A stretch of DNA of 61,212 nucleotides, from positions 1 through 61,212 of the forward strand of contig JALERC010000009.1 of NCBI GenBank assembly GCA_022763805.1, read 5' to 3'. The notes beneath the pieces are model-generated. The model was given only the letters and a program-made list of their open reading frames with translations. It made no database searches and was not told where the DNA came from. The position numbers and the translations under genes were made by a program. Positions 1 to 61,212 of this stretch are shown one piece after another (position 1 is the first letter of the stretch; every line of letters begins with the position of its first letter). The DNA is from Mycoplasmatota bacterium (GTDB lineage Bacteria > Bacillota_I > Bacilli_A > RF39 > UBA660).

Positions 1-449
1 TTATTATCTAATAATGCTGCCATGTATTTGTTTACATATTCTGTATAATTAAAGTCTTCCTTCATAACAGTAATATTAATACTTTTAAGTATTTCTAATA
101 GATCAATAACTGCATTATTAAATATTTCTAATATATTAGAATTATCCATTCTATATAATAGTTTATTAATACCCAATGATTCATAAAAATCTTTATTTAT
201 TAAATATAATCTTTTATATTCTAATAGTTTATCTAGTTTTGTTTGATTGATTTCTATTTCTTGATTAGGTATTACAGGTATTTCTATTACTGATAATGAT
301 TTAATTGCTTCTTCAGTATAATTTAAATATAGTAATAATTCTTTTTTGATATTATTAATCTTTTCATGATTATTTTCTTTTTCTAAAAATGGTATTGCTT
401 TTATTACTAAATTAACTCTCGCTAATATATCTTCATAGTTATTTTTCAT
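1..449 (-). CDS. hypothetical protein, 3-prime end outside window
   Basis: Own minus-strand translation: ATG at 449 (MKNNYEDILARVNLVIKAIPFLEKENN...) stays open to base 1. It is absent from the ORF track because there is no stop in the window. Its start overlaps the stop of the preceding mini-ORF (ATGAAAAATAA). Confidence 0.4.
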   Translation of the reverse strand, partial: MKNNYEDILARVNLVIKAIPFLEKENNHEKINNIKKELLLYLNYTEEAIKSLSVIEIPVIPNQEIEINQTKLDKLLEYKRLYLINKDFYESLGINKLLYRMDNSNILEIFNNAVIDLLEILKSINITVMKEDFNYTEYVNKYMAALLDN

Positions 450-570
450 CTATAGTATCCTTTTTTAACAATTCTTCTAATTTTTTTATTGCTTCTTCTT
501 CTAGTTTTTTTAGTTCTTCTAATTTATCAATACCTTTAGTTTTTAAATTTCTAACTATATCATCTTTCAC
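445..570 (-). CDS. possible 41-aa K/E-rich mini-protein
   Basis: GTG at 570 preceded by AGGGG. Translation: VKDDIVRNLKTKGIDKLEELKKLEEEAIKKLEELLKKDTIDEK. Its stop overlaps the next ATG. Below the track length cutoff and compositionally simple. Confidence 0.2.
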
Positions 571-602
571 AAAAATTACCCCTATCTATTACTTTTATTA
601 TA

Positions 603-1097
603 TCATATATTATTACGATTAATTAAACATTTTATATTTTTATTATCATCAATTAAAACATTATATAAAACAATTCCTCCAACCATAATTCCACCTGATT
701 TTTTAACTAATTCTTCGGAAGCATAATAAGTACCTCCTGTAGCATATACATCGTCTACAAATAGGCATTTTTTATTCTTTAAATCTATATTAGGTATTTC
801 TAATGTTGTATTAGAGTATTCTGTTTTATAATTAACAGTATAACTTACATTTTCTTTAGGTAATTTTCCTTCTTTTCTTAATGGGATCATTGGCACTTTT
901 AATTTCAAAGCAAGTGCTGATGCCCAAATAAAACCTCGAGCATCTGGAGCTATTATATAATCTACTTCAGTATCTACTAATTTTTTTAATGAATTTATTG
1001 TATGATTAAAACACTTATAATCAGTTATTGTTGGTGTAAAGTCAATAAATTCTATTCCATCTATTGGAAAATTCTTATTTTTAATATATTTTAACAT
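603..1097 (-). CDS. apt: adenine phosphoribosyltransferase
   Basis: 164 aa with the PRPP-binding loop 'LFVDDVYATGGT'. Size and layout match a type I PRTase (Apt). Confidence 0.88.
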   Translation of the reverse strand: MLKYIKNKNFPIDGIEFIDFTPTITDYKCFNHTINSLKKLVDTEVDYIIAPDARGFIWASALALKLKVPMIPLRKEGKLPKENVSYTVNYKTEYSNTTLEIPNIDLKNKKCLFVDDVYATGGTYYASEELVKKSGGIMVGGIVLYNVLIDDNKNIKCLINRNNI

Positions 1098-1098
1098 A

Positions 1099-2079
1099 TT
1101 ATTCCCCTTTTAATTCTGTTTCTACTTTAAATGTAGAATTACTATAATCAATTGTTACATAACTTCCATTTATTATTGTAAATGTAGGTTTTACATGTCC
1201 TATATCTGCTTCATGAATAATAATTTTATCCTTTAATACATGTTTATAAGCATCTATATAAGACATATCTAAAAATGAATTAGGATACTTAACCCTTCCG
1301 AATATAAAAGCCTTCGAGTATTCAAACCAACCAGCATTTTCAAATTGCCATAATGTTCTTAAAACATCTTCTGAAGTCATAGAAAAAATATCAAAATACC
1401 ATATTATTCCATCTTCTTTGTATCGTTCTATAAATTCTTTTGTATAATCAAAACTAGTACCTACAATGTTTTTTAGAACATCCAAACATCCTCCTATAAT
1501 TCGTCCTTTAATATGTACATCATTATCACATTTAACATTGACTTTAGTATCTAAATTATATCCATCAATATCTCCTTTTTCTTTTTCATACATATTAAAA
1601 TTTTCTTGTATTACAAGATTACCTTTCATAAACTCGATATTATTCTTTAAAGACTGATGCAAATTAGTCATATCAAAACTTCCTGCATTACCTGCATATA
1701 TGGTTGCTATATCAAGTTTTGTTGTAACTACATAAAGCAAATTAGTAATATCCGAGTATCCTTGGTACCACTTAATATTTTCTTTAATTAAATCAAAATC
1801 AAGAAGTGGTAATATTTCCATCATCAAATCTCCACCACTTGCTGCTAATATCATTTTTACATTATCATTTTTAATTAAATCATTTAACTCTTTAACTCTA
1901 ATTTCTTTAGAACTTGACACTATCCCATTTTTTCTAACATTATTTGTTTCAATAATTCTAAATTCTTTTTTTAAATTATTGAGTGATTTATCAAATGATT
2001 CTTCTTTATGTTTTATTCCTTGTGAAGGTGCTGTTATACCAATTAAATCACCTTTTTTTAAAAACTTTGGATATATCAT
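1099..2079 (-). CDS. LD-carboxypeptidase (peptidase S66, LdcA-like)
   Basis: 326 aa with 'GDLIGITAPS' at the N-terminus, nucleophile elbow 'QGYSDITNL', and 'HEADIGHVKP' near the C-terminus. Confidence 0.8.
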   Translation of the reverse strand: MIYPKFLKKGDLIGITAPSQGIKHKEESFDKSLNNLKKEFRIIETNNVRKNGIVSSSKEIRVKELNDLIKNDNVKMILAASGGDLMMEILPLLDFDLIKENIKWYQGYSDITNLLYVVTTKLDIATIYAGNAGSFDMTNLHQSLKNNIEFMKGNLVIQENFNMYEKEKGDIDGYNLDTKVNVKCDNDVHIKGRIIGGCLDVLKNIVGTSFDYTKEFIERYKEDGIIWYFDIFSMTSEDVLRTLWQFENAGWFEYSKAFIFGRVKYPNSFLDMSYIDAYKHVLKDKIIIHEADIGHVKPTFTIINGSYVTIDYSNSTFKVETELKGE

Positions 2080-2093
2080 ATTTCCTCCTTTAT

Positions 2094-2116
2094 TAAAAAA
2101 ATACCTTAGCGGTATT
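2094..2116 (-). terminator. rho-independent terminator candidate after the 62-aa ORF
   Basis: Stem AATACC/GGTATT with loop TTAGC, followed on the minus strand by a T-run. The stem is short. Confidence 0.45.
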
Positions 2117-2119
2117 CAA

Positions 2120-2308
2120 TTATTTCTTTTTACTTTCTTCATCATCTTCTAATAAAATTTTTTTATGTTTTTTTAAATTATTAATTCTATCTAGATTATA
2201 ATTTTTTAATATTTTTTCCATTACATCTTGTTTAAAACGTAATTTATCAGCAGCTAATTGCTTTTGTGATTCTAGAATTTCATTTTTCTTTTTTTCTGTT
2301 AATGCCAT
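2120..2308 (-). CDS. small charged hypothetical protein
   Basis: 62-aa ORF with GAGGTAG upstream. K/E-rich and helical-looking; no recognisable motif. Confidence 0.4.
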   Translation of the reverse strand: MALTEKKKNEILESQKQLAADKLRFKQDVMEKILKNYNLDRINNLKKHKKILLEDDEESKKK

Positions 2309-2389
2309 AATTATCTACCTCATTTTAATTATAACATAATATTATCTTTTTTGTAATACCTTCTATTAATTAGGTAATTATTGTTTAAA

Positions 2390-3415
2390 TTAACGTTCAA
2401 TATAATTATAACTTGCAGATCTTATTAGTCTATTCATAATAGCTATTCCAAGTCCTTCTTTTTTTACTCCCATAATTACTACCTTTTTTTTGTTATGTTT
2501 ATCTACTTCTCTAAGTAATCTAAAAATATTATGTGATATTTCCTCATAATCATTAAAATTACCATAACTTAAATATTCTATATCTCTAAATTTATTTTTT
2601 AATTCATTACAACCTATAATTATTGTGTCTTTATTGCTATTTTCTTTTACTAAATCTTCTAATTTATTTATGTCATTAGAATACACTAACAAACACTCTG
2701 TATTTGGAGCATAATGTTTATATTTCATTCCTGGACTTTCTACTACTCCTGTTGCTTTTTTAAAAATATTATCACTTATTTTACATGTTCCGACTACGTT
2801 AATAATATCTTCTGGAGTGATTGCTCCTGGTCTTAAAATTGTGGGTATATCATCTATTACTTTTACAACTGTAGATTCAACTCCTACTTTGGTTTCACCA
2901 CCATCAATAATATAACTTACTTTATTATTAAACTCATTAAATATATCACATACTCTAGTACCACTAGGTTTACCAGATAAATTGGCACTAGGTGCTGCTA
3001 TAGGACATTTTGATAATTTTATTAAATCATGGGCTATAATATTGTCTGGCATACGTATTCCTACAGTATCTAAATTAGCACTTACATTATTTGGTATTAT
3101 ACTTTTTTTCTTTAAAATAAGTGTGAAAGGTCCTGGCATAAAAGCATCCATTAATCTTTGCTCAATTAAAGATGGTTTTTCAATAATATTATCTAAATTA
3201 TCAAAATCGCTAATATGAACAATTAATGGATTATCATTAGCTCTTCCTTTTTGAACAAAAATTTCATCAACAGCTTTACTATTTGTTGCATCAGCACCAA
3301 TTCCATAAACTGTTTCTGTTGGAAATATTACTAATTCTCCATTTCTTATAGCATCTGCTGCTTCTTTCATTTCTTCTATATTGATTTCTTTAGTAAAATC
3401 TAATATTTTAGTCAT
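2390..3415 (-). CDS. tsaC: L-threonylcarbamoyladenylate synthase (Sua5/YwlC type, long form)
   Basis: 341 aa with 'VIFPTETVYGIGADATN', 'RPLIVHI'-like 'NPLIVHISD' and 'APSANLSGKPS'. It also carries a C-terminal Sua5-type extension. Confidence 0.9.
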   Translation of the reverse strand: MTKILDFTKEINIEEMKEAADAIRNGELVIFPTETVYGIGADATNSKAVDEIFVQKGRANDNPLIVHISDFDNLDNIIEKPSLIEQRLMDAFMPGPFTLILKKKSIIPNNVSANLDTVGIRMPDNIIAHDLIKLSKCPIAAPSANLSGKPSGTRVCDIFNEFNNKVSYIIDGGETKVGVESTVVKVIDDIPTILRPGAITPEDIINVVGTCKISDNIFKKATGVVESPGMKYKHYAPNTECLLVYSNDINKLEDLVKENSNKDTIIIGCNELKNKFRDIEYLSYGNFNDYEEISHNIFRLLREVDKHNKKKVVIMGVKKEGLGIAIMNRLIRSASYNYIER

Positions 3416-3576
3416 TATTTATCACCTCTTATTTTAATTTTAGTTTTAAATATCTTTTTTTCTTCTTTTGTCATATATTTATTTGTATCTAATATATATT
3501 CATTTTCTTTTCCTTTTACTAATTTAGCATTCATATTTTTACATATTTTTTTAAGTACTTTCAATTCTTCTTTCAT
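3415..3576 (-). CDS. 53-aa lysine-rich hypothetical protein (not in the ORF track)
   Basis: ATG at 3576 lies 5 nt after GGAGGC. Translation: MKEELKVLKKICKNMNAKLVKGKENEYILDTNKYMTKEEKKIFKTKIKIRGDK. Its stop overlaps the tsaC start as TAATG. Confidence 0.45.
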   Translation of the reverse strand: MKEELKVLKKICKNMNAKLVKGKENEYILDTNKYMTKEEKKIFKTKIKIRGDK

Positions 3577-3635
3577 AGTGCCTCCTTTTCTTAGTATTAT
3601 AACACAAATTAAAAGATATTGATAAATTTCAATAT

Positions 3636-4169
3636 CTATTTAACTATTTTAGCCTCTATAACTGTTTCTTTCATTGCGTTTGCAGTAATGAATTGATTTA
3701 TACCATCTATTACTAAAAATATTCCAATTAACCTAAAAATAAGTTTTATTGAATCAAATGGATTAAAGAATAAAAATAATCCAAATAAAAGCATAATAAT
3801 TGATGTAATAAAAATATTATTCCACTTAGCATATCCATTATTTTTAAGTGAAAATGCTTCTACCATTTTAGTTATGGCATCTACTATAATTATTACTCCT
3901 ACAACTATTGGTATAAATGATATAAATGCTTCAGGATTAATTACTACGTATGATCCTAATAATAAAGCAAGAATACCAAGTACCAAATTAAATTTAGATA
4001 TTTGTGTTCCCTTAGAATTTATAAAAATAAATATTTGGTTAACTCCAAATGCTAAAATTAAAAATCCTATAACATAACAAATAATATTAGATATAGATGC
4101 TGGACTAATTATCATAAATATTCCTAGTAATATATATATAATGGCTGTTATAAACATTGTTTTTTTCAT
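3636..4169 (-). CDS. HdeD/DUF308-like integral membrane protein
   Basis: 177 aa with about six hydrophobic helices of repeating character ('LLGIFMIISP', 'LGILALLLGSY', 'IGIFLVIDGI'). Confidence 0.55.
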   Translation of the reverse strand: MKKTMFITAIIYILLGIFMIISPASISNIICYVIGFLILAFGVNQIFIFINSKGTQISKFNLVLGILALLLGSYVVINPEAFISFIPIVVGVIIIVDAITKMVEAFSLKNNGYAKWNNIFITSIIMLLFGLFLFFNPFDSIKLIFRLIGIFLVIDGINQFITANAMKETVIEAKIVK

Positions 4170-4178
4170 ATTTCCTCC

Positions 4179-5693
4179 TTATGTTAATGGTGCTATTAAT
4201 CTTAAAATTTCACCAATAAATAATTTTATTTTACTATATTGTTTAACATTTTGTTTAGTTATTTTTATAGATTTATTAATTGTATTTAAAAAATCTTTTT
4301 TCATTTCATTAATTGTTTTGGATTTATATAAATAAATACCATCTTCAAAATTTAAATATAAACTTCTAAAATCCAAATTAAATGTACCAATAGTTGCAAT
4401 TTCATCATCACTAATAAACATTTTAGCATGAATAAACCCACTTTTATACTCATATATTTCAATACCATCATTTATAAGTTCTTCATAATGAACTCGTGCA
4501 AGCATATATACATATTTTTTATCTGGTATATGTGGTAGTAATATTTTTACTTTTACTCCCCTATTAGCAGCATATTTTAAAGCATTTAACAATTCATAAT
4601 CAAGAACTAAATAAGGTGTTGTAATATATAGATATTTACTAGCTCTAGATATAATATCCATATATACTTGTTTTCCAATATTTTTTTTATTATATGGATT
4701 ATCATAATAAGGCATTATATAACCATCACTATCTACTTTATGTTCTATCTTATAATTTAAAAAATTTTCATTATTAACTTTTCCTGTATTCCATAATGTT
4801 AAAAACATTTGTGTAAGACTATTAACTGCTTCACCTTCAATACGTATTGCTGTATCTTTCCAGTGACCATAGCATTCTTTTTTATTAATATATTCATCAC
4901 TTAAATTTACTCCTCCAGTATATCCTATAATTCCATCTATGACAACTATTTTTCTATGATCTCTATTATTATGATAAGTAGAAATTATAGCCTTTATAGG
5001 ATTAAATATATGGCATTTTATTCCATAACTTTCTAATTCTTTAGGATAATTGTAAGGAAGTAACATAATTGAACACATTCCATCATACATAACTCTTACT
5101 TCAACACCAGATTTAACTTTTTCTTTTAAGATTTCTAAAATGCTATTCCACATTTCACCTTTACTTATTATAAAATATTCTAAAAATATAAAATGTTTTG
5201 CTTTTTTTAAATCTTCAAGTAATTTAACATATTTATCTTCCCCTAATGGAAAATATTCTTGTTTTGTATTTTCGTAAATTATAAAACCATTACTATTCAT
5301 ATAATTTACAAAACCTTTTGTTCTATCATCTGTAAAATTAATTTCTTTTTGTTTTAGATTTCGCATTGATTTTTCTTCATTTTGTTTTACTTGTTTTCCT
5401 ATTAATTTTGGTATTAATTGAAAATTTAAAATAATATATAATAATGTACCAAAAATAGGTATAGCTAAAATTGGAATTATCCATGCCATTTTAAAGTCTG
5501 GATTAGATTCACTATTAAGTATACTAATTATGACTAAAAAGGATAATATGGTAGATAAAATCCACAAATAAGGTATATATTCATAATACCATATAAAGAA
5601 TGAAAAAAGAATTATTAATTGAACCAATAAAGATGTAATAAATATTGTAGTTCTTCCAAATATTAATTTAAAGAAAAATTTAAATATTTTCAT
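4179..5693 (-). CDS. cls: cardiolipin synthase
   Basis: 504 aa with two N-terminal TM helices and two HKD motifs, 'HRKIVVID' and 'HAKMFISD'. Confidence 0.9.
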   Translation of the reverse strand: MKIFKFFFKLIFGRTTIFITSLLVQLIILFSFFIWYYEYIPYLWILSTILSFLVIISILNSESNPDFKMAWIIPILAIPIFGTLLYIILNFQLIPKLIGKQVKQNEEKSMRNLKQKEINFTDDRTKGFVNYMNSNGFIIYENTKQEYFPLGEDKYVKLLEDLKKAKHFIFLEYFIISKGEMWNSILEILKEKVKSGVEVRVMYDGMCSIMLLPYNYPKELESYGIKCHIFNPIKAIISTYHNNRDHRKIVVIDGIIGYTGGVNLSDEYINKKECYGHWKDTAIRIEGEAVNSLTQMFLTLWNTGKVNNENFLNYKIEHKVDSDGYIMPYYDNPYNKKNIGKQVYMDIISRASKYLYITTPYLVLDYELLNALKYAANRGVKVKILLPHIPDKKYVYMLARVHYEELINDGIEIYEYKSGFIHAKMFISDDEIATIGTFNLDFRSLYLNFEDGIYLYKSKTINEMKKDFLNTINKSIKITKQNVKQYSKIKLFIGEILRLIAPLT

Positions 5694-6403
5694 TATACTC
5701 TTATTTTAATTATTATTAAATTATTATGTTTCTTTAATATAGATACTGGTATATTTGGAGTAACTTCACCATTTAATGCTTTATTCAATATTTCTACTTT
5801 ATCTTTAGTATTTACAAGTAATATGACACACTTAGCATTCATTATAGCATCTACACCAACTGTTATAGCCTTTTTAGGTACTTCTGAGATACTATTAAAA
5901 AATCTTTTATTAGCTTCTATTGTTGATTTTTTTAAATCAACTACGTGAGTCTTATGAGTAAATTTTGTATCGGGTTCATTAAATCCTATATGACCGTTAT
6001 TACCGATACCTAATATTTGAATATCAATAGGTCCAATTTCATCAATTAAATTATCATATCTTTTACATTCTTCTTCTAAATTTTTTGCAGTTCCTTTTGG
6101 TATATTAATATTATTTTCTTTAATATTTACATAATTAAATAGATTTTCCCTCATAAAATAATCATAACTTTGAGGATTATTTTTATCTAATCCTATATAT
6201 TCATCAAGGTTAATTGTTTTTATATTTTTAAAATCAATCTCACCTAATTCAAATTTCTCTTTTAAAATTTGATATGTACCTATTGGAGTAGATCCTGTTG
6301 CAAGGCCTAAAACACTTTTAGGATTTAAAAGCATCTGTGCAACAATTATATTTGCACATTTTTTTGATAATTCTTCATAGTTTTCCACTTCATATATTCT
6401 CAT
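5693..6403 (-). CDS. nagB: glucosamine-6-phosphate deaminase
   Basis: 236 aa with 'LGLATGSTP', 'NLDEY' and 'LGIGNNGHIGFNEP'. Confidence 0.9.
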   Translation of the reverse strand: MRIYEVENYEELSKKCANIIVAQMLLNPKSVLGLATGSTPIGTYQILKEKFELGEIDFKNIKTINLDEYIGLDKNNPQSYDYFMRENLFNYVNIKENNINIPKGTAKNLEEECKRYDNLIDEIGPIDIQILGIGNNGHIGFNEPDTKFTHKTHVVDLKKSTIEANKRFFNSISEVPKKAITVGVDAIMNAKCVILLVNTKDKVEILNKALNGEVTPNIPVSILKKHNNLIIIKIRV

Positions 6404-6419
6404 TCTATCACCATATATA

Positions 6420-7073
6420 TTATATCAAATTTTTAGATATTTTTGTAATAATATCACTATCGTATTTTTTTATTTTTTCTATAGTATTACTTTCTACTGG
6501 AAGACCTAATAATATTTTTTTGTAATCCTCATAAGTACATTTTTTAACTATTTTATTATATTTATCAATTCTATCTATATCTTTATAAAATTCTTTTAAT
6601 AAACTTTCACCAGAATTATTGTAATATCTTGTAATTTCCTTTACTATTTCATTTTTATTATTAATATTTAAATAATTCATAGCATTAATTTTTCCTTCAA
6701 CAATAGCATTATATTCGGTTACAAATTTATAGTACTCAAGTAAGTATAAAAAGTAACTATCTTTTTGTAGTTTAAAAGCATACTTAAATAATTCTTTTTC
6801 AGGAGAATTAAATATATTATGGCTAATTTTTGATTGTTTAACATGTGTTAATTCATGATAGATAAAGTATATTATGTCATTATATTTATATTTTGGATTT
6901 CTTGCTCTTTCATAATTGAATAATATAATTTTATTATTTGAGTTATATCCAGCAATATAAGGAACTTTCTGTTCACTGTTATTTATAAATTTAATATCTT
7001 TTAGATAATTTTTTAAATCATTATTATATATATAATCACTAGCTATATCTATAATTATTTTTTCATATTTCAT
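6420..7073 (-). CDS. HExxH zincin-like protein, tandem paralog 4
   Basis: 217 aa with 'YHELTHVKQSKI', 'EYNAIVEGKINAMNYL' and 'CTYEDYKKILLGLP'. No signal peptide. 4-nt start/stop overlap with paralog 3. Confidence 0.7.
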   Translation of the reverse strand: MKYEKIIIDIASDYIYNNDLKNYLKDIKFINNSEQKVPYIAGYNSNNKIILFNYERARNPKYKYNDIIYFIYHELTHVKQSKISHNIFNSPEKELFKYAFKLQKDSYFLYLLEYYKFVTEYNAIVEGKINAMNYLNINNKNEIVKEITRYYNNSGESLLKEFYKDIDRIDKYNKIVKKCTYEDYKKILLGLPVESNTIEKIKKYDSDIITKISKNLI

Positions 7074-7711
7074 ATTGACCTCTTAATTTCATTGTAGTAA
7101 TTTTTATCTTTTATTATAATTTTATTATGTGTTTCTTTATTTATATTAAGACCTAATAATAATTTTTTTGAATCATCATATTTACATTTTTCATTTATTT
7201 TTTTATAAATATTTAACGCATTTAAATCTTTATAAAAGTCATATAATAAAGACCTATTATTATGTGGATAATAGTATAAAATATTATTATATATTTCATT
7301 TAAAATATTTTCCTTAGTATATTCCATAGTATTAATTTTTCCTTCGATTGTTGCATTATATTCTGATAAAAATTTTTCATAATTTTCTATGTAATAATAA
7401 TAATATTCTTTAAAAACTTGTTCATCATATCTTAATAAAGTTTTTTCTATACTCGGTATAAGATTATTTAATATTTTATTTTGTTTAACATGAACTAGTT
7501 CATGATACATAAAATAAATTATATTTATATAATTATTTTCTTTTAATGCTTTTTCTAAATTATATAGTATTATTTTACTTTCAAAATTATATCCTGCAAT
7601 ATATGGTATAGTTTTATTATTATCATTTATAAAAATAATATCTTTGATGTATTTCTTTAAATTATTTTTATTAATATAATCGTTAGCAATACTTAATAAT
7701 TCATTTTTCAT
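7070..7711 (-). CDS. HExxH zincin-like protein, tandem paralog 3
   Basis: 213 aa with 'YHELVHVKQNKI', 'EYNATIEGKINTMEY' and 'CKYDDSKKLLLGL'. 4-nt overlaps on both sides. Confidence 0.7.
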   Translation of the reverse strand: MKNELLSIANDYINKNNLKKYIKDIIFINDNNKTIPYIAGYNFESKIILYNLEKALKENNYINIIYFMYHELVHVKQNKILNNLIPSIEKTLLRYDEQVFKEYYYYYIENYEKFLSEYNATIEGKINTMEYTKENILNEIYNNILYYYPHNNRSLLYDFYKDLNALNIYKKINEKCKYDDSKKLLLGLNINKETHNKIIIKDKNYYNEIKRSI

Positions 7712-8346
7712 ATATTTTTACTCACGTAATATAAAGTATTAGGGTCATATTCTTTTATTTTTATTTTAGTATTTTCTTCTATTAGTAAACCTAATAATAT
7801 TTTTTTTGAATCTTCATAATTACATTCTTTTATTATGTTTTTAAGTATTAATAAATCATTTTTATCTTTGTAAATTTTAAACAATGATTCATTATCATAA
7901 TAGAAATTAATGTTATCATAAATTGAATCAGATAAATCATAATCGCTATTATTCATAGCGTTAATACAAGATTCTATTCTAGCATTATATTCAATAACAA
8001 ATTTATCATGATTTTTCATATAATATGTATAATCATTCTCAACTAAGTTAAAGTCATATTCATATAATTTTTTTTCTGGATTATTTTCTTCTATTCTAAT
8101 TTTATTTTGTTTAACATGTGTTAGTTCATGATACATTAATATCTTAGAATTTAACGCATATAACTCATCTTTATTTATTCTATCAAAATTAAATTCTATA
8201 AATTTATCTTCAAAATTATAAAATGCTATATAATTTTTATTTAATATTGTATTTTTTTCATTAACAAATCTTATTTCTTTTAAATAGTTATTCAAATTAT
8301 GTTTTTTAACATACTCTAAAGCTATATCGTATAATTCATTTATCAT
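7708..8346 (-). CDS. HExxH zincin-like protein, tandem paralog 2
   Basis: 212 aa with 'YHELTHVKQNKI', 'EYNARIESCINAMN' and 'CNYEDSKKILLGL'. GGAGG SD. Confidence 0.7.
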   Translation of the reverse strand: MINELYDIALEYVKKHNLNNYLKEIRFVNEKNTILNKNYIAFYNFEDKFIEFNFDRINKDELYALNSKILMYHELTHVKQNKIRIEENNPEKKLYEYDFNLVENDYTYYMKNHDKFVIEYNARIESCINAMNNSDYDLSDSIYDNINFYYDNESLFKIYKDKNDLLILKNIIKECNYEDSKKILLGLLIEENTKIKIKEYDPNTLYYVSKNI

Positions 8347-8354
8347 AAGTCCTC

Positions 8355-9014
8355 CTATAATACATATTTTTTTATATCATTATATATTGGATTATCGTTT
8401 GTTAAAATTTTTTTATATGTATTTTTTTCTATTGGTAAACCTAATAATAATTTTTTTGTTTCGTCATAATTACATTCAGAAGTTATTTCATAAAATTTTT
8501 TAAGTTTATGTCTTGCCTTATATAATTCATATAATTTATTTTGTTCATAATCAACATAATAATTATTTATATGATTGTATAAACAATTATTCAATTCAAT
8601 ATTTAAATAATTGCACGTATTTATAATTCCTTCAATATCTGCATTATATTCTATACTCATACAATTATAATATAATTCGTATATTTTATGTTGCCAATTT
8701 ACTAAATTATATTCATAATCATATAATTGTTTTTCTATTGTAAAGATATTTTCTTTTCTAATTTTATTTTGTTTAACATGTGTTAATTCATGATACATAT
8801 AATATACTAAATCTAAAAATTGATCATAACTTTTAAGTGCACTTTCTAAATTATAAAATATTTGTCTAGTTTTACTAGAGTATGATGCTACTACATATTC
8901 TGGAAGTATTGTATTTTGACTCTTTAAAAATTTTATATCCTCTATATAATTTTCTAAATTATTTTTTTTTATATAATTGTTTGCAATACTTAATAATTCA
9001 TTTTGATAATTCAT
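8355..9014 (-). CDS. HExxH zincin-like protein, tandem paralog 1
   Basis: 219 aa with 'YHELTHVKQNKI', 'EYNADIEGIINTCNYL' and 'CNYDETKKLLLGLP'. GAGGTGA SD. Confidence 0.7.
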   Translation of the reverse strand: MNYQNELLSIANNYIKKNNLENYIEDIKFLKSQNTILPEYVVASYSSKTRQIFYNLESALKSYDQFLDLVYYMYHELTHVKQNKIRKENIFTIEKQLYDYEYNLVNWQHKIYELYYNCMSIEYNADIEGIINTCNYLNIELNNCLYNHINNYYVDYEQNKLYELYKARHKLKKFYEITSECNYDETKKLLLGLPIEKNTYKKILTNDNPIYNDIKKYVL

Positions 9015-9076
9015 GTTCTCACCTCAATATTAATATAATATAAAAAATTTAATAGATATATTTTTAAAGTACATAT

Positions 9077-9241
9077 TTAATTATATTTTTGTGCTTCATC
9101 TATATTATATAATGTTTCTTTAGTACTTGCTATATATCCTTAAACATATGGTGTTAGATAATACTAATTTGTAACAAATTTTATATCATTTACATATTCA
9201 TATATAATACATCCACCTTTAGTTGGTGTATATTGTATCAT
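9077..9241 (-). pseudogene. decayed N-terminal fragment of a fifth HExxH-family paralog
   Basis: A single frame reads MIQYTPTKGGCIIYEYVNDIKFVTN*YYLTPYV*GYIASTKETLYNIDEAQKYN*. This aligns to the paralog N-termini ('NY(I/L)xDIKF...PY(I/V).GY....I(L/F)YN(L/Y)E.A'). It has two in-frame stops and lacks the HExxH part. Confidence 0.6.
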
Positions 9242-9242
9242 A

Positions 9243-9275
9243 AATAATAAAAAAAGTATAATTATTATACTTTTT
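9243..9275 (-). terminator. rho-independent terminator ending the sigE-linked operon
   Basis: 11-bp AT-rich stem AAAAAGTATAA/TTATACTTTTT (9251..9261 / 9265..9275) with loop TTA. It overlaps the stop codon and is followed on the minus strand by a T-rich run. Confidence 0.5.
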
Positions 9276-9849
9276 TGTACATATCTTCAAATTCGTTTTC
9301 TATTTCATTTACTATTGCTTTATATTTTTCATAGAATTTTTCTGGTTTATTATTAGAGTTTATTGTTAAATGTTTTAAATCATCAATTAAATAAAGTATT
9401 GTAATTGCTTTTTGTCTTATAGTATTATTATTACCATATTTATATATTTGGAATATATCATCATATTCAACTCTTAATAATTGATATAATTCTAATTCAT
9501 CATAATAAGTTTCAATGCATGCTATAGCATTATCTTCAGAATACTTTGTTTCCATTAAATCACAATATTTATTTGTTAAATTATCTTTTTTAATTGATGT
9601 TATTTGTTCAATATACTCTCTTGTAATTTTTTTATCTTTAGCACGTTTCCAAACTTTATATTCATTTTCTAAGGCCTCCATATAATAAAATGATAAACCT
9701 TTTAATTTATAAAATATCATGTCATTATAATCAGGATGATAAGGAACATCTTTATATGATTTATATTGTGTTTTATATAAAATTATTGAATATCCAGAAA
9801 TAGCTAAGGCTATAAGTGTTATTAATACTGGTAATATGTATTTTTTCAT
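9265..9849 (-). CDS. membrane-anchored hypothetical protein
   Basis: 194 aa with N-terminal 'MKKYILPVLITLIALAISGYSIILY' anchor followed by a helical, charged ectodomain. 4-nt overlap with the upstream ORF. Confidence 0.5.
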   Translation of the reverse strand: MKKYILPVLITLIALAISGYSIILYKTQYKSYKDVPYHPDYNDMIFYKLKGLSFYYMEALENEYKVWKRAKDKKITREYIEQITSIKKDNLTNKYCDLMETKYSEDNAIACIETYYDELELYQLLRVEYDDIFQIYKYGNNNTIRQKAITILYLIDDLKHLTINSNNKPEKFYEKYKAIVNEIENEFEDMYKKV

Positions 9850-10286
9850 TTTATCACCTTTTCTAATTCTTGTTCGTGCTTAATAGATCTTTTATATAGT
9901 TTATCTAATTGTTTTTTAAATGTTTCTTGATCATTTCCTATTAATTCTTTTAATTCGTATAATTCATATAAATCATTTATTAATAATGAAGCCTTTACAG
10001 AAAAAGCATCTTCTTTTCTTTTCCCAACATAGTATGCTAATTCATCAATATTATATTTAGCATATTTTAAATATAATCTAGCATTATCATCATTACCTTT
10101 TCCCCAGTTTAATGATTCTTTTTCTAATGCGTTATATAATACGCCTTGTGTTCCTTTTATCATATAGACTAAATCTCTATCATTTTCCATTTTGTTATAG
10201 TTTTTAATATTAACTTTTTTATTTACTAAATAAAATAGTAGTAATGATAATATTAATAATATAATTGGTAAAATATATTTCTTCAT
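9846..10286 (-). CDS. membrane-anchored hypothetical protein
   Basis: 146 aa. Its N-terminal 'MKKYILPIILLILSLLLFYLV' is nearly identical in the first 7 residues to the next ORF. Confidence 0.5.
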   Translation of the reverse strand: MKKYILPIILLILSLLLFYLVNKKVNIKNYNKMENDRDLVYMIKGTQGVLYNALEKESLNWGKGNDDNARLYLKYAKYNIDELAYYVGKRKEDAFSVKASLLINDLYELYELKELIGNDQETFKKQLDKLYKRSIKHEQELEKVIK

Positions 10287-10296
10287 AAATTCTCTC

Positions 10297-10812
10297 CTAA
10301 TAATAATATTTTTCTGGTATATTTAATTTCCCATATATTACATTTATTTTTTTTACTGTTTGATCATAATATTGTTTATAGTCTTTAAATGATGTTGGTT
10401 CATACATCAATAAATAATAAACTTCTGTATATAATTCACTTAATAATTCTTTTTCTAATCCTTCCTCTAATGATTCATAATACTCATTAAATTTATCAGA
10501 TTCCTTGTTTGTGTCATCAATTATTCCGTTTTTCTTATTAGCTTCTATAATACATTTTGTAAGATTATTAATCGTAACATTTTTATCGTATTCCTTACAA
10601 CTTTTAATATTAATATCTTTATACATTAACTGTTTGTTAATTTTTTGTGTTGACGAACCAAGCATTTGATATGCTTTGTAATAATAATCTGCTTCCCTCA
10701 TCATTGTTTTAATTGGTTTAATTATTTCATGATGTTTAAAATTATTAATATTAATAAAAAACAATATAAAAATTAATACTATGGGTATAATTAAATATTT
10801 TATATATTTCAT
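10297..10812 (-). CDS. membrane-anchored hypothetical protein
   Basis: 171 aa with N-terminal 'MKYIKYLIIPIVLIFILFFI' anchor. Lies directly downstream of the sigma gene. Confidence 0.5.
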   Translation of the reverse strand: MKYIKYLIIPIVLIFILFFININNFKHHEIIKPIKTMMREADYYYKAYQMLGSSTQKINKQLMYKDINIKSCKEYDKNVTINNLTKCIIEANKKNGIIDDTNKESDKFNEYYESLEEGLEKELLSELYTEVYYLLMYEPTSFKDYKQYYDQTVKKINVIYGKLNIPEKYYY

Positions 10813-10866
10813 GTTCTATCTCCTTATTAATAATTATATCAAAAAAAAGAGTTAAAATAAACTCTT

Positions 10867-11514
10867 TTACTTTGATAAACTTTTAAGTCTTTTAATTACT
10901 TTTTTTTCTATTCTAGAAATATATGATTGGCTTATTCCTAATTTTTCTGCTACTTCTTTTTGAGTATATTCTAAACTATTATATAATCCATATCTTAAAA
11001 TCATTATTAACTTATCTCTTTCTTTTAATTTATCCAATTCTTTGTACAATAATTTTTCTAATTCTTTATCTTCAATTTTTTTTGTTACATTGTCTTTTTC
11101 TGTTCCTAGTATATCTTCTAGATGTAATTCATTTCCTTCTTGATCATAGCTTAATGAATCTTCAAAACTAATTTCTGTTCTTCTTTTTTTATTTTTTCTT
11201 AAATACATTAGTATTTCATTATCTATACATCGTGATGCATATGTTGCTAATTTAATATTTTTATCTAATTTGTAAGTATTAACACCTTTAATAAGTCCAA
11301 TAGTACCTATACTTACTAAATCTTCTAAGTCTATCATAGTATTATCATATTTTTTTGATAAAAATACTACTAATCTTAAATTGTGTTCTATAAGTATTTC
11401 TCTTGCTATTTTATCACCTTTCATACTTAATTGAACATATTTTATTTCATCCTCTTTTGTCAATGGTTCTGGTAGTTTATCAAGACTTCCTACAAAGTAA
11501 ATTGTATTTGTCAT
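10867..11514 (-). CDS. sigE: sporulation sigma factor, SigE-like (SigE/SigK family), apparently without pro-sequence
   Basis: 215 aa with 'NLRLVVFLSKKY', 'SIGTIGLIKGV', 'KLATYASRCIDNEILMYLR' and 'GISQSYISRIEKK'. ATGA overlap with the spoIIGA-like gene and GGAGGG SD. An in-frame stop 14 codons upstream leaves no canonical upstream start. Confidence 0.8.
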   Translation of the reverse strand: MTNTIYFVGSLDKLPEPLTKEDEIKYVQLSMKGDKIAREILIEHNLRLVVFLSKKYDNTMIDLEDLVSIGTIGLIKGVNTYKLDKNIKLATYASRCIDNEILMYLRKNKKRRTEISFEDSLSYDQEGNELHLEDILGTEKDNVTKKIEDKELEKLLYKELDKLKERDKLIMILRYGLYNSLEYTQKEVAEKLGISQSYISRIEKKVIKRLKSLSK

Positions 11515-12095
11515 ATTCCCTCCATTATATTTGGATTTAATAACATATCTACATCATTTTCTATAATCCCTAGTAAAACTTTTTTTACAATTCTCCCATC
11601 TAGTATTATATAGTCTGGCTTTATTACTTTTAATAGTCCAATATTATCTATAGTTTTGTATGGTACATAGAAAAATTTATTAATTTCTATATATTTTTTA
11701 TTTATTAATACTATTGGAATATTATTATATTGTAATGTATTACCAGTATCTAAATATCCTTTAACTATAATATATTTTTTGTTGTATTTTATTATTACAT
11801 TATAATATAGTTTTTTTCGAGTATTTATTATGTATAGTAATAATACTAGAGGAATACTATTTATTCCTTTATAGAGTCCTAAAATGGTTAAATAACTAAT
11901 GATACTTCTAAAACTTTTAAATGTTACTATAAGCATTGCAATATCAAATATATACTTAATAAATATTCGATAACTTCCTATTACACTACCAAGTAATATA
12001 TACTTAAATTTAACCTTACAATTTAATGTATATGAAATTACTTTCAATATTATTACATTAAATATTAAGTTTTTTAAAATTATCAAAAGCATCAC
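11511..12095 (-). CDS. spoIIGA: SpoIIGA-like membrane aspartic protease (short form)
   Basis: 194 aa with about three N-terminal TM helices and then 'KGYLDTGNTL' (DTG aspartic-protease motif). Position between ftsZ and sigE matches Bacillus. The start is uncertain: GTG 12095, ATG 12092 and TTG 12086 are all in frame. Confidence 0.62.
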   Translation of the reverse strand: MMLLIILKNLIFNVIILKVISYTLNCKVKFKYILLGSVIGSYRIFIKYIFDIAMLIVTFKSFRSIISYLTILGLYKGINSIPLVLLLYIINTRKKLYYNVIIKYNKKYIIVKGYLDTGNTLQYNNIPIVLINKKYIEINKFFYVPYKTIDNIGLLKVIKPDYIILDGRIVKKVLLGIIENDVDMLLNPNIMEGI

Positions 12096-12102
12096 CTATT
12101 TT

Positions 12103-12136
12103 ATTATAAAAAAAAGACACAGAAATCTGTGTCGAA
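12103..12136 (-). promoter_or_regulatory. candidate Spo0A-type spoIIG promoter (0A box, 21-nt spacer, TATAAT)
   Basis: A perfect TGTCGAA heptamer lies on the plus strand at 12130..12136, which reads TTCGACA on the gene strand. It is followed by a 21-nt spacer and TATAAT (12108..12103). AGGTGAT and the start codon follow about 5 nt later. It overlaps the ftsZ terminator stem. Confidence 0.3.
12107..12133 (-). terminator. rho-independent terminator after ftsZ
   Basis: Stem GACACAG/CTGTGTC with a 4-nt loop, then 8 T on the minus strand. Confidence 0.7.
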
Positions 12137-12143
12137 ATAAGTC

Positions 12144-13226
12144 CTAGAAACCTCTTTTTCTTAAACTTGAGAAAAAATCTGAATCATCATCATCATTTGT
12201 TTCTGGTTCTTCTTCTAATGTTTCAATAACATCTGGTTGTGGATATGTACGACGTTGTTGTTGAGCTTGTTTCTTTTGTTCATCTTCAAAACCAGTCGCA
12301 ATTACAGTAACAATTATTTCATCATTTAAATTTTCATTAATAACTGCACCAAAAATTGTATTGATATCTGTATTTGCACTTGTTCTAATAACTTCTGCTG
12401 CTTCTTCAACTTCAAATAATGTAAGATTAGAACCACCTGTAACATTTATAATAGCATCAGTAGCACCATTAATACTAGTTTCTAAAAGTGGACTTGATAC
12501 AGCTTGACGAGCAGCTTCTGTTGCTCTTCCTTCACCTACACCAATACCAATTCCGATAAGTGCATTTCCTCTTTTTTCCATTACTGTTTTAACATCTGCA
12601 AAGTCTAAGTTGATTAACCCAGCTACAGCGATAAGATCTGAAATTGATTGAACCCCTCTTCTAAGAACGTTATCAACTTCTTTAAATGATTCTAATAAAG
12701 GTGTTGTTTTATCGATAATATCTCTTAATCTATCATTTGGTATAACAATTAAAGTATCAACATGTTTTTTTAATTCAGCAAGACCAGCATTTGCATGTTC
12801 CATTCTCTTTCTACCCTCAAATGAGAAAGGTTTAGTAACAATACCAACAGTTAAGGCACCCATTTGTTGTGCAATATCAGCGATAACTGGAGCAGCACCT
12901 GTTCCAGTACCACCACCCATACCACAAGTAACGAATACCATGTCAGCTCCCTCTAAAGCTTTTTCAATTTCCGCTTTACTTTCGATAGCTGCTTCTTTAC
13001 CAATTGTTGGGTTAGCACCTGCACCAAGACCATTAGTTAATTTCTCACCAATTTGGATTTTTACTGCTGCTTTTGAATTATTTAATACTTGAAGATCAGT
13101 ATTTGCTACTATGAATTCTACACCTTGTACACCAGATTCTATCATACGATTTACAGCGTTATTTCCGCCTCCACCTACACCTATAACCTTTATTTTTGCT
13201 AATTGATCCATTTCTAAACCAAACAT
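12144..13226 (-). CDS. ftsZ: cell division protein FtsZ
   Basis: 360 aa with '[13 protein letters not shown]' and tubulin signature '[10 protein letters not shown]'. Acidic C-terminal tail. Confidence 0.97.
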
Positions 13227-13248
13227 AAATTATCCTCCTTATATGCTT

Positions 13249-14505
13249 CTATTCTCCAAAAAAGTAACCAACAACTTTATTTAACATTGAGTCACTTGAA
13301 ATATTAGCTGTGTTTTTGTTAACTGATGATAAGTTATCTTGATCCTCTTCACTTATCATCGAATATTCTTTTCCTTTAAGTTTTAACTTATTAATAAAAT
13401 AAATAATGTTACCTACCGCTGCTGAGTTTTGATTGTTTCTTAGTCCTACCATTGTAACACTACCAACACTTGCTTTTTTCCCTAGTTTATCTTTAATAAG
13501 CATATCAAAACGATAAGCATTAGTAGCCCCACCAGTAAACATTACATAATCTAATTGTTTTCCTGATAAAGACGTGATTTCCTTAACAATTAATTCAAGT
13601 AATTGACAATATCTCTTACTTACTAATGCTGAAACTTCAGCTTGATTAATTCTAATTTTTTTAGAATCTTTATTAACCACATCGTAAAAATCATTTTTAC
13701 TTGCATATTTAGTATGACAAACAGCAAATCTTTCTTTTACGATTCTAGCTTTATCTAAAGTTAAATTATAGGCTTTAGCAATATTATCATCAATTGCAGA
13801 ACTTCCTATAGGAATAATACTATTCTTTACGATTGTTCCTTTATTATATAGCGCAACATTAATTGTTTCAGCACCAATATTAACAATAGAACCAACTTGA
13901 GAATCCATTTCTCTTGTTTTTAAAGCATTTATAGTTCCTATACTATTAATCATTATATCTACTACTTCTATCCCCATTGATTCAATAACTGAAAGTACTG
14001 AAATAATGTTTTTCTTTGGAGTAGAAACCATTATAGCTCTACTAGCTAATTTACTAGCTTTATGGCCTAATGGATTTTGCATTCCTTCTGCATCATCCAA
14101 TCTAAAATCAATTGGGATAATAGTAACCATTTCTTTTTCAGGCGTAATTTTAGCCTTCATAGAAGATTGTAAAACCTTAACTATGTCATCACTACTTACT
14201 ACATTGTTTTCATTAATAATTTTTACCTCGCCCTTTATAAATGTGAATTCTGCATTATTAGCTGGAACTGAAGCAATTACTTTATTAATTTTAATACCAA
14301 GTAAACTTTCAATTTCTTCCATAGCTTCTTTAATTGAAGCTTGCGCATCGTCCGCATTAACAATTAATCCCTTTTTTATTCCTTTAGACTTTACAGAAGA
14401 TGTCGCCAATAAATTTAATTTGTTATTATGTAATTCACAAACAACTACTTTGATACTATCTGATCCAATATCGATGCTTGTATATACGTTTTTCAATAAC
14501 ATCAT
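13249..14505 (-). CDS. ftsA: cell division protein FtsA
   Basis: 418 aa with actin-like 'SIDIGSDSIKVVV' and 'VNIGAETINVALY'. Lies upstream of ftsZ. Confidence 0.93.
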   Translation of the reverse strand: MMLLKNVYTSIDIGSDSIKVVVCELHNNKLNLLATSSVKSKGIKKGLIVNADDAQASIKEAMEEIESLLGIKINKVIASVPANNAEFTFIKGEVKIINENNVVSSDDIVKVLQSSMKAKITPEKEMVTIIPIDFRLDDAEGMQNPLGHKASKLASRAIMVSTPKKNIISVLSVIESMGIEVVDIMINSIGTINALKTREMDSQVGSIVNIGAETINVALYNKGTIVKNSIIPIGSSAIDDNIAKAYNLTLDKARIVKERFAVCHTKYASKNDFYDVVNKDSKKIRINQAEVSALVSKRYCQLLELIVKEITSLSGKQLDYVMFTGGATNAYRFDMLIKDKLGKKASVGSVTMVGLRNNQNSAAVGNIIYFINKLKLKGKEYSMISEEDQDNLSSVNKNTANISSDSMLNKVVGYFFGE

Positions 14506-14575
14506 CTCCTATAATCTACAAACTAATTATACTATATATTTTAATAAAAGTAAAACAAAAAAAGACTATATAGTC

Positions 14576-15262
14576 TTAATTTTCCATTATTTTAAAGTAT
14601 TCTCCAGAATTTAAATATAGTATTCCCTTCTTATTATTAAATTCTTTTATATATTTTAAATAATTATTTATATTACTACACTTTGATAAAGTAATATAAA
14701 CATAATTACCATCTGACATAGTTAATAAGAATCTCTCTTTATCAACATTATCAGGATCATATTTAATTTCAGAAATATTATCTAATATATCAGGGTTAAT
14801 TAAAGCAAACTTAGTTATCATCTTTTTATAAACTTTATTTGGAACTTGATTAATTAATGTTGGAACATCATAATTTCCAGAAAATGTAGTCCCATCTTTT
14901 AATACTATTTTACTAATATTAACATCATAAAATAGTAAAGGATTCTCTTCTATATCAATATATACTCTTGTAAAACAGGTCTTTTTAACTTTGGCTGTTT
15001 TAATTAATGGATTTTTTTCTAGTCTTTTTTCAATTTTTTTACATGAATTTTGAAAAGTACTTGGATAATCTTTTATTTTAGCAGTTTCAATAACCTCTAA
15101 ATCAGTTAAATAATAATTATTTTTTATATATATATTTGTTATCTTAAAATTAGCTATTTCATAAACTGCCCCTATAATTATTAAGATAAAAGTTAAAAAT
15201 AAAAATATATTAAAAAATTTAATTCTAATTTTTTTCTTAGTCCCTTTTTTCTTCTTTTTCAT
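14576..15262 (-). CDS. divIB: cell division protein DivIB/FtsQ
   Basis: 228 aa: basic N-terminus, single TM, then a POTRA-like 'ITNIYIKNNYYLTDLEVIE'. Position between murB and ftsA. Confidence 0.72.
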   Translation of the reverse strand: MKKKKKGTKKKIRIKFFNIFLFLTFILIIIGAVYEIANFKITNIYIKNNYYLTDLEVIETAKIKDYPSTFQNSCKKIEKRLEKNPLIKTAKVKKTCFTRVYIDIEENPLLFYDVNISKIVLKDGTTFSGNYDVPTLINQVPNKVYKKMITKFALINPDILDNISEIKYDPDNVDKERFLLTMSDGNYVYITLSKCSNINNYLKYIKEFNNKKGILYLNSGEYFKIMEN

Positions 15263-15273
15263 AAATTCTCCTA

Positions 15274-16173
15274 TTAATCAACAAATTCTTGTTCTACTTT
15301 AAGTTCTATATCATATTCTTCTTTTACTTTATTCTGTATTTCTAAAATAAGTTTCTTAATATCATCACCTTTAGCATGACCAGCATTAATAATAAAATTA
15401 GCATGTTTAATAGATACCATAGCATCCCCTATTTTATGCCCTTTATAACCAATACTCTCAATTAATCTTCCAGCATAATCACCTTCTGGATTTCTAAATA
15501 CAGAACCAGCTGAAGGATATTCTAATGGTTGAGATTCTAATCTTCTTAATTTTCTATCTCTAATAACATTAATAATTGCTTCTTTATCACCTTTATATAA
15601 AGATAATGTACAACTTAAACAAATATAGCCTTTATTTTTTTGTAAAAATGATGTTCTATAATGAAAATCTAATTCCTTATTTTTCATTATTTTTATTTCT
15701 AAATCAGGAGTTAAAACTTCCACTTCTTTTACAATATATCCCATATCACTTTTATAAGCACCAGCATTCATGAATATTGCCCCACCAACACTTCCAGGAA
15801 TACCACTTGCAAATTCTAGTCCAGCCAATGAATTTCTAGCAGCTAAAAGAGATAATTTAATAAGTGAATAACCTGCTTCAGCATATATTTCCGTTCCATT
15901 AATTTTAACATCATTTAAATTATCTAATTTAATTAGTATTCCATCATATAATGAGTCACTAAAAATTAAATTAGATCCAAATCCTAAAATTTTATATTTT
16001 AAATTATTCTTTTTAATATAATTTAATAATTTAATTAAAGAATCTCTATTATCAGGAATTACTAAAAATCTTCCTAATCCTCCAGCTTTATATGTTGTAT
16101 ATTTTTTTAAATCTACGTATTCTTTTATTTCTCCTATATTTAATTTTTTTAAACTATTAATATCCATAATCAT
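15274..16173 (-). CDS. murB: UDP-N-acetylenolpyruvoylglucosamine reductase
   Basis: 299 aa with 'TYKAGG', 'LGFGSNLIFSD', 'GIPGSVGGAIFMNAGAY' and 'PSAGSVFRNP'. Confidence 0.92.
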   Translation of the reverse strand: MIMDINSLKKLNIGEIKEYVDLKKYTTYKAGGLGRFLVIPDNRDSLIKLLNYIKKNNLKYKILGFGSNLIFSDSLYDGILIKLDNLNDVKINGTEIYAEAGYSLIKLSLLAARNSLAGLEFASGIPGSVGGAIFMNAGAYKSDMGYIVKEVEVLTPDLEIKIMKNKELDFHYRTSFLQKNKGYICLSCTLSLYKGDKEAIINVIRDRKLRRLESQPLEYPSAGSVFRNPEGDYAGRLIESIGYKGHKIGDAMVSIKHANFIINAGHAKGDDIKKLILEIQNKVKEEYDIELKVEQEFVD

Positions 16174-17252
16174 TTCCTATCTACCAAATTCTTGATGTTT
16201 TCATAAATTATAGTTGCAGAATCATCAATTTTAAGTTGTATTAAATTATTTTTCATTATTTTAATTCTTTCTTCATTATTAATAATTTTATCTATTTCTT
16301 CTACTAGTTTATTACTATCTAAATCTTTTTCTTCAATCAATGTACAAGCATCAATATTCTTCAAATCCAATGCATTTTTATATTGATGATTATTTGTTAC
16401 ATATGGACTAGGAATGATAATTGATGGAAGTCCAAGTGCTATAATTTCAGAAAGTGTACTAGCACCAGCCCTACTAATAATTAAATCTGTTCTTTTCATT
16501 AGTCTTGCAATATCATTTATAAATGGTACTACAAATACATTTTTTGGAAATTTATGTTTAATAACATCATCATACATATTTTTCCCTGTCACAAACATTA
16601 TTTGATAATCTTTTTTTTCAAATAATTTCATAGTGTTTATTAAAAAATCATTCATTTTTGAAGACCCTAATGATCCCATTACAAATAATACTAATTTTTT
16701 ATTATCATCCAAACCAAATTCTTTCTTATCACATGCTTTAATTTTAAGTGCATTTTCACTTACCGGATTACCTGAGAAAAATACTTTATCACTTGGAAGT
16801 TCTTTCATACTTGATTTAAACGATACAGCTATTTTATCACTATATTTAAATAATAGCTTGTTGCTAGTACCAAATACACTATTTTGTTCATGTATAAGAG
16901 TTTTGTAACCTAATTTTTTGGCTGCATAAATAACCGGAAATGTAACATATCCACCAGCACCTATTACAATATCAGGTTTAAATTCATTAATATATTTTTT
17001 ACAATCACTATAACTTCTAATTAAACATTTAATTGCTTTAAAATTTTTTAGTATTTGTTTTCTATTTAATCCGTACATTTCAATACTTTTAAATGGTATA
17101 CCTTTTTCAGGTATAATATCTTTTTCCATTCTATTATGTGTTCCAATATATAAGAATTCACTTTTTGGTTCACGTTCTTTTATTTTATTAATTATGGCAA
17201 GTGCAGGATAAATATGTCCTCCTGTACCACCAGCACTTATAATAACTCTCAT
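16170..17252 (-). CDS. murG: undecaprenyldiphospho-muramoylpentapeptide beta-N-acetylglucosaminyltransferase
   Basis: 360 aa with 'GGTGGHIYPALA', 'GAGGYVTFP' and 'SRAGASTLSEI'. Confidence 0.92.
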   Translation of the reverse strand: MRVIISAGGTGGHIYPALAIINKIKEREPKSEFLYIGTHNRMEKDIIPEKGIPFKSIEMYGLNRKQILKNFKAIKCLIRSYSDCKKYINEFKPDIVIGAGGYVTFPVIYAAKKLGYKTLIHEQNSVFGTSNKLLFKYSDKIAVSFKSSMKELPSDKVFFSGNPVSENALKIKACDKKEFGLDDNKKLVLFVMGSLGSSKMNDFLINTMKLFEKKDYQIMFVTGKNMYDDVIKHKFPKNVFVVPFINDIARLMKRTDLIISRAGASTLSEIIALGLPSIIIPSPYVTNNHQYKNALDLKNIDACTLIEEKDLDSNKLVEEIDKIINNEERIKIMKNNLIQLKIDDSATIIYENIKNLVDRK

Positions 17253-17255
17253 ATA

Positions 17256-17280
17256 ATCACCTATTTAATTATATCATATT
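17256..17280 (-). promoter_or_regulatory. extended -10 + SD module upstream of murG (25-nt copy A)
   Basis: The minus strand reads AATATGATATAATTAAATAGGTGAT, which is TGaTATAAT, 5 nt, then AGGTGAT. Identical to 18477..18501. Confidence 0.5.
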
Positions 17281-17296
17281 TAAACTATTTATAAAA

Positions 17297-17530
17297 CTAA
17301 TATAACTTTTCTTTTACCTTTAATCCTATACCTTATGTATGTTTTTTTGAATTAGCACTATAGAAAATATAATATTTTCCATTTTCATGTACTTAACTAC
17401 TTCTATATATTCCTAAATTATCCCAATTATTAATCTTTTTTGAAGATTAAAGAATTTTTTTAGAATTAGTAAAAGCACACATTACCATTTCTTTAACACC
17501 ATTATTATCATTATAAACACTTACCCTGCA
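17297..17530 (-). pseudogene. decayed gene fragment, beta-propeller glycosidase-like
   Basis: One frame reads CRVSVYNDNNGVKEMVMCAFTNSKKIL*SSKKINNWDNLGIYRSS*VHENGKYYIFYSANSKKHT*GIGLKVKEKLY*. It has three in-frame TAA stops. 'GKYYIFYSA ... GIGL' resembles blade motifs of GH43/GH130-type enzymes. Confidence 0.35.
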
Positions 17531-17611
17531 TCATTATTATCTAATACTAATTTATCCATAGCATAACAAAAGTGTTTTTAATTTCAAAATATTATATAGT
17601 AAAATATTTGC

Positions 17612-17641
17612 TAAGTCAAAAAAAGACCATGCGGTCTTTTT
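17612..17641 (-). terminator. rho-independent terminator after uppP
   Basis: Stem AAAAGACC/GGTCTTTT with loop ATGC, followed on the minus strand by a T-run. Overlaps the stop codon. Confidence 0.72.
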
Positions 17642-18473
17642 ATAAAAACATCATAACTAATAATCCTGCTATTAAACAGTACATAGAAAATATCATTAAC
17701 TTTCCATTTTTAACAGTATTTCTAAACCATATAGTTGCAATATATGTGAATATACCAGAAATAACAGCACCAATTATATAATAAACCCATAAAGTAGACG
17801 AGATAGACATCTCTAGTAAATCTTTAACACCTAATATCATTGTTGCAACACTTATTGGTAAATAAAGCATAAATGAAAAATTAAATGCATCTTCTCTTTT
17901 TAACCCTGAAAACATTCCTCCAACAATAGTTGATCCACTTCTACTAATACCTGGAAGTAAGGCTATCATTTGAAATATACCTATTTCTATAGCATCTTTT
18001 AATTTCATATCTTTTTTATCTTTCATTCCCTTAAAATCTTTAATAATGTATAAGAATAAAGCTGTAATAACAAGCATTAATCCAATTATTCTTATATCTT
18101 TTTCTAAAGATTTAAATAGATCAAGTTTTGAAACGATAATTCCCATAACACCTGCAGGAATTGTAGCTACTACTATATACCAACAATAATTATAATTTAA
18201 TTTGTTTTCTTTACTTCTATCTTTTTTAAATAAATAAGTAAAAAAAGACTTAATAAGTTTGAAAATTTCTTTTCTAAAGAATATAAAAATTGCTATAAAT
18301 GAACCAAAATTAGTAATAGTGGCAAATGTTTCATAATCTAGATTTAATGGAGATGAAGAAAATTTTTCAATTATTTTTTTAAATATTAAAATATGTCCAC
18401 TACTAGAAACTGGAATAGGTTCAGTAATTCCTTGAATAAAACCAAGGAAAATATAAATTAACAAATTTTTCAT
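17640..18473 (-). CDS. uppP: undecaprenyl-diphosphate phosphatase
   Basis: 277 aa, polytopic, with 'EPIPVSSSGHIL' and 'LPGISRSGSTI'. Confidence 0.9.
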   Translation of the reverse strand: MKNLLIYIFLGFIQGITEPIPVSSSGHILIFKKIIEKFSSSPLNLDYETFATITNFGSFIAIFIFFRKEIFKLIKSFFTYLFKKDRSKENKLNYNYCWYIVVATIPAGVMGIIVSKLDLFKSLEKDIRIIGLMLVITALFLYIIKDFKGMKDKKDMKLKDAIEIGIFQMIALLPGISRSGSTIVGGMFSGLKREDAFNFSFMLYLPISVATMILGVKDLLEMSISSTLWVYYIIGAVISGIFTYIATIWFRNTVKNGKLMIFSMYCLIAGLLVMMFL

Positions 18474-18476
18474 TTT

Positions 18477-18501
18477 ATCACCTATTTAATTATATCATAT
18501 T
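18477..18501 (-). promoter_or_regulatory. extended -10 + SD module upstream of uppP (25-nt copy B)
   Basis: 25 nt identical to 17256..17280. Confidence 0.5.
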
Positions 18502-18537
18502 ATAAAATAAATATAAATAAAAAAAGACCATAAGTCT

Positions 18538-19299
18538 TTAACAATAATCTTGAATAAATTTAAATATATCTTCTGAAAATTCGATAAATTGATTTTTATA
18601 ATTTTCAATATTTTCATAATCATCTATAAGAATAATAATATTGATACTTTTATTCGAATTAAATCCCTTTTCTTTACATAATCGTGTATATTTTAAAATT
18701 ACTTCTTCATATCCGAATGAAAAGATGTTGTGATAGTTTAATACACTTTTAATTAAAATAAGCATTTTTTTAATATGTAATCTATTTAAAACAGTTTTTT
18801 CATTTTTTAAATCAAAAATCATTCTTTTATACTCAAATAATATATTTGGTAAATTATATACGTCATAATTTCTAATAGTTTGATATGATATTGGTTTAAA
18901 ATAATCTTTTCCATATATTGTAGGATTTAAATTATATTTATATTTTTCATATATCATAACTTTTGTATTAACACTTACCATATCATTCTCTACTTCAAGC
19001 AAAGTATAAAAAGATGTACCTACATGAATTTTACCTATATTATCAAGTTCCTCATTACATTTACAAATTTTATTAATACTAAATTCTTTTAGAATAAAAT
19101 ATAAGTCTAAATCTGACCATCCTTCATGAATTAGATTTTTACCACCCGAACCACCTAACGTAATACTTAGAATATCATCTTTAAATATATCAAATGCTAT
19201 ATTTACAGATTTAATTAAGGTATTTAAATAATCAGTTGGAAAATTATCAAGTAATCCATTTTGTTCTAAAGTGTCTTTCACCAGATGTTCTAAATTCAT
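18538..19299 (-). CDS. Pol-beta-superfamily nucleotidyltransferase domain protein (KNTase-like architecture)
   Basis: 'ITLGGSGGKNLIHEGWSDLDLYFIL' gives G-S ... DxD, followed by a helical C-terminal half. I moved the start to ATG 19299 (GAGGGGGA SD); the track start at 19323 lacks an SD. Confidence 0.5.
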   Translation of the reverse strand: MNLEHLVKDTLEQNGLLDNFPTDYLNTLIKSVNIAFDIFKDDILSITLGGSGGKNLIHEGWSDLDLYFILKEFSINKICKCNEELDNIGKIHVGTSFYTLLEVENDMVSVNTKVMIYEKYKYNLNPTIYGKDYFKPISYQTIRNYDVYNLPNILFEYKRMIFDLKNEKTVLNRLHIKKMLILIKSVLNYHNIFSFGYEEVILKYTRLCKEKGFNSNKSINIIILIDDYENIENYKNQFIEFSEDIFKFIQDYC

Positions 19300-19378
19300 A
19301 TAATCCCCCTCGTAAACTATCATCTCTTCTTAATTAGTTATCTTATTATAAAAATATTATAAAGTCAATAAAAAAAGA

Positions 19379-19771
19379 TTATAAAATAATCCTTTTTTGA
19401 AAACTCTCCTTTATCAAAGGAGTACCCTTACTATTTGTATCACCAGAGTGATCCCTTTCAAACTTTTCTAAACAATTAAAAATACATCTAAGTTGATCAT
19501 GTGTTGGAAGATAGCCCTGATTATTTACGTCTTTTAAAATTTTATTAATATAAATATACATATCTAATTCTCTAGATTCAATTATATGCAAATAATTATG
19601 ACTTGTGTTTCTAACAAGTATAGCACCGTTATTATATGTAAGTTTACCACCACGTTGTTTTTTTATTATGTGATGAAATGATAAAGATGATTCTTTATCA
19701 ACAATAAATCCCATAAAATCACTATCCACAATATTAAAATTAATTATTAATTTTTTAGTTACATCTCTCAA
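19379..19771 (-). CDS. HNH endonuclease-fold protein
   Basis: 130 aa with 'SFHHIIKKQRGGKLTYNNGAILVRNTSHNYLH' (HH..GG..N...H..H pattern). TTG start with AGGTGAGG SD. Confidence 0.5.
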   Translation of the reverse strand: MRDVTKKLIINFNIVDSDFMGFIVDKESSLSFHHIIKKQRGGKLTYNNGAILVRNTSHNYLHIIESRELDMYIYINKILKDVNNQGYLPTHDQLRCIFNCLEKFERDHSGDTNSKGTPLIKESFQKRIIL

Positions 19772-20011
19772 CTCTACCTCACCTACTTTAATTATACAAT
19801 AAAAAAAGAAAAAAACTAGATAGATTTTTTCTTTAATTGGAGGTTTTTAATTTTATCTATTACAAATTTGATATCTTATTTAGATTTTCAAACATTTTAG
19901 AATTTTCAAAAGCAAAAACTATATAAAGTTCCCGCTCATTATAATTAACTAAATTATTCGGTATTCTCTCATTTACTTGTAAACCTGTCTCATAAGAATG
20001 TTTATATCATA

Positions 20012-20045
20012 ATAAAAAAATAATTAGCAATTAAGATGCTAATTA
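20012..20045 (-). terminator. rho-independent terminator
   Basis: Stem TAATTAGCA/TGCTAATTA with a 7-nt loop, followed on the minus strand by a T-run. Overlaps the stop of 20039..20722. Confidence 0.6.
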
Positions 20046-20722
20046 TCTATTTTTTTATAATATTTACCGTAGTATATATAATATGAATTACGTTTCTTAC
20101 TAATACTTCCTTCACTATAATTTACTTTACTATCTTTTTGATATGGATTTTCCCTATTTTCAAAACGGAAGATTAATATATTAGAATTTGTTTCATTAGA
20201 AATAGCATCATATGCCTTAATTAATAAATTATCAATTTCTTCTTCATCATCTGAATCTTTTGTAATAATAAATTGATTTATTTTATAATTATAATTCTTT
20301 GAAAGTATTTCTTCATTTGGTTCACCTTTATGTTCACGATAGTATTCATCATATATAGAAATATTAAAATAACCATCGTTAGAATCTATCTTAGAATTAA
20401 CTTTGTTTTCTATGTAATCTCTCATATGTTTGTCATAATCTTCTTGCCATACAAATGAAGCATAATCATCTAAAAAGTTATCACTAAAATGATAATGTCC
20501 AGTTACTTCAAAAGTACTATCCATATAACTTGTTTTTACAGTATATGAATATTCATTTTTTCTAATTACTTTAAAATCTCCATCACCATATTTATAATTC
20601 AAATAATTAACTATTCTTCTTCTTACATCTTTTTGAATATAATCAGGTTCATAATATGCATATATAGATAAACTTATTAATGATACTATCAATATTATAA
20701 TACTTACTATTTTCTTATTCAT
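20039..20722 (-). CDS. membrane-anchored hypothetical protein
   Basis: 227 aa with N-terminal 'IVSIIILIVSLISLSIYAY' anchor. Tyr/Asp-rich ectodomain. Confidence 0.5.
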   Translation of the reverse strand: MNKKIVSIIILIVSLISLSIYAYYEPDYIQKDVRRRIVNYLNYKYGDGDFKVIRKNEYSYTVKTSYMDSTFEVTGHYHFSDNFLDDYASFVWQEDYDKHMRDYIENKVNSKIDSNDGYFNISIYDEYYREHKGEPNEEILSKNYNYKINQFIITKDSDDEEEIDNLLIKAYDAISNETNSNILIFRFENRENPYQKDSKVNYSEGSISKKRNSYYIYYGKYYKKIDN

Positions 20723-20750
20723 TCTACCACCTATTATAATTATACCAAAA

Positions 20751-21581
20751 TTATTTAATTGTATCTATTATTTTTTTTGTAATATTATCTTCATGATCTA
20801 GAATGAATTGTATATATATAATATTTTCATTATCTTTTATATAATAATCATAATAAATATAACCGTTTCCTTTTTTACCTATTATAACTATTGAATTATC
20901 ATACTCTTTGATTTTTTTAATTTTATATTGTTTTATATCTTTTTTACTTATATCATCTTTTTTTATTAAAGTATAATTGTTTAAATACTTAATTGTAATA
21001 AATTTAATTAAGGAATTATTATAGTCTAAAGAACCTTTTTTTATATCATCAACAGTATAAATATTATTAGATATTCTTTTAAAATTAGAAGGTAATTTAA
21101 TTGTATGATTATCATTTATTTTAATGGTTTTATAGTTAATATAATCAAGTTTATTATTAAATTTAATAATAAAACCAGTTATAAAAAGTATAAAAATCGA
21201 TATCAATATAATAATATTAGTTTCATATTTTTTTCTATAAAAAATATAATTAGATATTAATAAAAAAGCATATGATATTAAAAAATTTTTAATAATACTT
21301 AATTTATATAATGAACTAAAAGTTTTAATAGAAAATAAATATTTTTCTTTTAATATTATTAGACTTGGAATAATTAAAAACATACTTATAAAAATACAAA
21401 ATGAAGATATTAAAAATATATTTAAATATTCATGTTTAGTATTAGGTTTATATATTTGATATATAAAGTAAGGTATTAAAAATAAATATATTGAAATAGA
21501 ATAATTAAAAAATACATAAGTTATTATATAAGGTATTATAGAAATTAATCCTATTAGAATTGCTATAACATTTTTTCGCAT
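20751..21581 (-). CDS. polytopic membrane hypothetical protein with soluble C-terminal domain
   Basis: 276 aa with about five TM helices and then a roughly 130-aa hydrophilic tail. Confidence 0.5.
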   Translation of the reverse strand: MRKNVIAILIGLISIIPYIITYVFFNYSISIYLFLIPYFIYQIYKPNTKHEYLNIFLISSFCIFISMFLIIPSLIILKEKYLFSIKTFSSLYKLSIIKNFLISYAFLLISNYIFYRKKYETNIIILISIFILFITGFIIKFNNKLDYINYKTIKINDNHTIKLPSNFKRISNNIYTVDDIKKGSLDYNNSLIKFITIKYLNNYTLIKKDDISKKDIKQYKIKKIKEYDNSIVIIGKKGNGYIYYDYYIKDNENIIYIQFILDHEDNITKKIIDTIK

Positions 21582-21616
21582 ATAAAAACCTCCTTAACGA
21601 GGAGGTATTATATCAT

Positions 21617-22651
21617 TTATTCAAAAATAATTCCACCACCAACTACTATGTCATCACTATAAAGTACTACTGACTGACCTTTAGTAATTGATTTTTGTGG
21701 TTCATCAAATATAATTTTCATGGTATTATTATCTAATAATTCAACACTACATTTTGCATTATTTGATCTATATCTAATTTTAGCTGTTATGTTTTTTGGA
21801 ATTTCATCAACTAATAAATTAATATCTTTTGCTATTAAAGAATCTTTATATAATTCATTAATAGTACCTAATGTAATTTCGTTTTTCGTTTTATTAATAT
21901 TAATAACATATAATGGTTGTTTAGCACTTATTCCAAGTCCTTTTCTTTGACCAACAGTATAATATATTATTCCTTTATGAGTTCCTAAAATATTTCCTTT
22001 AGAATCAACAAAATTACCTTTTATAGGTTTTATTTTTTTCTCTAAATATGATTTATAATCATCATTTGGTATAAAACATATTTCTTGACTATCTTTTTTT
22101 GTTGCAACAAATAAATCATGTTTTTTTGCAATTTCTCTAATTTCTTCTTTATCTTTAAAATCCTTTAACGGAAATACAATATATGGTAATACTTCTTTTT
22201 TAATACCATATAAAAAATATGTTTGATCCTTTTTATCTGCATTTGATTTTTTTAAATATCCATCTTCGACTCTAGCATAATGTCCTGTTGCTATATATTC
22301 ACATTTTAGTTCTTTTGCTTTATCAAATAAAGCACCAAATTTTAAATATTTATTACATTGAACACAAGGATTAGGTGTCATACCGTTTTTGTAGTTTTCT
22401 ATAAAGTTATTAATAACATACTTTTTAAAATAATCTTTTAAATCTATTACATGATGTTCAATACCTAATTTTTGGCATACTTTTTTTGCATCATCAACAG
22501 CACTACTTGATAAACATCCTTCATTTATATCATTAGAATCAAAAAGCACCATTGTAGCACCTACTACTTCATAACCTTGTTCTTGAAGTAATATTGCCGA
22601 TACACTTGAATCTACTCCACCACTCATTCCAACTAAAATTCTTTTTTTCAT
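21617..22651 (-). CDS. mnmA: tRNA 2-thiouridine(34) synthase
   Basis: 344 aa with PP-loop 'VGMSGGVDSSV', 'NPCVQCN' and 'ATGHYAR'. Confidence 0.93.
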   Translation of the reverse strand: MKKRILVGMSGGVDSSVSAILLQEQGYEVVGATMVLFDSNDINEGCLSSSAVDDAKKVCQKLGIEHHVIDLKDYFKKYVINNFIENYKNGMTPNPCVQCNKYLKFGALFDKAKELKCEYIATGHYARVEDGYLKKSNADKKDQTYFLYGIKKEVLPYIVFPLKDFKDKEEIREIAKKHDLFVATKKDSQEICFIPNDDYKSYLEKKIKPIKGNFVDSKGNILGTHKGIIYYTVGQRKGLGISAKQPLYVININKTKNEITLGTINELYKDSLIAKDINLLVDEIPKNITAKIRYRSNNAKCSVELLDNNTMKIIFDEPQKSITKGQSVVLYSDDIVVGGGIIFE

Positions 22652-22696
22652 TTAAATCACCACACTTATTATACAAAAAAATAGTAGCATTTGCTA

Positions 22697-22900
22697 CTAT
22701 TCTGATAATTCTTTTTTTAAACATTTTAAATTATTTTTTATAACTAATGCTATTAATACTATTGAAATATATAATAGAGATTTTATACTATGGTTTGATA
22801 TTTTATATGCTACATATATTAAAATTATTAATAATAATGTATTAACCATACTAAATAATAAATCAAATATTATATAGCCTTTATTATTATTTGTTTCCAC
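22697..22900 (-). CDS. small two-helix membrane protein
   Basis: 67 aa. GTG start 7 nt after GGAGG. Lies immediately downstream of the orphan pilin. Confidence 0.4.
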   Translation of the reverse strand: METNNNKGYIIFDLLFSMVNTLLLIILIYVAYKISNHSIKSLLYISIVLIALVIKNNLKCLKKELSE

Positions 22901-22965
22901 AATAAGACCTCCAATTTGAAACCATATAAGATATTACCACCAAGATAATATTTTGTCAAATTGAA

Positions 22966-24222
22966 TTATCTAATTATATATGGATTAGATATTGTTCCAT
23001 CACCAGAAATATAATTTACTGTTGGTTTTAAATTAATAACAGGTCTTATACCATAGTTACCACCTGATCCAACATAATTTAAGTAATCCCCAGAATAAGA
23101 CATAAATACATTATTAGCCATATATGTCATTGGTGTCATAGTCCAATTATAAGTATTATTATTTAAATAAAAATAATTATTAGGTTCTGTATCATAATAT
23201 CTTATTCCTGCAAAAGCATTTTCATCTGCTGAAAGCATCCCTACTTGCAAGTTTAAAATACTATTTTCATTACATACTAAACTAGGATTTGAGTTTCTAG
23301 CTTCATATCCTTTCATAATTCTATTTCCACCAGAAAAGAAGCTAGCATTATCCATATTAATATCATTACAGAATTTAGATTGTGTTGTGTAATTACTTAT
23401 ATCATCAATACTTTTATACCATTCATCTAAAATAGTTTTAGCATTACTATTCATATATTTTGCTCCATCAGTTGTACCATTTGTTGTTGAATATGATGTT
23501 GTAGCAATTGATTCATTTAATACTAATCTAATTGTTCCATCACCATTAATTCTAACTATTCTAAAAATCATATCTGATCCTTTTTCAATTTTTGTAGCTC
23601 CATCTTTTTCTACATTATAATAGTTATTATTTAAAAACCAAATATCATTAGGATGTTTTAATAATTTAACATAATTATTTGTAACGTTACCTCTAAAATA
23701 ATATGTATCACCATCATTATCAGTACCTTTAACAAGACTGGCTTCATTTTGTTTTGAATTGTCAATCCCTGGTCGTGTTATTGGACTATTTAATACATTA
23801 TTATTTTCAATTATTACTCTACTTAATTTATTTTCTTGATAAGTAGAAGTATTATCAATTAAAATAACATCATCATTAGGTCTTTCTACATATACTATAT
23901 ACTTATCATTTTTTAATTCGTATGTAACTTCACATTTATCATTTACATAAATATATCCTTCAGGAACTTCTCCTTTAATATCTAATTTTGGATTAATCTT
24001 GCCATTTTCTAATTTATATCTCATTGTTATTGGTTTTTGTTTTATTTGTTCTTGTAGACATTTTTTTTCAGCAACATTTGCATAACTTCTTGCCGTTGTT
24101 TTAAACGATTCTTTTTTTGATTCTGTAATTATTGTGTTTACCATTGGAACAGCAATTAAAGCTATTACACCGAGTATTATTATAATACAAAGTAATTCTA
24201 TTAAAGTAAAACCTTTCTTCAT
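22966..24222 (-). CDS. large type IV prepilin-like protein
   Basis: 418 aa. 'MKKG|FTLIELLCIIIILGVIALIAVP' is a canonical prepilin leader with Phe+1/Glu+5 and a hydrophobic helix. The C-terminus ends 'GIRPVINLKP...GDGTISNPYII'. Confidence 0.75.
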   Translation of the reverse strand: MKKGFTLIELLCIIIILGVIALIAVPMVNTIITESKKESFKTTARSYANVAEKKCLQEQIKQKPITMRYKLENGKINPKLDIKGEVPEGYIYVNDKCEVTYELKNDKYIVYVERPNDDVILIDNTSTYQENKLSRVIIENNNVLNSPITRPGIDNSKQNEASLVKGTDNDGDTYYFRGNVTNNYVKLLKHPNDIWFLNNNYYNVEKDGATKIEKGSDMIFRIVRINGDGTIRLVLNESIATTSYSTTNGTTDGAKYMNSNAKTILDEWYKSIDDISNYTTQSKFCNDINMDNASFFSGGNRIMKGYEARNSNPSLVCNENSILNLQVGMLSADENAFAGIRYYDTEPNNYFYLNNNTYNWTMTPMTYMANNVFMSYSGDYLNYVGSGGNYGIRPVINLKPTVNYISGDGTISNPYIIR

Positions 24223-24269
24223 TAAATCACCTATCCTACATATTCTATTTTATCATGTAGTTAATAATA

Positions 24270-24298
24270 TTGACAACTATAATGTTTTTTTTTATAAT
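24270..24298 (+). promoter_or_regulatory. consensus sigma-A promoter for the glmS leader
   Basis: TTGACA (24270..24275), exactly 17 nt of spacer, then TATAAT (24293..24298). Confidence 0.65.
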
Positions 24299-24337
24299 TA
24301 AATTAAAGATTGTAGAGGATAGGAGGATTTACTACAT

Positions 24338-24470
24338 TCTAGCGCCAGGACCTTTTACGGTCGACGAGGATAGCAGTTATCGAATAATTCGGCGGGTGCT
24401 GCTACGGATTCATGTGTTCGTTAAATATATATTTAAAAAGTAAAATAAACATTATAACAAAGATATATAT
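24338..24470 (+). ncRNA. glmS ribozyme: glmS ribozyme (GlcN6P-dependent self-cleaving leader)
   Basis: 'AGCGCCAGGACC...GGUCGACGAGGAUAGCAGUUAUCGAAUAAUUCGGCGGGUGCUGCUACGG' matches the conserved core as I recall it (AGCGCCAG / GACGAGGA / UAUCGAA / CGGCGG). Lies directly upstream of glmS. The 3-prime boundary is approximate. Confidence 0.85.
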
Positions 24471-24499
24471 TATACATATTATAGAATAGGAGTATATAT

Positions 24500-26314
24500 A
24501 TGTGCGGAATCATAGGATACGTTGGCAAAAATAATGCTTTAAACGTAATTATTGATGGTCTTGAAAGACTTGAATATAGAGGATATGATTCAGCAGGTAT
24601 TGCTTATTTAAATAGTGACGGTTTATTAGATATCAAAAAAGAGAAAGGAAAAATTAAAAATTTAAAAGAAACATTAGATTTTGATATCAAATCTAGTTTA
24701 GGTATAGGACATACTAGATGGGCTACTCATGGGGAACCAAATTTTGTTAATAGTCATCCTCATAAAGTAGGTAAAATTACAATTGTTCATAATGGTATTA
24801 TAGAAAATTATATGGAATTAAAACAAGAATTACTTAAATCGGGATATAGTTTTAAATCTAATACAGATACAGAGGTTGCTTGTGCACTTCTTGATAAGAT
24901 TTATAATGAAACTAATAGTATTGAACATACAATTTCAATCTTTAGAAAAAAAGCTCGTGGTGCTTATGCTTTAGGTATTATTGTAGATGATGATTATAAT
25001 CATTTATATGCTGTAAAAAAAGATAGTCCTTTAATTATTGCTTTAGGTGATAAGGAAAATTATATTGCATCAGATGTACCAGCTATTTTAAAATATACAA
25101 ATAAGTATATTACTATTGAAGATGATGAATTTGCAAAAATTAGTAGTGATAAAGTTTTAGTTTATGATAATAATGCTGATTTAAAAAAATTTGAAGTTAA
25201 GACTTTTGCTGGTAATAGCAATGATGTTATGAAAAACGGATATGATCATTATATGTTAAAGGAAATATATGAACAACCTGAAGTTATTAAAAAAACTACA
25301 TTGCCTATTATTGAAAAAGATCTTGATTCTTTAGTAAATAATATGCCAGATTTTAGTAAATATAAGAAGATTGATATAGTTGCTTGTGGTAGTGCTTATC
25401 ATGCCGGTTTAGTTGGTAAAAATTTAATTGAAGAGTATGCAAATGTACCTGTTAATGTAGATATTGCTAGTGAATATAGATATAAAAAATTATTTATTGA
25501 TAAAGATACATTAGTTATAGTTGTTTCACAATCAGGTGAAACTGCAGATACTCTTGCAGCACTTAATATAGCAAAAACTCATGGTTGTGATGTAATGGGT
25601 ATAATTAATGTTGTTGAAAGTAGTATTGCTAGAAAATCAGATATTGTAATGTATACTAAAGCCGGTGCTGAAATAGCTGTAGCAACAACAAAGGCATATT
25701 CATGCCAAATTGCCCTACTTTCTTTAATAGCACTCAACATTGCATATAAAAATAAAGAAATTGATAAATCAAAAGCATTAGAAGTCTTAAAAAGTATAAG
25801 ATGTTTACCTACAAATATGCAATCTGTACTAAATGAATTTGATGAATATAAGAAAATAGCAAACAAAATATATAATAATGACAAAATATTTTATATTGGA
25901 AGAGATATAGATTATGCACTATCTATGGAAGGTAGTTTAAAACTTAAAGAGATTTCATATATTAATTCTCAATGTTATGCTGCTGGTGAATTAAAGCATG
26001 GTACTATATCACTAATTGATGAAGGTACACCAGTTATAGCTCTAGTTACAAATGAAAAAATGGCTGAAAAAACTATTAGTAATATTAAAGAAGTTAAAGC
26101 ACGTGGAGCATATGTAATTCTTGTTACAACTGATAATATTAATACAGATGGAGATTATTATGATGAAAAAATTGTAGTACCTTGTACAAATAAATTTGTT
26201 CAACCTATACTTACTGTTATTCCTTTACAAATGTTATCTTACGAAATTGCTAGACTTCGTGGATGCGATATCGACAAACCAAAAAATTTAGCTAAGTCAG
26301 TAACTGTTGAATAA
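24500..26314 (+). CDS. glmS: glutamine--fructose-6-phosphate aminotransferase
   Basis: 604 aa with N-terminal 'MCGIIGY' nucleophile, SIS motifs 'SQSGETADT', and C-terminal 'KPKNLAKSVTVE'. Confidence 0.97.
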   Translation: MCGIIGYVGKNNALNVIIDGLERLEYRGYDSAGIAYLNSDGLLDIKKEKGKIKNLKETLDFDIKSSLGIGHTRWATHGEPNFVNSHPHKVGKITIVHNGIIENYMELKQELLKSGYSFKSNTDTEVACALLDKIYNETNSIEHTISIFRKKARGAYALGIIVDDDYNHLYAVKKDSPLIIALGDKENYIASDVPAILKYTNKYITIEDDEFAKISSDKVLVYDNNADLKKFEVKTFAGNSNDVMKNGYDHYMLKEIYEQPEVIKKTTLPIIEKDLDSLVNNMPDFSKYKKIDIVACGSAYHAGLVGKNLIEEYANVPVNVDIASEYRYKKLFIDKDTLVIVVSQSGETADTLAALNIAKTHGCDVMGIINVVESSIARKSDIVMYTKAGAEIAVATTKAYSCQIALLSLIALNIAYKNKEIDKSKALEVLKSIRCLPTNMQSVLNEFDEYKKIANKIYNNDKIFYIGRDIDYALSMEGSLKLKEISYINSQCYAAGELKHGTISLIDEGTPVIALVTNEKMAEKTISNIKEVKARGAYVILVTTDNINTDGDYYDEKIVVPCTNKFVQPILTVIPLQMLSYEIARLRGCDIDKPKNLAKSVTVE

Positions 26315-26343
26315 AAAAAACGAGATTATTTATCTCGTTTTTT
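26313..26343. terminator. bidirectional terminator between convergent genes
   Basis: A-run, stem CGAGAT/ATCTCG with loop TATTT, then a T-run. Confidence 0.72.
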
Positions 26344-27181
26344 GATTGTGTAAATTAAACACATCATTTAAACCTTGTATTGTTATTTCATCATTTTGCA
26401 TATCATTTAATATTTGATTAACATTATCATCTAACATTTCATTACTTGAATTAATAATTAAATTAGTATTATATGTTTCTAATACATAAAATAGTCCAAT
26501 AGTTGGATTTATTTTCATTCTTCTTCCTTGATTATTTAGATATCCAACATTGATATCAAACATCGGTTTAATAAAATCTTCTTTAACAATATTATTTAAT
26601 CCTTCACGATCATTATTAATTACATTAGTATCTATAAAATTTGTGATTAACTCGATTGATTCCATGATTAATTTATCATCATCATTAAATAAGAATGGTG
26701 ATAAATTAAATTCAATATTTTTATTTAATTGTACAGAAATTAATTCACCCATCACATAATCACTTCTATTTTTTAGTTCTTCAAATGTAATATCTTTAAA
26801 TATCTTGTTTGCTAATTCTATATTAGTTTCTGTTATTTCTTCAATATTAATCATACTTAAAAAGTATAATATATCTTTACTTGTTATATCTACTCCTAAG
26901 TCTTTAAATTCTTCTTGTAATTCTAATGTTGCATTTACTAAATCGGTTTCACTTACATAATCTTTTTTGGTAGTATTATTTTGTTGTTTAGCTTTATTAA
27001 TTAATTCCATTGTTGTTGGTTCATTAACTTTATAATCATTATTTTTTTCAGTAATTGTTCCTAATGTATATCCTGTACCAAAACCAACAATACCTAATAT
27101 AGCTAAAGCACTTAATAATTTTTTTGCAGTACTCCTTTGTTTAATAGTACTATCTTTATATGTAGCTTTTTGTTTTCCCAT
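26330..27181 (-). CDS. single-pass membrane hypothetical protein
   Basis: 283 aa with a basic N-terminus and TM 'LLSALAILGIVGFGTGYTLG'. Acidic Asn-rich ectodomain. Last gene of the lysA-like operon. Confidence 0.5.
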   Translation of the reverse strand: MGKQKATYKDSTIKQRSTAKKLLSALAILGIVGFGTGYTLGTITEKNNDYKVNEPTTMELINKAKQQNNTTKKDYVSETDLVNATLELQEEFKDLGVDITSKDILYFLSMINIEEITETNIELANKIFKDITFEELKNRSDYVMGELISVQLNKNIEFNLSPFLFNDDDKLIMESIELITNFIDTNVINNDREGLNNIVKEDFIKPMFDINVGYLNNQGRRMKINPTIGLFYVLETYNTNLIINSSNEMLDDNVNQILNDMQNDEITIQGLNDVFNLHNQKTR

Positions 27182-27187
27182 TTTGAC

Positions 27188-28495
27188 TTACCCCCTACAT
27201 TTGTTTACAAAGTCTTCAATTAGTTTTTTATTATTTAAATCATATTCAGCCATTAATTCTGGATGCCATTGTACACCAAAAGCATTTTTTCCATTATAAA
27301 TGTATTCTGGAATACCATCTGTTGAATAGCCATATGTTTTAAATTCATGAGTTACCTCACCAATATTATAACTATGTCTACTATTAACCATAATTATATC
27401 TTGTTTTAATAAATCTCTTAATGGTGAATTCTTTAATTTCACTTGATGTACATATTCTGGCCCTATTTGGTAATGATCAATATCAGATTCTTCATTATGA
27501 TATGTTTTATATTTAGGATGACCATTTTTTAAATTATCCACATAACTTATTGTTTGCATTCCTAAACATATACCTAAAAGTGGAATGTTATGCTCTAATG
27601 CATAGGAACATACATATTCATCAAATTCATACCATTTTGAACCACCGGGTAATATTATGCCATCAAGTCGAGATAATTGTGCATCTAAAATCGCTTTCTC
27701 ACTATTTTTTAATCTTGGTACTTCTTTTGGAGTATAAGAATTATATATTAAATCTTGTGGTGGTTGAATTGTAACAACTGAAGCATTATTTCTAACAACA
27801 CATTTTCTATAGTATTCACCTGTTGATATTACATCATAATTATCACTGGTTTTAACAACTCTTCCAACAATTCCTATAACAGGAATTTCAGATTTCATTT
27901 TATTGTGTTTTATATTTTTAATATTATAATATTCTTCTAATGTAATATTTTTTTCTTTCATTACAGTAGCATCAATAACACCAACATATCTAATATGCCA
28001 AGGTTCTGGAACTTGTCCTGTATAACCAACTTTTCCTTTAGGATATCTTAATATAAAGCCATATTTATGGCAATTTTCATATACCCAAATTGAAGCTTCA
28101 TGATCCCACATATCTTCGCCTTTTACATAATGTTTTTGAGATTCTTCTACACTTTCTAAAATGGCAAAGTCTATTGCTAAACCTGTTTGGTGTTCACTAG
28201 TAAGTGGTTCAGCTACTCTTTTCATTGCTTCCTCATATCCTATTTTTTTAATAAAATGACATAATGTATTACATTGTTCTTCATAACTTCTATATGCTGA
28301 ATTTATAAATATTTGATGTCCAAATTTTAATGCATCTTTTTGCATTTCTAAAAAATGTTCATATGCATTATAATTTATTTTTAATTTATAATCTACTATA
28401 TCTCCTTCAACAAAATCAGATATTTCTATAAGTCCACTTGGAATATAATTCTTTTCTAATCTATTATTCTTATTTACTAGTATTAAATTGTTCAT
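27188..28495 (-). CDS. fusion protein: VanY-type M15 carboxypeptidase + C26 gamma-glutamyl hydrolase (class I GATase fold)
   Basis: N-terminal half: 'LILVNKNNRL', 'INSAYRSYEEQ', 'SEHQTGLAIDF', 'YGFILRYP', 'EPWHIRYVG'. C-terminal half: 'LDGIILPGG', 'PLLGICLGMQ', 'VNSRHSY', 'GVQWHPE'. Confidence 0.78.
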   Translation of the reverse strand: MNNLILVNKNNRLEKNYIPSGLIEISDFVEGDIVDYKLKINYNAYEHFLEMQKDALKFGHQIFINSAYRSYEEQCNTLCHFIKKIGYEEAMKRVAEPLTSEHQTGLAIDFAILESVEESQKHYVKGEDMWDHEASIWVYENCHKYGFILRYPKGKVGYTGQVPEPWHIRYVGVIDATVMKEKNITLEEYYNIKNIKHNKMKSEIPVIGIVGRVVKTSDNYDVISTGEYYRKCVVRNNASVVTIQPPQDLIYNSYTPKEVPRLKNSEKAILDAQLSRLDGIILPGGSKWYEFDEYVCSYALEHNIPLLGICLGMQTISYVDNLKNGHPKYKTYHNEESDIDHYQIGPEYVHQVKLKNSPLRDLLKQDIIMVNSRHSYNIGEVTHEFKTYGYSTDGIPEYIYNGKNAFGVQWHPELMAEYDLNNKKLIEDFVNKCRG

Positions 28496-29096
28496 TTTCC
28501 ACTTCCTTTAATATGTTTTCTACACATGAATTAATAAATTCTATAATTTCTAATTCATCAAAAATTTCTAATGGATATGTAACTGATTCATTAATTAATT
28601 TATTAGTTTCTTTTGTTAATAAATTTAATTTTGTAAAGTCTAATTCGGATATTTCAGTATCTATTTTATATTCCTTATTTAAAAAACTGGTATCTATATT
28701 ATATTTTTTTATTAATATATTATTTAAAGAAGTATAGTCTTTATAAATAGCTTCTAACCTTTTTTCAAAAGGAATATCTAATTCTTTCCTATTTTTAAAA
28801 ACTAATTTCTTATTTTTATAATGCTTAGGTAATAAATCTCTAAACCAATATAAATCAGTATATAGATGTATATAATACCCCATATTGAATGGATTATCAA
28901 TACGATATTTTAGAAGAAATTTATCCATATGTGGTATTCCTTTACTACCAAATAGAAAGTGTCCCTTATCTTTAGTTTGTCCAATTAATTTTGCTAAATC
29001 AGGTGCTATTGAGCCTATTAGTAAAAGATCATTATTCATTTTTAATTTTTTATTTATTTCATTAGCTACACTAATGTGTATTATTGCTGAGGCCAT
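28470..29096 (-). CDS. zinc-dependent phospholipase C-like family hydrolase (uncertain)
   Basis: 208 aa with 'AIIHISVANEI', 'LLIGSIAPDLAK', 'KGHF' and 'GYYIHLYTDLYW', resembling the Firmicute Zn_dep_PLPC-like family from memory. Overlaps both neighbouring genes. Confidence 0.4.
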   Translation of the reverse strand: MASAIIHISVANEINKKLKMNNDLLLIGSIAPDLAKLIGQTKDKGHFLFGSKGIPHMDKFLLKYRIDNPFNMGYYIHLYTDLYWFRDLLPKHYKNKKLVFKNRKELDIPFEKRLEAIYKDYTSLNNILIKKYNIDTSFLNKEYKIDTEISELDFTKLNLLTKETNKLINESVTYPLEIFDELEIIEFINSCVENILKEVENEQFNTSK

Positions 29097-30319
29097 ACTA
29101 ATGTTCTAAAGTAATCTTCTAATGTTTCTCTTCTTCTAATTAATTGAAATGATCCATCACTTTTTAGAAGTATTTCGGCACATTTTAATTTACCATTATA
29201 ATTATATCCCATTGATTGTCCATGAGCTCCTGTATCAAGTATTGCTAGATAATCTCCTATTTCTATTTTTGGTAATTTTCTATCTATTGCAAACTTATCG
29301 TTATTTTCACACAAAGATCCAACAATATCATATAAATGATCTTTAGGTTCATTTTCTTTTCCTAAAACAACTATATGATGATAAGCTTTATACATTGCTG
29401 GTCTTAATAAATCAACAGCACATGAATTAACACCAATATATTCTTTATATATGTGTTTTTCATGTATAGCTTTTACAATTAAATTCCCATATGGTGCTAA
29501 CATATAGCGTCCTAATTCTGTATAAATACTTAATTGTATGCCATTTGGAGTAAGTATTTCATCATAAGCTTTTTTAACACCATATGATATTTTATAAATA
29601 TCATTTTTTTCATCTGTTTCTTTATAAGGTATTCCAATTCCTCCACTAAGATTTACAAATGTTATATTACAGTTTAATTCATTAGTTAATTCTACAACTA
29701 ATTCAAATAAAATTTTAGCAAGTTTTGGATAATATTCATTTGTTAATGTATTACTAGCTAAAAATGAATGAATACCAAATTCTTCTACTCCTAATTTTTG
29801 TAATCTAGTGATACTTTCTTTTATTTGTTCTTTAGTCATACCATATTTTGCATCTTTTGGTGAATCCATAATATCATTTGATATTTTAAAATCTCCTCCT
29901 GGATTATATCTTAAACACATTTTTTTTGGTATTTCTATTTTATCTTTTATGTAATCAATGTGTGTAATATCATCTAAATTAATTATTGCATTCATTTCTC
30001 GTGCTTTTTTATATTCTTCTATTTCAGTTTCGTTTGACGAAAACATGATATCTTTAACATTAGCCATTTTACATAATTCTAATTCAGCTAATGATGAACA
30101 ATCACAACCTATATTTAATTTGTTTAAAATACTTAAAATTGCAGGATTAGGTGTAGCTTTTACTGCAAAGTACTCTTTAAATCCTTCATTCCATGAAAAT
30201 GCATCAAGTAATTCTTTAGCATTTTTTATTATTCCAGCTTCATCATATATATGAAATGGAGTTGGATATTTTTTTTCTATTTCTAAAATTTTTTCAAGTG
30301 TTACAAATGTTGTTTTCAT
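29081..30319 (-). CDS. lysA: diaminopimelate decarboxylase-type PLP enzyme (fold-III Orn/DAP/Arg decarboxylase)
   Basis: 412 aa with 'YFAVKATPNP' (PLP lysine), 'DCSSLAELE', 'NLSGGIGIPY', 'ELGRYM', 'GSLCENNDKF' and 'DTGAHGQSMGYNYN'. Confidence 0.72.
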   Translation of the reverse strand: MKTTFVTLEKILEIEKKYPTPFHIYDEAGIIKNAKELLDAFSWNEGFKEYFAVKATPNPAILSILNKLNIGCDCSSLAELELCKMANVKDIMFSSNETEIEEYKKAREMNAIINLDDITHIDYIKDKIEIPKKMCLRYNPGGDFKISNDIMDSPKDAKYGMTKEQIKESITRLQKLGVEEFGIHSFLASNTLTNEYYPKLAKILFELVVELTNELNCNITFVNLSGGIGIPYKETDEKNDIYKISYGVKKAYDEILTPNGIQLSIYTELGRYMLAPYGNLIVKAIHEKHIYKEYIGVNSCAVDLLRPAMYKAYHHIVVLGKENEPKDHLYDIVGSLCENNDKFAIDRKLPKIEIGDYLAILDTGAHGQSMGYNYNGKLKCAEILLKSDGSFQLIRRRETLEDYFRTLVWPQQ

Positions 30320-30372
30320 AATTTTACCTCTTTCATACTACTATATATATATTTTAACATAAAAAAAGAGAT

Positions 30373-30771
30373 TTATTTTTTCTTTTTTAATAAATCTCTT
30401 ATTTCTTCAAGAAGAACTATATCATCAGGTTTTTTTGGTTCTTCTTTTTTTTCTTCTTTTTTAAGTGGTTTAATAATTTTATTTATTACTTTTACAATAA
30501 CAAAGATACATGCTGCAATGATTAAAAAATCAATTACATTTTGTATAAAATTACCATAAGTAATTTTAGCATCACCAATTGTTAAAGTTAAGTTTTTAAA
30601 ATCTACTCCACCAATTAAAATACCTATTAATGGCATTAAAACGTCATTAACTAAAGAACTTACTATTTTTGAAAATGCTCCACCAATAATAACACCGACT
30701 GCTAAATCAAGTACATTACCTCTTAAAACAAATTCTCTAAATTCTTGTAATTCTTTTTTAATTTTTTCCAT
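30373..30771 (-). CDS. mscL: large-conductance mechanosensitive channel
   Basis: 132 aa with '[23 protein letters not shown]' and a K/E-rich C-terminus. Confidence 0.92.
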
Positions 30772-30814
30772 TTAAATCACCTTTAAATATATTAACATAT
30801 TTTAAATGGAAAGT

Positions 30815-31237
30815 CTATTTAAAAATTAATGGAATTTGTATCATCGATACAGATACTATAATTGATATTAGTAGTCCAATTAATATAGCAAGTATTGATA
30901 ATATAAATGCTTTAAATTTTCCTATAACATTTTCAAGAAGAAACATATATGTTACACAGAAGTTAATTGGAAATACAATAGATATTATGTATTTCATAAT
31001 TTGAAATTTATCTATATTAATTTCATTGTTATATGTTAAATAACCTATTCCAAAAATAAATATAAAAAATTCAACAATCAGTAAAGTTGTTCTTATTCCA
31101 TCTTTTCTTATAGTTCCCCATTTTACATTTTTAAATATTTTTATAATAATAAATATAAATAAAGCTGATAATAGTACATAAAATAAATCCATATAATTAA
31201 TTCCTAATATAAATGATATGATGTGTTCGTTATCCAT
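30815..31237 (-). CDS. four-helix membrane hypothetical protein
   Basis: 140 aa, hydrophobic throughout. Confidence 0.45.
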   Translation of the reverse strand: MDNEHIISFILGINYMDLFYVLLSALFIFIIIKIFKNVKWGTIRKDGIRTTLLIVEFFIFIFGIGYLTYNNEINIDKFQIMKYIISIVFPINFCVTYMFLLENVIGKFKAFILSILAILIGLLISIIVSVSMIQIPLIFK

Positions 31238-31246
31238 AAACTCCTC

Positions 31247-32257
31247 CTATTTGTTAATAATTTTTTCGATTTCATTTTGTAAATGATTATCTATATCTTC
31301 TATAATTGTCCAGTTACATTTTCCGTTTTCGTCTAATATTGGTAAGAGTCCTATTTGTCCAATATTATTTAATAATTTTAATTTATCATCAAATGTACCT
31401 AAACAAAGAATATAATCACCATTTGTCATTCTATCTATCAAATCTTTGTTTGGTTCATTATATACTACTTTATAAAATATTTTTTCTTCTTTTTCTTGTA
31501 TAGCTTTTAACACAATATAAATGTGTTCACAATAATATTCACATCCACAACTACAATGTAGTTTAACTTGATTTTTATCTTCTTCTTTAATTATTACAAC
31601 ATATTCAAATTTATCATTACATACTGCATAATAATTATTATCAATTTTTTCTAAAAATTCAATATTATTACTAGTTAATTTTTTTGCTCTTTCTATAACT
31701 ACTGGATCGAATATTCTATTAATATTTCCTCTTGTAATATTAAATTTTATTGTATTTAAATAATCATATTTATATTGTTCTCCAGTTAAACTTGATAACA
31801 TTTGAACAAAAAATTCATCTAATTTAGATGGTAAATTTTTAGATACTATTACTAAAATATTTGCAAGTACACTCCACTCTGTTGGTAAATATCTATAAAA
31901 TTCAAATACATTTGCATTTGGTATTATGCTTCTTACATTCGATTTTATTCTTACAATATCATCTTTATTTTTTTTATTTACAGGAAAATTTGGTAATACT
32001 GTTGTCTCTAATAATGTAATCATATAATCAACTGATTCTCTATTCATTACTTCAGTACTTACAAATTTTGTAATGTTATCTACATCTCCATAATTTAAGT
32101 CTAGCCATGTTAATTTATAAATTAAATCTTTAGGATAATAATCTATTCTTATATATAAATTACTTTTCATATAATTTATAAATCTTATTTCAATAATATT
32201 ATAAGCTCTTTTTTTCTTATAATACTTATTAAGTTTTGCTAATTTTTCTTCTATCAT
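31247..32257 (-). CDS. SWIM zinc-finger domain protein
   Basis: 336 aa. 'HCSCGCEYYCEHIY' fits CxCxnCxH. Confidence 0.5.
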   Translation of the reverse strand: MIEEKLAKLNKYYKKKRAYNIIEIRFINYMKSNLYIRIDYYPKDLIYKLTWLDLNYGDVDNITKFVSTEVMNRESVDYMITLLETTVLPNFPVNKKNKDDIVRIKSNVRSIIPNANVFEFYRYLPTEWSVLANILVIVSKNLPSKLDEFFVQMLSSLTGEQYKYDYLNTIKFNITRGNINRIFDPVVIERAKKLTSNNIEFLEKIDNNYYAVCNDKFEYVVIIKEEDKNQVKLHCSCGCEYYCEHIYIVLKAIQEKEEKIFYKVVYNEPNKDLIDRMTNGDYILCLGTFDDKLKLLNNIGQIGLLPILDENGKCNWTIIEDIDNHLQNEIEKIINK

Positions 32258-32306
32258 AGTATCACCTATTATAAATTATACCAAAAAAAAGAGTGATTGA
32301 ACACTC

Positions 32307-32804
32307 TTATAGTTTAAAAGTTAATGTTTTTGTAATAGGATCATATTCAGTTATATCCTTATATTCACTAAATTTATTTCTGGATATTTTTCCCCTATTA
32401 TCTTTTTTTATAATATAATCATATTCCATACTTTTTCTTAATATTAGTTTGTTTGGAATAAAATGCTTTTCACTTAGTATGTCATTAAACATCTTTTTAT
32501 CGTCCAAAATTAGTGCTATATAAGCCATCACTGCAGGGCTTCTAGATATTCCTAAAGCACAGTGAACTAATATTTCATCAAAATCATTATTTAATATAAA
32601 ATCATTTATCATTTTAGCGTGTTTTTCATTATATATATTTTCTAAATCTAGTTCCATATTAATATCTGCTACAAATAAATTTAGTACTTTATCAAAATTT
32701 TCTAATGGTTCTTTATCTTTATCTAATAATCTTATTACGATTGGTTTTTTCCCTAATGGTTTAATTTTTGTTATTGTATCCTCATCATATATACCATAAT
32801 ACAT
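32307..32804 (-). CDS. Cys-based protein phosphatase (CX5R, DSP/PTP-like)
   Basis: 165 aa. 'LVHCALGISRSPAV' is an HCX5R(S/T) P-loop. 1-nt overlap with maf. Confidence 0.6.
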   Translation of the reverse strand: MYYGIYDEDTITKIKPLGKKPIVIRLLDKDKEPLENFDKVLNLFVADINMELDLENIYNEKHAKMINDFILNNDFDEILVHCALGISRSPAVMAYIALILDDKKMFNDILSEKHFIPNKLILRKSMEYDYIIKKDNRGKISRNKFSEYKDITEYDPITKTLTFKL

Positions 32805-33382
32805 TAGTCTATATCCTTTAAATCAAGATTCATTTTTCTTAATAATTGATAAAATTTTTCTACTGGAAGTCCTAATATATTATAATAACTTCCTTCAATA
32901 CTTTGTATAAAACATGATGCCACTGTTTCAATAACAAATCCAGATACATATAAGGCGTCTTTTTCTTTTTCGATATAATAATTTATATTTTCTTCAGTTA
33001 TTTCATTCATTATGACTTTTGTTTCTTGAAAATCAGTAAATGCTTCTTCTGTATCCAAATTAATTAATGAAATACCTGTTAATACAGACACCTTATTATT
33101 GCTTGCTTTTCTTAAATTTTCTTTAGCTTCTTCTAATGTTTTAGGTTTTTCAATTATTTTTCCGTTCATTAGTACTACAGTATCTAGTCCTAATATAAGT
33201 CCATCAGATACCATTGTTGCCCCATGTCTTGCTTTAAGTTTTGCTAATTCCATAACATATTCATGAGCATTAGTTTTTGTACTTTCTTCTTTAACATTTA
33301 CATCAATACATTCATGATTAATATAAACTTTATCTAATATTTGACTTTTAAATTTTGATTTACTTGCTAAATATAATTTCAT
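32804..33382 (-). CDS. maf: Maf-like nucleoside triphosphate pyrophosphatase
   Basis: 192 aa with 'LYLASKSKFKSQIL', 'LGLDTVV', 'VLTGISL' and 'YNILGLP'. Confidence 0.8.
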   Translation of the reverse strand: MKLYLASKSKFKSQILDKVYINHECIDVNVKEESTKTNAHEYVMELAKLKARHGATMVSDGLILGLDTVVLMNGKIIEKPKTLEEAKENLRKASNNKVSVLTGISLINLDTEEAFTDFQETKVIMNEITEENINYYIEKEKDALYVSGFVIETVASCFIQSIEGSYYNILGLPVEKFYQLLRKMNLDLKDID

Positions 33383-33398
33383 AATATCACCAAATTAA

Positions 33399-34172
33399 TT
33401 ATATCATAATTTTTTGTAATAATTTGTGTGATTCTGAAAAACTTTCTTCATAAAAATTATTAATTGTATTTGTAAAGTTTAATTTATATTTTTCCATTTC
33501 TTGTTTTAATAATTTTAAAAAATCAACATTATCTAATTGTTTTAAATAATTATATAATTCTGGATATTTATTAAATACTTCATCCATTTTTTCAATATTC
33601 ATTGAATACATATAATTATAATATTCTAAATATCTTTTATGACTACACATGTATGCTGCTGAATAATCAAATACAGGTGCTAATCTTAAACTATCATCTT
33701 TCTTTTCTAATTGTATATTTACATCTGCTCTATCTAGTTGCATCATATAAATATCTAATGCATAAAGTTTTAACATATCTTGTTTTAATTGTTCATATGT
33801 TTTAAATCCTTTAAAATAATCTAATTTATCTTTTTCTTGTGTTGTAAATTCACTAATTCTATGGTATGTTTTATCTTTTTCTCTAAAGTTTGGTGTTCTT
33901 ATATAAAAGTCACCATAATAATCTACTGGTTCATAATGTGCTGTTTTAAGATTTAATTCATTTGCTATTATTTCTCCTAAGAATTCATTTAATCCTCTTC
34001 CTTGTTTAATATAATAGTATGTATTATTCATTTTAGCCCAATTTATTAGTCGATGTACTTCACTTATAGGTATACCTAACTCTATAGCTTTTTTAATATT
34101 AATTTCTTTAATCTTATGTTTTGCAAGTACTTTTTCTACATTTGAATTTTTATCCATCATTCCTGTAATCAT
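33399..34172 (-). CDS. HipA_C-like kinase-fold protein (uncertain)
   Basis: 257 aa. 'MQLDRADVNIQLEKKDDSLRLAPVFDYS' resembles the HipA catalytic 'D.H.KN ... LAPaYD' segment. Confidence 0.4.
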   Translation of the reverse strand: MITGMMDKNSNVEKVLAKHKIKEINIKKAIELGIPISEVHRLINWAKMNNTYYYIKQGRGLNEFLGEIIANELNLKTAHYEPVDYYGDFYIRTPNFREKDKTYHRISEFTTQEKDKLDYFKGFKTYEQLKQDMLKLYALDIYMMQLDRADVNIQLEKKDDSLRLAPVFDYSAAYMCSHKRYLEYYNYMYSMNIEKMDEVFNKYPELYNYLKQLDNVDFLKLLKQEMEKYKLNFTNTINNFYEESFSESHKLLQKIMI

Positions 34173-34221
34173 AAAAATAAGTTCCTCCCTTAAGTTGGAA
34201 CTTATTATAACATATTTATTT

Positions 34222-34986
34222 TTAGTTGCAAATTCTTGATTCTAACAGTTTTTTAGATAGATCTTGTAAATTTAAAATTCTAAATTTTTGATACATATCT
34301 TTTGTTTCATCAAAGTATACTATGAATACATTTTTTACTTTTATACTTGTATATTTTTCAATTAATATTTTATAAATATTTAATTGCAATGAGTAATGTG
34401 AATAGTTACAATCATCTAGGCTATCTAATGGATATAACATTTTTACATGATTAAATGATTCAGTATCTATTTTTTTATTTGTCTTATAGTCTATCATTAC
34501 TAGATTACCATTTTCTCTGTTTAAAAATAAATTATCTATACTACCTGCTATATCATACTCTAGTGATCCCACTATAAATTCATCTTTTACTACTTCAAAG
34601 GTATCTTTATAATCATTATAAAATTTTTGTGCTTGAACTTTTGATGCTTCAAAAGCTTTTTTTAATCTATTTATATCTATATCTTTAATATTTTCATAAT
34701 TCGGTAAAACTTCTTCACCGTTCCATAATCCTTGAGCATATTCATGCACTAATGTTCCTTTAATAGTACTAAATCTATTTTCTAGTTCCCAATCTTTTAA
34801 TATTTCTTCTTGTGGTCTTCCTGTTTTAAGACTTACTTTTTTACTTACTTCCTCTTTATCAAATGGATTAGTATATTCATGTATTAATGTAGTTACACTT
34901 GTTCCTATTTTTTTTCCGTTACATTCATAATGATGATCATCAGGGAAAAATTTAAAATCTTTAAATGTCTCAAATAATTCGTTCAT
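34222..34986 (-). CDS. PD-(D/E)XK nuclease superfamily protein
   Basis: 254 aa with 'HHYECNGKKIGTSVTTLI', 'GTLVHEYAQ', 'AGSIDNLF' and 'LVMIDYKTNK' (D ... DxK). Confidence 0.6.
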   Translation of the reverse strand: MNELFETFKDFKFFPDDHHYECNGKKIGTSVTTLIHEYTNPFDKEEVSKKVSLKTGRPQEEILKDWELENRFSTIKGTLVHEYAQGLWNGEEVLPNYENIKDIDINRLKKAFEASKVQAQKFYNDYKDTFEVVKDEFIVGSLEYDIAGSIDNLFLNRENGNLVMIDYKTNKKIDTESFNHVKMLYPLDSLDDCNYSHYSLQLNIYKILIEKYTSIKVKNVFIVYFDETKDMYQKFRILNLQDLSKKLLESRICN

Positions 34987-35039
34987 AATATCCCTCCTAA
35001 ATTATTATAACACAAAAACAAAAAAGAGACATTAGTCTC

Positions 35040-36011
35040 TTAGTTTTCAGCTTCTTCCAACATATTTGTAATAAATATACCATATCCTTTTTTAGGATTA
35101 TTTACAAATACATGTGTTACAGCTCCTATAATTTTATCATCTTGAATTATTGGACTTCCACTCATACCTTGTACAATACCACCAGTTTCATTAATTAAAC
35201 TTTCATCTGTTATTTCAAATATTAAATTTTTTGTTATGTCATTGTTATCTACTTTTTGTATATTTATGCTATATTCTTTTATTATATTATCTTTAATAAC
35301 TGTTTTAATAACAGCTTTACCCAAATATATTTCATCAGGTTTTGCTACTTTATATAATTTATTTTTATCAAATTCTTTTGTATAATTTCCAAAAATTCCT
35401 TTTATAGTATTTTCCTTTATACTACCATATATTTTATTTTGATCATATATAGCATTCTTTTCTCCAGGTTCTCCATTTCTACTTTTCTCAATATTAGTTA
35501 CTGTAGATTCAAATATGGTACCATCATTTGATTCAACTATCTTACCTGTTTGACTTTCTATTACTTCATGCCCTAGAGCACCATATATTTTAGTATTAGG
35601 ATCAATAAATGTTAGTGTTCCTATTCCTGTTATTGAGTCTTTTACATAGAGTCCTGTTTTACAAATATTATTTTCTTTTTTTAATCTTAATTTTGTATTA
35701 TATTCTTTATTATTTCTTGTATATGTTATATTTAAGTTATTACATTCATCACTATTTATTTTTTTTAATAATTCATCACTTGTAGATATTTTTTGATTTT
35801 CAACCTTAGTTATTAAATCACCTATATGAAGTCCAGAATCAGCTATAATTAATTCATTTCCTACGGTATATGTTCCTACTACTAATACTCCATTAGTCTT
35901 TACAGTAATACCTATATTTTCTCCACTAGCTATTATGTAGTCTGAATATGCATGTGTAATACTTGGTATACTTAAAAGTATTAGAAGCATTAATGATACT
36001 TTTTGTTTCAT
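35040..36011 (-). CDS. spoIVB: SpoIVB peptidase (S55)
   Basis: 323 aa with a signal anchor, PDZ-like 'GDLITKVENQKI', 'GTLTFIDPNTKIYGALGH' and 'QGMSGSPII'. Confidence 0.85.
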   Translation of the reverse strand: MKQKVSLMLLILLSIPSITHAYSDYIIASGENIGITVKTNGVLVVGTYTVGNELIIADSGLHIGDLITKVENQKISTSDELLKKINSDECNNLNITYTRNNKEYNTKLRLKKENNICKTGLYVKDSITGIGTLTFIDPNTKIYGALGHEVIESQTGKIVESNDGTIFESTVTNIEKSRNGEPGEKNAIYDQNKIYGSIKENTIKGIFGNYTKEFDKNKLYKVAKPDEIYLGKAVIKTVIKDNIIKEYSINIQKVDNNDITKNLIFEITDESLINETGGIVQGMSGSPIIQDDKIIGAVTHVFVNNPKKGYGIFITNMLEEAEN

Positions 36012-36055
36012 AATATCATCTCCTTCCAGACTACATTAATAGTATTAACCAAGAA

Positions 36056-36088
36056 ATAAAAAAAATGCATAAAAAACTTATGCATTTT
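36056..36088 (-). terminator. rho-independent terminator about 45 nt upstream of spoIVB
   Basis: 9-bp stem AATGCATAA/TTATGCATT with loop AAAAC, then 8 T on the minus strand. Confidence 0.68.
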
Positions 36089-36196
36089 GAATACACTAAA
36101 TTAAATTAATAAAGAATCGAACAAAAGAAATAGAACAAAATTAAATACCGACTGAGAATGTTTTTTTTTAAAATATAAATAATTTAAGTAAATAGA

Positions 36197-36378
36197 TTGG
36201 ACTTTTATTATTTTTGGGCTAAATAATATATAGACTATCAAATAATTTTGGGCTTTATTCGATAAGTCTTAACCGTTTTAAATTTTATTTGGGATATAAA
36301 ATTTAAATATATTTATAATAGTTTTTGGGCTTAACTATTAATTTATATACATATATATCATAAGTAAAATCTTGGGCT
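36197..36378 (+). repeat. array of TTGGGCT direct repeats in an intergenic spacer
   Basis: Exact TTGGGCT at 36214, 36248, 36325 and 36372. Variants TTGGGAT at 36289 and TTGGACT at 36197. All are on the same strand, usually preceded by a T-run. Spacing is 17, 34, 41, 36 and 47 nt. Confidence 0.8.
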
Positions 36379-36459
36379 ATCTTACTTACAATTTAATTAT
36401 ACCACTATATAAAATTTAATCAATACATATTTTGAACTTTTTCTTTTAGTTTACACTTT

Positions 36460-36669
36460 TTAATTTTCAACTGTAAAGTCTTCTAATTCTCCATCTTTAT
36501 TTACAATTTTACTAATTTTTTCTTCTGCATCTTTTAATTCTAAATCACATTCTTTAATTAGTTTCATTGCTTCAGTATATTTATTGATTGATTCTTCTAA
36601 TTTTATTTCATCTTTTTCAAGTTCTGCTACAATTTTTTCAATAGCTGCCATTTTTTCTTCAAATTTCAT
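36460..36669 (-). CDS. xseB: exodeoxyribonuclease VII small subunit
   Basis: 69 aa, helical, 'FEEKMAAIEKIVAELE'. Follows xseA. Confidence 0.85.
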   Translation of the reverse strand: MKFEEKMAAIEKIVAELEKDEIKLEESINKYTEAMKLIKECDLELKDAEEKISKIVNKDGELEDFTVEN

Positions 36670-36671
36670 AA

Positions 36672-38138
36672 TTATTCTCCTTTAATATCTGTTGTTTTTG
36701 CTATTATTTTTCCATTATCTAACTGAATAGTTAAAATATCATTAATTTTAACTTTATTGATATCATTTATAACTTTATTGTCTATATATGTTATACTATA
36801 TCCTCTTTTTAGTATTGTTAATGGATTTAATAATTCTAGTTTATCAATTGAATTAAAAAATAATCTTTTTTTCTTTTCTATATTATTTATAATTATTCTA
36901 TTAATATTATTTTCATTATTTTCTAATTCTATTTTATATTTTTCAATTTTTAAAATAGGATTTAACGAATATAATTTTTGTAAAGTATTAACATTATTCT
37001 TTTCTAAATTATCTAATTTATGCTTAATTAATATATTCATATTTTTTTCAATATTAATTAATTTTTCAAAATTGTTGTTTACTAAATTTATTGGATTAAC
37101 ATAATTGATTTTTTCAAGTAGCATTTTATAATTATTTATACTTCTTTCAAGTTTTAAATTTAATAAGTCATCAAGTTTTTCTTTTGTTAAATCAAGTTGT
37201 TGAAGTTTATTTTCATATATTAATTCTGGAGTTTTAATAACATATGATGATTCTAAATTTTGTAATTTGATTTTTTCTTTTTTGATTTTATTTGATATTG
37301 CATTATATAATCTTGTCTCTAATGTATCAACATAATTAATAACGTCTGTAAGTACAGGTACACAAGCTTCAGCAGCACCTGTTGGTGTTGGTGCTCTATG
37401 ATCACATACATAATCGGCAATAGTAATATCTGGTTCATGTCCTGTACCACTTATAACAGGTATTGGACAATCATATATAGCACGTGCTACTATTTCCTCA
37501 TTAAAAGGCCATAAATCTTCAATAGAACCTCCACCACGACCAACAATTAAAACATCTAAATTATAATTAGTTGCAAGTTTTATATTTCTTACAATATCTA
37601 AAGCAGCATTATTACCTTGTACTAATGATGGAAATAATATTACTTCAGTAATAGGACATCTTCTTTTAATAGTAGATATAATATCTCTTACAGCTGCACC
37701 TGTTGGTGCTGTAATAACACCTACTCTTTTAGGAAATTTAGGTATTCTTTTTTTATGATCTTTATTAAATAGACCTTCTTTATATAAATCTTGTTTTAAT
37801 TTTTCAAAAGCAAGATATAAGTTTCCCATTCCATCAAGTATCATATCAGTGACATTTATTTGATATCTACCACTTTTAGGATAAATACTAATTCTTCCTA
37901 CAACAAGAACTTTAGCACCATCACTTGGTTCAAAGTTTAAATTTTTTTGATAACCTTTAAACATTGATGCATTAATAACAGCTTCTTCATCTTTTAAAGA
38001 AAAATACAAACCAGATGCATGTTTTTTAAAATTAGATATTTCTCCTTTTATACATATAGTTTGTAAATTCGTATCAGAATCAAATTTATATTTTAAATAT
38101 TTTGTAACATCCGTTACAGTTAGATATTTTCTTTCCAT
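36672..38138 (-). CDS. xseA: exodeoxyribonuclease VII large subunit
   Basis: 488 aa with an OB-fold N-terminus 'GEISNFKKHASGLYFSLKD', 'VGVITAPTGAAVRD', 'GRGGGSIEDLWPFNEE', and a long coiled C-terminal half. Confidence 0.9.
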   Translation of the reverse strand: MERKYLTVTDVTKYLKYKFDSDTNLQTICIKGEISNFKKHASGLYFSLKDEEAVINASMFKGYQKNLNFEPSDGAKVLVVGRISIYPKSGRYQINVTDMILDGMGNLYLAFEKLKQDLYKEGLFNKDHKKRIPKFPKRVGVITAPTGAAVRDIISTIKRRCPITEVILFPSLVQGNNAALDIVRNIKLATNYNLDVLIVGRGGGSIEDLWPFNEEIVARAIYDCPIPVISGTGHEPDITIADYVCDHRAPTPTGAAEACVPVLTDVINYVDTLETRLYNAISNKIKKEKIKLQNLESSYVIKTPELIYENKLQQLDLTKEKLDDLLNLKLERSINNYKMLLEKINYVNPINLVNNNFEKLINIEKNMNILIKHKLDNLEKNNVNTLQKLYSLNPILKIEKYKIELENNENNINRIIINNIEKKKRLFFNSIDKLELLNPLTILKRGYSITYIDNKVINDINKVKINDILTIQLDNGKIIAKTTDIKGE

Positions 38139-38140
38139 AA

Positions 38141-38542
38141 TTATTTATTATGATATACTTTATCTAATACTCCATTAATCATTTTTCTTACTTCATCATC
38201 ACTATAAACTTTTGCAAGTTCAATAGCTTCATTAATTGCAACAACTTCTGGTGTTTTAGTATAAAGTAATTCATAAATTCCCATACGTAATATTGCTTGA
38301 TCAGTATTACCTAATCTAGAAATTTTCCATCCACTTAAATATTTATTAGCAATTTCATCTATTTCATTTTTATATGTAACTACCCCGTATACAATTTCTT
38401 TTACAAATTCATTATCAATTTCTAATGATTCTCTTATTAATGTATCAACATTATATTCCATTTTATTAGCTTCATAAACATTCATTTGATATAAAATTGT
38501 CATTATCTTTTTTCTTAATTCACTTCTGTTAATTTGTTCCAC
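38141..38542 (-). CDS. nusB: transcription antitermination factor NusB
   Basis: 133 aa with '[11 protein letters not shown]' and 'INEAIELAK'. GTG start. Confidence 0.88.
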
Positions 38543-38567
38543 TTAAATCACCTACCTAATTATAACA

Positions 38568-38594
38568 TAAAAAAACTAGCATTTACTAGTTTTT
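38568..38594 (-). terminator. rho-independent terminator after the ABC ATPase gene
   Basis: Stem AAACTAG/CTAGTTT with a 6-nt loop, followed on the minus strand by a T-run. Confidence 0.6.
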
Positions 38595-38613
38595 ATCTTA
38601 AAATATATAATTT

Positions 38614-39243
38614 TTAATTATTAATAATCGTACCATTTTCTAATTTAATTATAATATCACAAAAATTATCTATATCTTCTTTATAATGTGTTGCTATTAT
38701 AATAATAGTATCTTTTTTTATTGAATATAAATACTTTTTAATTTTAGATACACTTTCATTATCTATACCATTAAATGGTTCGTCTAATAATAAAATTTTC
38801 GGATATTCCATAATAGCTTGTGCAATACCTAGTTTTTGTTTCATACCTAATGAATATTTTTTAACTAATTTATCTTTTTCATCCGTTAAATTCACAATAT
38901 CTATTACTTCATTAATTCTATCGTCATCAATTTTTTTTAATAAGGATGCTAAATATTTTAAATTATCTTTACCTGTCATATCTTTTATATATTCACAATT
39001 ACCTATCATAACACCCATATCTTTAGGAAATTCTTCTTTAAGATATAATTCTTGATCATTTACTATAACCTTACCATTTGATGGTCTTAAAAAGCCACTC
39101 ATTGCTTTCAATAACATCGTTTTACCACTACCATTTTTACCGATTAGTCCATAAATATTACCTTGTTTAAAGGTATAATTAATATCTTTTAAAACATAAT
39201 CTTCTTTAATTTTTTTATTATAACTTATTAATTTTATTTCCAT
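38614..39243 (-). CDS. ABC transporter ATP-binding protein (minimal NBD)
   Basis: 209 aa with Walker A 'GKNGSGKT', signature 'YSLGMKQK' and Walker B 'ILLLDEP'. Confidence 0.85.
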   Translation of the reverse strand: MEIKLISYNKKIKEDYVLKDINYTFKQGNIYGLIGKNGSGKTMLLKAMSGFLRPSNGKVIVNDQELYLKEEFPKDMGVMIGNCEYIKDMTGKDNLKYLASLLKKIDDDRINEVIDIVNLTDEKDKLVKKYSLGMKQKLGIAQAIMEYPKILLLDEPFNGIDNESVSKIKKYLYSIKKDTIIIIATHYKEDIDNFCDIIIKLENGTIINN

Positions 39244-39787
39244 AAATCCTCCTCATTAATATTACAATAATTAAACAAGTTGTTATCATTACATATAAAT
39301 TATATATTTTAAATGTAAATAAAGGTAAAGAAACAAGAAAAACTGTTATAGGTACCGTATATTCTTTAATAACAAATCTAAAAATTAAAAAAACTAAAAA
39401 TATAAATTCTTTATAAATTATTATATATATGAAATAATTAAGGCTGTAATAGTTTACTAGTAATGATATAAAAGAACTTGATATCATATTAGTAAAAATA
39501 CTTAGAAGCAAAATACTAAATATTTTTTTATTCTTGTTACTACGTGTTATATAAGAGTATTTTAGTGTAAAAATATCACTAAGACACAATTTGTTTAAAA
39601 AATATATATTTAAAAAGTTCATTATATAATAAATACAAATATATAATTTATATATATTAATAGAATATATACCATTTAATATTTTATATATATCTACATA
39701 ATTCATAAATTTTAGGAAACCATAAAATATAATAATAACCAGCATATATTTAAATAAATACTTTGTATAATATTTAACTCTAGTCAT
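39218..39787 (-). CDS. polytopic membrane protein (putative ABC-2-type permease component)
   Basis: 189 aa with about five TM helices. Overlaps the ATPase gene by 26 nt. Confidence 0.45.
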   Translation of the reverse strand: MTRVKYYTKYLFKYMLVIIIFYGFLKFMNYVDIYKILNGIYSINIYKLYICIYYIMNFLNIYFLNKLCLSDIFTLKYSYITRSNKNKKIFSILLLSIFTNMISSSFISLLVNYYSLNYFIYIIIYKEFIFLVFLIFRFVIKEYTVPITVFLVSLPLFTFKIYNLYVMITTCLIIVILMRRIYGNKINKL

Positions 39788-40445
39788 AACAATTCACCTT
39801 ATTTGTCAGTTTTTTATTTATTATTATTAATATAATAAATATTAAAAAGTAGTAAGATATATCATAAATAAGGATTTTATAATCAACATTTTTAGAAAGA
39901 AATATATGATTTCTTAATAAAAAATAATTTAAATAAGGAATATTGCTAAAAGCATAAAAAATTCTAAACAATAGAAAAAAATTTAAGTATACTGATACAT
40001 TTTTTTTAAATCTAAAAATACATATAACATTTAATATATTAAATAAATTAATAACTATGAAAATTCTTAAAATTACATAAACCGCTAAAAAGAATCCATT
40101 AAATGTGAAATCTCCCATTAAATTATTTAATATTAAAATTACTAATAACATTTCAAGGAATAATAAAAAAGTTTTTTTAAATACTTTCATCATTGTATAT
40201 TTTATTGCATTGTTTAAATTTTTAAATCTCGCGACTAAAGCGTAATTATTTTTAATACTAAAAATTTCTTTATATGAATAAGATATAAAACATGGTAGAA
40301 GTACAATAACTAAATACACTGGATTTAATAATAAATAAATTATTCTATCAAAATAATTTGAATCAATATATATAATAATTGTCGAAAATGTAGCTAAATA
40401 TAAATATAATTTTATAATTTTATAATTTAATTTCTCTTTTTTCAT
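39780..40445 (-). CDS. polytopic membrane protein (putative ABC-2-type permease component)
   Basis: 221 aa with about six TM helices. 8-nt and 4-nt overlaps with its neighbours. Confidence 0.45.
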   Translation of the reverse strand: MKKEKLNYKIIKLYLYLATFSTIIIYIDSNYFDRIIYLLLNPVYLVIVLLPCFISYSYKEIFSIKNNYALVARFKNLNNAIKYTMMKVFKKTFLLFLEMLLVILILNNLMGDFTFNGFFLAVYVILRIFIVINLFNILNVICIFRFKKNVSVYLNFFLLFRIFYAFSNIPYLNYFLLRNHIFLSKNVDYKILIYDISYYFLIFIILIIINKKLTNKVNCYD

Positions 40446-41233
40446 TCTAATTCAGTCCATTTCTTATTATGATAAATAATTAATAATGGAATAAATGATA
40501 CTATCAAATAAATGAAAGTGTTAAATATTGCATTATAAATATTTGATTGTATAATATATCCTTCATATAAATTAATAGTTTCTGCATATTTTGTAAAACC
40601 ATTATTTAGTATTTTAGCAATTAATGACGCTGAAACATAAATTAAAAGATTAAATGCATTTGTCATAATAAAAGATAAAATTATAGAAGGTACAACTTTT
40701 CTTGTAATTTTAAATGCTATTATACTTATATTAGTAATAACAATAATAAGCATAAAAGTTGTGATAGTATTTAATAACATAAATATATATGGGTTGGCAT
40801 TTCCTAAATTATTAATTATTTCACTATGAAAATAATAATCAGAAATAGATCCAGTATATGTTTTTGATAAAAATATTACTCCTATTAAAAATACGAAAAT
40901 ATTTAATAAAACAAATGGTTTACTACATTTTTTAATAGTGTTTTTATAAATGTTTTTAACTGTATTTTTATATCCCAATCTAGATATTTCATTTTTAAAA
41001 ATTGAAGAATTAAGTATATTATTTAAATAATTTGATGAAATAATTGATATTAGTACAGATGATAAAATAACAATATGATCACCAGATTGTCTATGCAACA
41101 TAAAATCCCAAAATCCAGGAAAATTAGCATATTTTAAATCTTTTAAAACTATTAAATAATTAAAAAGATTTTTTGAAGTTAATAATAAGATGCTAATAGT
41201 AACGATAATTAAACTTATGTCTTTTTTCTTCAT
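40442..41233 (-). CDS. polytopic membrane protein (putative ABC-2-type permease component)
   Basis: 263 aa. N-terminal TM, then a loop of about 80 aa, then about five TM helices, a typical ABC-2 layout. Confidence 0.45.
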   Translation of the reverse strand: MKKKDISLIIVTISILLLTSKNLFNYLIVLKDLKYANFPGFWDFMLHRQSGDHIVILSSVLISIISSNYLNNILNSSIFKNEISRLGYKNTVKNIYKNTIKKCSKPFVLLNIFVFLIGVIFLSKTYTGSISDYYFHSEIINNLGNANPYIFMLLNTITTFMLIIVITNISIIAFKITRKVVPSIILSFIMTNAFNLLIYVSASLIAKILNNGFTKYAETINLYEGYIIQSNIYNAIFNTFIYLIVSFIPLLIIYHNKKWTELE

Positions 41234-41309
41234 AATCTACTCCTTACATAACTAATTTAAAATACCCTTCTAATATGATTATATAATATTAAAAAGAAAA
41301 AATAAACAA

Positions 41310-41696
41310 TTAAATGTTTATTTCTCCTCTACCTTCATATAATTTAATTACAATCCATATATTTAAATATAAATACATAACAATAAATAAAATCCATCCA
41401 AAAACAGGAATAATAAATAATATTAGCCAAATATATGGAGAAGTATAAATTGATTCACCAGTTACACAAAGTTTTCTAGCAGCATTAATTGTCATCTGAA
41501 TTTCAAATACTACAGCCATAATAAAAAACGGGAAAATACATAGTAGTATTCCTAATACCCAGTTTGTAATGTTAGAATACCATTTATTATCTTCAACAAC
41601 ATCTAAACATTTTGCTAAAAAAATATTTGATATACCAAATGTAATGAATGTAAAAAATAACCAAACCCACCAGTTTTCACGTTTTAATACTTTCAC
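41310..41696 (-). CDS. small integral membrane protein
   Basis: 128 aa with four TM helices. 4-nt overlap with the dxs stop. Confidence 0.45.
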   Translation of the reverse strand: MKVLKRENWWVWLFFTFITFGISNIFLAKCLDVVEDNKWYSNITNWVLGILLCIFPFFIMAVVFEIQMTINAARKLCVTGESIYTSPYIWLILFIIPVFGWILFIVMYLYLNIWIVIKLYEGRGEINI

Positions 41697-43534
41697 TTTT
41701 TTCCTCCTAAGAATTCTTTAATATTAGATGTCATAGTATCTACATCTAATCCTAATTTCTTAATAATTATATCATATTTTCCTTGTTTAACAAAAGTATC
41801 TTTTATACCAAAACATTTAATTTTAGTATTAGAATTGACAATATATGAAGATATCATACTTCCTAAAGAACCTATTAAACAAGCCTCTTCATATACAATG
41901 ATTGGTTTTTTAGTTTTAATAATTTTATCTAACATTGATGTATCTATAGGCTTAATAAATCTAGCATTAATAATACCTATATTTAATTTATCTTTTTTAA
42001 GATTATTAGCAATAATTTTAGCATTATTTACAAAATCACCATATGTAATTATTACAGCATCGCTACCCTTTTTAATTTCTTCCCATGAATAATCAGAAAT
42101 AACTAAAGATTCATTATTATATTCTATTCTTTGTTTTGAATATCTAATAGCAAAAGGATGCTTAGAATTAAAAGCAAACTCTAAAATGCCCTTAGCCTCA
42201 CTTGAATTTTTAGGAGCAGCTATAATCATATTAGGAATATGATTTAAAAAAGCTATATCATATAAACCTTGATGAGTTTCACCATCTTCCCCTACTATAC
42301 CGGCTCTATCAATTCCAATAACAACATTACTATCCATTCTTGCTATATCATGAAATACTTGATCGTAACCTCTTTGTAAAAAAGTAGAATAAATTGATAC
42401 AAAAGGTTTTTTTCCTGCAATAGCCATAGAATTAGCCATAACTAGAGCATGTTCTTCAGCAATACCAACATCAATAAATCTATCTTTATAAATCTCTTTA
42501 AATTTATTTAACTTACTACCATTAGCCATAGCAGGAGTAATAACAACAATATCTTTATTAATTTTAGCAATATCAATTAAATGATTTGATATTACTTCAC
42601 TCCATGATATAAGTCCGTCATTTTTAGATTTTATAATACCTGTTTCTTTATCGAAAGGGCTTATTCCATGCCAAATACCTTCAATATCACTTTCAGCATA
42701 TTTATATCCCTTACCTTTTTCTGTAATAACATGAAGTAAAACTGGTCTATTAGATTTCTTAGCCATTTCTAAATAACTAATCATTTCATCATAATCATGT
42801 CCGTTAATTGGACCATAATAAGTAAAACCAAATTCTTCAAAAAGATATCCTTCTTTCATATAAATTTTTTTAAATGATTCTTTAATTAATTTGGTTCCCG
42901 ATTTTATTTTTTTCCCTAAATATGGAACTTTTTTTATTTTTTCATTTTTAAAATTACTTCTAATTTTATCTAACGTATTATGAATAGCACCAACATTTTT
43001 TGAAATACTCATTTCATTATCATTTAAGATAACAATTAATTTAGTATTTAAACTTCCTATATGATTTAGTGCTTCATAAGCAAGTCCATTACCAATAGAA
43101 CCATCACCAATTATTGCAACAACATTATGTTTCTTTTTATCTAAATCTCTTGCTATAGCATATCCTAAGGCAGCAGAAAGACTAGTTGAGGAATGACCAG
43201 CTTCATAACAATCATAAATACTTTCACTCATTTTTTGAAATCCTGACAAACCATTATATTGTCTTAATTTATCAAATTCGTGAGCCCTACCTGTTAAAAT
43301 TTTATGAGTATAACTTTGATGACCAACATCAAAAATAATTTTATCTTTCGGAGCATTAAAAACTTTGTGAATAGCAATTGTTAAATCTACAATTCCTAAA
43401 TTAGATGATAAATGTCCTCCAGTTATAGATATTTTATCAATTAAAAAATTTCTAATATTTCTACTTAATTCTTCTAATTCAAATACACTCATTTTTTTTA
43501 AGAATGATGGATTTTTTATATTTCCTATTTCCAT
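41693..43534 (-). CDS. dxs: 1-deoxy-D-xylulose-5-phosphate synthase
   Basis: 613 aa with 'GGHLSSNLG', 'DVGHQSY', ThDP motif 'GDGSIGNGLAYEALN' and 'GIAEEHA'. Confidence 0.95.
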   Translation of the reverse strand: MEIGNIKNPSFLKKMSVFELEELSRNIRNFLIDKISITGGHLSSNLGIVDLTIAIHKVFNAPKDKIIFDVGHQSYTHKILTGRAHEFDKLRQYNGLSGFQKMSESIYDCYEAGHSSTSLSAALGYAIARDLDKKKHNVVAIIGDGSIGNGLAYEALNHIGSLNTKLIVILNDNEMSISKNVGAIHNTLDKIRSNFKNEKIKKVPYLGKKIKSGTKLIKESFKKIYMKEGYLFEEFGFTYYGPINGHDYDEMISYLEMAKKSNRPVLLHVITEKGKGYKYAESDIEGIWHGISPFDKETGIIKSKNDGLISWSEVISNHLIDIAKINKDIVVITPAMANGSKLNKFKEIYKDRFIDVGIAEEHALVMANSMAIAGKKPFVSIYSTFLQRGYDQVFHDIARMDSNVVIGIDRAGIVGEDGETHQGLYDIAFLNHIPNMIIAAPKNSSEAKGILEFAFNSKHPFAIRYSKQRIEYNNESLVISDYSWEEIKKGSDAVIITYGDFVNNAKIIANNLKKDKLNIGIINARFIKPIDTSMLDKIIKTKKPIIVYEEACLIGSLGSMISSYIVNSNTKIKCFGIKDTFVKQGKYDIIIKKLGLDVDTMTSNIKEFLGGKK

Positions 43535-43541
43535 ATTTCAC

Positions 43542-46067
43542 CTACTTAATTTTGTTTTTTAAATTATATAATATATTAATAGCCTCTAGTGGTGTTGTAT
43601 TTAATAAATCAATTTTTTTAATTTCTTCTTCAATTTCATTAGTATTATTATTGAATAAATAATCCTCAAAAGATTCTTGAATAACAATATCTCTTTTTTG
43701 TTCTTTATTCTCATATACTTTTAATATCTCATCAGCACGTTTAATTAACATTTCGGGTAATTTTGCTAGTTTTGCAACATATATACCATAACTTTTATCA
43801 ACACTACCATCTTTAATTTTATGTAGGAAAGTAATATTTCCATTTTCTTCATATGCACTTACATGAATATTTTTAAGACCATCTAATGTATCACTTAAAT
43901 CGGTTAATTCGTGATAATGAGTTGAAAAGAATGTTTTACATTTAATATTAGTACTTATATATTCAATAATAGATTGAGCAAGAGCCATGCCATCAAATGT
44001 AGCTGTTCCACGTCCTAATTCATCAAATAAGATTAAAGAATTATTAGTAGCATTAGTAATAGCATTGTTTGCTTCTAACATTTCGACCATAAATGTTGAT
44101 TCACCACTGACAAGATCATCACTAGCACCAATTCTAGTATAAATAGCATCGAATATTTTTGTTTTACAACTACTAGCAGGCACAAAAGAACCTATTTGAG
44201 CCATAATACTTATAATTGCCATTTGGCGCATATAAGTCGATTTACCAGCCATATTAGGTCCGGTAATAAGTAGTATATTAGTATTTTCATCCATTAAAAT
44301 ATCATTACTTACAAACTCGTCTTTAATTACTTTTTCTACTACTGGATGTCTAGCATCTTTTATATCTATAATGTCATTTGTTAAAATAGGTCTTACATAA
44401 TTATTTGATTCAGCTACATTAGCTAAAGATTGCATAACATCTATTTCACTTATTATTCTTGCATTTTTTTGAATAATTTTAATATATTTTTTTATTTCTT
44501 CACGAATATTTACAAATAAATTATATTCTAATTCTATTATTTTTTCCTCAGCATTTAAAATTAGTGCTTCTTTTTCTTTTAAAATTGGACTTATATATCT
44601 TTCACAATTAGCTAATGTTTGTTTTCTCTCATATCCATATTCATCTTTTACAAGTCCTACATTACCTTTAGATACTTCTATAAAATAACCAAATACTTTA
44701 TTATATCCAACTTTAAGATTTTTAATACCCGTTTTCTCTCTTTCAGTTGCTTCAAATTTAGCAACAAAATCTTTTCCACCTTTTCTTAAATCTTTTAATT
44801 CATCTAATTCACTTGAGTAACCTTCTTTGATTAAATATCCTTCTTTAATACCTACAGGTGGATTTTCATATATACTTTTTTCTAATAATTCATAAAGTTC
44901 ATCTAATGATTCTAATTCTTCTTTATAATTAATACTTTTTAAAATATCATTAATTGCTGGTAAAACTTTCAATGAAGATTTTAATTGAAGTAAATCCCTA
45001 GCATTAGCAGACTTATAAGCAATTCTTCCACTTAATCTTTCTAAATCATATACTTCATAAAGTAAATTTTGTAAATCAGCAGTTAACATAAACTCATTAA
45101 GTAATACTTCAACAGTATCATATCTTTCCTCTATTAATTCTCTATTAATTAAAGGATTTTCAATATAATGCTTAAGCATTCTTGATCCCATAGCTGTTTT
45201 AGTTTTATCAAGTAACCATAATAAAGAATATGTTCTTTCCTTTAATCTCAATGTTTCTGTTAATTCTAAGTTTCTTTTTGTATGAATATCCATCATTAAT
45301 CTATTTTTATTGATTTTCACAATTGCCTTTTGTAAATGTGATAGGTCTCTCATTTGTGTTTTAGTAATATAACTTAATAAATGATTAATTGAATTAGCAT
45401 ATATTTCATCTAAACCATTAGTTATATATTTATAATTATCATATTCATTAATTTCATTTTGTATTGAGAATACTATTCCATAATTTTTATTTAATATATT
45501 TACTATTTCTTTATCTAAATCGTCTTTTATAACGATTTCTTTGAGTCCTAAAGATAAAATCTCATTAACGATATTATTATGATCAATTTTTGTAGTTGTT
45601 ATTTCTCCTGTAGAAATATCTGTATAAGAAACTACATAATAATTTCCATAATCTAAAATATTACCGATATAATTATTGTCATTTTCATTTAATGAATCAT
45701 TAGACATAATTGTTCCAATTGAAATTATTTGAGTAAGTCCTCTTTCGACAATTCCTTTAGAATTTTTAGGATCCTCTAATTGTTCACAAATACCTACTTT
45801 ATATCCCTTTTGTATTAATTTTTCAATATAAATATTAGAAGCATGATGTGGAATACCGCACATTGGAATACGTTCTTCTAATCCTGCATTCTTACCTGTT
45901 AAGGTAAGCTCTAGTTCTCTTGAAACATTTATAGCATCCTCAAAAAACATTTCATAGAAGTCACCTAGTCTAAAGAAGATAATAACATCTTCGTTTTTAC
46001 CTTTAATTTCAAGATATTGTTTCATCATTGGTGTTACTTTATTAATATCTACTTCACTACGTTTCAT
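43542..46067 (-). CDS. mutS: DNA mismatch repair protein MutS
   Basis: 841 aa with 'TPMMKQYLEIK', 'FYEMFFEDA' and Walker A 'GPNMAGKST', 'STFMVEM' and 'DELGRGT'. Confidence 0.96.
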   Translation of the reverse strand: MKRSEVDINKVTPMMKQYLEIKGKNEDVIIFFRLGDFYEMFFEDAINVSRELELTLTGKNAGLEERIPMCGIPHHASNIYIEKLIQKGYKVGICEQLEDPKNSKGIVERGLTQIISIGTIMSNDSLNENDNNYIGNILDYGNYYVVSYTDISTGEITTTKIDHNNIVNEILSLGLKEIVIKDDLDKEIVNILNKNYGIVFSIQNEINEYDNYKYITNGLDEIYANSINHLLSYITKTQMRDLSHLQKAIVKINKNRLMMDIHTKRNLELTETLRLKERTYSLLWLLDKTKTAMGSRMLKHYIENPLINRELIEERYDTVEVLLNEFMLTADLQNLLYEVYDLERLSGRIAYKSANARDLLQLKSSLKVLPAINDILKSINYKEELESLDELYELLEKSIYENPPVGIKEGYLIKEGYSSELDELKDLRKGGKDFVAKFEATEREKTGIKNLKVGYNKVFGYFIEVSKGNVGLVKDEYGYERKQTLANCERYISPILKEKEALILNAEEKIIELEYNLFVNIREEIKKYIKIIQKNARIISEIDVMQSLANVAESNNYVRPILTNDIIDIKDARHPVVEKVIKDEFVSNDILMDENTNILLITGPNMAGKSTYMRQMAIISIMAQIGSFVPASSCKTKIFDAIYTRIGASDDLVSGESTFMVEMLEANNAITNATNNSLILFDELGRGTATFDGMALAQSIIEYISTNIKCKTFFSTHYHELTDLSDTLDGLKNIHVSAYEENGNITFLHKIKDGSVDKSYGIYVAKLAKLPEMLIKRADEILKVYENKEQKRDIVIQESFEDYLFNNNTNEIEEEIKKIDLLNTTPLEAINILYNLKNKIK

Positions 46068-46093
46068 TTAAATCACCTTTTTTTATTGTATCA

Positions 46094-46119
46094 TAAAAAG
46101 AGATAAAAACTATCTCTTT
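46094..46119 (-). terminator. rho-independent terminator after the GH13 gene
   Basis: Stem AAAGAGATA/TATCTCTTT with loop AAAAC, followed on the minus strand by a T-run. Confidence 0.68.

Positions 46120-61212: not shown

What the first reader, a model, noticed from the sequence alone, without database searches (positions are those of the whole stretch)
10867..12095. SigE homolog without a pro-sequence next to a miniaturised SpoIIGA
Established knowledge:
- In Bacillus and Clostridium, SigE is made as pro-sigma-E with an N-terminal extension of about 25-30 aa. That extension tethers it to the membrane.
- The extension is removed by the membrane aspartic protease SpoIIGA, which is about 300 aa with five TM helices.

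What the sequence shows:
- The sigma ORF starts MTNT-IYFVGSLDKLPEPLTKEDE, which aligns with the mature N-terminus of B. subtilis SigE (..VY|YIGGSEALPPPLSKDEE).
- An in-frame TGA lies 14 codons upstream and no ATG, GTG or TTG lies between, so there is no room for a pro-peptide.
- A strong GGAGGG SD precedes the ATG.
- The upstream SpoIIGA-like ORF retains DTGN but is only 194 aa, with about three TM helices and a short C-terminal domain.

Inference: either the sigma is active as synthesised, so compartment and timing control must work differently, or the SpoIIGA-like protein has another substrate.
Basis: partly seen in the sequence, partly recalled or inferred. Interest (0 to 1): 0.65.

Follow-up and report, generated by a model that had tools for sequence, protein, structure and literature searches.

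The report
Sigma-E without leader, SpoIIR lost
One genus of small-genome, uncultured gut Bacilli still carries a full set of spore-formation genes. It has lost the inhibitory leader of the mother-cell factor sigma-E and the forespore signal gene spoIIR, and it has cut the processing protease SpoIIGA down to a short anchor plus its catalytic domain. A cell-to-cell checkpoint thought universal in endospore formers therefore looks dispensable.

Summary

- **Sigma gene.** The gene at 10867-11514(-) is the sigE orthologue. It has only 5 residues (MTNTI) before the conserved YFVGS..LPEPL block. About 70 related genera carry a 15-21-residue amphipathic extension there.
- **No hidden leader.** An in-frame TGA lies 14 codons upstream with no start codon between. 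In two sister species the frame closes with TAA 5 codons upstream.
- **Reproducibility.** The exact protein is indexed on hundreds of contigs. All four species with the short sigE form one clade with support 1.0.
- **SpoIIGA.** In that clade it is 159-201 aa, against 242-302 aa elsewhere. The deletions lie in the membrane domain and differ between species, and nearly all conserved membrane-domain residues are gone.
- **Protease domain kept.** The DTGN retropepsin-like C-domain diverges at the normal rate. Within-species pN/pS is about 0.15.
- **SpoIIR.** It is absent from all 3 genomes of the genus and present in 106 of 121 genomes of the family. Synteny shows a clean loss.
- **Sporulation genes.** Spo0A, SigF, SigG, pro-SigK, SpoIVA, SpoIID, SpoIIP, GPR and SpoVAC/AD are intact.

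Best reading: the SpoIIR-SpoIIGA-pro-sigma-E checkpoint has been dismantled and sigma-E is made essentially mature. What the retained protease domain now does is unresolved. This is a new variant of a known system, analogous to the leaderless SigK of C. difficile.

The parts
10867..11514 (-). sigE orthologue, 215 aa, made without the amphipathic leader. Only MTNTI(Y) precedes the conserved [FY][FY]VGS..LPxPL block.
   Evidence: The best NCBIfam hits are the SigE equivalogs (298 and 285 bits), ahead of SigK (256 bits). The gene lies in the order ftsA-ftsZ-spoIIGA-sigE.
11500..11511 (-). Site of the in-frame loss: codons 2-5 (TNTI). Relatives have 12-16 more codons here, encoding the amphipathic helix (for example MIKKIINFIISLFKSNV).
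   Evidence: The start codon, the Shine-Dalgarno sequence and the ATGA overlap with spoIIGA are in the same place as in relatives.
11518..11523 (-). Shine-Dalgarno GGAGGG for sigE, lying inside the 3' end of spoIIGA.
   Evidence: The same NGG(N/K)M arrangement is seen in relatives.
11554..11556 (-). In-frame TGA that closes the sigE frame 14 codons upstream of the ATG.
11511..12095 (-). Miniaturised SpoIIGA, 191-194 aa. The start could be GTG 12095, ATG 12092 or TTG 12086. It consists of an eroded membrane anchor plus an intact retropepsin-like C-domain.
11739..11750 (-). Catalytic DTGN motif of SpoIIGA.
   Evidence: D and G are invariant in 71 sequences.
12103..12136 (-). spoIIG-type promoter candidate: TTCGACA (0A-box or -35-like, 12136-12130), a 21-nt spacer, then TATAAT (12108-12103).
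   Evidence: The motif [A/T/C]GACA-N19-23-TATAAT-like is found upstream of spoIIGA in 57 of 71 loci (0.8 expected from shuffles), and 55 of the 57 have exactly 21 nt. Function is inferred.
12116..12133 (-). ftsZ intrinsic terminator hairpin (GACACAGA-tttc-TGTGTC plus a T run), lying inside the promoter spacer.
   Evidence: 1 found, 0.1 expected.

Best explanation
In the common ancestor of this genus, the forespore-to-mother-cell checkpoint that normally gates sigma-E was dismantled. That checkpoint runs sigma-F -> SpoIIR -> SpoIIGA -> cleavage of pro-sigma-E.

**Shown**
- An in-frame deletion removed the 12-16 codons for the amphipathic leader helix. The start codon, the Shine-Dalgarno sequence and 5-7 linker residues were left in place.
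- spoIIR was lost.
- The multi-pass membrane domain of SpoIIGA then eroded independently in each species, leaving a short anchor.

**Inferred**
- Sigma-E is therefore synthesised in an essentially mature form. It needs no SpoIIR-triggered processing to leave the membrane and bind core RNA polymerase.
- Timing and compartment bias must now come mainly from transcription of the spoIIGA-sigE operon. The operon keeps the clade-wide promoter, which has a 0A-box-like -35 element and an abnormal 21-nt spacer. That architecture resembles the Spo0A-dependent spoIIG promoter of B. subtilis.
- The retropepsin-like domain of SpoIIGA is still kept by selection. It probably still does something without a signal, such as trimming the 5-7-residue stub or acting on another substrate. 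It is no longer a signal-gated switch.
For: 1. **Leaderless sigE in four species.** They form one clade with support 1.0, and stop codons (TGA or TAA) lie 5-24 codons upstream. About 67 other genera keep a 15-21-residue extension.
2. **spoIIR distribution.** It is present in 0 of 3 genus genomes (95, 91 and 84% complete) and in 106 of 121 family genomes. Of the 14 other negatives, 13 have no sigE at all. The last is a 78%-complete genome with a normal pro-SigE and a full-length SpoIIGA.
3. **Synteny.** In a relative the order is rlmH-spoIIR-...-fba-murA. In the own genome, on one contig, rlmH and fba are 85 bp apart.
4. **SpoIIGA size.** It is 159-201 aa against 242-302 aa, and the deletions differ between species.
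5. **Membrane domain versus protease domain.** At equal SigE divergence, membrane-domain identity is 0.32 against 0.54±0.08. Protease-domain identity is 0.40 against 0.39±0.08. Membrane-domain positions conserved in at least 85% of 67 full-length proteins are mostly deleted or changed, including the D6 equivalent. In B. subtilis, D6A is the only N-terminal substitution with a noticeable effect (PMC13174948).
6. **Protease domain intact.** D and G of DTG are invariant in 71 sequences. pN/pS is about 0.15 among 11 strains. The AlphaFold C-domain has pLDDT of about 95 and matches retroviral protease over the whole 99-residue target.
7. **Sporulation kept.** Spo0A, SpoIVA, SpoIID, SpoIIP, GPR and SpoVAD all score over curated cut-offs. 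SigG, SigF, pro-SigK, SpoVAC and an alpha/beta-type SASP candidate (motif match only, no family hit) are also present. SpoIVA is full-length at 687-698 bits in all three genus genomes and absent from two asporogenous relatives.
8. **Promoter.** The conserved N21 promoter is retained.
Against: - No expression, protein or phenotype data exist.
- The protease domain is still under purifying selection. This is unexpected if processing were wholly obsolete.
- A 5-7-residue stub that still contains the residues just upstream of the canonical cleavage site is retained in all four species. Cleavage may therefore still occur and may matter.
- In B. subtilis, by my recollection of the Haldenwang and Losick laboratory work (not re-read here), engineered leaderless sigma-E is active but impairs sporulation. 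Some compensating control is therefore expected and has not been identified.
- spoIIR is listed among genes present in all spore formers, and its absence was used as a marker of asporogeny (PMC3533761).
Confidence: 0.68

Rival explanations
1. The checkpoint still exists in reduced form. The 5-7-residue N-terminal stub is a real, if minimal, pro-peptide. The mini-SpoIIGA removes it, and activation is either constitutive or triggered by a signal unrelated to SpoIIR.
For: - DTGN and the whole retropepsin-like domain are conserved at the normal rate and under purifying selection.
- All four species keep polar linker residues plus I-[FY] just upstream of the position homologous to the B. subtilis cleavage site.
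- The spoIIGA-sigE overlap is kept.
- An unchecked first-stage note reports a 170-aa SpoIIGA beside a normal pro-sigma-E in another genome (e1-4848901). A small SpoIIGA need not be dead.
Against: - The part of the leader expected by analogy with B. subtilis to tether and inhibit the protein, the amphipathic helix, is gone.
- spoIIR is gone.
- The conserved membrane-domain residues are gone.
- Null alleles of spoIIGA circulate within the species: a nonsense codon at position 120 in 1 of 11 strains, and a 27-aa deletion that removes DTGN in another cluster.
Confidence: 0.17
2. The genus has recently become asporogenous. Loss of spoIIR broke sporulation, and sigE, spoIIGA and the other spo genes are remnants on their way out or have been put to another use.
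For: - spoIIR counts as a core gene of all spore formers, and its absence is listed for a Spo0A-positive non-spore-former (PMC3533761).
- The family has lost sporulation many times: 13 of 121 sampled genomes lack both sigE and spoIIR.
- Some strains carry spoIIGA null alleles.
Against: - Four species that have diverged to 81-90% SigE identity all keep intact sigE with no nonsynonymous polymorphism among 11 strains.
- SpoIVA is full-length at 687-698 bits, the same as in a relative with pro-SigE.
- Spo0A, SpoIID, SpoIIP, GPR and SpoVAD all score over curated cut-offs.
- The leader deletion looks compensatory rather than degenerative: it is in frame and keeps the start codon and Shine-Dalgarno sequence.
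Confidence: 0.1
3. Artefact or misassignment. The leader is encoded but hidden by a frameshift, a miscalled start or TGA recoding, or this gene is a non-SigE paralogue and the true pro-SigE lies elsewhere.
For: - NCBI annotates the relatives as SigK.
- The SigE equivalog cut-offs are not reached: 298 against 339 and 285 against 349.
- The upstream stop in the window is TGA.
Against: - The identical protein is found on hundreds of independent contigs.
- Sister species close the frame with TAA 5 codons upstream.
- Read through, the upstream frame gives nothing resembling a leader.
- Only two SigE/SigK-type genes exist in the genome, and the other scores best as SigK with a full leader.
- The gene order ftsA-ftsZ-spoIIGA-sigE is conserved.
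Confidence: 0.02

Closest known systems
Bacillus subtilis spoIIG operon and the sigma-F -> SpoIIR -> SpoIIGA -> pro-sigma-E checkpoint
   Same: - The orthologous spoIIGA-sigE pair lies after ftsA-ftsZ.
- SpoIIGA has a DTG retropepsin-like C-domain.
- The promoter has a 0A-box-like -35 element and an over-long spacer. Here it is 21 nt. In B. subtilis it is 22 bp by my recollection.
   Different: - There is no 27-residue (here normally 15-21-residue) leader.
- There is no spoIIR.
- SpoIIGA has lost about 60-100 residues of its five-helix membrane domain and that domain's conserved residues, including the D6 equivalent.
- sigG is not adjacent.
Clostridioides difficile SigK, which naturally lacks a pro-sequence (PMC5025042)
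   Same: - A mother-cell sporulation sigma factor has lost its inhibitory leader in nature.
- The forespore-dependent proteolytic checkpoint has gone with it, so timing is left to transcription-level controls.
   Different: - That case concerns the late factor SigK and the SpoIVFB pathway, and timing is taken over by regulated skin excision.
- Here it is the early factor SigE. The cognate protease gene is kept in cut-down form, and no replacing control is known.
- In this genome SigK still has its leader.
Engineered leaderless sigE alleles of B. subtilis
   Same: The protein begins near the mature N-terminus and would be expected to be active without processing.
   Different: - Those are laboratory constructs that reduce sporulation efficiency.
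- Here the state is fixed in a natural clade that keeps the rest of the sporulation gene set.
Reduced sporulation gene set predicted for the uncultured order RF39 and its neighbours (PMC10868615)
   Same: - These are small-genome, uncultured gut Bacilli.
- spoIIAB is not detectable, while spoIIGA, spoIIP and spoIID are kept, as that paper describes for RF39.
   Different: - That study works at family and order level and does not mention spoIIR or the leader.
- The loss described here is specific to one genus. Assigning the window to RF39 is my inference from record titles and gene content, not a tool result.

Membership tests
SigE (sporulation sigma-E) orthologue group | Best match to the SigE equivalog models, and distinct from SigK. 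| tested here: met
   SigE models score 298.4 and 284.9 bits against 256.5 and 247.5 for SigK. The genome's other gene scores 298.7 for SigK against 228 for SigE.
SigE (sporulation sigma-E) orthologue group | Score over the curated NCBIfam equivalog cut-off. | tested here: not met
   298.4 is below 339 (NF006158) and 284.9 is below 348.6 (TIGR02835). The alignment starts at model position 25 or 18, so part of the deficit is the missing leader.
SigE (sporulation sigma-E) orthologue group | Located immediately downstream of spoIIGA and translationally coupled to it. | tested here: met
   There is an ATGA overlap, and the order ftsA-ftsZ-spoIIGA-sigE is the same in the window and in relatives.
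pro-sigma-E (precursor form) | An N-terminal amphipathic pro-sequence: 27 aa in B. subtilis, 15-21 aa in this family. | tested here: not met
   Only 5 residues precede the conserved block, and the frame is closed upstream.
SpoIIGA (Peptidase U4/A36) | Pfam PF03419 match over the gathering score. | tested here: met
   50.1 bits against 28.4. It is the only such gene in the genome.
SpoIIGA (Peptidase U4/A36) | NCBIfam equivalog TIGR02854 over its cut-off. | tested here: not met
   38.7 bits against 209.55.
SpoIIGA (Peptidase U4/A36) | Catalytic Asp in a DTG motif within a retropepsin-like C-terminal domain. | tested here: met
   DTGN lies at 11750-11739. D and G are invariant in 71 sequences. 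The AlphaFold C-domain has pLDDT of about 95 and gives Foldseek hits to retroviral protease at E of about 1e-5, TM of about 0.6 over the target.
SpoIIGA (Peptidase U4/A36) | An N-terminal membrane domain of about 170 aa with five helices and conserved residues, including the D6 equivalent. | tested here: not met
   About 95-115 aa remain before the DTG. Most positions conserved in at least 85% of 67 full-length relatives are deleted or substituted in all four short forms.
SpoIIR-dependent sigma-E activation checkpoint | spoIIR present in the genome. | tested here: not met
   No TIGR02837 match at E<=0.1 in any of the 3 genus genomes. It is present in 106 of 121 family genomes, and synteny shows a gap.
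SpoIIR-dependent sigma-E activation checkpoint | Signal-dependent cleavage of the sigma factor by SpoIIGA. | not testable with these tools
   This needs protein-level experiments.
Endospore former (core sporulation gene set) | Spo0A, the four compartment sigma factors, and engulfment and coat-basement genes present and intact. | tested here: met
   Over their cut-offs: Spo0A 225 against 200, SpoIVA 698 against 460, SpoIID 280 against 235, SpoIIP 143.5 against 123, GPR 275 against 120, and SpoVAD 412 against 411.8. SigF, SigG and pro-SigK are present. spoIIAB is not found in any of 10 family genomes.

The most novel reading that the evidence does not exclude
This genus runs endospore formation with no sigma-F-to-sigma-E crisscross signal at all. 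Sigma-E activity is set only by Spo0A-dependent transcription of a leaderless sigE. The retained, membrane-anchored retropepsin domain of SpoIIGA has been freed from its sensor role and now serves a different, signal-independent function, on a new substrate or as constitutive trimming. That would make it a natural minimal wiring of the mother-cell programme, and a natural separation of SpoIIGA's protease function from its signal-receiving function.
Probability: 0.35. Interest if true: 0.8.

Novelty: new variant of a known kind. Interest (0 to 1): 0.62.

Why it matters
The SpoIIR-SpoIIGA-pro-sigma-E pathway is the textbook example of crisscross signalling between forespore and mother cell. [quoted passage not shown]

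- **Dispensability.** A natural clade that keeps the sporulation machinery but has removed the signal, the leader and the sensor part of the protease would show that this checkpoint can be lost in evolution. The leaderless SigK of C. difficile showed the same for the late checkpoint.
- **A natural experiment on SpoIIGA.** The clade indicates which part of SpoIIGA is tied to SpoIIR signalling. The membrane domain decays once SpoIIR is gone, while the protease domain does not. This bears on the current debate about where SpoIIR acts on SpoIIGA (PMC13174948).
- **Annotation.** Pipelines call these sigE genes 'SigK'. Counting spoIIR as essential would wrongly score such genomes as non-sporulating.

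Tried and rejected
**Tested and rejected**
- **Code 4 or TGA read-through as a source of a hidden leader.** Rejected. Read through, the upstream frame gives no leader-like sequence. Sister species use TAA. SpoIIGA ends at the same alignment column as in relatives.
- **A second pro-SigE elsewhere in the genome.** Rejected.
- **spoIIR missed through assembly gaps.** Rejected on three genomes plus a contiguous syntenic interval.
- **The mini-SpoIIGA as a decaying pseudogene.** Not supported. The ORF is intact in four species, the C-domain diverges at the normal rate and pN/pS is about 0.15. Rare null alleles do exist.
- **The three small membrane proteins downstream of sigE as replacement regulators.** Homologues of two of them occur only in this genus. 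They evolve fast and match no family, and orf171 has pN/pS of about 0.73 and is partly deleted in one strain. No link could be established.

**Led nowhere**
- **Generic sigma-70 promoter scan.** Uninformative in this AT-rich DNA (19 found, 17 expected). The dedicated N21 motif search was informative.
- **Imamura 2008 and 2011 papers on SpoIIGA specificity.** Not held in the library.
- **P0045.** This 228-aa variant with a leader is identical to the window's protein after about residue 62. It sits on contigs of about 1 kb and is probably a chimeric assembly, so I did not use it as evidence.
Full report
**1. What is in the window**

On the minus strand the gene order is ftsA (13249-14505), ftsZ (12144-13226), a 194-aa ORF (11511-12095), a 215-aa sigma ORF (10867-11514), and then three small membrane-anchored ORFs.
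- The 215-aa protein has sigma-70 regions 2 and 4.
- It scores best against the two NCBIfam SigE equivalogs (298.4 and 284.9 bits), ahead of SigK (256.5 and 247.5). It stays below the curated SigE cut-offs.
- The alignments begin at model positions 25 of 241 and 18 of 234, so the leader part of the models has no counterpart.
- The 194-aa ORF matches Pfam Peptidase_U4 (SpoIIGA) at 50.1 bits against a cut-off of 28.4. It is the only such gene in the genome.
- Upstream of the sigma ATG the frame reads ...RK*CRYVIKSKYNGGN-M. The stop is a TGA 14 codons upstream and no start codon lies between.
- GGAGGG lies at 11523-11518, and the ATG overlaps the SpoIIGA stop as ATGA.

**2. The genome**

The window is contig C5 of a 1.47-Mb assembly in 102 contigs. 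It is 95% complete, and the window itself has about 23% G+C.
- Relatives are MAGs from animal and human guts. They are labelled Bacilli, Tenericutes, Erysipelotrichaceae, CAG:884 or UBA660.
- From these titles and from the gene content I infer the uncultured order RF39 or a neighbour. A published survey predicts a reduced but functional sporulation gene set for that order, lacking spoIIAB and spoIIE (PMC10868615). This placement is inference.

**3. It is sigE, and no other pro-SigE exists**

The SigE model finds only two SigE/SigK-type genes in the genome.
- The second, on contig C43, is 231 aa and begins MMLKRLFDFLFKDLSIFSCAYSNNIFPSPLS.
- It scores best as SigK (298.7 bits against 228 for SigE), and the alignment starts at model position 1-4. 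It is therefore a normal pro-SigK with its leader.
- NCBI's annotation of the relatives of the window's gene as 'SigK' follows from the cut-offs. The SigK subfamily cut-off of 252 is just passed, while the SigE cut-off is missed.

**4. The leader is missing here and present almost everywhere else**

A genome-collection scan gave 80 loci from other species.
- In every evaluable locus (67) a start codon lies 15-21 codons upstream of the [FY][FY]VGS..LPxPL block.
- The extra residues form a basic, hydrophobic and amphipathic stretch, for example MIKKIINFIISLFKSNV, MFHKILNFFIKIFNVENNI and MLKKIWNYLKQLLWDEYNL.
- The window has only MTNTI.
- Three further species share the short form: MKTTTTI (217 aa), MTNNNI (216 aa) and MENNNI (216 aa). 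Their frames close 24, 5 and 5 codons upstream, and in the last two the stop is TAA.
- Two of these species are the other two species-level genomes that GTDB places in the same genus.
- In an FtsZ+SigE tree the four short forms make one clade with support 1.0, so a single ancestral deletion is enough to explain them.
- The deletion is clean. The start codon, the Shine-Dalgarno sequence and the ATGA/TAATG junction with spoIIGA sit exactly as in relatives, and 12-16 codens after the ATG are gone.
- The window's exact protein is indexed on 373 contigs and in 514 blocks of the collection. Assembly error is excluded.

By alignment to B. subtilis, where 27 residues are removed (PMC13174948), the protein starts about 5-6 residues before the canonical cleavage site. 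The alignment itself comes from the model coordinates and from my own recollection of the B. subtilis sequence.

**5. spoIIR is gone**

- The SpoIIR model finds nothing in the own genome or in the two other genomes of the genus at E<=0.1.
- In 121 genomes sampled from the family, each a different genus, it is found in 106, at E of 1e-30 to 1e-48.
- Of the 14 other negatives, 13 have no sigE or sigK at all. These are asporogenous lineages, mostly with 0.5-1.2-Mb genomes.
- The fourteenth is only 78% complete. It has a normal pro-SigE (MLIKILRKLKRLFFKKNPI-YYVGS) and a full-length SpoIIGA, so its spoIIR is probably just unassembled.
- Synteny supports true loss. In relative G001 the order is rplI-dnaB-...-rlmH-spoIIR-...-fba-murA. 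In the own genome the rlmH homologue (C46:101053-101505) and fba (from 101590) are 85 bp apart on one contig.

**6. SpoIIGA is cut down, but only in its membrane half**

- Relatives have 242-302 aa with DTG at about residue 160-215. The four short-sigE species have 194, 201, 191 and 159 aa, with DTG at about residue 80-125.
- The ftsZ terminator and the promoter directly abut the start, so there is no room for a longer N-terminus.
- The alignment shows deletions of different extent in each species, in the region of helices 2-4.
- Of the positions conserved in at least 85% of 67 full-length proteins, nearly all those in the membrane domain are deleted or replaced in the short forms. These include the Y and D of the N-terminal MKIYxD (the D6 equivalent), the D of NFxFD, and the GG..Y block. 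The C-domain positions D, G, N, L, P, G and L are kept.
- At equal SigE divergence (0.80-0.85 identity), membrane-domain identity between short forms is 0.32, against 0.54±0.08 for full-length pairs. Protease-domain identity is 0.40 against 0.39±0.08.
- D and G of DTG are invariant in all 71 sequences.
- An AlphaFold model built on this alignment has mean pLDDT 88.6. The beta-rich C-domain (residues 96-185) scores about 94-97. It matches retroviral protease monomers over their whole length, at E of about 1e-5 and TM of about 0.6 on the target. This is as proposed for SpoIIGA by Imamura et al. 2008, cited in PMC13174948.
- Among 11 strains of the window's species, spoIIGA has 14 synonymous and 8 nonsynonymous variant codons, giving pN/pS of about 0.15. 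The values are 0.03 for ftsZ, 0.20 for ftsA and 0 for sigE.
- Null alleles do occur. One strain has a TAA at codon 120. A separate protein cluster lacks 27 residues including DTGN, through a deletion between two NKKYI repeats.

**7. The rest of sporulation is intact**

| Gene (contig) | Score against cut-off, or note |
|---|---|
| Spo0A (C69) | 225 against 200 |
| SigH-like sigma (C31) | present |
| SpoIIAA-like protein followed directly by a 218-aa SigF (C17) | present |
| SigG (C57) | 337 bits |
| pro-SigK (C43) | present, with leader |
| SpoIVA (C56) | 698 against 460 |
| SpoIID (C46) | 280 against 235 |
| GPR, next to SpoIIP (C1) | 275 against 120 |
| SpoIIP (C1) | 143.5 against 123 |
| SpoVAC (C17) | present |
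| SpoVAD (C40) | 412 against 411.8 |
| Alpha/beta-type SASP candidate (C94) | motif match only; no NCBIfam hit |
| M50 peptidase, possible SpoIVFB (C82) | Pfam 36.8 against 27.2 |

- SpoIVA is full-length at 687-698 bits in all three genus genomes. That equals a relative with pro-SigE (702 bits). It is absent from two asporogenous relatives.
- spoIIAB was not found in any of 10 family genomes. This matches the published description of RF39.

**8. Promoter**

- Upstream of spoIIGA, 57 of 71 loci carry [A/T/C]GACA, a 19-23-nt spacer and a TATAAT-like hexamer (0.8 expected from shuffles).
- The spacer is exactly 21 nt in 55 of the 57. The commonest boxes are AACGACA, AATGACA, ATCGACA and TTCGACA.
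- The window has TTCGACA (12136-12130), 21 nt, then TATAAT (12108-12103). TTCGACA is the reverse complement of the 0A-box core TGTCGAA.
- The ftsZ terminator hairpin (12133-12116) lies inside the spacer.
- An over-long spacer with a 0A box over the -35 is the hallmark of the Spo0A-activated spoIIG promoter of B. subtilis (my recollection). Function here is inferred.
- The short-sigE genus keeps this promoter in all four species.

**9. Interpretation**

Three components that work together in B. subtilis have been lost together in one clade: the signal, the inhibitory and tethering leader, and the membrane part of the protease. The machinery that sigma-E controls is kept at normal conservation.
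- The simplest reading is that the checkpoint was dismantled and sigma-E is made essentially mature.
- The order of events cannot be told. Loss of spoIIR followed by a compensating leader deletion fits, and so does the reverse.
- Compartment bias would then rest on transcription. In B. subtilis, Spo0A activity and spoIIG transcription become mother-cell-biased after septation (Fujita and Losick, from memory).
- The unexplained part is the protease domain, which selection still keeps. It may trim the 5-7-residue stub without any signal, or it may have another substrate. The data do not decide between these.
- Translational coupling alone would not conserve DTGN and the fold.

**10. Comparison with what is known, and novelty**

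- The closest natural precedent is SigK of C. difficile. It lacks a pro-sequence and has escaped the forespore-dependent cleavage step (PMC5025042).
- The 2024 survey of RF39, RFN20 and ML615J-28 does not mention spoIIR or the leader.
- Full-text searches for a natural leaderless sigma-E found none.
- Earlier notes from this scan point the same way but are unchecked. They report an almost leaderless sigE with a short SpoIIGA in another genome, and two leaderless mother-cell-type sigma genes in a further small gut genome.
- I rate this a new variant of a known kind.

**11. Limits**

- Everything rests on MAGs of an uncultured organism.
- Statements about B. subtilis leaderless sigE alleles, the 22-bp spoIIG spacer and mother-cell-biased Spo0A activity are from memory.

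Noticed in passing
window 12103-12136 (-), and upstream of spoIIGA in L011-L096: A clade-wide promoter architecture, [A/T/C]GACA-N21-TATAAT, lies upstream of spoIIGA in 57 of 71 loci (0.8 expected). In many loci the ftsZ terminator hairpin sits inside the 21-nt spacer. The -10 hexamer lies only about 6 nt from the GGTGAT Shine-Dalgarno sequence, so the leader would be extremely short.
   Followed up: partly
window 9265-10812 (-): Three small N-terminally anchored helical proteins (171, 146 and 194 aa) follow sigE where sigG usually sits. Homologues of the 146- and 194-aa proteins were found only next to sigE in the short-sigE genus. They match no Pfam or NCBIfam family. The 171-aa gene has pN/pS of about 0.73 and a 149-nt deletion in one strain (L127).
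   Followed up: partly
own genome contig C17:29-1482 (-): A SpoIIAA-like STAS protein (101 aa) is followed directly by a short SigF (218 aa) and then spoVAC, with no spoIIAB between them. No SpoIIAB-sized hit was found in any of 10 family genomes. Sigma-F control may also be rewired in the whole family.
   Followed up: partly
L131:1923-2282, and protein P0122: Null alleles of the mini-spoIIGA occur within the window's species. One is a TTA-to-TAA nonsense change at codon 120. The other is a 27-residue deletion between two NKKYI repeats that removes DTGN.
   Followed up: partly
proteins P0049, P0050, P0054 and P0114 (public annotation): NCBI names these sigE orthologues 'sporulation sigma factor SigK'. 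The SigE equivalog cut-off is missed and the SigK subfamily cut-off is just passed, so this looks like a systematic misannotation in this clade.
   Followed up: partly
protein P0045 (228 aa, contigs of about 1.1 kb): This variant has a leader and a diverged first 60 residues or so, and is then identical to the window's SigE. It is probably a chimeric metagenome contig from two related species.
   Followed up: no
window 6420-9014 (-): Four tandem paralogues of 212-219 aa (40-44% identical to each other) lie just downstream of the sigE block, and a fifth, more distant copy lies on contig C25.
   Followed up: no
family-wide (G001-G120): Genomes of 0.7-1.5 Mb in more than 100 genera of this family carry spoIIR. 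Every spoIIR-positive genome that I tested also carries sigE and sigK. These would be among the smallest genomes with a sporulation programme. At least 13 sampled genera have lost it entirely.
   Followed up: partly
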